Positions 1-64,000 of a stretch of 64,000 bases of DNA are shown here, one piece after another. Positions within the stretch are counted from its first letter, which is position 1, and each line of letters opens with the position of its first letter. The position numbers were made by a program, and so were the translations under genes. Origin of the DNA: the human T2T-CHM13v2.0 reference genome, Homo sapiens; NCBI RefSeq assembly GCF_009914755.1, contig NC_060929.1; one strand, given 5' to 3'. The notes beneath the pieces were generated by a model. It worked only from the letters and a program-made list of their open reading frames with translations. It was not told the origin of the DNA and did no database searches.

Positions 1-590
1 GAGATTAGGCCAACTATAAAGTTAGAAGAAACACAGTCTTCAACAACACCTGACTGCCTTCCCTTCTCACATCAATTGCAAATCCAAGAGACTTACTACA
101 GGGACTCCAAGAACCCACTATAGGTTATCATATTCATGGTTATGATTTATTATAGGAAACAGATACAGATTAAAATCAGTCAAAGAATGAAGCTAAGAGG
201 GCAGAGTCTGGGGAGAGCCAAATGCAGAGCTTTCATTGTCTTCTCCCTGTGGAGTCAGGAGGTGTTACTCTATCAATGTGTAGTAATACCCACAGAGTAC
301 TGCCAAACAGAGAAGCTCACCTCAACTTCAGTAATTAGTTGTTCCCAAGTCTCTAATTGCTCACCTGGTTGACCTAATTCAAATGATGCTGTATGGATCA
401 AAGCCCCGCCGTTTATTACACTGTTGGTCATTTCTATCCTGATCACACCCCAGCCTAATCCAGTGTGGCCAGCAACCACCCCACACAAAGACACACCTGG
501 CTGGCATTACATTCCAGGGAGATTCTGTTCCAAAAGGCAAGGGCAAAGACCAGATCTCTTTTTGTGCGAAGGTAAATTCCTTATGAGTAC
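1..590. mobile_element. Old ERV LTR fragment (MER21/MER77-like)
   Basis: Motifs ttatgatttattataggaaacagatacagattaaaatcag and gggcaaagaccagatctctttt..aaggtaaattc resemble recalled MER21/MER77 consensus. Confidence 0.5.
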
Positions 591-2227
591 ATTTACCAAA
601 GTTTATGTTTAGTTTATAATTTTAAGAATTTACATCAGATTTCTGTGATTGTAGACAGAATTGTTTGTAAAGTCATTTGTTCTATTATTCTGCTGAAATA
701 TTAACAAATCCTCACTAGGAACATGGAAAAAGATCCAGTCCCAAAGGAGAAGGTGGTATTTGGACACAGTCCCACTTACATGCCAGCCCTAAGATTTGCT
801 TTGGCCACTTCACTATCTTTGGCATATCAGAGAGTTAATTAAATTATATGCTTTTCTTATAGAATCATTTGTACAGCTCCTATGATTAATCTTCCACAGC
901 CATTTTTTGTAGTAATTTAAAATTAGACTTTAATGTAGTTAGCTTATTTTTATTGTATGTGTTCTGTGGTATTAGAAAAATGCCACTCAATTTATTGAAA
1001 TTTAATTCAAATATTGTTATCATCCATAAATCTTACCTTTATTTAGTAAAGGCCTTGCCATCATGGGATGTTTTTCCATTAGAAACTTTGACAAATGCCT
1101 TGTAACCATAGAAATGATTTGTGAGACAGCAGGAGTAGCCAAAATAGATTAAATTAATGTGTTAGGTTTAGTGTTCACACAGCATGCTTTACTTTAATTG
1201 ATTACTCTGTGACCAAATTTAAATTACTAATATAAGTGCTGATAGAGGAAAATGAAATTTTAATAAAACACCCTTTGTATCATAGTAGCAGATTAATCTA
1301 AGTGAAAAAGCTATCATTTGTAATAAGCTTTTAAAGCTACTTTGATATCTTAAATAGAGGCAAGGTTAAAGAGCTTATAAATACAAAGAGCAGAATACGT
1401 TGAAATAATTTAACAAAAAGTCTCTGCAATTAACTTTGACTTATGCATTTACACTTTAAAACTAAGTAATATAATTAAATCAAGAAGTGGAAATAAATTT
1501 TTTTCTAGTCTTGAAATTGCAAAAGATTCATTTGTCAACAGGTTATTTAAAATAAAATGATATCAACAAATATCACAGAAGGAGTAAATGAAAACATAAT
1601 TAATGAACTTTATAACTGAGTCTCAGAGTCCATTGATTCTTACATGTATATAATCTTAGTATAAATAATTCATGGATAATGTACATTTAGTTATCAAATC
1701 ATCAATCATCCTCATCATCAAATAAAAGTTTTTGAAATATGGTTCAAATAAATAACATTGATAAATATTACCACATCATAACAATGACAAAAACAAAAAT
1801 ACCCATAATTATACAAATAAGAAAATGCCTCGTATGGCAATATTGATAGTAAAAGTGAAGTAACATTACAGGTAATAAAAGATATTTTATGCACTCATAA
1901 GTCATATCTCATCTAAATTCCAGATACTTTTATAATTATTAACTTCCTTCAATTTTTAACTTGAAGGTATGTTACAGAAAGTAATTCTCTGTATGCTATG
2001 AAATAAATAAAAAATGTAGTAGTCTTATGGGTTATTATGACTGTAGTACTTCAATTGTGTCTTTGGCTCCATTGAATTTAATCTACCACACGTTAAAACT
2101 GAAAATAAATGACTGGGAAGAAAACAAATTACTGGGTTTCCTCCTGCTTCCCATTGTTTCTTCTGAAGTGACTCAGGGAGAAGATGGCAATGTTAGTATG
2201 TTACTACTGAAAAACAGAAGGTACAAT

Positions 2228-2396
2228 CAGAGGCAGCTACAATAGGCATGCATTCATTGCAGCCACACACTTAAAGGGACTCCACACTTGGTTCAATGTT
2301 CCACTGTTGCCATCTTGAAATTTTTAAGAATCTTTGCACAAGGGACCCTGCATTTTCATTTTGCACTATGCCCACCAAATTTGATAAGCAGTCCTG
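2228..2396. mobile_element. hAT-type MITE (MER91A-like)
   Basis: CAG...CTG ends; ccacacttggttcaatg..gccatcttgaaattt..cattttcattttgcact core. Confidence 0.6.
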
Positions 2397-2699
2397 TATA
2401 CATAGACAGCCGTAGATAGTGTTAAACTGTGTAGGTGACATTAATGTGGAAATTTGTCATTTCTGTGTAAGAGAAACAGTGATTGGGCATCACTGCTGGC
2501 CATGTAGAATAAATGAACCATTCACTTCAGGAATACTTGATGAGAACATGACTGTTGTCTAAAGCTCTGAATAAGTCCATAACCTCCATTTTATTCCTTT
2601 CTATGAAGTCTGGCTCTGCTGAGAATATTCCCACTGGCACACTAGTAAAGAGCCCATTCATGACAAACAAAAAATAGAAGGCGTGCTAATATCAATATT

Positions 2700-3400
2700 T
2701 CAGGAAAATTCAAGGGAAAAATTAAATTCACTACAAAAAGGATTGTTCTATAATGGTAAATGCACAATATAATATGAATGCAAACTATTTTAGTATCATG
2801 GGAACATGATTAATACGGAGTCTTACAATGTAAGTGTAAATCTTTAATTCATCTCTCAAAATAATATAATATCAGAAATGATACAGATTTTGAAGAACAT
2901 AATTAATAATCCTGAGTTAATAAGTTTATGTGGAAATTTATAAATTAGATCAAATAGACATGTAAAGATTTCTCACATGTTCAGTAAGCATTCAAAATTG
3001 ATGTTCTCAAGGCTATAAATAAACTATAATCAATTACTAAAATTAGAAAGAGACTATAGTCTCTGGCTTCAGTGCAGTAACTCGAGAAATTAATAAGCTT
3101 AATACCACACACAATAACCTCTGAAAATTATAATATAAATCTCATCTATATAACTCTATTTGCTCTGAGAGGAAATCAAAATCAAAATAACTATTTATAA
3201 TTAAGGACTTGCAGAACAAAACATAACAAATATGTAATATATATATAAATATCTAGTCAAAGAAAACATGAAAAAATATAAATGTTTTTATTATTAACAA
3301 GAGAGATTAAATATGTGTCATGTCATTAAATTTAAATTTATTTATTGGAAAATACTGTAAAAAAATTTAATTAAACAAGAACTAGATAACATTCAATGTT
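2700..3400 (+). mobile_element. Very degraded old L1 (L1M) fragments
   Basis: A-rich sequence resembling the ORF2 endonuclease region; no open frame. Confidence 0.35.
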
Positions 3401-3431
3401 TGCATATTATTAATATATGTCAACATTTTTG

Positions 3432-3703
3432 AACTAGTCAGGGTCTTCTGGAGAAACAGAACCAACCAGCCAACAGGAAATGTATATATTTATATTTATA
3501 TATAAAGAGACTTATTATGAGGAATTGACTCACATGATTATGGTGGTTGAGAAGTTCCGTAATCTACCACATACAATCTGCTGAAGACACAGGAAAGCCA
3601 GTGATATAATTTCTAGTTCCAGCCCCAACACCTGAGAACAAGAGGTGCTGATGGTGTAAGTTTCACTCCAAGGAAAGGAGACCTATTTCTCAACTCATGC
3701 AGT
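3432..3703 (-). mobile_element. MLT2 (ERVL) LTR, partial; 3' LTR of a deleted provirus
   Basis: tagtcagggtcttctggagaaacagaacc..gaggaattgactcacatgattatgg is the MLT2 signature; joins ERVL internal sequence. Confidence 0.75.
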
Positions 3704-4740
3704 GGTAGTGCCAGATAAAAGGAACTATAACTGATTCTTCAAAAAACCATTCCACCATTCTACATCAGGCCAGCTACAAGATGTTGGGAGACATGATAAG
3801 AGTAGTCCCATTAACATGGGCCAGTTGCCACACTTTTTTTTTTCAAGCTGTGAAATGAAGCATTAAAGAATCATAATCAGTTCTGTGTAAAATTACCATA
3901 ATGGTGAAGAAGGTATTCTATAAGTCCAAGGATGGTAATTCTTTTGAAGTATAGCATACCACCTCATGGGTTACATGTTGTATCTTACCTTTAGGGGTCT
4001 GCTGGGAATTAAATCTAGTTATATGTGTAGAAGCAGAGAGAGGTGGTGGAGATTGGTTCTGAGGTGAAAGCATTGTCTTGCCTGACAACTTTCCTAGGAA
4101 AAGCCACTACAGTTTTCTCAGGCAAGGAAGGATTAATCCCCTTAGATGGGGTGCAGAGGTTGATACCACTGAGAATGGGGAAGCCTCTTCCACTGGCAGA
4201 AAAGACTTGTTAGAATCCATGAGCTCAATTTCTTCTGCTTTGTCAGGGTCTTCCCATATATCTCCATCACAACTGACAGGATCCCATTATTTTCCAATTA
4301 ATGCCCTGACAAATCCCACGAGGCTTGGAGTTCAACTTGCATTGTTATTCAGCCAGTCACATAATGAGATTCTGTATTTGATTTTCAACAATCCAAGTCC
4401 TGTGGCTACAGGAGATAAGAGTCTCTTTCCAAGCACACATAGAAGATTTTAGTTCACTTATGTGCCACTCGAGCTAGGAATTCAAGCCTCCGAGTTCATT
4501 ATTTTCCTTCACCAATTTGTCCAGTGATGTTAGGAGCAACCAGTTAGCCTCATGATATTCATTAGTTTTCCAAACATGTTTGAAAACAGTTTTTTAAACT
4601 GTTTATATACACAATGTCCCAGCTCCTTGCTTCTTATAAGTGGTTGATTAGGAGTACTCAAAGGAGATATTTTGGATATCTCTGCTACCAAATCATGCCA
4701 CAGATCATTGGTGCTATCATTGCTACAAGAAACAGAATTG

Positions 4741-5698
4741 TGTGATGGTTACTTTTATGTGTCAACTTTGGATTAAAGGATACCCAGATAGATGGTAAAG
4801 CATTATTTCTGAGGATGTCTGTGTATTAGTCCGTTCTCATACTGCTATAAAGAATACCTGAGAATGCATAATTTATTTAAAAAAAGAGGTTTAATTGACT
4901 ATCAGGAAACTTACAATCATGGCGGAAGGTGAAGGGGAAGCAAGACATGTCTTACGTGGTGAGGGGAGACAGAAAGAACGTAGGAGAAAGTGCCACACTT
5001 TTTAAATAATCAGATCTTGAAGAACTCACTCACCATTGTGAGAACAGCATAGAGGAAACCACCGCCAAGATCTGATCACCTGCCATCAGGTCCCTCCCTC
5101 CACATGTTGGGATTACAATTCAAGATGAGATTTGGATGGGGACACAGAGCCCATCCATATCAGCCTGTTCGGGTGTTTCTGGAAAAGACTGGCATTTGAA
5201 TTAGTGGATTGAGTAAGGAAGATTCACCCTCATCCAGTGTGGGTGGGTATCATTCAGTTGGCAGAGGACATGAATAGAAAAAAATGGAAGAGGAAAGGTG
5301 AATATGTTCCCTCTTCTGAAGCAGGGACAACTTTCTTCTCCTGACATTGAACATCCAGGTTCCTTGGCCTTTGGGTTTTAGAACTCGCATCAGCAGTTCT
5401 CCAGGTTCTCAGGCTTTGGCCTCAGACTAAAAGTTACACTACTGGTTGCCCTGGTTCTCAAGCCTTTGGACTTAAGCTAAGCCAAACTACCAGGTTCTTT
5501 TGTTCTCCAGCTTCCAGATGACCTACTGTGGGACTTCTCAGGGACTTCTCAGCGTCCACAATCATGTGATCTAAATTCCCCCATATGTATAAATTATGTG
5601 TGTGCATCTATCTGTATGTATGTATGTGTGTGTATGTATTCATATATATACAAATGTGTGTGTTCTCTTGCTTCTGTCCCTCTAGAGAACTCTGATAT
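4741..5698 (+). mobile_element. MLT2B-like solo LTR inserted into the ERVL internal region, itself interrupted by MSTA
   Basis: Starts tgtgatggttacttttatgtgtcaact, ends ttctgtccctctagagaactctga. Confidence 0.8.
4822..5162 (-). mobile_element. MSTA (MaLR) solo LTR
   Basis: tgtattagtccgttctc...gagatttggatggggacacagagcccatccatatca; 5-bp TSD gtctg/gcctg. Confidence 0.85.
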
Positions 5699-5810
5699 AA
5701 GTCATTATCATTTTAAAATCTAATCATATTAGAGTGCCAAATCCAGGAAATCCAGAATAAAATTAGAAAACTCATTCTTAAAATTGTGTTCCTATAGAAC
5801 CACTCTTGCC

Positions 5811-6721
5811 CTGTAGGGGCAAAGGATCTCCAAAGAAACAGGACCAATAAGATATACACCTATAAAGACACACACACACACACACACAGACACACACACA
5901 TACAATTGTTCCTCCGTATCCATAAGTTTAACCAACTGTGGATCAAAGATACTAAAAAAAATGCATTTGTACTGAACATGTACAGACATTTTTTCTTGTC
6001 ATTATCCCTTAAAGAATACAGTATAACAACTCTTGCAGCACATTTACATTGTACTTGGTATTATAAGAAATTTAGAGATGATTAAAAGTATACAGGAGGA
6101 TGTACATAACTGTATGCAAATACTCTCACATTTTATATTAGGATCTTAAGTATTTAAGAATTTTAATATCCATGGAACCAATCATCCACAGATACTGAGG
6201 GACAACTGTACATAGATAGGGGAAGATAAATTTTTATGAGACATTAGCTCCTATGATTACAGAGACTGAGAAGTCTCATGTTCTGCCATCTGTAAGCTGG
6301 AGACCCAGGAAAGTGGGTGATATGGTTCCAGTCTGAGTCCAAAGGCCAAAGAATCAGGATAACCAATATTGTAATTTCTAGTCCAGTTCTGAAAGCTTGA
6401 GTAGGCTGAGGGACTGGGAAGCAGGAGGAACACTAATGGTGTGAGTCCTGGTCTTAGGGCAAAAGAAGACCAATGCCCTAGCTCAAGTAGTCAAGTGGAG
6501 AGAGTGAATTCTCATTGCATCTGCTTTTTTTTCTATTTAAGCCCTCAATGAATTAGATAATGCCTAGTCACATTGGGGAGGGCAATTTGCTTTACTCAGT
6601 GTAGTGATTCAAAAATTAATCTCTCCTGGAAACACTCTTGCAGACACATCCAGAAATAATCTTTAACAATATCTGAGTATCCATGGCCCAGACAAGTAAA
6701 CACATGAAATTAACCATCACA
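5811..6721 (-). mobile_element. MLT2 (C/D-like) 5' LTR of the ERVL provirus, interrupted by MER2
   Basis: Ends aaattaaccatcaca; typical MLT2 body. Confidence 0.8.
5903..6208. mobile_element. MER2 (TcMar-Tigger) DNA transposon
   Basis: TIRs caattgttcctccgtatc / gatactgagggacaactg; TA duplicated on both sides. Confidence 0.85.
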
Positions 6722-6789
6722 GCTCTTCTAAAAAATTACATAAATTATCTATTTCAGTGCTGAATGATACTATTGTTTATTCACCTTTG

Positions 6790-6905
6790 AGCAAACTCAA
6801 GGACAGAGAGGTTAAGTACCTTTCCCAAAGTCACATAGCTGTGACAATGGAAGAGCTAGTTTATGAATGCAGTCAGGGTAGGTCTGTAACCTGGGCTGTT
6901 ACCCT
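6790..6905 (-). mobile_element. MIR fragment
   Basis: gagaggttaagtacctttcccaaagtcacatagct MIR core. Confidence 0.7.
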
Positions 6906-7809
6906 ATAGACTCCACCCTCAATAAATAGTAAAATAGCCCACACTGACTACATGTTTACCACTCAATGGCCCTTATTCTAAGTGGTCTAGACATTTTAAT
7001 GCATGAAATAAAAGAATAAATGAAAAGAGAACAAATGAAAACATAAAACTACAACATGTTAGGACTGTTATGCTCCACATGGACAGTGTTCCTATTGCTT
7101 CAATTACAATTGTACTCTTTGGGGACATAAACTATTGTCCAGTAATTTTTATTTTATGGATAGGCAGGTTATTTTAGGTAATCTTTCTCACCCTCTTTAC
7201 TTTTTATTGTTGGTGGAGGGTTCATTGGATTTAGATGTAAATGAAACCCTCGTGGAAACAACAGGAAACAGAAATCTTGGAACTGAAATAAAGCCCACAT
7301 CAGCAGATGCTGGGAAGCAAAAAATCAAGTCTAAGGAAATACAATAGGTTTAGTCTATTAAAGATATCACCAGTAGTACCTCTGCCAAGACAGCTATGAG
7401 AGCTGCCACAGCTAAACCTACCATAGCTATTACTGCTGCATTCACTGTGATGGCCCAATAAACAAACCTCTCCCACACTCTTCAGTCCCCATTGAGAGGC
7501 CACATGAAAGGGTGAATGTCCTGTTGGTTAAGACTGGGTACAAGTCTGGCCATAGCACCCAATGAAGTAGCTGCTACCTCTACTTCTGCAAGAGGTATTA
7601 AGTGAGAAATATATAATTGGCATAAAAATCCTCCTCTGTTAGTACATACATAATAAAAGAGGGGTATTTGGCAAGCAGCCTTGCCAGGCAACACCCATGT
7701 GCCCAAACAACAAATGCTCACATTTAATAATACATGGTTGTTAGCATCTCTTGTGTTTCCATGAGATTTACAAGGGCAGAAAATATTTTACAGTTATCTT
7801 TGTTACCTA

Positions 7810-8115
<306 letters not shown>

Positions 8116-9093
8116 CTAAGTAATTTTTTAATTCCTTAGAGACTGGATTAATACTTGAATGAATGAATGATAAAAAGTACCTTTCTTTCTAGAAATTTAT
8201 ACAACGCTTCCACCAAACAAGACACATCTATTAGATATATCAGGGTAATAGCATCATACACAGCATAATTCATATCTTATACAATTCATAGTTGAAAAAA
8301 AATTAGTTTGCCTTGTCTATCATCAGAATTCAAGAGAAAACTATATTCATACTGAAAGGCAGCAAAAATGTTAGTATATTGTTTATGTGTTGTTGACACC
8401 ATGTATCATTTCCTGCAATATGAAGAATGACAAATTGCAAATTACATGACCTGTGAAATACACTGTCATTTACCACAAGCCTTTCTTCATGAGTTTTATA
8501 TAGTAGGACAAATAGGCTGTCAAAAGAAGAAAGAAGTGACTTATAAAATTGCCATCTAGTTGAGAGGCAGGTTCTTGTATGAACATTCTTTTAAAAAATA
8601 AGAATGTTGAATTTTATACATATATTTTTAAATGTTCATGGGTACAAACTCTAAATCCATACAGAGAAAAAGTCATGCAGTAAAGAATATCTATTTTGAA
8701 AATGTGAAGTTAGCTCATATTTGGTTCATTTTAGATTTGGGCTTGAATTTGCACAAGGAATGGATTTGAAATGAAGAGTTTAAACATGATTATTCTTTTA
8801 CTTGGATCAAATGAAGAGAGAAAAAAATGGCCTTTGAACAATTTGGAGTGAGAGATGCATTGACAGATTCTTTGTGAATTACTATTAAGTAACTTTTCAA
8901 TAAAATTTACATAACATTCAGAATTCCACAGTAAGTTAAAGAAAAAAATGAAACTGGTAAGATAAAATAACACAAAGGAGATATGAAAAGTCACAATTAT
9001 TCATTCATTATATGATGCCATATAGGAAAGTGTAAGCAAATAAATAATGTGTGTTTCAGTATACTAATATATAGCATTAAAAATGTTTGACTC

Positions 9094-9392
9094 GCCGAGC
9101 GCGGTGGCTCAAGTCTGTAATCCCAGCACTTTGGGAGGCGGAGGCGGGCGGATCACGAAGTCAGGAGATCGAGACCATCCTGGCCAACACGGTGAAACCC
9201 TGTCTTTACTAAAAATACAAACATTTAGCCGCGTATGGTGGAGGGTGCCTGTGGCCCCAGCTACTCGGGAGACTGAGGCAGGAGAAAGTCATGAACCCGG
9301 GAGGCGGAGCTTGCAGCAAGCCGAGATAGCGCCACTGCACTCCAGCCCGGGCGACAGAGCGAGACTCCATCTCAAAAAAATAAATAAATAAG
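9094..9392 (+). mobile_element. Alu (AluY/Sc-like), CpG-rich
   Basis: Full dimer, A-tail, TSD aaa(t)gtttgactc. Confidence 0.95.
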
Positions 9393-9625
9393 TAAAGTTT
9401 GACTCAGAAAAATTCCTTCTATAATAGAGATCCATGAAATTTTATATGTAAGTTCTGCTTTAATCAATTTACAAATGAAACTTTAAAATTGTCGGGAATA
9501 AATTTAATTCGTTCATTCATTATTTCAACATTGTGAAGAAGAGATTTCACAGGCCAAACAGAATCAGAATTCAGTTTATTTTACTGACTTAGAGGGACAC
9601 ACATGAATTTTGAAAATTTAAAATA

Positions 9626-10108
9626 CAGTTGGCCCCTGTACAATGCTGTGGTTAGAGTCACTGATCTTATACAGTTGACAATCCGCACATAACTTTTGAC
9701 TCTCCAAAATCTTAATCACCATTAACCTACTGTTGACTGGAAACCTTACCGATAACATAAACAGTTGATTAACATATATTTTGTATATGTGTTATATACT
9801 CTATTTTAACAATGAAGTTAGAGAAAAGCAAATGTTACTAAGGCATCATAAGGAAGAGAAAATATATTTACTCTTTACTGAGTGAAAAAAGAGCATCATA
9901 AAAGTCTTCATCTTCATCATCTTCACATTGAGTAGGTTGAAGAGGAGAGCAAGCAGGGAGCTTGCTGTCTCAGGGTGGCAGAAATGGAACAGGTGCAGAA
10001 GGTAGAAGGGGAGACAGGAGAGGCAAGAACAGTCATTGTAACTTTACTGAAAAACTTCATATAATTGTGCCTGTGCAGTTTAAATTTGTATTGTTCAAGA
10101 GTCAACTG
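9626..10108. mobile_element. Tigger2a-like DNA transposon
   Basis: TIRs cagttggccc / gagtcaactg, TA TSD, Tigger2 internal motifs. Confidence 0.8.
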
Positions 10109-11680
10109 TACAAGTAAAATTGTTTCTTTGAGAAGTGACTCCCTGTCCTCTTTATTTTGATTACTTTAGAGATGTGATAAACTTGCAGACATATTTTCAA
10201 CCATAAATTCCACTTTTTGTTAGATTTCTTAAGATGGCATTTAGATTATAATCATTAATTTGGATATTACAAATATCCCACATGGAAAGGCAGGTTTCAG
10301 TCCCATCCAGGGCAGTGAAGTTGGTTGATCTGTAAGATTAAGGATTGGCTGTGGTGAACTTAAGGGCATTGCCTGACCAGAACCAATGGGATGAAATGTT
10401 AAGTCTGGGAAGACTCAGAAAACTGTCAGTTGCTGTAAAAATACAGACGTGGTTGCATCACTAAAGCATCAGTCACACGGTGGTCCATAACACCTGGAAC
10501 TTGAATAACACTTAAACCATTTTATTTCAATCACATTTTGATTTATTTTTTTTTACTTCTGTTAGTGCTATTCTTACAGATTTCTGATTTTTTCTTTTTA
10601 CATGGAATGAACCTGTCAAATATGCCATACAGTTTTCAAAACTGCCTTTATGTTTACCGTTGCAATAATTCTTGTGATTAGTTAAGGAAGAGATTTTTTT
10701 TCTTATTTCTGGAGATTAGTCGTTAGGTCCATAGTTGTTTTTTTTTGTTGTTGTTGTTGTTGTTTTGTTTTCTGTTTTTGTTTTTCCCCTCTTTTGTTCC
10801 TCTCCAGCAAGAAAGTTTTTATCTACAGACAGTATTTTCATGTTTCCGTGTGCCTTCTATTTGACCCAAATATTTAACAATTATATTTTGTCAGCTGGAT
10901 TCATTGAATCTGTCTCTTTCTCTTAATCACGCTGCTTTAATCATAAGATAAAGTATGTAGTTATTGGAATGGGGGCAGTTTATCAAAAAATTATTAGTAA
11001 CAGGTGAATGGAGCAAATGGGAATTAGCTATCAAGAGAAATAGAGCTCTAAAGAATGCAAGAAAACCAATATAGAAAGCAACCAGTGGTCTTAGAGCTAA
11101 TGTATAGTACAAAAGGAAGGAATACATTTAGGAGAGTTCCTCTTCTCCCATACTCCACCCTCCTCCTCATGCCTCTCCCACTAGGTCAGGCCTCCTGGAG
11201 CAGGTGTGGCTGTAGCCCAGCAGATAGTGGAGGAGTTCACTAACATTCCACAGGGTGAGGCTGGCAAGACGGAAATTGCCTCCTCTGGTGTAAAGGAAAC
11301 AGGAAAAGCTGCATTTGGGTTAGGTGGAGTGCAGTTGAACTTGCTGGGAAGCTGGCTAGCATACACTTAAGGATGCTATTGAACTTGATGTCAAATCAAC
11401 TTCAGGCCCAGAGAACTAGCTCTCAAGTTGACTTCAGCTATTTGCTGAGGCTTGCTCTAGCTTCAGTGTTCTGAACAACAGGCGAGCACCTCTGTGACAA
11501 AAAGAAAAGAAGACACACGCGGACAAGAAGCCCCTTCCCCATGCAATATCCTTCTAGTGTCCTTTACTGTCAAAACTTAACATCTTTCGAGCTCGTAAAG
11601 AAGGAATGCTTACAAAAAAATAATTATTAAGGATTTAATACTGAAAAATCATTCAAGACTTAGTATTTTATCTTCAACCA

Positions 11681-12777
11681 AGGCAATATCATTCAGGACA
11701 TAGGAACGGACAAAGATTTCATGAGAAAGATGCCAAAGCAATTGCAACAAAAGCAAAAATTGATAAATTGGACCCAATTAAACTAAAGAGCTTCTGCACA
11801 GCAAAGGAAATTATCAACAGAGTGAACAGACAGCATACAGAATGGAAGAAAATGTTTGCAAACTATGCATCTGACAAAGGTCTAGTATCTACCATCTATA
11901 AGGAACTTAAACAAATTTATAAGAATAAAAAAACACATAAAAAAGTGGGCAAAGGACATAACAGACACTTTTCAAAAGAAGACATACGTGGCCAACAATC
12001 ATATGAAACAAAGCTCAACATCGCTGATCATTAGAGGAATGCAAATTAAAAACTGTAAGGAGATATCATCCCAAACCAGTTAGAATGGCTGTTACTAAAA
12101 AGTCAAAACAACAGATGATGGTAAGTTCATGGAAAAAAAAATGCTTATAAATTGGCTTATACATTGTTGTTTGGATTATAAACTGGTTCAAACATTGTGG
12201 AAGACACTGTGGCAATTCTTCAAAGCCCTAAACAGGAATACCATTCGACTCAGCAAACTCGTTACTGGGTATAATATCAGAAGGAATATAAATTGTTCTG
12301 TTATAAAGACACATACATGTGTATGTTCATTGCAGCACTCACATTCACAATAGCAAAGACGTGGAATAAACCTACATACTCATCAATGATAGACTGACAA
12401 AGAAAATGTGGTACATATACACCATGGAATACTATGCAGCCATAAAAAATGAGATCATGTCCTTTGTCAGGAATATGGATGGAGCTGCAGGCCGTTATCC
12501 TTAGCAAACTAACACAGGAAAAGAAAACCAAATACCGCATGTACTCACAAGTGGGAGCTAAATTATGAGAGCACATGGACACATAGAGGGGAACAAACAC
12601 ACTGGGGCCTATCTGAGGGTGGATGGTGGGAGGAGGGACAGGATCAGCAAAAATAACTAACGAGTACTAGGCTTAATACGTGGGAGAAGAAATAATCTAT
12701 ACAACAAACCCCCATGACACAAATTTACCTACATAATAATCCCGCACATGCACCCCTGAACTTAAAAGTTTTTTTAA
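11681..12777 (+). mobile_element. 5'-truncated L1 (L1PA15/16-like) 3' end
   Basis: ORF2 C-terminal remnants ([11 protein letters not shown]) plus 3'UTR; 18-bp TSD aagacttagtattttatc (11655) / aaggcttagtatcttatc (12778). Confidence 0.9.
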
Positions 12778-13157
12778 AAGGCTTAGTATCTTATCCTAAG
12801 CAGGTTGAAATTTGTGTATTATCACAAAGGCAATGTAGAGAAACTCATTATCTTAAGCAAATAGGCTGAAAAATATCTATTTTTTCAGGTCAAGATGTCG
12901 GTTTCAGAAAGTTATGAAAATATCCATAGATTAACATCAAAGAAAGTAATAGAAAAACACCAATGAAAAGAGGAACCAAAATTAATAGAGTGAAATCCAA
13001 ATATACTGTTGAGAAAAATCAATAAGCTCATTTTTATTTGGTATGCCACATCTTTTTATTGATGTAGTTTATAAGTATCTATAGCTTCTACCCGAAGCTA
13101 CCAAAGAAGTCAGCAGCCCACATAAGATTACAAAGCATTGTATTATGTATCTATAGG

Positions 13158-15540
13158 TTTTATTTTATTTTTAGTTGACACAATAATTGTACATATTTAT
13201 GGGGGAGAGAGTGATATTTTCATACCTCTATACAATGTGTAATGATCAAATCAGTGTAATTAGGACATCCATCACCTCAAATATTTACAATTCCTTTGCA
13301 TTGAGAACATACAAAATCCTCTTTTCTAACATTTTAACATATATAATAGACTGCTATTAACCATATTTACACTACAGTGCCATAGAACAGTAGAACTTAT
13401 TCCTCCAAATAGCTGTTATTTTGTGTCCATTAAAAAGCCTCTTCCTATCTTTCCTTCCCCACTGCCCTTTGCAGCCTATAATAACCAAAACTCCACTCTC
13501 CACTTCTGTGAGCTCTGTTTTTTTAGCTCCCACACAGGAGTGAGAACATGCAGTATTTATGTCCCTGACTTATTTCACTTAAGATAATGTCCTCCAGGTT
13601 TATATATATATAGTCACAAAAGATAAGATTTCATTTATGTGTGTGTGTGCATGTGTGTATATATGGATAGATACATGTATGTATATATATGGATAGATCT
13701 ATGTGTGTGTATATATATAGATACATATATGTATGGATAGATACATGTATGTATATATGTATATATCTATCTAGTCACATTTTCTTTATCCATTCATTTG
13801 TTGATGGTTATTTACATTGATTCTATATCTTGGCTATTGTGAGTAGTGCTGCAATAAACAAGAGGGTGCAACTATCTCTTCAATATACTGATTTCCTTTC
13901 TTTTGGATAAATACCCAGTAGTGGGATTGTTGGATCACATGGTAGTTCTATTTTTCATTTTATGATAAACTTCCACATTGTTTTTCAAAATGTCTGTCCT
14001 GATTTGTATTCCCACCAGCAGTATATAGGAGTTCCCTTTTCTCTGCATTCTTGACATTTGTCACTTTTTTGATAGTAGTTATTCTAACTGGGATGATATC
14101 TTATTATAGTTTTGATTTACATTTCCCTGATGATTAGTGATGTTGAGCATTTTTTTCATATACTTGGCCCTCTGTATATCTTCTTTTGATAAATCTATAT
14201 TCAGATTCTTTGCCAATTTTAAAATTTGGATTATTTTGGGTTTTATTGTTGAATTTTTTGAGTTTCTTATATATTCTGGGTATTAATCCCTTACCAGATA
14301 AATGGTTTTCAAATATTTCCTCCATTCCTGCAGGCTATTTCTTCACTCTGCTGATTGTTTCCTTTGCTGTGCAGAACCTTTTTAGTTAGACATAGTTTCA
14401 GTTGTCTCTTTTTTGCTTTTTTCCCTTTTTATCTTACCCATAAAAATCTTTGCCTGGATGAATGTCCTGAAACATTTTTTTCTAGTAGTTTAACAGTTTT
14501 GGGTCTCACATTTAAGTTTTTAGCCTCTTCTAGTTGTTTTTTGTATGTTGTGAGAGACAGGGGTCTGGTTCCATTCTTCTGGATATAGGTCTCCCATTTT
14601 CCAAACATGATTTATTGAAGAGTGTCCCTTTCCTCAATCGATGTTTTTGGCATGTCATTTGAACATCAGTTGGCTGTAAATATGTGTATTTATTTCTTGA
14701 TTTTCTATTTTGTTCATTGGTCTGTCGGTTTTAATATCATTACTAGGCTGTTTTGGTTGTTCTTGCTTTGTAGTATTTTTGAAGTAAGGTAGTGTGATGC
14801 CCCACTTTTGTTCCTTTTGTTCAGGATTGTTTTGGCTACTCAGGGCCTTTTGTTGTTTCATATGAGTTTTAGTATTTTTTTTTTATTTCTGTGAATAATG
14901 ACTTGGTATTTTGTTAGTGATTGCATTGCATCTGTAGATCATTTTGGGTAGTATGGTCATTTAGCAATATTAATTCTTCCAACTCATGAGTATGGGATGT
15001 CTTCTCATTTGTTTGTATCTTATTCAACTTTTTTATCAGTCTTTTGTTGTTTTTATTGTAGAGATGTTTCACATTCTTAGTTACATTTATGTCTAGATAT
15101 TTAATTAGTTTTTGTAGCTACTCTAAATGGGCATGATTTCTTAATTTCCTATCCAGAAAGTTGATTATGGGTGTATGAAAACACTACTGATTTTTATACA
15201 TTGATTATATATCCTGCAATTTTACTGAATTCATTTATCAGTTCAATTTTCATTTATTTGCAGTTTTTTTTTTCTTTTTTCTTTTTTTTTTCTGGAGCCT
15301 TTAGGTTTTGCTATGTATAAGATCATGTCATCTACAAAGAGGGATATTTGCCTTCCTCTTTTCCCATTTGGATGCCCTTTATTTTTTTCTCTTCCCTAAT
15401 TTCTTTGGATCGAATTTTCAGTACTATGTTGAATAAGCATAGTGATAGTGGGCATCCTTGTCTTGTTTGAGTTCTTAGAGAAAAAGCTTCAGTTTTCCTG
15501 TTAAATATGATGTTTGCTATGGGTTTCTCATACATGACCT
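13158..15540 (-). mobile_element. L1MA-type LINE, 3' 2.4 kb, with (TA/TG)n tract 13600-13770
   Basis: L1MA 3'UTR (aatgatcaaatcagtgtaattagg) and degenerate ORF2 peptides (TRQGCPLS). Confidence 0.9.
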
Positions 15541-15699
15541 TTACAATTGTTAATGTAACACTGCACAGAAAAGAGGAAAGAAAGATATTTAAAATGAATA
15601 TAATTTCAAATTATATGTTTATATACATGTAAGACTTTCCCCCAAGCTCACATTATACACTCAGTTCTATTCTAGAGAAAACAGCATATGGAAGCATAA

Positions 15700-16700
15700 A
15701 GCTTCCTGAAGATAATATTGTTGAATACCTACCTGACACAAGGTAAGGCGATGCTTTATTGAAGAGGATATTTAAAGCATAGGGAAAAATTAAAATATTG
15801 AGAAATTACAATAGATTCAAATAAAGGACTTTATATATTGAAAATATGCTGCTAAGGAAGCTAACAGGCAAACTGCAGCATGGAAGTAGATCTTTAGATA
15901 TTTACAGTACATATAACTTATAATGTTCTTTAATGCAGAGCATTTTTATGTGTTTACATGCACACATTCATATATATGTGCATGCACATGAGTGTATGTA
16001 CATATAAGATAAAAAGAATACTTGCTCAGAGATTTCTCAAAGAGAGTATTCAAAAGGACAATACAAATATGCACATAATTTAAATATCATCTGTCTTCAA
16101 AAAATGCAAAATAAACCCATAATGGGATACCTTTAAACACACACCTGATTGTTTATATTAAATATTGGATAGAATGTGGAGCAACCAGATCTCTTAGACA
16201 ACATGTTGAAAAATTATTTGACTGCCAAGCTGATGTATTTTGTATGATGCACCCATTGCATTGCTAAGTATATATCCATCAATTATATGTACATATACAC
16301 CTTAGACACAAGTCTAAGCATGTTCTTGACTGACAAAACATGGAATTACCCCAAATCCTCATCTAAATTAGAATTGATAAATATTATGATATATTTGCAC
16401 AGTAAAATAACGTATAGTAATAAAAAGGCACAAATATCTACAGAGTTACATAGTCAACGTCAAAAAGACAATATTGAACAAAATAAAGAGAAATTAACTC
16501 ATACTGTACAATTCCATTAATATAAGCTAAAAACCAGGGTAAAATAGTTTAGGGTGCTAGAAGGGAAGATAATGGTTAATTTTAGAATAGAGAGTTGGTA
16601 TGCCTGAATGGAGAAAAGGATGATTCTAGGGTGTGAATAATAGTCTGTCTTGTATATGGTATATATTTTGTCTTCATTTTGTGTATGTTTTTGCACATAT
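15700..16700 (+). mobile_element. Degraded old L1 (L1ME/MC) 3' fragments
   Basis: aaaatgcaaaataaacccataatgggatac, agaatgtggagcaaccagatctct motifs. Confidence 0.5.
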
Positions 16701-16705
16701 TTGAT

Positions 16706-17283
16706 TCTATTAGGGTTCTCCAGAGGGACAGAATTAATAGGATATATGTATATATGAAAGGGAGTTTATTATGAAGAGTTGACTTACATGATAACAAGGC
16801 AAAGTCCCACTTAGGACATCTGCAAGCTAGGGAAGAAAGAAGCCAGTAGTGGCTCAATCCAAGTCCAAGGCTTCAAAAGCAGGGAAGCTGACAGTACAAC
16901 CTTCAGTCTGTGGCTGAAGGCCTGAGAGCACCCAGCAAACCACTGTTGTAAGCCCAAGAGTTTAAAGGTCAAAGAACCTGGAGTCTGATGTCCAAGGGCA
17001 GGAGGAACCAAAGGAAGCATTCAGAATGGGAGAAAGATGAAAGCCAGAAGACTCAGCAAGTCGGCTTATCCCACCTTCTTCTGCCTGCTTTGTTCTAGAC
17101 ATGCTGGCAGCAGATTGAACGGTATCCACTCACATTGAGGGTGGGTCTTCCTCTTCCAGTCCACTGACTCAAATGTCAATCTCCTCTGGTAACACACTCA
17201 CAGACATACCCAGAAACAACACTTTACAGCTATCTAGGCATCCTTCAATCCAATCAATTTGACACTTAAAATTAACCATCACA
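16706..17283 (-). mobile_element. MLT2B solo LTR
   Basis: tattagggttctccagagggacag...aaaattaaccatcaca; TSD ttgat/atgat. Confidence 0.9.
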
Positions 17284-17477
17284 ATGATACTCCAACTAAA
17301 ATGATTTTTTTTTAATTTTCAGAGATCAGGAAGAAAATAAAAGTAAAGTGAGTGGCACCTATACTTGAATTTCTTGGACCACATATGAAAAATATTTCAT
17401 ATCTATTGTCTATAATTCTTGAAGCACTGCTATATCCAGAACTATTTCTTTAGATGTCAAGATAACCAATATGTCTG

Positions 17478-17858
17478 ATGTTATGAACTGAATGTTTTCA
17501 TCCCCCCAAAATGGGGGTGGTGAAACATTTCAACATTTGAGTGTTGAAATCCTGATTCCCAATGGATTTGGTATTAAGAGCTGAGGCCTTTGGGAGGTAA
17601 TCAGGTCGTGACAGTGGAGAGCTCATGATGGGGTTAGTGTCCTTATAATAAGAGACTAGAGAGAGCTTATTTTTTTTTCCTCTCTGTTTCTCTATCTCTG
17701 CCATGTGAAGGCATAACCGGAAGACAGCCATTGGCAAATCATGAAGAGTGCCCTCACAAGATACCAGATCTACCGTCAGCACATTCATCTTGGATAAATG
17801 TTTGTTGTTTAAACGACCCAGTCTGTGGTATTCTGTCACAACAGCCAAAACTAAGATA
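17478..17858 (+). mobile_element. MaLR LTR (MLT1A/MSTD-like)
   Basis: tgttatgaactgaatgt..gaggcctttgggaggtaatcagg..aaaactaagata. Confidence 0.8.
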
Positions 17859-18075
17859 ACTGGCCATGGGAAGAGCAATTGCAACAAGTTGCAGAGGGGA
17901 AGTGAATATTGAAATAATGTAGGGGAAGGGCAAACACAGAATTCAGCAATCGCAAAAAACATTAATTCTAGAATTACTGACTGTCATGGTGGTAGGGACT
18001 CTAGAGGGAGCATGAGCACCACCTTGGTTCCAAGTTGAGTGGTGAATTTGTTTGTATGGATGACTTAATTATTTC

Positions 18076-20021
<1,946 letters not shown>

Positions 20022-20504
20022 TTAATGATTTCAAAAAATTTTATTTTTGATCACAAGTGTTATTTGAGGTTATTACTGAAAAAGAAAATGAAAACGAAAT
20101 AGGATAAAATCAGAAAAACCAAAGCTTTTAAAAACATTTAAAAGCTAACTTTTAGGATGCATATATAGAATACTGTAGTCTAGATTCTATAGATTATAAC
20201 AAATATTGTATTTTAAAGTATGATAATAGAGTATGTGTTGATTTTCAGTAATGTAAAATTAACACATATTATATTATCATACTTTAAGTCTTTTCACTTT
20301 TTTTTAAAATAAGATTGTCTTGGCCATGTTTTGCTCTTTGAGTTTTCATATACATTTTAGATTCATCTTGTTAATCTTCACACAAATATACACAAAAACA
20401 TACACACATACACATAAACTATGTTTTGAAATTTCTGGCAGTTTTTGGTCTTTTAACATTAGATGAAATATATTTAATGTCTTTTGTTTTTACGAATTCT
20501 CTGT

Positions 20505-20715
20505 CTATATATATGTAATATATATGATGCTATATATATCATTGTTATATATATGTAACAAGTTGCAGAGGGATATATGTAATACATATTATGCTATGTA
20601 TAATACTACATATATATTACATATATATCATATATATCAATGCTATATATAGGATAATCTAGTTTACATATATGATATGATATATATAGTCATATACATA
20701 TACGATATATGTATA
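20505..20715. repeat. Degenerate (TA)n low-complexity tract
   Basis: Direct reading. Confidence 0.85.
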
Positions 20716-20900
20716 ATCATTTTAAATGCATCAGAATAATACACATTGTAGTATAAGAAAAATTATTATCCACTAATTAAAAAGTTCTGTTTCCAGGCTT
20801 TCAGTATTAGGAACCGTAATGAACAGTTCTATGCATAAAGGTAATCTAAATTATATTTAGAATTTTTAATATAGTGTCTATAAAGTGAACTGTTAACGTG

Positions 20901-21577
<677 letters not shown>

Positions 21578-21774
21578 GAGGATACGTATTATTAAAATTA
21601 GTGGTAAATTGTTTTCTTATACATAATTTTAAAACTGTCTATTCTAACCATGAACACAGGTGAGTATACCACAGACTATTCCAAGAAGAGAATGTCATAG
21701 CATCAATTTTTCTTTATTCCAAAACATCATTTAAGTATTATCTTTCAGACTTTAAGGGGAAAAGCTCTTGCAGT

Positions 21775-21826
21775 TCTCTCTCTCTCTTTCTCTGTGTGTG
21801 TGTGTGTGTGTGTGGTGTGTGTGTGT
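21775..21826. repeat. (TC)n(TG)n microsatellite
   Basis: Direct reading. Confidence 0.9.
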
Positions 21827-21884
21827 CGAGGAGAAAGCAAGGCAGATAGAGAAACGGGTAGAGAGAAGGAGAGAGATAAACTAA

Positions 21885-22288
<404 letters not shown>

Positions 22289-22913
22289 CTTTTTTATTTT
22301 TTTAGCTTTGTAAAGAATCAAAATACTAATAATGTTATAAAAAGTTTAAGTGGTATTTTAAATAATGCATGTTATAATTTCATAAATTGATTCTTTTTGT
22401 TTTCAGTTGACTCAGATAATGCACATATAATTTTAGGGCTAACATACAAGGTTATTTTTAGAACTTCATGAGCTACCTTATTTTATAGCAACTACCATAA
22501 TGAAATAATTTGAGAAGTTTTTCTGAAAGTCCAAATTTGAGTAGATTAAAAATAATTTAAAATTTTCTTTTCTTTGGATGAAAGCTTCTTTTATAGTGCA
22601 AATATATTTTAATTAGAAATTTACATTTAAAAATCACATTAAAATAGACTATTTTTACTAACTTAAGCCAGAGTGTAAATAATATTAATGCTAAATACGT
22701 ATTTTTCAAGAAAAGATTCAAATGAACTGTGACATTTAAGTGCAAAGTTCCAACGTTTTACAATTGTCCTTTGAATAAAACTTGAATCAGATTTTCTTCA
22801 TTCCAGCATCAAATCTGAACATTTCAAGAGGTAAACAGTGATTCTTTGATGCTTTACTTCAAAGCATCCAAAGGAAATTAATCAAATTAATCCATCCTCT
22901 TTTCTATTGGCAA

Positions 22914-22948
<35 letters not shown>

Positions 22949-23774
22949 CTTTGGATTCAGGGCATTTCACAAGACCCTAATGAGTACTGAGAAGAGAAAA
23001 AAAAGTATTAAATGGTGGTATTAGGAGATTGCAAAACTAGTGAAATGCTTTTTTTAGACTAGATTGGGAATGCAAATGAGTGAAGGAGGCCCCAGGTGTC
23101 TTGGAAAGACTGCAAAGTGCACTGCCTCTGGAAAGGTGGCAGCTGCTACCCAGCAACCGTGGATCTTTGCCACATTGGAATTCAGAACCAGGTTTGGCAG
23201 ATATTCCAATGTTTCTAGAAATGACAGAAACTTATATTTTAATATGATCTCTCTCAATTTTTGAATGCTGGTGTTAACAAAAGGATTCCTTGTGAGCCAA
23301 ACAAAATAAGTTGGAAAGCTTCTCCTTGTTAAGTGAACAGAATGTGACACTGAAAAAAAAACACCACTTGACCGCAGCTATTTTAATCAAAGTCCTTAAA
23401 AGCATTTTTTAAAAATATTTAAGGGATAATTTTTTATGTCAGTTTTTTGGGGAGGTAACATCAAAAGAAAATTATATTGCCTACCAAAACCATTGTTGAA
23501 GGACAAAGGAACTTTAATCATGTTGTGAATGTAAGCTTCCTTATCTATTTCTCAATAATCAGATAATTGTTTCTCATTTGAAGAGGAGGAGGGATACTTG
23601 AGAGATTATTTAAGAAGTCACTGTAGTACAGTTATTTTCTGAAACACAGAGAGACTGCCTTTCAAAGCATTGTTTGCCTAAAATATGATCTCTTTCCGTA
23701 TCTTTTCTAACCTCTCTAAAGGAATTACAGTGTTTGCAAAATCATTGCTGTAGGCATAGTTAAATCATATCAGC

Positions 23775-24005
23775 TTTATAGCCAGGCTCTCAGATCCTGA
23801 ATCCACGTTCTGGTGTTTACTAACTATTTCACTTTGTGTATATTACCAAACTCCCTTGGAATCTCAGGTTCCTCATTTTTTAAAGTAATGGTCATTATGC
23901 TACTTACCTCCTAGGCTTGTTATGAGAATTTTATAAGGAAACCTTTAAAGCCATCAGCATAACAACTGGGAAATAAAAAGTGTTCCATGCATTTTAGTTT
24001 TTATT
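23775..24005 (+). mobile_element. MIR
   Basis: tctcaggttcctcattttttaaagtaatgg..acttacctcctaggcttgttatgag core. Confidence 0.7.
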
Positions 24006-24701
24006 ATGTTGTTTGAAGTCACTTTCTTTTTCTAGTTAATGTAGAAATACCGTTGTGGGTGTCAAAAGACACAATTTTCTCTCAACTGAAACTTTACATA
24101 CCTATAGCAATTACCTTCCTGGGGAAAAATAGTATTTTTAGTCACTGCTACACATATGTAATGTATTCTTTAAGATTATCCTATCCCATCTCCAATACTT
24201 TTTACATTATTCTAAGATTATATTATATGTGGTATTGACAATTATCTGGTTATTAGACAAAAATGGATACACTAGAACTCAGAAAAATTGCATGATCTAT
24301 CTAGGACCATTTTTTTTAATATGGCAAAACTAGAACAAAAATGCAAGGTTTTGTTTTTTTTATTGTATATCTCTATCTGACTATATTTCAATCACTTCAG
24401 TTGAAAATATAGATAATAAAATAATGCCTTAATTCATAAAATGTTGAATTTTATGAACTAAAAATTTCTGAATTTTAAACTAAAAAGAAAGGAACAAATG
24501 AACAAGAGAAAGCCAATATTTTTATAGAGAAACAAATTTTGTCAGTTAAGCTATAGTGTGACAAACAGCTGTCTACCTGTTAACCAATTCTAGATGATTG
24601 GCATAGTTTGCATTTACATCCAGATATTTCAGCATTTTGAGATCTAGATTCACACATCCACAGTTAACAAAAATGATCCATAGAAGATCACATTTCATGG
24701 G

Positions 24702-25028
24702 TGTTACAGTTTGAATGTTTGTCCTCTCCAAAACTCATATCCGAAATTAATCTCCCACGTAACAGTGTTGGAAGGCACGGCCTAATGGGAGGGAAGAACC
24801 CTTGTGAATGAATTAATGCCGCTGTAAAAAGGGCTTGTGGAAGTGTGCTCATCCTCTTTCTTCTGACTTCTGCTGTATAATGATGCAGCTAGAAGGCCCA
24901 TGCCAGGTGCCAGTGCCTTGGTCTTGGACTTCCCAATCTCCACAGTTGTGTGCCAGTAAATTTGTATTCATTATAACTTACACAGTCTCACGTATTGTAT
25001 CAGCACACACACAAAGAAGACTAACATA
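24702..25028 (+). mobile_element. MSTB-like solo LTR
   Basis: tgttacagtttgaatgtttgtcctctccaaaactc...agactaacata; perfect TSD atggg. Confidence 0.85.
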
Positions 25029-26259
25029 ATGGGGAATATGATTAAAGGTCAACAAATTTATTTTGGCTTCCTCTAAATAAATATTTTATAAATGCCACAT
25101 TTTCATAGCATTAGAAGTTTTAAACAAAACACTTGTAAAGAGTGGCCTTGTGACATTGATGATTTTAATATATTATCTTGTCTTTTTCTAATGAAGAAAG
25201 CAATGCAGTGGTCAACTTCATTTGAATTAAGGGAAGCTCTCTGACCATTTGAGATAGATTTTATTTTGAAGGATGATATTATGCTAAAATAATATGGGAT
25301 TGTTCTTTATTTCTTAATAAGAAAAATGAGAAAAAGACAATGTTATGGAAATTGTCATTTTACACTGTACTCAAAAGAATAAAAGTTATATATAGAACCT
25401 TGAATTGCTTTTCTCTCTCCTCAGCTTCTAGTGTATCTTAGTATTCTGAAGATTGGGAACTTCAACTTCGCACAATACATCCAACTAATGAGATTGCAGA
25501 AACATTGTGCTCTCCATCATTTCCTTATCAGCGACAGTCAGTCCATTAAAAGCTCTAACCCCAAGAAGAGAATTTCATTTTTAAACTTTGCATTCTGAAA
25601 ACGGGCTCCCCTAGACTGTTAATAGATAAGATGGATGCCACATTTGGTGACAGTTCACAACACTTGCCCTCTGCGAACTGTTTTGAAACCAGCAACAGAC
25701 CTATTAGCTTCTTTTACAAAGACGTTTTATTGATCTATTTAGTGAACTGTGAAATTCTGAAGGAAGTTCTACTTTTATTTACCTGTGTTTGTTTCTTTAC
25801 ACAATGTATTATAATATGCATACTGTTTGTTTGTGGTCTACATTTTAATTGTATCTTTTCAGAAAGCTTGAATAGATTTACTAAAAGCAATCTTCCTTTG
25901 GGTAGTGGCACAATTTGTCCTTTTAAGAACAGAAGGGTGATGATTCATCTTTGGATGCCTAACTGTTTTGCCCAGGATAAGGTAGACATGCTCACAATTG
26001 AAAGTCGGAATTGTAGGATAATCAAAATAGCCTTTCTACAATTACCATGAGCCAATTTAAGAAGAGAAATTTAACAAACTACAGCCAATGATATGACTTC
26101 ACTTCCTAACAAACAAAGCAGAAGACCTTAACTCCCAGCTTGAGATCCCATGGGAACAACCATAATTGTAGGCCAAGACATATAGGGAGAGTTAAAGTCT
26201 TAATATTTGAGCTAGTTTTATAAGTATGGATATATATGTGTGCCATTCTGTTACGGATG

Positions 26260-26832
26260 TGTTACAGGAAAGGGGTCCCTATCCAGGCCCCAAGAGAGGG
26301 TTCTTGGATCCCGTGCAAGAATTCAGGGAGAGGCCGCAGTGCAAAGTGAAAGCAAGTTCATTAAGACAGTAAAGGAATAAAATAATGGCTACTCTATAGA
26401 CTGAGCAGCACTGAAGGCTGCTGGTTGCCCATTTTTATGGTTATTTCTTGATTATATGCTGAATGTGGGATGAATTATTCATGCCTCCCCTTTTTAGACC
26501 ACCTAAATTATTCATGCCTCCCCTTTTTAGACCACTTCCTGACTTTGCCACAGCGTTCGTAAACTGTCATGGTGCTGGTGGGAGTGTAGCAGTGAGGACG
26601 ACCAGAGGTCATTTCTGTGGCTGTTTTGGTTTTGCTGGATTTTGACCGGCTCCTTCACCACAACGTGTTTTATCAGCGAGGTCTTTGTGACCTGTATCTT
26701 GTGCTGACCTCCCATCTCGTTCTGTGACTTAGAATGCCTTAACCATCTGGCAATGCAGCCCAGTAGGTTTCAGCCTCATTTTACCCAACTCCTATTTAAG
26801 ATAGAGTTGCTCTGGTTCACAGGCCTCTGACA
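26260..26832 (-). mobile_element. MER41A-like ERV1 solo LTR
   Basis: Reverse strand begins tgtcagaggcctgtgaaccagagcaactc; TG..CA ends; 4-bp TSD gatg. Confidence 0.9.
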
Positions 26833-27824
26833 GATGGAGTCAGAAAAAATCAAAAGAACTGAATTCAACTCCAATATGCCTCCTTAAGAGAAGGCTTCAG
26901 AAAATAGTAGAAAAAAAAATCATCTGAAACTGTTTTCCTTTTGGGACCAATGGCATATAGGCCGCTTATCTAGCTGGTATTTAGTAGGTATGGGGAATAA
27001 GGGCAAAAATCTAGACTTCTGGAGCTGCAATCAATAAGACGTGTCTTTGAGATATAAAATAACCAAGGTCTTAATCAATTTACACTTACAATGATTTGGT
27101 GATACAAAGGTAGAGAAATAAATATCCCTAGAAATGGTGATACAGGAACTGATTTATAGTACACAGAAAATAGGACACACTGAGCAATGTTGTGAGTAAA
27201 AACAAACACACGATGTGCTGAAGAGGTAAACTCTGCTGTGTTGTCAGAGATTAAGATTAAAATCTGTTTACAAAGTGTAGCGAAAAAGGGTTCACTCCCT
27301 TTGGAGAATTCTAGGTACATTACAGAACACTTATTAGAAACAATATCAAAGACATATTTGAATGAAGTGCCTTATATTGAAATGGAATTATTTCCTACCT
27401 TTAGTGGAAATGGCTGTCATAATAACTCAGGGGCTAGGAGCACTGAAAACAGATTAGCAGGGTAGAAATATCAAATAAATTTACTCACATTAGAATTAAT
27501 GTTAATGATAGTCAACACATTGATAATTTATTCTATGTGTGGTCTACATTATATAGCTTGTTTAATTTCTTTAACCTATGAGGAGAAGCTGTATATTCTC
27601 CTAATGTATTAGACTAAGTGTATGAATAAATTGAGTCTAATTTATTAGACAGATTAGTTATCTTTCCTAGGATTATAAACTAGAAAGTATCGTAATTATG
27701 GTTTGAAGCAAGATAGTATGATTCATAACCCATATGATTAGGAAATAATTATTAGTGATTATGGGGATATATTATTTGATACTAAGAGACTCAACCAGTT
27801 CCTCTAGGCATGGAGGTAAAGTAA

Positions 27825-28214
<390 letters not shown>

Positions 28215-29837
28215 TAAACCTACTCTACATGTAATTTTAAATTTATAATCTACCCCTAAAATGTTACAATGCTATTCATAATTTAAGATTATTTACATAC
28301 ATTTATGTAATGTTTAGGTTAATTAAAACTGATCACTACTCTATGTCTATGGATAATTACAGAAAGTTGGTAAGTTAAATTTCCTGTGTTTAACCTAGAT
28401 TATAAATTTTAGAACCAAAAAAATGTTGCAACACCCATTTGAATAACAGTAACTTCCTTTTACAAAGACCATGCTAGGTATAACCACCCATAGATATAGC
28501 TGTATAACATTTCATCATCACAGGTTCACTTTCTTGCTTTCTCCAGGAAACAAATGGGAGAGATATTAAATTTCAGAATAATGAGCTATAGCTAAAGCTC
28601 TTTATTCTGGGTGTCATTAGGCTAAGTGATATATCTATAATCTCCAACTTTGTCCTGTATCTTTACAACAAAATGTAATGATTAAACTAATACTTTCACA
28701 AACCAATGCATTCTCAAAATCACATTTGTCATTTTTTTCTTCAAATGTGTCTTACTAAAACATCTTTATGACTTACGACCTGCACTTTAATTACAGTTAC
28801 ATCCAGACTACATCAAATTATTTGATCCTGAAAACGTTTAGTTTTCACATGTATATGGCTTACCAAAATATCATGACTTTCTTCTCTTTGTTTTTACTCA
28901 TCTCTCTCCTTGCCCCTCAAGGAGAGATGAGCCTCAAGGCTCAAATGTTTTCAGCAAGTATGATGCTTGTTTGAAAAAGGCCTTGTTAGGATTTTAGTGT
29001 TATTATTTTGCCATCTCATGTACTCCTTAAATTACGTAATAAACTGCGACTCCCTATACATGTACCTTGTTTCTAAGTTCTCATTGTAGATTACATAAAT
29101 GTTTTATGAGATCTAACCCTGATATGGCTAACAGTGATTTCTAATATAGTATCTACAAGATATCTCCAAGCATCTCAAGTGTAGATAGTATAGAAAAATG
29201 TAATGAACCAAAATTTACACTTAAAATAGAGAACAACTGGAAAAACATACAGTGCTTACCAAACAATATCTCTTAAAATACTCTGAAGAATACGGAGAGT
29301 TCAGTGTCTATACTTATCACTCCTGTGGGGGTATGGTAAATTCAATGGTAATTGAACTGGCCTAGCCAGATTTTGATGGCTAAGTATAATCTCCAATTGG
29401 GCACAACTAAGAGATAGGCTGTCTTATCTACTTAATTTGACGTAATTATCCAATATTCAATGCATCAGTCTCTCCCCATTGATAGTCATAAATTTTCTCT
29501 ATACTGGGATTTTTAATTGATTGATCTGTATTCATTATTTTTAAACATGACATTTTACTGTAAGCCAAAAGATATGGTTTTATAGTACATTATGGTAGTT
29601 TCTAGGTCAAATACACTAAGCTTCTTTTCACATTTAAAATATTATTTTAATCCTTTTATATTCCAGGATATTTTAGAGTATAGATGGATTGAGATATACA
29701 TTCTTTTTTTTTTACTATACTTTAAGTTTTAGGGTACATGTGCACATTGTGCAGGTTAGTTACATATGTATACATGTGCCATGCTGGTGCGCTGCACCCA
29801 CTAACTCGTCATCTAGCATTAGGTATATCTCCCAATG

Positions 29838-33807
<3,970 letters not shown>

Positions 33808-34257
33808 TGCCCAGGCTTGATTAGGTAAACAAAGCAGCCGGGAAGCTCCAACTGGATGGAGTCCACCACAGCTCAAGGAGGCCTGCCTCTGTAGGCTCCA
33901 CCTCTGGGGGCAGGGCACAGACAAACAAAAAGACAGCAGTAACCTCTGTAGACTTAAATGTCCCTGTCTGACAGCTTTGAAGAGAGCAGTGGTTCTCCCA
34001 GCACGCAGCTGGAGATCTGAGAAGGGCAGACTGCCTCCTCAAGTGGGTCCCTGACCCCTGACCCCTGAGCAGCCTAACTGGGAGCCACCCCCCAGCAGGG
34101 GCACACTGACACCTCACACAGCAGGGTATTCCAACAGACCTGCAGCTGAGGGTCCTGTCTGTTAGAAGGAAAACTAATGAACAGAAAGGACATCCACACC
34201 AAAAACCCATCTGTACATCACCATCCTCAAAGACCAAAAGTAGATAAAACCACAAAG

Positions 34258-34935
34258 ATGGGGAAAAAACAGAACAGAAAAACTGGAAACTCTGAAAAGC
34301 AGAGCGCCTCTCCTCCTGCAAAGGAACGCAGTTCCTCATCAGCAACGGAACAAAGGTGGATGGAGAATGACTTTGATGAGCTGAGAGAAGAAGGCTTCAG
34401 ACGATCAAATTACTCTGAGCTACGGGAGGACATTCAAACCAAAGGCAAAGAAGTTGAAAACTTTGAAAAAAATTTAGAAGAATGTATAACTAGAATAACC
34501 AATACAGAGAAGTGCTTAAAGGAGCTGATGGAGCTGAAAACCAAGGCTCGAGAACTGCATGAAGAATGCAGAAGCCTCAGGAGCCGATGCGATCAACTGG
34601 AAGAAAGGGTATCAGCGATGGAAGATGAAATGAATGAAATGAAGCGAGAAGGGAAGTTTAGAGAAAAAAGAATAAAAAGAAATGAGCAAAGCCTCCAAGA
34701 AATATGGGACTATGTGAAAAGACCAAATCTACGTCTGATTGGTGTACCTGAAAGTGATGGGGAGAATGGAACCAAGTTGGAAAACACTCTGCAGGATATT
34801 ATCCAGGAGAACTTCCCCAATCTAGCAAGGCAGGCCAACGTTCAGATTCAGGAAATACAGAGATATACATTCTTAACCATGTTTAGGTATGTGTATTATT
34901 ATTTATACTTTTCTTTGAATAGTATTAAACATTGA
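34258..34935 (+). CDS. L1 ORF1p N-terminal 202 aa fused to 23 flank-derived residues
   Basis: MGKKQNRKTGNS...IQEIQR then YTFLTMFRY...; open frame. Confidence 0.8.
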   Translation: MGKKQNRKTGNSEKQSASPPAKERSSSSATEQRWMENDFDELREEGFRRSNYSELREDIQTKGKEVENFEKNLEECITRITNTEKCLKELMELKTKARELHEECRSLRSRCDQLEERVSAMEDEMNEMKREGKFREKRIKRNEQSLQEIWDYVKRPNLRLIGVPESDGENGTKLENTLQDIIQENFPNLARQANVQIQEIQRYTFLTMFRYVYYYLYFSLNSIKH

Positions 34936-35557
34936 TTTAAACTTTATCAAATATAAAAATATTTTTCTGAAGGTTTAATTGATATTTAGTGAGACAACAT
35001 TTGCTTATTCAAAAAATTGATATTCAATCTATGCTTTGAAAAATGCAATGTCCATTTCAACCTATATCTGAGAGTCGTTTAAATGCTATATGATAATTAG
35101 TTGATTTTAGATATACAGCTAATTCCTCACTAAGCCACATTATATAAGCCATTCTGTATCTTTTTAACATGGTAGCTTTTAAAAAAAATTATTCATTATT
35201 ATTGTACTGTTCAGTATTTCTTCTCATCTATTAGTCAAAAATTTGCTAATATATTACTCAATAGATTAATGTATTCTAATAAAAATGATTGTATACAATT
35301 AAATATATTCACATGGAATCATCAACAACAATCCGTTATCATTTTGCAATTTCTATGGCAGTAGACGGGAAGCTTTTCCCATTAGAGATGTTTTCTGAAG
35401 AGATCTGGCAAGACTTTATACAATTTTTAAACAAATATTCTAATACATATCAAATAACACTATTTTTCTGTTGTTTAAATCACTTACTTTTGTTTTTTTA
35501 CTTATATACTTTGCTATACTGATTTTCCTGATGCTTCCTTGTTTTTGTTTTTTTTTT

Positions 35558-36480
35558 ATGAAGTCGTCAGTCAGGTGCAACCACAAGAGGGGACACAGAA
35601 GAGTGACCGGAAAACAAAACGTATTATATTCACATGTTCGGGAGAGATAGAGTGACAGCATGCAACGCAGGGGACCATGTGAGAGGAGCACCAATGGCAC
35701 AGGCTCTACTAAGTAGTGTTACTGAAACAACAGAGGTTTGGTCTAGGTCCTGTTGCTTGCCATACAGAAAGCCAATCAGTGAGTCAACCAATATTTCCAG
35801 GAAAGAAGGCATTAGTATGGTGTTGCAGCTGAGGAGATGGGAGATCAGTTTCAAATCCGTCTCCTCAACTGACTAAAATTAGGAGTTTATTTAGCAGGGA
35901 AGAAGTGTAACCATGTGAGGTAAAATGGAAATTAGAGAGGGGTAAAGAAGAGGAGTTAGTCAACAGGAAGTAGGTGGACAGTTAGGCAATCACGATGGGT
36001 GAAAGGGTCTGGCATTTCAATGTCCAGATGCTGTCATCTGATGAGTTTCAGTGCCTTGATACTATCTGGGAGCCCTATTGGTTGGTTTCCTGGGAAAGGG
36101 ACTTGGGTAAGACAAAAGTAACATTCTCAAGTTTTAAGACTGGGAGGATCAATTTCTATGTTCATTCAAAAGAAACTATAAACATCAGTTCTATGGGACA
36201 ATTGAGCTGGTTTCACAGGTGTGGAGTTGAAAGAGCATAAAGACCCAGCGGCAAGTGGCTTTACTGGGGTTCAGGGTGGTGAACACAAGCAAAAGGTGCA
36301 AGACAATTTCCTTGATACATTTGAATGTCACGAGGCCACAGCCATGTGAGGGCAAGAAAGGGAGCTTGTAGCAGGGGCTAGTCTTATCATGCTGGTATGC
36401 CTGGTTACCTCGGTGGGGTGTTCACAGCCTGTTTGTGTGAATGTTGAGACAACAGGAAAATATAGAGATTTAAAATTACA
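35558..36480. mobile_element. Older LTR (unassigned, ERVL-type) interrupted by a second LTR
   Basis: GC-richer LTR-like sequence on both sides of 35717-36215; TG..CA ends. Confidence 0.45.
35717..36215 (-). mobile_element. ERV1 MER4-group solo LTR (MER66-like)
   Basis: Reverse strand begins tgaaaccagctcaattgtcccatagaactgatg; TG..CA ends. Confidence 0.7.
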
Positions 36481-36589
36481 ATAGTCTGTAAATTTTTTTT
36501 CCTAAGTGATTCAAAAAGTAAGAAATTTTGTTTTTTTTTTTTTGTTTTGCAAAGCATGTAATCATTAAAAGCTTTTTCCTTCCTTTATT

Positions 36590-37130
36590 TATAAAAGTCA
36601 ATACATGGTAGTCACATTTTAAAATTTCTATGTCCTTTTAAGTTCTTAATGAAGTATAACGTCTGTAGAAAATTGTGCCCATATCGTAAACTTCAGTGGA
36701 TTCTATAATCAGAAGACACTTGTTTAATCAGTCAGATCAAAAACAGTATAATGCCATCATCCCAGAACATTCTCATTTCAGTCACTAGTTAACTACTCAC
36801 TTGACATCTAAAACCAAAGGTTAGTGTTACACTTTTTTTGTATTTAATATAAATGAAATTATTCATTGTGTACATAGTGTATAATTAATCTCATTGTGTG
36901 ACTATTCCTCAATTAACTTATGTCTTCTCCTGTAGCTGGGCATTTGGGTAGTTTTTAGTTTTAGCTCACAAATAATGCTGCTCTGAATATTCTCCTGAAT
37001 GTCTTTTATTGAAAATACTGATGCACTGCTGTTCGGTTTAGGTATGTACATAGGCACGGAATTGCTTTTTGAAAATAAGTATGTTCGCCTTTTGCAGATA
37101 CTGTAGAGAGTTTTCTGAATCAGCCTTCTG
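36590..37130 (-). mobile_element. Old L1ME 3' fragment
   Basis: gggcatttgggtagtttttagttttagc..aataatgctgctctgaatattc motifs. Confidence 0.6.
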
Positions 37131-37527
37131 CTTAAGTTTTGAGGTACATAATTTTATTTAATATTTATAAGAAACCTAAAAGCTCAGTTTTTATTTTCTT
37201 AAACATTCAGAGATATGTATTTTACTTTTATAATATTTTTATTTATATTATTTAAATTACATTATTAATTAAAACTTTATAATATTGTGGTAAGAAAATG
37301 TGACTTAAAACTCTATTTATACATTTTCAAAGTTGGTTGTAACCTATTTTAAAATGTCCAAAATATGTTAGAAACATAAGAAACAGTTAGTTAGCTACAT
37401 GAAGTGATAAGTACAGAGAAAAATCAGTCTACAGTTACATAAATCCCTGACACCATTTTTTTCTATTGCCTTTTTATTGTTTTCCAGTTTTTTGTTTTCT
37501 CTTCACTATTACTGTGTTCCCTGTTAA

Positions 37528-37847
<320 letters not shown>

Positions 37848-38399
37848 AACTTCTCTTTGTACTTTTAATATTTCTTTCATTTTCATGCATGTCATATAGT
37901 ATTCAATGGTTTCAGGTTAATTATATCTCTATTTTAGACTGGAATATTTGTCAATATTAATTGACATTTCTTCTATTCTTTATTACTTTTAAAAAAAATT
38001 CTACCTTGTATATAACTCTTTATTTCTTTGTCAAAAATTTGGGTAATTTGGTTTCAATTGTCTCTATATTGGAAGATCTTTTGTCTTTTAATTTAAAATA
38101 TTAGACTTTGTGTTTCAGGAATTTAATGAAAAATGTTTATTGCTGTAACACTTATAACTATGTTAATGTTCCCTTTTGTCTTATGGCCTCTATTGTGGCT
38201 GTATTTTTATATTTTATTTTACTTTCTTAACAGTTTTTTTAATCTCATTCAAATCTATTTTTGGCTTTTATGTGTTCATTGTAGCCTGTTTTTTCCATGT
38301 GATCTTTTTTTCCTATTTCATAGATATTACATATTTTTATATGATGATGAACAGCAAAAGATTTCTTAAAAATTTCTTCTAGATTATTGATTCTTTTGT

Positions 38400-38790
38400 C
38401 TGACACATATGCACTAAGCTCTCACTATGTTCTAAAAACTGTTCTTGTTCTTGAGAATAGACCAACTATTGAGACTAGAAAATATCCCAGCACTTGAGAA
38501 GTATAAATCATGGCAGGGACAGCTGGGGTGAGGGGGAGGGGGCAATCAATAAACAATGTAGAAAATAAAAGAGAACTAACATAGTAGATTAAGAAATTGA
38601 TGTTTGAACAAAATCAAACAGATCAAGAAATTTTCAGAGTGCACTGGGGCAGCTGATGTCCCACAGTAGTCAGGAAAGGCCTCTGTTAGAAAGTAAAACT
38701 GAAGGAGTAAGCCAATTCTGTGGGTGAAGTCATATCCAGACAAAATAATTATCTTGTTCAAAAGCTCTGAATCAGGGCTTGTATAAAAAC
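38400..38790 (-). mobile_element. L2 fragment
   Basis: gtagtcaggaaaggcctctgttagaaagtaaaactgaaggagtaagcca L2-like motifs. Confidence 0.5.
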
Positions 38791-41390
38791 ACATATCCTT
38801 ACCTGTGGCAAAATGTTATTTCCACATACGTTTGCATCTTAATATTGTCAAAGCATCATTTTTAAGTCTAATACAGTCCTTGCTCCAATTATCACAAATG
38901 AGGGGAGAAATTCATTTTTCCTCCTTTGGATGAACTTAATCTGAGTAACTCATCAGGGATTTTTAAGGTATATGATGACCTGCTGTTTGTTAAAATAAAA
39001 CATAAAGAGCTGGTTAAAATAATTAGAAGTTGATTTTTTAATTATTAACTTAGAACCACTTTGTATGCTTCCAATTAATTTAGAAGTTGCCACTCAAAGG
39101 AAGGAGCATTTAAGTAGCATTTGATCTTCAGAAATAAATGCTTTGCTAAGTCATCATAAGCTTTTTAAATCACTCTCCTTTGAAAAGAAAAGAATGTGTT
39201 CCTTTGTGTAATCCAACTTAAACCCTAAAGTTTTGCATTGTGTTCAAAGGAAGTTTTTTCAATTTTCTTCGCAAAATAAATATATCTAGATACACAGTAA
39301 TTTGACAGTAGACTAGAGTTTGAACATATTTCACAGAAAATTAAAAATTTGCTATAGCATTTAATTTTCTGTAAGAATGATTAGAGCTTTGATGTTCAAA
39401 GGACAGATCTAACAATATTAAAGCAGTATCAAAATGCATATAAAGTTCTTTAAGTTAAATAAATATTAGCAACTTTAAGTAAATGTTCACAACTTAAAAT
39501 TCTACGAATGTATGTGTTTGTGTAATCATTGACATAATTAATTGGTATAAAAAAGCCTGATTCAAACTTTCAATGATGAATTTCTGTGGAAATATTACCC
39601 TTAGAACATGTAATACAAATGCCCACATTTGTCGTTTACAAAAGGGCAAGAAGAAAAACTGATTGTAAATGCCTTAAGTATTATCTCAGAAAAGTATTTT
39701 TACTAAGCTACCCTAAATAGGAAACTTTGTTTATTGTACACTTGAGTCTTTAGTGGGTGAAAATCAATTATAAATTTAATGCCTTGCAAACAGCACCTCT
39801 GTTTATCTTTCATACACTTTAATCTGATTTTACCACCTTTCTAGCAGTGGAAGATCCCCCAATTCATTGCACTAATAAGTAAATAAACGGGGTTTCCCAT
39901 CAAGGTTCTCATTTCATTTTAGAATCCAACACATTTTTTATTCAACATTTTATTATTTTTTCCCAGCCCCAACATGTTATTTACTATTTTCTTCTGTATT
40001 TTAAATATGCCTTTTCTGAATTTACCACTATTTCTCCAACATATTCACAATAAAAACTTGTAAATTTATTTTTCAAATTCATGCTAAAGTATCAAAGGGA
40101 ATGGGCTAAAGTTACCGCCTAAAAAGCCCCTCAATCCTTTGATGTAATGCCTCTCCTCACAGTGTTCGACAGACAAGATTTTCACTTTTATGTTTCTCCA
40201 CTAGAGAAACAATGGGAATGTTAGAAAAACTTAGAGAGAAAGTTGATCTCATTGAAAAATGATTTAACATTTGAAAGTATTGGCTGACTTACCCTAATAT
40301 TTGAGTTCATTTCTCTTTTGAAAACAAAAAGCTTTTTATTCCTTTTGGTAATCCAACCTCAAGCCTAAAAAATCTACATTCAGTTCTACATTGGCTTATA
40401 ATATTTTTGGCAAAACAAGTTTTCCCAGTATCATAAAATGTGTCTATTTGACTGAAAAATAAAATGGTTCTTAATTACTTACAATAATTTCCCAAATAAA
40501 TCATATGTAAATAGCTATTTTGTAACACTGACGATAAAAAGAATATCATATACTTTTAAGGCAGGACAAATCTTTATCATCCTTCAATTTATATATTTGG
40601 GTAAGCTCATATTTTGCCAACAATCAACGACTTCGAAGGAAATTGCTATAGGGCAATTTAGAACAATGTTTTAGTCCTTTTTAAGAACAAAACAAAATTA
40701 GAAAAGACAAAAATTTTAAAAATTCATGTTAATTTTTCTCATATACTGACTCAAGCTCTCAAATGGAATCTATATTTAAAAAGTAGAGGATTATTGATTT
40801 CAAGTGCTATGGGAAAAATGACACACAGAGTATTGCAAAATCTATTTCAAACTGGAAAGAAGATTCTTGAAGACGTAAAATATAAACAGTGTTGACATAA
40901 ACAACCTGGTTTAATAGTAGCCAATAGCTGAGATATATCTGTTTAAAGTGGAACAATTTTTAGCAGATAATTTTCTGTTCATAAAACCAACTGCCTATAC
41001 ACACAAACAAAAGAATGCTCACATTCTTTACCTGCGCTTTCAAACATAATTTAGCGTTCTGCAGGAGTGTGAAACTGTTCATGTTATGACAACTGTGTTT
41101 TAAAGATTTAAAAAGTAAATCATCACTTGGATGTTTCTAAAAACAAAGGTGCATGACTCAAGACATGTAATGTCTGCCTGATTTTATCCACTCTCTTTGA
41201 TGGATACTTGTGTATGAGACAAGTCTGGATTCTAGTGGTTCAATCGCTGTTTCCTTATTGTCCCTGTTTTACTATTTTTACTAGGACAAAATGCTTGCTG
41301 TATTTTTCTCTTCCACATTAAGGGATACACTGAAGCATTTTACATGAATACTATAGAGGTAAAAAAAGATGATTTAGTAACAATAGAACC

Positions 41391-41454
41391 ACATATATAT
41401 ATACACATATATACACATGTACACATATATACACATATATACATATATATATAT
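41391..41454. repeat. (TA/CA)n microsatellite
   Basis: Direct reading. Confidence 0.9.
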
Positions 41455-42029
41455 CCTTTATACTTCTAATCTTTAATATTCTTAAAGAGAATAACTATTG
41501 CTTTAAAATTTTAAAATTCAATGATCTTATTTGGTCTATGTCATGTCTACTCAAAATTTTGGTGTTATAAGCTAATTAATATAGTGACATTATGACAAAA
41601 CGTATCAGACAATTAATTAATCCAGCTAAATATTTAATGAGAAATTTTATTGACAGAAAGATCAAATGTAAGGTTCAGTTGCTACTTAGAAATAAAATAC
41701 AAGACATCTTTTCATCCTCTCTTATAAAAATTATATATATATATCTTGTTTATCACTTATGAATTTATCAGTTCATTTGTACAAAAATTGGTTTCAAACT
41801 GTTTAAAAAATCTGTCATTTTTCTGGCTAGAAAAACTCTGATGTGGCAACCACTCTATGAAAAGTGGATTTTGCGAGGACTCCACCTGTTATATAAAGCA
41901 GCTCCCTATTGTGTTGCTAGATGTTATGCACCAGCTTTAAGACAAATGGCTCAATATTACATAGCTGGTTTAAGAAACAGGCTTTCCCAGGGAAATGAAA
42001 ACTTACATAGAAAACCAGCCTGCATAAAA

Positions 42030-43280
42030 GTAAATGAGGCCAAATCAAAACCACAATGAGACTCCATTTCATGCCCATTAGAATGGCTATTATAAATCAA
42101 CCCAAAACAATTTCTAAAAGAGCTAAAAATAGAACTGCCTTTCAATCCAGCAATCCCAACAAGTACTGGTAAGGATGTGCAGAAATTGAAGCCATTGTGC
42201 ATTGCCAGCGGCAATGTAAAATGATGTAGCTGCTAAGAAAAAGAGAATGGCAGTTCTTCAAAATATTAAACAAAGAATTACCATACAATCCAACCATTCC
42301 ACTTTAGAGAATATACCCTATAGAATTAGAATTGAAAGCACAGGTTTGAACAGATATCTGTACATCCATCTTCAAAGAAGCATTATCCAAAATATCTAAA
42401 AGGTGGAAGCAACCCAAATGCCCATCGACACAGGAATAAATAGGCAAAATGTGACATAAACATACAATGATGTATTATTCAGCCTTAACAGGCAGATTAT
42501 TCTGCAAAATGCCACAGCACGGATAAACCTTGAAGACATTAGGCTATGTGAAATCAGCCAGTCACAAAAGGGCAACTATTGTCTAATTCCACTTACATGA
42601 AGTACCGCTAGATGCAGGAGGCAGATGAGCGAGGGTCCCCGGAAAATGTCTGACCCACCCCACAAGTGTTTTCTTCAGATGCTTTTGTGCACGGGAGGAA
42701 ACCTGTCCAGGGTCTTATCTGCACATGCTGGCAACAGACTGGGGCCGGCTTGCACACTGGGAGAATGGTGTGGGGCCATGGGAAGTTGGTGCCTTGTGCA
42801 GTGAGGAGGAGCCTGGACTCTTCAGCTCATATGTGGTGGCCTGGTATTCAATCTGTGAGGTGGGAGTCTGTTGACAGGATGCCTTTTCTTTGCTGAAAGA
42901 TTTCTCTTAATAAATTCTGCTCTCCTCACCTTTCAACATGTCTGTGTGCCTAATTTTTTCCTGGTCATGGAACAAGACCCAGGGTTTTAGCTGAGTTAAG
43001 GAGCAAAAATCCTGCATCAGTAACAACAGTAGTCAAATTCATAGAGACAGAAAGTAGAAAGAGACAGACAGTAGACAGAAGCTGGGGTGAAGGGGACTGG
43101 TGCGTTATTTAATGGGTATGGAGTTTCAATTTGGGAAGATGAAAAAGTTCCATCGATGGATGATAGTGATGATTGCACAACAATATGAATATACTTAATG
43201 CCACTGAACTGTTTGCACTTAAAATGGTTAAATTGATTTGTTACGTTTTATGTATATTTTACCATGATAACAAAAGAAAG
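42030..43280 (+). mobile_element. L1MB 3' end interrupted by an LTR
   Basis: caaatcaaaaccacaatgag...gtagtcaaattcatagagacagaaagtag...gcacttaaaatggttaa. Confidence 0.85.
42606..43019 (+). mobile_element. ERV1 solo LTR (MER61/LTR27-like)
   Basis: AATAAA at ~42909, ends gagcaaaaatcctgcatca; TSD gtac/gtaa; splits the L1MB. Confidence 0.7.
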
Positions 43281-44210
43281 GAAGGCATGGGTTTTCCTTC
43301 CATCTTTGCCACACAGGGAGATGGATGACAAAGCCAACGTGCTGCTGGGCTCCTATGGTTAGTCTGATTTTTCTTGGAAAGACTCACCCCTGGTCTTTCT
43401 TTTCTTTTATAGGTTCAAACTTCAAAGCTTGTCAATTTGGAATATGCAGAGTGCTTGATGCCAAGAAGTATCAATTTAGGATGCCACTTGCCTGTATGCA
43501 TTATGTGGGCAAACCAGATTCCCAGCATCCAGAGTTAGCTTGAGACCCATAGGATTTTGTAGTTGCTTTTGTCAGGAAGTAAAGCCACATTTCTCATGGG
43601 GAAAGCTAAGAAAGTTCCTCTTGATAGATGAGGGGGAGGCCCTTGGTCTCAGTGAACTCTTTGTCTGGTTCTCCCGGGGTGAGCTCCTGAGTTTCTTCTG
43701 CCTCTTGTACTGCATAACAGTCCTGCCCGTTGTCCTTCATAACAACAGGGAATTTTTCCATAGGAAAACATGTTATGTGGGCTAACAAAATTTCATTTTA
43801 AAATTATGACATTTTGCCCAAATGAAGACACTAATCAACTCAATCCTCTTCCCATTCCTATTTTACCATTGCTTCTGTTTTTTCTTGATTTCTATGACAA
43901 TGAAGACTTTAAATTTCTTTTGTCTTTATGATTGTTCCTGCTAGTCAATTCTGTCTTCTGACCAGGCCCTAAAAAATATTTTGCAGTCATCTATCCTCAT
44001 ATTTTTCTCTTATATATGATACAATTATATTAATGGATGTAGGTATTTTAAAAATTATAAAGATACGTTTATTTGCAATGATGATTTAATAAGCTTATTT
44101 TCTCTTTCTCCAGAAATACCGATCAAATAATATTCAATAACAAAATGATACAAACCTACAAAAGGAAGGGCACAGGACAGGAAGAAGTATGAACAAGAAA
44201 AAAAAAAATA

Positions 44211-44613
<403 letters not shown>

Positions 44614-44739
44614 CTAAATATAGCAATTTTATTAAGTTATATATAATAATATTGAGATTTTAAAATACAGTGATGGAAAAACTAGAACACTTAAAGATAG
44701 AACAGCCAACTTCTCATCAGAAATATGAAAGTTATAAGG

Positions 44740-45060
44740 CAAATAGTTTTCACAGTATAGTTCTAGAACCAGCAATATTGGCATCACTTTGAACATGATT
44801 AGAAATTCAAACTCTCAAGACCTACCCAGATCCACTGATTTGGAAACTATATCAGTAATCTGGTTTTTTTAATAATTTTTTTAATTTGTAATTTTTTAAT
44901 TATTATTTTTGTAGAGACGAGGTCTTGCTGAGTTGCCTAAGCTGGTCTTGAACTCCTGGACTCAAGTGATCCTCCTACCTCGGCCTCCCAAAAGCAGCAA
45001 TCTATGTTTTAACAGACTCTCCCTGTGATTCTCATGTGTGTTTATGTTTGAGAACCACTG
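44740..45060. mobile_element. MER5A (hAT-Charlie) interrupted by an Alu left monomer/FLAM (44863-44992, minus)
   Basis: Ends tttgagaaccactg; duplicated cag(t/c)aatct..gtttt around the monomer. Confidence 0.75.
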
Positions 45061-45230
45061 CTTCAAGACAATGAGGTCCTTATCTACCTGCTAGAGCCGG
45101 GGATGTTTACTAATGGACTGATATATTACCTAAGATTTCGGCTATGATTTAATACAGATATGAGAAGAAATATGATTTTCATTTTAAGATGACTCAGATA
45201 GTGTTAACTAGGGATGGATTAAATTGAGAG

Positions 45231-45493
45231 CCCAGGCTGGAGTGCAGTGGCGTGATCTTGGCTCACTGCAAGTTCCCATCTCCAGAGTTCACACCATTCT
45301 GCTGCCTCAGACTCCGGAGTAGCTGGGACTCAGGAGCACGCCACCACGCTCGGCTAATTTTTTTGTGTTTTTTTTAGTAGAGATGGGGTTTCACCGTGTT
45401 AGCCAGGATGGTCTCGATCTCCTGACCTTGTGATCCGCCCGCCTCAGCCTCTCAAAGTGCTGGCATTAGAGGCGTGAGCCACTGCACCCTGCC
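45231..45493 (-). mobile_element. AluY-like lacking its 3' end and A-tail
   Basis: Starts at cccaggctggagtgcag; flanks taaattgagag / taaattgaaag. Confidence 0.9.
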
Positions 45494-45517
45494 TAAATTG
45501 AAAGTTTACGGAATCTG

Positions 45518-45822
<305 letters not shown>

Positions 45823-46216
45823 AAGGTTTACTGAATCTGAAATGTTTGTGATCCAGGCAAAAAGTGCTAAATATCTAATACAGGGAAGTAATTGGGAGCT
45901 CTGTTCTTTCTGCTCAAATTTTCTGTTAACATAAACTGCTCTAACAAATAATATATTACTTTTGAAAATGTACTGTATTTTAATCTGCTGTGGGTTGCCT
46001 TTAACAACATGAATGGATACTTAATAAGAAAATGTCATTTTAATCATTTATTGGCTTTTTAAAAAATATATATGTAATAGAAATTTATATCCTAAAATAT
46101 ATCCTTTTGCTTTAGAATGATGGCAGAGCTATATAACTTTGGCAAATTTGGGTGGATTATATTTGAATCACTAATTGCTAATACTAAATTATCTCACTAG
46201 ACCTTTTAACACTGTG

Positions 46217-48338
46217 TTTGTTTTTTGTTTTTGTTTTTTGTCTTTTTTTGCATATTGCTTTTATTTTGCAGAAAATGTTTTGCTGATTGTCTTTGGCTAT
46301 TTTGTCAGAAGAAAAATATAACTGTTATAAGTTTAACAATACAAGATACAATTACATGTGCTCAAAATAAACTCATTCTAATGGACTGAATGGTGAAATT
46401 TCCATTTCAACTAAAATCTGTTGTTCTACACAATGGATTGATTATATCCTTAACAGCTCAATTACTATCTGAAAAGTACTCTAAAGCTATAAGAAATAGA
46501 ATTAAGTGTGATTTCATGTCACTAAAGTAAGATCAGTGGAGTTTATAAATGTTAATATGTCCAAGTCATCTGTATGCTATTATTAGAAATAAAAAATAAA
46601 TTTCTGGACCCTAGCAAATATATGTTTATAATGAATTAATAATAACAAATTAGGCCAACTGAATTTTCCTTGCAAACTCAAATTCATCTGTAGTATATAA
46701 ACACAGCTATTGTTGACAATGGGAAAGGAGTGGGTTATTTTTTTTTCGTAAAAGCAGAACACATATTCTTCATACTTTAAAATGATGTTAATATGTTTTT
46801 TCCCCTTGACCTGTAAGACTCATTTTTTACTTAGTAGATCAAATCAACACTGGTTGCCCCACACAAAAAAAGTCAGTGTATCTTTTGAAAAAAGGCTTTA
46901 CTTTCAGAGAAGATGATGACAGGGATATCCATGAGTTTATAAGGTGGGCTTGTGCCAATGCATGATATTAGCTGTCAGGACTATCTGTGGTCATGACAGG
47001 ATCTTCAGATAGTGGGGATTCTGGGAAGGAAGGACCTGAGACTGGATAAAAGGGGCCCAGTGTTCAGTGGACCTTGGAAAAAAAATGGAATCCCATCCAG
47101 TTAGATAGCCCAGCTCTCTGAAACCCTGGTGTGCTGGTACCCTACTTGCAGACCAGCGGTTGAGGAACTGATGAACTCCTGTTTTGACTCATGAGTAGCA
47201 TCCTGATCTGTGCAGACATCCCAAGGCTGGGCCAATTGTCATGGGATTGGAGCATGAATAACATGCAAATGACTTGTCAGAACAGGTTGGAGAGTTGGGG
47301 TAGGAAGGGGAATAGTGTTTCCTCAGAACAGAGTGTCTTTTACAGCCATGTGGGAAGGAAAGTAAAAGAGGACTTCCAAATCAAGGATGGAGGTTGAACA
47401 GAAGGTACTGGTTTTAGGAATAAGCCATTTTCATTAAGAATACTCAGATTGCTGTTTGTCTCCAGGTTTTTCCATCATATCATTGTGAATACTGCTTTTC
47501 TCTGCAGAAAGAAAAGTCTTTGCAAATTGATTGTATCTAACTGTAGGAGCTGGAACCTCCTCGTTATGTTAAGCCATCACAGATGTACACTGGATTTGGG
47601 GAATGAAGTAGCTGGTGATCATCCCCTCTGGAAATGTTCCTTTGGGAATTTGAGGTTCATATTTATGCAAGGAGTTCAACATGATCTGGCACCCTCTGTT
47701 GAGCTAATTCGTGAGTTTGACTTTGATGAAGGAAACAAGTGCCCTTTGATGTCTGGAGAGTCAGAGTGGATGTAGATAGAGCTAGGGCTGGCAGTTTGGG
47801 ATTACCCCAGGACACCCACTCTCTGCCCACACACTTCCAGCGGTGGCCAGCTAGATCACAAAGTGCAGGAGGAAAGAATATATGGTGTTATTGTCCAGGC
47901 CAGACAGATTCAGCTTCAGCTCTGGAAAAACTCTTCTGTCCTTCTTGGTGACATCATCTGGAAGTGCAAACACATGTAGCTCCTGGGCCAATGCTTGGGG
48001 CTACCCTCCTCACTGTTGGCCTGCAACTTGCTCTCCACAGAGCTCAGCCAGTTGTTCACCGGGTACTGCAGGCTCTTTCTAAGCCCCGTGCACAAAGGGA
48101 GCTCCTCTTCTTGACTACCTGTCACCACAGTCCCCTATAACTCCAATTCGCTACCCAAGAACTACTATCAACTCCTTTCAATGGCCACTCTTCCAAGACA
48201 AGGAAATTCAAAGGCCTACAGGACCCAGAAATAGACCTGAGATGCGAATAAATGTGGAGATTTGTAGGGAGGGGGTAAGGACAGAGGAGTGACAGTAAAG
48301 GTTATTCCACCCGAATGCCTGCAAGGCACCACTAAAGT
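46217..48338 (-). pseudogene. TBXT: Processed pseudogene of Brachyury (T-box transcription factor T); decayed CDS ~46904-48106
   Basis: Manual minus-strand translation across frameshifts: [137 protein letters not shown]; no introns; AATAAA 46260-46265; A-rich tail 46217-46249. Confidence 0.92.
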
Positions 48339-49339
48339 CCTTTGTGGCACGGCATTTGTTTTGAAAAATTACAAATTAGGCAATTGACCAGCACATAAAT
48401 ATTTATAAAAATTATAAATACAGCCATTAATTTCTTGGAAGACCTTTTTTAATCAAAAGAAGCACTTCAAATGCCTCAGAACATAAGTTATACATACATC
48501 AGGATTATTATATCTTGTAATTTTCTATAATATTTTGTTAGATTTTTATACTGTTTTTAAGTGTCTTGGCCACAGATAATTCAAGTTTGATATATATTTG
48601 GAAGGCTTCTTTAAAGGTTTCCTATGAGAGCTGCAATTTTTGACAATTTGGAAGTTATAGACACTTTTGGATGGTAACTTAGTAAAGTACCATATGCTGT
48701 GAACATGACTTTTTGTGTTTTCCAAGCAACACTGGGTATGTCTGTGAACCTGACCTGCACAAAGTAGTTATTTCAGTTCTTTAAGCCTCCTGCCAAACTG
48801 GTGTAGTAGCTTTTAATATGGGCAGATGGCCACTTCGAAACAAATCAAAATACAATATTTGGTCTCTAAACTTATCTGAATTCAAATCTTTGAATATGAA
48901 TGCTAGCTCAGATTGAATTTCAGGTCCTGCTAATTGTTTTGATGTAGCTAGGCAGTTTGCATGAAACATGTTTGATCAAATAGCTAACACAGGCTTCACT
49001 TCTTAGTAAATAGTTGTGTAATGTCCCTTCTGGTGCTTTGTTAAATGTGATAACAAAGTTAAAATATAAAAGTATTAATCTGCAGCTCCTATGGAGTATA
49101 AAATGGACAAATATATATTAACAAGAAACACCAATCTAATTCAGAGCCTATGAATGCATGGTTTATTGCTGAAATCTGGCAGAACTTTTAAACGTTTAAT
49201 CTGCAAGTAGCATCTAAGAGAAATATGATTAAGAGCAAAACATGTAAGTGCAGTGGTTTATAACAGAGTAGCTGTGGCACAAGCTTCAAGCAAACAAAAG
49301 TAATTACGTTGATTTAAGCGGTTCCTTCCCATTAATTCT

Positions 49340-49470
49340 CACACTTCCTTGTCTTTGGACTTTGTTGTCCTTTTTTCCTCCCTGCTTCCCTCCCTACTGT
49401 TTTCCCTCCCCCACCTCCTTCTTCTCCTCCTTCTTATTACTCTACCCCTCTTTTTCCCTTTTCTTTTTCC
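49340..49470. repeat. CT-rich low-complexity tract
   Basis: Direct reading. Confidence 0.7.
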
Positions 49471-49639
49471 TAGTTGATCTCTTTAAAATGCAGTAGTGGG
49501 TTAAATAGATTGTTTAAGATTAACTAAATTGATTATAATTAAATAACTACATATGCCATTAACACAAGATGCTTTCCTGGGTCACTCAGAGCTAAAGAAT
49601 GCAGATTTCATATATTAGATGGATCAATGTTTGTTGTAA

Positions 49640-50105
49640 ATTATATCCATTATATTATAAGCATCATAATGAGAAAAATGCAAATAAAACTGCAGTCATT
49701 TTTCCCCCATAAGATTAGAAATATATGAAAAATTTGATAACACACCCCAGACTAAGAGGGAAAATAGACTAAAGGGAAAAAGACATTATTGTATTTAAAT
49801 GGTACTATTCCTATGGAGTTTATTACATATGCTTTTATCTTTGGCTCAACATTCTCACTTAATGGAGTCTTTCCCGGGACCAAAGGTAAACTGACATTAC
49901 TTTGGAATAATATAAGGCAAACATTTTTCAATGCAACAATATTTTTACTAGTGTAAAATTGGAATCAACCAAAAAAATTCAACAGTAGAATTCTTGTTGG
50001 GTAAATTGTAGAATCTTTGCACTATGTACTACTGCATTATGTATCTGTTAAAGGCATTGGGAGAATCTTTGTGTAGTTGATTATATATTGTATATTCTGG
50101 AGTAT
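49640..50105 (+). mobile_element. Degraded L1ME fragment
   Basis: gagaaaaatgcaaataaaactgcag, aaaattggaatcaacc motifs. Confidence 0.5.
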
Positions 50106-50134
50106 AAATTGTTAAGTAATAAAAGCAAATTGCA

Positions 50135-50440
50135 GGCTGGATGTGGTGGCTCATGCCTGTAATCCTAGCACTTTGGGAGGCCGAGGCAGGCGGATCATCT
50201 GAGGTCAGCAGTTCGTGACTAGCCTGGCCAACAAGGCAAAACCCCATCTCCACTAAAAATACAAAAATTAGCTGGGCGTGGTGGCAGGTGCCTGTAATCC
50301 CAGACACTTGGAAGGCTGAGGCGGGAGAATTGCTTGACCCCGAGAGGCAGAGGTTGCAGTAAGCCAAGGCCAAGATCGCACCATTGCATCCCATCCTTGG
50401 GGACAAGAGTGAAACTCTGTCTCCAAAAAAAGAAAAAAAA
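50135..50440 (+). mobile_element. AluS (Sq/Sx-like)
   Basis: Full dimer with A-tail. Confidence 0.95.
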
Positions 50441-50983
50441 GCAAGCTTAAAGCAAAGTTTATTTAAGCATAGAAGCACAGTAATACACTCTCAGATGGAG
50501 AGCAAGCTGACTTCTACGAAGTGAAGTCAGCCCCTCTTTACAGAGCTAAAGGTGCTTGTATTGGGTTTGTGGGGAGGAGTGACAGGATGATGTCATTTGA
50601 TCGGCAGTTTGTGGTTATATAACTAAAGTTAAATTGCACATGTTCTTACCCATAATTCATACAGAAAAGCCCACTTGGAGAGGGGGTAAAATCACATATA
50701 AATTTTATAATAATGATGGTATGATGAGCTTGGGGTTAACTTGAGGACACAGTTCCATATTACTGGGCATGTGCCACTTTAGGGAATTTCCACCTGTGCC
50801 CTAGTTTCTCTTTCTACAGGATGTGCTGGCCACAGACTTTACCACAAACTCCATCCATTAGGGTGAAGTTAGGGAGGTCTTAGGGCTGAACGTTGGTGGG
50901 CCAGGGGCTGTCTTAGTGACAGTCTTTCTGCTCTCCTCCTTTCATTCCCTCCCAGCTGCTAATATCTATTTAAGTACCTAACA
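50441..50983 (-). mobile_element. ERV1 MER4-group LTR (subfamily unassigned)
   Basis: tttatt (minus-strand AATAAA) at ~50458; ends cctaaca. Confidence 0.6.
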
Positions 50984-51563
50984 TTAGAAACACAGAACTA
51001 CAAATAATCTTACACTACATTCAGTTATTCTTTGATCATAATAATATTGTTGTTACTAATTTGAAGTGATTATAAATATATTGCAAGGTAATTGAAATAG
51101 TCCAGTCCATCACTGTTTTTAATATCTAAAATGTTTCAATATTTTTAAAAGGTACAATTATGAAAATTAAAAAAAATAGCAAAACTGCACTTTTCAGTTT
51201 AAAGTAGATATATTTTCAATTTAAAGTAGGTATAATATACATATTAAGTGGGTTTATTATTTTCCTCTTTAAAGTTAGTATATCCTAGCTCTCTCCATTG
51301 AAAAAGTCTGGAAGCAGTAACAACATAATAGCAATGAACACTCCTTATAAACAAGATATTGGTGTCTAAGTACCATCAAGAAAAGAAATCTAGGGTGCCT
51401 GGAAGTGATTCTATGTAGAAGCAGGAAATTACCTAGGCTGCTTTGTAGTGCCAGAGATAAAAAGCTATAAACATGATGGGGGCTGATCAGATAGACACAG
51501 GTGCCAGCCTGAAGGATTTTAGGTCTAAGATGAGATTTTTTGAGCTTCAAAAAGAATGATTAG

Positions 51564-51872
<309 letters not shown>

Positions 51873-51899
51873 CTAAAATTTATTATAAAATATTTGAAT

Positions 51900-52910
51900 A
51901 TCTGAAAAGTATTGCATTTATAAGATATTTAAAAATTATGAAAAGAAAGAGAGCAAAACATTATTGAAAATGTTGATAAGATTGATGTTGACAAATAAAG
52001 TGAAAGAATTTAGCATTTAGTATATGTTCCTGATTTAAACTCTTTCTTACAGAAATCAAATAGCCATAGTGTAACAGGTAATGTTCTTCTTTATATAAGA
52101 ATTCCAGATAAGAAATTCATTAAATAAATCAGAAAAAAATGAAAATATAAATTTGTAATTCCAAAGAAAAAGTTACCTAGGAAATGGTCACCAATGGATG
52201 GAAAGAACATAAAATATAGAATCAATAAGAAAGATTACAATAAAAAGAATTAGTTGTATACAACCCAAACTCACCAATCACTAATCAGTCTTAGCATTGG
52301 TAGTGTAAAAATATCATGTGACTCCTAGCATGATGCAATACAAAATGTTTCAGCATTCCAATGACATATAGCTGTCAGAATAAAATTAAAGCTGAATTTA
52401 CCTGAAATGTTAAATTTACAGTAAATATGGGGGAGGGTGAGAAGAGAAGTTAAACATGCAACAAGAGAAACCGGCCAGGTAAACCCAGAAAATAAGTAAT
52501 CTGTAGAAAAAAGCAACTAATTTCTTCAACAAGCAAAATGCATGGGTCCAAAGTATGTTAAAAGAAACTTAAATAAAACCTAAGAGAATAACAACAACAA
52601 CAAAAAAATACAGTGAGTAGAACTTTTATAATCCTGATTCAAATTTTAATATTGTAAAAATATAATTTTAGACAACTGGAGAAATTTGATTAGAAATGTG
52701 CTTTGAAAGAATTATTGGAGTTTTTATATGAGTACAAAAATGGCATTGTGGCATTATGCCTGGATTACTGTATAAAATTCAGAAAAATGAAATGTTACAT
52801 TTAGAAAGCATTACTGTTGAAACTAGATGATATACAATTTCATATTACACAGTGTAAATAGAGTTTTGTGCACTTTCTGTATTTATCTTTCAACTTTTGA
52901 TAAAAAGTTA
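51900..52910 (+). mobile_element. Degraded L1M 3'UTR fragments
   Basis: atatcatgtgactcctagcatgatgcaa, tatatcctgattcaaa motifs. Confidence 0.45.
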
Positions 52911-53099
52911 AAACAACAGAATAATTTGGTATCATTTTATATACATATTGTATTCATTCTTATCATTTTTATTTATGCTTAGTCCTACTACTAAGTACTA
53001 AGTACTGATAAAATTTATATTAGAAAAGTTCAATATTTATTTCTCAAATATATATTCACTTGATTCCCACCTTCTCAGTTTGTTTCTTGTCCTCTCTAG

Positions 53100-53810
53100 T
53101 CTCTCTGGGCCAAATGAGTAGGGTTCAATTTGTTTTGCCACATCCAATCTGTTACTCTTGTTCTTCAGATTGACTTAACAGTTAGATTTGTAAAATGTAG
53201 ATATTATTATGTATGTTCCATGATTAGACATTTACAGTTGTATAATTTGATTCACTTCCATTCACTTCACCTCAGAAAACACTTACTCAGCATCTATGTT
53301 TCAAAATTGCATGCAGACATGAGTTTCATAAAACCTATACTGGGCTACATCTTACCAAGTCTACTACCCTAATCTTGGCCTTTTAAGTGGACCTTAAGTG
53401 TCAGTTAAATCACAGCTTCCTCATCTGATGGTCAAACCAGGCCCCATCTTATCATCAGTTTCCAGTTTTCTAAACACACCAAGTTCTTCCAAGTATCCAC
53501 ACCTTAGAACATTCAAATTCTTTGCCTGGATTCTGCCCGTTCTTTCTCTTTTCTATTTGAACACTGTGCATTATCCTTAAGATCTAAGTAAAATGACAGC
53601 TCTTATCCCTTTCTCAGAATGAATACCTCTCTTGATACCATGTTTTTCTTCTTCTTTTTAGTAATTATCTCAATAGCTCACTATAGCAGCTGTACCAATC
53701 CCCTCGTAAGCACAGGCATTCTTCATTGTTAATATTCACATTCCCATGGCTTAACACATTGCCTTGCATACTAATAGGTGCCCCCCAAATTTTGAATTAT
53801 TTGAATAGAA
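53100..53810 (+). mobile_element. L2 3' fragments
   Basis: cttaacacattgccttgcatactaataggtgcccc..tttgaat L2 terminus. Confidence 0.55.
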
Positions 53811-54007
53811 TATTAAAGTTTCAAAACTTCAACTGCATTTGATTTATTCAGGCACAGCTTTCACTCAAACATAAAATATTTAGTGATTTTGCATTGTTAG
53901 GTCATCTACCTGAGTCATTTATCAACCCTAATATGTTTGAAATATTACTGTGTTTTGTGACTTGCTTCTGCTTTAAATTCTTTTCCTCCTCTTCTGAATT
54001 ATGTTTG

Positions 54008-54340
54008 TTTTCAATATCTGTTTATGTATTTCTGCATTTTTTATGTAAAGGCATAGTAGAAATAAAATAATACTAGGTATCAATAAATATTTTTTCATTG
54101 TAGCTGAAAACTTGGACAAGACAAGCACATACAAGCTATAAGTATCAATACCTTGAATTTAATGAAAACAGGTTATTTTTTCACTAACTTGTTTTCAAGA
54201 TATTGATACTTATGGTACATATGTTTAGTCTTTCCCAAGTATTCAGCTACAATGAAAAAATATTGATACTCAGTATTATTTTATTTCTACTTCATCTTTC
54301 TACAAAGACATGCAGGACTACATTAATAGATATTGAAAAA
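54008..54340. repeat. ~330-bp imperfect palindrome (inverted duplication)
   Basis: Arms pair, e.g. 54056-54130 with 54220-54290; 9-nt loop 54176-54184. Confidence 0.85.
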
Positions 54341-54429
54341 GGTTATTGAAGCAATAACCTGTTTTCATTAAATTCAAGATATTGATGCTTACAGCATTTT
54401 TTCACAAATATAACAAAAATCTATCCAAT

Positions 54430-54505
54430 ATGTTGAACCATACAAATTGCTATTTGTGTACGTAAATAGTGGTCAAATATTATCATTTTCATAGAGCCCA
54501 GTGTG
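54430..54505. mobile_element. MADE2-like Mariner MITE
   Basis: gttgaaccatacaaattgctatttgtgta..tggtcaaatattatcattttcata, ~80 bp. Confidence 0.55.
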
Positions 54506-56606
54506 ATGTCTAACTACACCTCTGTTTCTCACAATATTTTAGTATTCAGTAAGTTCAAACCTCATCATCAATGTTGTCTTTTAAATATTAGAGAAATTTT
54601 GATATTTGTTTTAATTAGTAAAATTAGAACACACATTACGAAATGTTAGCTTCACATGTATTATATTTGTGAAAACCCTAAAATAATTATAAGATACAAG
54701 ATAGCAAATGAAATTCAGAAGAAACATTAGTTCAAATTGACAATAATGTTAAATATAAAATTTCAAAGCAAATATTTATAAAATATGTCTTCTACTCTCT
54801 GTTTTCTTATTTTTTTGAAATCTTATATTTACAATTATAGTTATATGCATTTAAGGAACAGAGTCAGCTGATTTACCATAAACAATTGAAAATTAATTAA
54901 TGAAAATATGTCTCTCAATTTTTACTATCTTGCTATGGATAAATTTAATCAAAACTAACAAGATTTTCAATTTGTAAATACTGTAATGAAATTGACCATG
55001 ATTTTAATGCACTGAATGAGTATATAATGTAAAAATAAATTGTAAACTTTATTATATATATTTGTATTATAAATCAATAGCTAAGATGCATGGAATGTTG
55101 ATAGGAGTGATTATCATATTGGAAATCTGACTACCTAGTTTCTCATCCAATTATTTAATTTTCAAAACCCTTTTGGGATACCGAAGTTAAATCACTATTT
55201 AAAAAAATACTATGCTTTTTGCATGCACTTTTTTCAAAGATAAAGTTATAACCTGTCATAGCTTGCATTTCTAAATTTAGAAATAAAATATTTTCAGACT
55301 TTTATTATCTTGATCATTTTATTTTGAACTTTTTAAAAAATTAAAATTAAAATAAAGAAATATGTTTTATCTAGTAATAATAGTCTTTATTGACTTAAAT
55401 CAAAATAAATGTTCAGTGATTATTTTTAATGATACTCCTTATTGGGAGACATAAATTATGGAAAACTAATCAAACCTAGAGAAGGAAAATTACATCCTTT
55501 TACTTGTAATACATTTATTGATAAAGGTGTGTGATGTGGTGCCAAGATGTGCGACTAAATGATTTTATAGGTATATATAAAAATTATGGAAATAAAATGA
55601 AAAAAAACCGGAACATTTATTTCAGAAGATATAACTAAGGGTTTCTGAGATAGGATTACAGATCTAGCCCCTCCCTATTTGTAACAAAGCTATAGTGACT
55701 TATCTTTTACTAGAAGAGCTGGGGGATTTAAACATAGAATAAGTGGATGATTTATTTCAGAAGCACAAATATATAAACATTGATGATAACTTTTTTTCAG
55801 AAGTGAAGCAATATTTAAAATTCATAACTTCAAATGTTAGACATGAGTGTCATCATACTTTCACGCTAAAGTTATGTAAGTCTTACTCTTTATTGTATAT
55901 TCCCAGTGAAGTGTAATCTTTATTTTTATTGTAGCTATTTTCATGAAAGCATATTTTTATACAAAACAAAATTTCCTAAGTAAAAAATATAATTAATTAA
56001 ATTAAGAGCACATTTGAGTTGGAGTGTGGCTATTGAAACTAGGAAGGCATAATTAGGGCATGATCCACTTCGTGGGAATTTAGTCTAATTGAAAGCCAAT
56101 TATTTTATTTACTTGTAATTCACATGATGCACTTGTTAATAGATGCAGCTTCTAACCAAGTATCTAGGAGGGAACGAAGAGTCTTGGGTCGGTGATATTT
56201 GCAAATTCAGTGGTATAAAGCAAGGAAAAAGAACATTTTCATACGTTAAAAAATGTTTGAAGAAATATTTATATTTCTGGTTCCTGATTGGTAAATTGCT
56301 TCCATTCTAAACTTTTTATATTAATTCAACAGTAAGTATCTTTATACCATAAATCACTATCAATTATAAATAAGTAGAGTTTTACTGTTCAAATATTTGT
56401 TTTTATCAAGTAATATATGCATGTGCCATAAAATAATCACATGGTGATGAAGATCTTATAAAGAAAATTAGCACTCTTGTAAAACCTTCTCACTTCCAAG
56501 TTTAGCCTCCAGAGGAATTCTTTAAAAATTGCTTATATTTCAGTTATTTATCCTCTATAACAATAGATACTGTTGTATGTTATTTTCTTAACTTAGCAAA
56601 ATTAGA

Positions 56607-56896
56607 TGTTTGTTTGTTTATTTATTTATTTATTTTTATTTTATTTTTTGAGACAGCATTTCACTCTTGTCACCTAGGCTGGAGTGCAGTGGCATGATCT
56701 TGGCTTACCATAAACCCCATCTCCCAGGTTCAAGCTATTCTCCTGCCTCAGCCTCCCAAGAAGCTGTGATTACAGGCATGTGCCACCATGCCTGGCTAAT
56801 TTTTTTGGATTTTTAGTAAAGATGGGGTTTCACCAGGTTGGCCAGGCTGGTCTTGAACTCCTGACCCCAGGTGATCTGCCTGCCTCAGCCTCCCAA
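56607..56896 (-). mobile_element. 5'-truncated AluS with (TTTA)n tail
   Basis: Alu body ends at gcctcccaa. Confidence 0.9.
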
Positions 56897-57612
56897 GATA
56901 ACAGTTATGAACTCCTTGATATTAATATATATTTTGCCCTTACTCAAATCCTCTCCTCTATCTCTGTGTTTGACAATTGTTTTAGTTTTTTCTATCAATT
57001 ATTGTAAGATAAACAACATGATTAAACTATAATCATTTTATCATCTTTTGATTCACTTTTAACCTTATGTAATATAAATCTTCTTCTCTCTCTACCAAAT
57101 TTTCTCCATATTTTATTTTGTATCAGTTATACTTTTATATTTTTGTAGTTCTTTCTTTCATTCCATCCTTTAAGCATAACATTGCCTTTCCTTGACCTGA
57201 ACAATGACTCACAATTGAAAGCCAATAAACAACATTTGCAGTATTATTGTTGTGAACATATTCGAGAATGAATACCAATTACCTTTCCATCTATATGTGT
57301 TCAAAGTCACAATTCAAATACCACTTGTGAGACAATGTTACATTAATAGGATTTCTTCCATTGGTAAAAATTGTGATGTTTGGAAAATAATTTTCATCCT
57401 CAGTTTCTTTCATTTCTAGAGTTCATATTGACCATCTAAACAATCATATTAACGGCTTTCATCCTCAACATCTGTCAACCTTAAGCCACGCTTCTCATTC
57501 TGTTCAATGTCTTTTTTTTCTTTGATAAGTCCTACTAATGATCTGTACTGGAATTTCATTACTTGCTGTATTGATTTTCTCTCTCTTTTTTTCCTTTTAA
57601 TGTATATTTTCA

Positions 57613-57972
<360 letters not shown>

Positions 57973-58499
57973 AAAAACTTTCTTTTAGTGAATTTATGTA
58001 CCAGTTTTTTTTTTTTCTTCCCTTAAGCTCATAATCAAAGATCTTCCTAAGGTATGACACTAAAATGTGACATTTCTGAGCCTTGGATGTTAAAAAAATA
58101 TATTTTTTAGTTTGTTTTTACACATCATTGATATTTTATAAGTGGATAAGAATTAAATACGGTATGAATTGTATTTTTTTAGGTTGCTTTATTTTTTCAT
58201 GAACCTTTCCCTTGAGGTTTTTAGGATTTTTTTTTAACATGAATGTTGTCAGTGCAAAAAATTAGTTCTCGATTTTAGCTTGGTGTATCCCCATATATAT
58301 AGTAAGATGTTTGAGTCTCCTATTTAGTTTATTTTTATATTTTAAACATCCTTGTCTTTCTTGTCCCCTCTACTTCCTCTCCATTAAAAAATAACATCAA
58401 CTTTATTGTCAGGCTTTTGTAGAACTTCTATTTTGCCAAAATACATTTACTTTTTTTTTTTAATCTCTACCTTTTTTTTCTCTGTTTCTAATGATTATC

Positions 58500-59058
58500 A
58501 TAAAATCTTTTATGACCACAGACGTCTATTCATATTTCTCAAGCAAAGATTGCACTGGACAAAGGTAACTGTATTAGGACTATCGCAATAGTGGAGAGAA
58601 GCCAGAACACAGTCTGAGCGCAACTCCATTGAACCAAAAATCTCGGGAGCTTTTAAGAGTTGAGATGAAGGAATTACATGCTATGTGTGTTTGCTAACTG
58701 ACATACCCAAAGTAAGGGTCAACTTTCTATCTTCATAACAGGAAGCAGTTTGACAACATAAAACAAGATCCCTCAAAAAGTTAGGATCCTACTCTCCCAA
58801 AAAAACAGGAGCTATGAGTGCTAGCTTCCTGGATGATTAATTTCAACGAGATAGCTCCCAGGTATTTGAAAAGACTTTTCTGGGTTGTAAACTGCCAAGA
58901 GGCAGTTTTAAAACATGTAAATCTCTAAAGGTACAGAGAAGGAATTTACAATTGCAAGTTTTCTACATAAAGATTCTAAGAAAAGGGAGTGTGAAGTCAG
59001 GAAGAAATCTGTCTAAAGTTGAGTCAAGCTGAGGGACACGTTAAGGCAATCTTAGTCA
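58500..59058 (-). mobile_element. ERV1 LTR (MER67/MER31-like)
   Basis: Reverse strand begins tgactaagattgccttaacgtgtccctcagcttgactcaactttagacag. Confidence 0.65.
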
Positions 59059-59624
59059 ATATATCTCTAAAAGCACACTTAGTAGGCTTCCCTCAGTTGA
59101 TTGCTAAATAGATCTGTCTTCTGGTTGGGTCTGTACTCATATGGGGCGTAGTGGAACAAGAGGAGGCACAGAGTAATATTTTCTTTGGACTTGGTCATAG
59201 GAGTCAGTCTAAGTCATAACAATACAAACATCAAACTGGCAAAATTCTTGTTCTATGATATCAACGATAAGACTACAATTCTTATTTAGCATTTATATGT
59301 TGCTATTTGATTTTTTAAATAAAATGTTATTTTTGAGGTAATTATAGATTCACATGCAGTGCAGTCATAAAAAATAATACAGTGGGATATCATGTATCCT
59401 ATACCCAGTTTCTGGATATGGTGATGTCTTATCTTGCAAGATGATGGTACAAGATCACAACCAGGACATTCATATATTGGCATCGTTAAAAAGGAGAATA
59501 ATTCTGTCATCACAATGGTTGCTTATGTGGCCCCATTATGATACACCCTCCACTTTATAACCCTTGACAAATAATATTCTGTTCTTCATTTCTATAATTT
59601 TGTCATTTCAGGAATGTTATATGA

Positions 59625-60062
<438 letters not shown>

Positions 60063-61294
60063 TAGTCCATTCCTTCTTACTCTTGTGTAGTATTTGGTGG
60101 TATGGATTGAGGTACTGTAGTCTGTTTAACCTTTCACCCACTGAAGAACATATGAGTCATTGTTTGTCTGGGGCTATCACAAATAACTAAACAGTCATGT
60201 ACCGGTTTTATGTGAACATAACTTTTCATTTCTCTAGGATAAATCCTCTGGGGTACAATTGCTGGATCATACATAATTGCACATATTTTTCTTAAGAGAC
60301 TGCTAAACTGATTTCTATAGTGGCTGCACTATTTTGAATTTCCGTCAGCAATATATGAGGGATTCAGAATCTCTATATCCTTCCCAGCATCTGGTGGTGT
60401 CACTCACTATAGGGATATTATTTTGGCAATTATAAGTGTGTAATAAAAGCTCATTGTGGTTTTAATTTGCATTTATCTAATGGTTAATGGTGTTGGTAAA
60501 ATATCTCTCCATGTCTTTTGTCTGGTTTCTAATTATCCACCTGATTATAGTTAATAATTATTTTATTAAGTTTTTAGAGTTCTTTACATATTGTACATCA
60601 TAGCCCTTTGTCAGATATATGATTAACAAACATGTCTCCCATTTTAAAGCTTGTATTGTGCCATTAACAGAGGCTTTCACAGAGCAAAAAGTTTTAATTT
60701 CAATAAAGGCCAATTTATCAACTATTTCTATGCATTGTATCCCGGTGTCAAAATCGAAGAACACTCAAGATTCCAAAATCTTCTCCCAAGTTTTTTCTTG
60801 AAATTTTATAGTTTTCCATTTTATATTTAATTCCATAATCAGTTTTGAGTTAATTTTCATATACTGTATAATACTTATGTAAACGCTCACTTTTTTGTGT
60901 GCGTTTTGCTCTAGCACCATCGGTGAAAAAAGGCTATCTTTTCTCCATTGAATTCTTTTGGCACTTTTGTTAAAAATCAACTGGGCATATTTTGGGTCTA
61001 TTCCTGAATTGTCTTCTCTTTGTCGTTTAGCTATGAGTCTATTCCTCCATCAATACCACATAGTCTTAATTACTATAGCTAATAAAAGAAATCTTAGAAT
61101 TGGATAGACTATTTTCTCCCACTGTATTCTTCATTTTGAAAATTATTTAAGATCTTTTAATTCCTTTGTTGAATTCCATATATATTTTAGAATAATATTG
61201 TCTATAACTACAAAAACTCTTACTGGTGTTTTGATGGGAATTGCCTTAAATTCATAAATTTTATTAATCTTGGTAGAATTGACATTCTTGCTAT

Positions 61295-62045
61295 TATTAC
61301 TGGCTAAATTGTGCCCCATCCTGTCACGTAATTCATGTATGACCACCTGATATGGTTTGGCTTGTGTCTCCACCCAAATCTCATCTTGTAGCTCCCATAA
61401 TTCCCATGTGTTGTGGGAGAGACCTGATGGGAGATGATTGAATCACGGGGGCAGGTCTTTCCCATGCTGTTCTCATGATAGTGAATGGGTTTCACGAGAT
61501 CTGATGGTTTTAAAAACTGGAGTTTCTCTGCACAAGCTCTCTTTGCCTGCTGCCATCCATTGAAGATGTGACTTGCACCTCCTCGCCTTCTGCCATGATT
61601 GTGAGGCCTCCCCAGCCATGTGGAACTGTAAGTCCAATAAACCTCTTTCTTTTGTAAATTGCCCAGTCTCAGGTATATCTTTATCAGCAGCGTGAAAATG
61701 GACTAAAACACCACCAAAGCTCAGAATGTGACTGCATTTGTGGATAGCGTCTTTAAAGAGGTAATTCAGTTAAAATGCAGTAATTCAGATGAGCCCAAGT
61801 CCAATATAACTGGCGTTCTAAAAAGAGTAAGGACAGAGACACACACAGAGGAAAACCATATGGGGGCACAGAAGGAAAGAATGACCATATAAAAGACAAT
61901 AGGAGAGAGACTTCAGAAGAAGCCAACCCTGCTGACACCTTGATTCCTGACTTTTAGTCTTCAATATTGTGAGAAAATAAATTTCTGTGGTTTAAGCCAT
62001 TTAGTCTGTGGTAATTTGTTATGGCAGCAGTAACAAACTAAAACA
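61295..62045 (+). mobile_element. MLT1B-like LTR interrupted by THE1
   Basis: ctcagaatgtgactgcatttg..gccaaccctgctgacaccttgatt..aacaaactaaaaca. Confidence 0.8.
61348..61710 (+). mobile_element. THE1 (C/D) solo LTR
   Basis: tgatatggtttggc...ggactaaaaca; perfect TSD ccacc. Confidence 0.92.
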
Positions 62046-62495
62046 CCAACGAATCTTCCAAACTATGAACACTGTATGTCTTTCCATTTGTTTCATCTTC
62101 TTTGATTAATGTCATCATTTTTAGACTGCAAGTCTTGTTCATGTTTTGTCATTTTACACGTATTTCATTTTTTTGAGCAGTTATAAATGTCATTAAACTT
62201 TTAATTTCAGTGTCCATGTCTTAATTTTGTGTATATAGAAACACAAATAATTTTATTTGTTATCTTGTGTTGTTCACCTTACTGAATTTATTAATCTCAG
62301 GGGGATTATTTTGCACGTGTACGTGTATGACTACATTTTCTAGATAGAAAATCATTTCATCTGCAAATAAAGACAATTTTATTTCCTTTTTTTATATCCA
62401 TATATCTTTTAATTACTTTTTTTCCCTTAAATTACTTTAATTACTTTTTTTTGTTCATAGTATGAGAAGTCCTTGTCAGAACTTCTCATACTATG

Positions 62496-62579
62496 AACAT
62501 GGCACATGTATACGTATGTAACAAACCTGCACGTTGTGCACATGTACCCTAGAACTTAAAGTATAATTTAAAAAAAAAA
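62496..62579 (+). mobile_element. ~80-bp L1PA 3' terminus with A-tail
   Basis: acatggcacatgtatac..aacctgcacgttgtgcacatgtaccctagaacttaaagtataa. Confidence 0.9.
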
Positions 62580-63081
62580 GAGTAGTGAAAGTGAATATCC
62601 TTCCCTTGTTTCTGATGTCGGGGGAAAGTAATTCTGCCTTTCACTATTAAGTACAATGTTAGCTGTAGGTTTTTTGTTTTTGTTTGGTTTAATTTTCATT
62701 CTTTTTTTGGTAGATGCTCTTTATCAAGTTGAAGAAGTTCTTCTCTATTCCTATCTTTCTCAGAGTTTTACTTACAATCAGTAATGGGCTATAAAATTTG
62801 TCAAATTCTTTTTCTGCATTGAATTATTTGATCATGCAATATGTTAGGTTGTATATTTTGTGAATTACATTAATATTTTCCAATCACTGAACCAGCCTTG
62901 AATTCTGAGATTAAATGTCATAGTATATAATTATTTTTATATATTGCTATATTGTATTTATTCATATTTTTTGTTAAAAATTTTTGCATTTATTTCATGA
63001 AGTATATTGGTCTCTAGTTTTTTTGTGTGTGTATTGTCTTTTTAAAATTTTGGTATCACTGTAGCTTTCTAAAATGAATTA

Positions 63082-63423
<342 letters not shown>

Positions 63424-63879
63424 AGAAAATGTTTCTTCCTCTTCTATTGTCTAAAAGAGATTTTGAATAATTTATGTTAATTTTTCTGTAAACATTCGAT
63501 AGAAGTCTCCAGTGAAACTACATGCAACTGGAGATTTGCCTTTTAAATTACAAAATCAGTCCTCTCACACGTTATAATACTATGCAAATGATTTATTTTA
63601 CAGTGGGTGTGTCAAATTGTGTGTTTTTAAGGATTTGGTTCATTTTATTTAAGATATATTTATACGTGTAGGATTGTTTATAGTATTCTTAGTATAATTT
63701 TCAAGTCTGCAAAGTCTATAGTGATATCCCCATTTCAGTTTTGATATTCATAATTTTTATCTTTTTCACTTTGTCAGATTTGCTAGAGGTGTGTCAACTT
63801 GATTGTTTTAAATAATCAGTTCTTTGTTTCTTTGAGTTTTTAATTTTAATATTACTGTTATTATCTTTGTGATGATTAA

Positions 63880-64000
63880 AATTTTCTATGTTTAATTTAT
63901 ATGGATACATAATAGTTGTACATATTTATGATGCACATGATATTTTGAAACAAGCACACAATGCGTAATAATCAAATGAGGGTAATTGGGATATCCATTA
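63880..64000 (-). mobile_element. L1MA 3' end running off the window
   Basis: gatacataatagttgtacatatttatg..aataatcaaatgagggtaattggg. Confidence 0.8.

What the first reader, a model, noticed from the sequence alone, without database searches (positions are those of the whole stretch)
46217..48338. Ancient full-length retrocopy of Brachyury (TBXT), nearly invisible in the ORF track
Seen: stitching minus-strand frames recovers Brachyury from the N-terminus (KSLQY..[10 protein letters not shown]) through the whole T-box to the C-terminus. It is contiguous across recalled exon junctions (GR|R, GQ|IML, EE|I, YSQ|W). The ATG is mutated to AGG (48104-48106), with stops (e.g. 47704-47706, 47569-47571), frameshifts and small deletions. 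Established: heritable retrocopies need germline or early-embryo mRNA, and T is expressed in primitive streak, PGC specification and spermatogonia. Inference: a rare retrocopy of a developmental master regulator and fossil evidence of germline-lineage T expression. Heavy divergence suggests an old, possibly pre-primate, insertion. I cannot tell whether it is already annotated.
Basis: partly seen in the sequence, partly recalled or inferred. Interest (0 to 1): 0.85.

Follow-up and report, generated by a model that had tools for sequence, protein, structure and literature searches.

The report
Old dead retrocopy of TBXT (Brachyury)
This stretch is a very old, thoroughly broken, intron-free copy of the messenger RNA of the developmental gene TBXT (Brachyury) that was pasted into chromosome 5; it is real, but it is already annotated as a pseudogene and looks like ordinary genomic fossil material.

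Summary
Window 46246-48334 (minus strand) is colinear with the spliced mRNA of the TBXT gene on chr6 of the same genome. Homology runs from 248 nt before the ATG to the poly(A) cleavage site. An A-rich tail follows, down to about 46215. All 7 of 7 coding exon junctions are seamless. The frame holds 7 stops and 23 gap events, 17 of them frameshifting. The source is TBXT, not TBX19: the C-terminal half and both UTRs match TBXT.

The copy is old. CDS identity to the parent is 71.8%, 92 CpGs have decayed to 10, and GC has fallen from 56% to 41%. It carries eutherian-specific residues but none of the later human-lineage changes. Placement outside Eutheria is rejected (AU p about 0.02-0.03). I found no sign of early constraint.

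RefSeq already lists it as LOC100533667, for the coding part only. A second, independent, younger full-length TBXT retrocopy lies on chr1, so such a copy is not unique. Verdict: a correct reading of an ordinary, already annotated processed pseudogene. Interest is low.

The parts
48107..48334 (-). Copy of the TBXT 5'UTR (parent -248 to -1 relative to the ATG)
   Evidence: Local alignment to the spliced parent model: 142 of 219 aligned nt identical (64.8%). The chr1 copy starts at the same parental base. The parent has TATTTAT at -293..-287.
46904..48106 (-). Disabled copy of the whole TBXT coding sequence (435 codons plus stop), all 7 exon junctions fused
   Evidence: 860 of 1198 aligned nt identical (71.8%). 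ATG>AGG at 48106-48104. 7 in-frame stops, at 47706, 47571, 47436, 47433, 47383, 47144 and 46970. 23 gap events (110 nt deleted, 5 nt inserted), 17 of them frameshifting. Pfam T-box E 8.5e-18. The original TGA stop is kept at 46906-46904.
47491..47995 (-). T-box DNA-binding domain remnant (about aa 42-224)
   Evidence: 374 of 503 aligned nt identical (74.4%). Best PDB match is human Brachyury 6f59, E 6.2e-23.
46246..46903 (-). Copy of the whole TBXT 3'UTR, ending at the parental cleavage site
   Evidence: 457 of 627 aligned nt identical (72.9%); the last 300 nt are 81.5% identical. In the parent the genome continues TGTGATTCG after ...ATATGCAAAA; here an A-rich tract follows instead.
46260..46265 (-). 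AATAAA polyadenylation signal inherited from the mRNA
   Evidence: Read from the sequence and aligned to the parent's AATAAA. It lies 14 nt before the end of homology.
46215..46245 (-). Degenerate poly(A) tail
   Evidence: 25 A in 31 nt, directly after the last parental base and absent from the parent locus.

Best explanation
A mature, fully spliced, polyadenylated TBXT (Brachyury) mRNA of the canonical isoform was reverse-transcribed and inserted into what is now chr5p. That isoform contains exon 6 and uses the YSQ|WGW acceptor. The event happened in a germline or pre-germline embryonic cell of an early placental or stem-eutherian ancestor, presumably through the LINE-1 machinery. The copy arrived without a promoter and has decayed neutrally ever since, taking on the AT-rich composition of its surroundings. 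Today it is a non-coding processed pseudogene.

Shown here: derivation from TBXT mRNA, full length, absence of introns, the tail, the disabling changes, the neutral pattern of change, and the relative age.

Inferred: the LINE-1 mechanism, the cell type of origin, the absolute age, and the absence of any present function.
For: - **Colinearity.** blastn of the window against the parent locus G000:C6:167525001-167541000 gives 9 colinear matches that together touch all 8 coding exons, and nothing in the introns.
- **Spliced alignment.** Homology runs from parent -248 to +659 after the stop. All 7 of 7 junctions are seamless. The alignment ends 14 nt after AATAAA and is followed by 25 A in 31 nt.
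- **Source is TBXT.** The PDB best hit is human Brachyury at E 6.2e-23, against TBX5 at 2.3e-6. TBX19 matches the T-box and a short N-terminal patch only.
- **Isoform.** At the NAGNAG acceptor of exon 6 the copy follows the canonical form.
- **Decay.** 7 stops, 17 frameshifting indels and loss of the ATG. CpG count falls from 92 to 10 and GC from 0.563 to 0.410, in a window of GC 0.353. There are 383 strong-to-weak against 100 weak-to-strong changes.
- **No early constraint.** This was counted on the chr5 branch at sites where the parent and the chr1 copy agree. Nondegenerate versus fourfold sites changed 67/252 versus 23/69 at G/C (P 0.29) and 42/290 versus 3/37 at A/T (P 0.45). Nondegenerate sites in the T-box versus the rest changed 55/255 versus 54/287 (P 0.45).
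- **Age from diagnostic residues.** The copy is nearer the eutherian-derived state at 4 of 5 sites, with 1 tie. It is nearer the ancestral state at 8 of 8 human-lineage sites, at 1 of 1 primate site and at 1 of 1 boreoeutherian site.
- **Age from tree placement.** On a fixed species tree, 15 placements were tested. The best is at the eutherian root. The four placements outside Eutheria (with marsupials, and on the therian, mammalian or amniote stems) are 11.5-15.1 lnL worse, with AU p 0.021-0.026.
- **Branch length.** Three-way branch lengths are chr5 0.286, chr1 0.178 and parent 0.117 substitutions per site.
Against: - No significant target-site duplication was found. 513 of 2000 shuffles reach the score of the best candidate.
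- Placements inside primates are only 2.5-3.2 lnL worse and are not rejected (AU p 0.17-0.19). The protein tree alone therefore does not prove a pre-primate age. That claim rests on the 8 + 1 diagnostic sites and on the branch length.
- The absolute age depends on recalled neutral-distance calibrations. The copy's original GC richness inflates its rate: G/C non-CpG sites differ at 0.336 against 0.175 for A/T sites.
- The last 100 nt of the 3'UTR are better preserved than the neutral expectation (9 differences in 95 aligned nt against 21.2 expected, P 0.0009). Pure neutral decay does not explain this.
- Expression and conservation in other mammals could not be examined with these tools.
Confidence: 0.95

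Rival explanations
1. It is a retrocopy of the paralogue TBX19 (TPIT), or of another T-box gene, rather than of TBXT.
For: TBX19 (P0002) matches the T-box part at 40% identity, E 3e-27.
Against: TBX19 gives no match beyond aa 239. The frog TBXT matches through aa 433. The nucleotide alignment covers the TBXT 5'UTR, all 8 coding exons and 659 nt of TBXT 3'UTR. The PDB ranking puts Brachyury 17 orders of magnitude ahead of TBX5, TBX3 and TBX1.
Confidence: 0.01
2. The retrocopy was, for a time, an expressed and selected retrogene, or it still acts as a regulatory RNA or DNA element, and is not junk from the start.
For: The last ~100 nt of the 3'UTR are preserved beyond expectation (P 0.0009). The hub table lists a RefSeq 'silencer' feature at 50209-50400, 1.9 kb from the copy's 5' end.
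Against: Nondegenerate and fourfold sites changed at the same rate on its branch, and the T-box is no better kept than the rest. The start codon is lost and there are 7 stops and 17 frameshifts. The same 3'UTR segment is also preserved in the unrelated chr1 copy (1 difference in 52 aligned nt against 8.4 expected). That points to a property of the sequence rather than a local function. The silencer lies in a masked repeat outside the copy.
Confidence: 0.04
3. It is a DNA-level (segmental) duplicate of TBXT, or a copy of the chr1 pseudogene, rather than an independent retroposition.
For: The two copies share one stop (AAG>TAG at codon 151) and the same 5' start.
Against: All introns are removed exactly, and an A-rich tail sits at the mRNA cleavage site. 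The chr5 and chr1 copies are further from each other (JC 0.464) than either is from the parent (0.403 and 0.295). They share only 7 changes at 327 non-CpG second codon positions. The shared 5' end is what a common transcription start site predicts.
Confidence: 0.01

Closest known systems
LOC100533667, 'T-box transcription factor T pseudogene' (RefSeq annotation of T2T-CHM13, hub table)
   Same: This is the same object. The annotated span 46917..48077 (minus strand) lies inside the stretch analysed here.
   Different: The annotation covers only the protein-similar part and gives no exons. The alignment here extends the copy to 46215-48334: 228 nt of 5'UTR, the whole 3'UTR and the tail.
LINE-1-mediated processed pseudogenes of mammalian genomes (general class; recalled knowledge)
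   Same: It is intronless, colinear with the mRNA, ends in a poly(A) tail at the cleavage site, lies on a different chromosome from its parent, lacks a promoter and is riddled with disablements.
   Different: Flanking target-site duplications can no longer be recognised. It is full length from about the transcription start, whereas I recall that many processed pseudogenes are 5'-truncated.
Second TBXT processed pseudogene at G000:C1:183061244-183069581 (found here)
   Same: It has the same parent, the same 5' start (-248, possibly -260) and the same poly(A) site. It also contains exon 6 and is also disabled (6 stops).
   Different: It is younger (branch 0.178 against 0.286). It is split by a ~6.5 kb retrovirus-like insertion and lacks CDS nt 1034-1187. 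It is an independent event.
TBXT parent gene, G000:C6:167527458-167537641
   Same: It is the source of the sequence. Exon order, UTRs and the polyadenylation signal all correspond.
   Different: The parent has 7 introns within the coding region, an intact 435-codon frame, 56% GC and 92 CpGs. It also has one more GGGACCC unit in the 5'UTR than either fossil copy.

Membership tests
Processed pseudogene (retrocopy of an mRNA) | All parental introns absent, with exon junctions fused exactly | tested here: met
   7 of 7 junctions of the parent's coding exons are seamless in the alignment.
Processed pseudogene (retrocopy of an mRNA) | Homology confined to the transcribed region, including the UTRs, and ending at the polyadenylation site | tested here: met
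   The local alignment stops at parent -248 and at +659, 14 nt after AATAAA. This was so although 600 nt of upstream and 900 nt of downstream parental DNA were offered.
Processed pseudogene (retrocopy of an mRNA) | A-rich tail at the 3' end that is not encoded at the parent locus | tested here: met
   25 A in 31 nt at 46245-46215. The parent continues TGTGATTCG at that point.
Processed pseudogene (retrocopy of an mRNA) | Flanking target-site duplication | tested here: inconclusive
   The best flank-to-flank alignment scores 7.0. That score is reached by 513 of 2000 shuffles and by 536 of 2000 random window pairs. Loss of the duplication is expected at this divergence.
Processed pseudogene (retrocopy of an mRNA) | Location unlinked to the parent | tested here: met
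   The window is on contig C5 and the parent on C6.
Processed pseudogene (retrocopy of an mRNA) | Loss of coding capacity | tested here: met
   ATG>AGG, 7 stops and 17 frameshifting indels. The longest stop-to-stop frame listed over the copy's coding part on that strand is 74 aa.
Derived from TBXT (not another T-box gene) | Similarity outside the shared T-box: N-terminus, C-terminal half and UTRs | tested here: met
   Frog TBXT aa 258-433 and 11-37 match; TBX19 does not match beyond aa 239. The TBXT 5'UTR and 3'UTR align at 64.8% and 72.9%.
Functional retrogene | Open reading frame and purifying selection (fewer changes at nondegenerate than at degenerate sites) | tested here: not met
   There is no open frame. 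Nondegenerate versus fourfold change is 67/252 versus 23/69 at G/C (P 0.29) and 42/290 versus 3/37 at A/T (P 0.45).

The most novel reading that the evidence does not exclude
The chr5 and chr1 copies are two independent fossils of the TBXT mRNA, each running from the transcription start to the poly(A) site, taken at two early moments of placental history. Together they would show that the start site (about -248 to -260, some 30 nt after a TATTTAT), the exon-6-containing isoform and the cleavage site were already in use about 100 million years ago or earlier. They would also let changes on the living gene's own lineage be polarised. The last ~100 nt of the 3'UTR resist decay even in both dead copies. 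That would point to an intrinsically mutation-cold sequence, or to one that is reused, for example as a polyadenylation or RNA-binding element, wherever it lands.
Probability: 0.15. Interest if true: 0.35.

Novelty: already known. Interest (0 to 1): 0.15.

Why it matters
It matters little in itself. The object is an annotated processed pseudogene in a gene desert.

Three modest values remain:
- It shows that TBXT mRNA was present in cells contributing to the germline of early placental ancestors, at least twice. This follows from how heritable retrocopies arise.
- The two fossils polarise changes in the living TBXT gene. They confirm that the exon-6-containing isoform, the start site and the poly(A) site are ancient. 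This gives background for work on TBXT isoforms; I recall exon 6 skipping being discussed in connection with hominoid tail loss.
- The RefSeq span could be extended to include both UTRs and the tail.

Tried and rejected
- **Target-site duplication.** The look-alike AAAGGACTTTAGTG / AAAGGTCTAGTG is not significant (513 of 2000 shuffles). Part of it is homologous to the parent's 5'UTR.
- **Homology upstream of -248.** For the chr5 copy, 4 of 13 ungapped matches, so no support. For the chr1 copy, 8 of 13, which is suggestive only.
- **TBX19 as the source.** Rejected.
- **Duplication of one pseudogene from the other.** Rejected.
- **An early period of constraint.** No signal, though the power is limited: 69 and 37 fourfold sites.
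- **Literature.** 'brachyury pseudogene' gave 0 papers and 'LOC100533667' gave 0. Six phrases, including 'TBXT pseudogene', 'TBXTP1' and 'brachyury retrocopy', gave 12 papers, judged irrelevant from the listing. I read only the passage with the single 'TBXTP1' hit; it concerns NCOA4 condensates and looks like a slip for another gene name. 'TBXT' together with 'processed pseudogene' gave 2 papers, seen as listing and abstract starts only, neither about this locus. I therefore found no description in the searched library. Retrocopy catalogues and their supplements were not examined.
- **Earlier findings of this scan.** These were not open to the session.

Full report
**What is there**

On the minus strand of the window, stop-to-stop frames carry recognisable Brachyury fragments. 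Examples are [38 protein letters not shown] and [16 protein letters not shown]. I read the strand with X at stops. One of its three frames then hits Pfam T-box (PF00907) at E 8.5e-18 over profile positions 21-180 of 182; the other two frames hit nothing. A 112-residue piece (47431-47766) finds 13 solved sequences. Human Brachyury/TBXT (6f59, 6f58) is best at E 6.2e-23, then Xenopus T at 3.2e-19. TBX5, TBX3 and TBX1 score only 2e-6 to 9e-5.

A word-based search of the large protein database returned 8 proteins, led by a frog TBXT (P0001) and a marsupial TBX19 (P0002). tblastn of P0001 against the window gives colinear matches for aa 11-37, 64-248, 258-377 and 311-433, at 48077-46905. TBX19 matches only aa 61-239 and a short N-terminal patch.

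**The parent and the spliced alignment**

The window's own assembly is held. A lemur TBXT protein (P0056) finds the intron-containing TBXT gene at C6:167528120-167537393 and TBX19 on C1. It also finds an open T-box frame on C15, which I take from memory to be MGA. Finally, it finds two intronless, stop-ridden matches: this window (C5:28318905-28319952) and C1:183068578-183069423.

blastn of window 45900-48700 against 16 kb of the chr6 locus gives nine colinear matches. They touch every coding exon, the 5'UTR and the 3'UTR, and no intron. I derived the parent's exon bounds from GT/AG sites and the protein. The NAGNAG acceptor of exon 6 was resolved. The coding sequence is 1308 nt.

A local alignment of the spliced model against the window runs from parent -248 to +659 after the stop, which is window 48334-46246. 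The model was offered 600 nt of upstream and 900 nt of downstream genomic DNA, so the alignment was free to extend further. All 7 junctions are crossed without extra sequence. At exon 6 the copy follows the canonical YSQ|WGW form, and exon 6 itself is present.

The alignment ends 14 nt after AATAAA (46265-46260). The parent continues TGTGATTCG at that point, whereas the window has 25 A in 31 nt (46245-46215). These are the marks of a processed pseudogene made from a complete mRNA.

**State of decay**

| Region | Identical / aligned nt | Identity |
|---|---|---|
| 5'UTR | 142 / 219 | 64.8% |
| CDS | 860 / 1198 | 71.8% |
| 3'UTR | 457 / 627 | 72.9% |

The start codon is AGG (48106-48104). The coding part has 23 gap events (110 nt deleted, 5 nt inserted), of which 17 shift the frame. 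Of 383 ungapped codons, 211 still encode the parental residue.

CpGs fell from 92 to 10 and GC from 0.563 to 0.410, in a window of GC 0.353. There are 383 strong-to-weak changes against 100 the other way. No significant target-site duplication remains: 513 of 2000 shuffles reach the best score.

**A second copy, and what it allows**

The parent's last exon also matches C1:183061244-183061921. After fetching 9.8 kb, the chr1 locus proves to be another TBXT retrocopy. In the three-way MAFFT alignment it starts at the same parental base (-248). It may extend to about -260, since 8 of 13 ungapped matches lie just upstream. It ends at the same poly(A) site and contains exon 6, but lacks CDS nt 1034-1187. 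After about CDS nt 907-911 it is split by a ~6.5 kb insertion. Open frames in that insertion hit the retroviral Gag p30, protease, reverse transcriptase and integrase families.

The parent carries TATTTAT at -293..-287. The shared start is therefore most simply the TBXT transcription start. This is an inference.

Three-way Jukes-Cantor branch lengths over 1745 sites are chr5 0.286, chr1 0.178 and parent 0.117. At non-CpG second codon positions they are 0.208, 0.145 and 0.015, and only 7 of 327 such sites are shared by the two copies against the parent. The two copies are therefore independent insertions, and the chr5 copy is about 1.5-1.6 times older.

**Was it ever constrained?**

I used sites where the parent and the chr1 copy agree, so that the ancestral state is secured. 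On the chr5 branch, nondegenerate and fourfold sites changed equally often:
- G/C sites: 67/252 versus 23/69, P 0.29.
- A/T sites: 42/290 versus 3/37, P 0.45.
- Nondegenerate sites in the T-box versus the rest: 55/255 versus 54/287, P 0.45.

Within the limited power, the copy decayed neutrally from the start.

**Age**

I aligned 28 vertebrate TBXT proteins with the human protein translated from the parent and with the codon-wise reading of the copy. Strict rules then picked out diagnostic sites:

| Class of derived site | Sites | State of the chr5 copy |
|---|---|---|
| Eutherian-derived | 5 | nearer the derived state at 4, tie at 1 |
| Human-lineage (after the split from the lemur) | 8 | nearer the ancestral state at 8 |
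| Primate-derived | 1 | ancestral |
| Boreoeutherian-derived | 1 | ancestral |

I also placed the copy on a fixed species tree. The topology comes from established knowledge, not from a calculation here. Of 15 placements, the best is at the eutherian root. The four placements outside Eutheria are 11.5-15.1 lnL worse (AU p 0.021-0.026). Placements within primates are 2.5-3.2 lnL worse and are not rejected (AU p 0.17-0.19).

The neutral branch of about 0.27-0.29 substitutions per site exceeds the roughly 0.17 that I recall for the human lineage since the human-mouse ancestor. However, the copy's GC richness inflates its rate: 0.336 per G/C non-CpG site against 0.175 per A/T site. My estimate is therefore an insertion after the marsupial split and before crown primates, most likely around the base of placental mammals. 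The absolute figures rest on recalled calibrations. No other mammalian genome could be searched.

**An oddity**

In 100-nt windows, the last ~100 nt of the 3'UTR differ far less than composition predicts. The chr5 copy has 9 differences in 95 aligned nt against 21.2 expected (P 0.0009). The chr1 copy has 1 in 52 against 8.4 expected (P 0.0012). 23 windows per copy were scanned; 22 (chr5) and 21 (chr1) had enough aligned bases to be tested. I have no tested explanation. Low mutability of this AT-rich stretch is the dull one.

**Comparison with what is known**

The hub's annotation table lists LOC100533667, 'T-box transcription factor T pseudogene', at 46917..48077 (minus strand). The object is therefore already known. 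The analysis here adds the UTRs, the tail, the relative and approximate age, and the sister copy.

Four literature searches found no paper on it. The one 'TBXTP1' hit is unrelated. Retrocopy databases and their supplements were not seen.

**Verdict**

The thing is an ordinary, long-dead, already annotated processed pseudogene. Interest is low.

Noticed in passing
G000:C1:183061244-183069581 (locus L018 202-8981, minus strand): A second, independent, full-length TBXT processed pseudogene. It has the same 5' start and the same poly(A) site as the chr5 copy, 6 stops, and lacks CDS nt 1034-1187. It is younger than the chr5 copy (branch 0.178 against 0.286).
   Followed up: partly
L018 about 1446-7984 (G000:C1:183062046-183068584): A ~6.5 kb insertion splits the chr1 TBXT pseudogene. 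Open frames of 429, 354 and 256 aa hit Pfam RVT_1 and RVP, Gag_p30, and (below the curated cut-off) rve. It is an endogenous retrovirus-like element in the same orientation. Four parental bases (CDS nt 907-911) are matched on both sides of it. It was observed only.
   Followed up: partly
window 46246-46345 and L018 (chr1 183061244-183061310): The last ~100 nt of the TBXT 3'UTR are preserved well beyond the composition-based expectation in both dead copies (chr5: 9 differences in 95 aligned nt against 21.2 expected; chr1: 1 in 52 against 8.4). This is unexplained.
   Followed up: partly
parent locus G000:C6, about 167537540-167537565 (5'UTR, about -150 to -125 relative to the ATG): The living TBXT gene has one more GGGACCC unit in its 5'UTR than either fossil copy. 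This suggests a 7-nt tandem gain on the parent's lineage after both retropositions.
   Followed up: no
parent locus G000:C6, -293..-287 relative to the TBXT ATG: A TATTTAT motif lies 39-45 nt upstream of the first base shared with both retrocopies. That is about 27-33 nt upstream if the chr1 copy really starts at -260. The position is consistent with a TATA-directed start site that is conserved since the retropositions.
   Followed up: partly
G000:C6:85973801-85974118: A weak T-box-like match (31% identity to TBXT aa 100-201) with 5 stops. It might be part of another T-box gene or another old pseudogene.
   Followed up: no
window 50209-50400: A RefSeq 'silencer' feature (hub table) lies 1.9 kb beyond the copy's 5' end, inside a masked repeat. 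No link to the pseudogene was seen.
   Followed up: no
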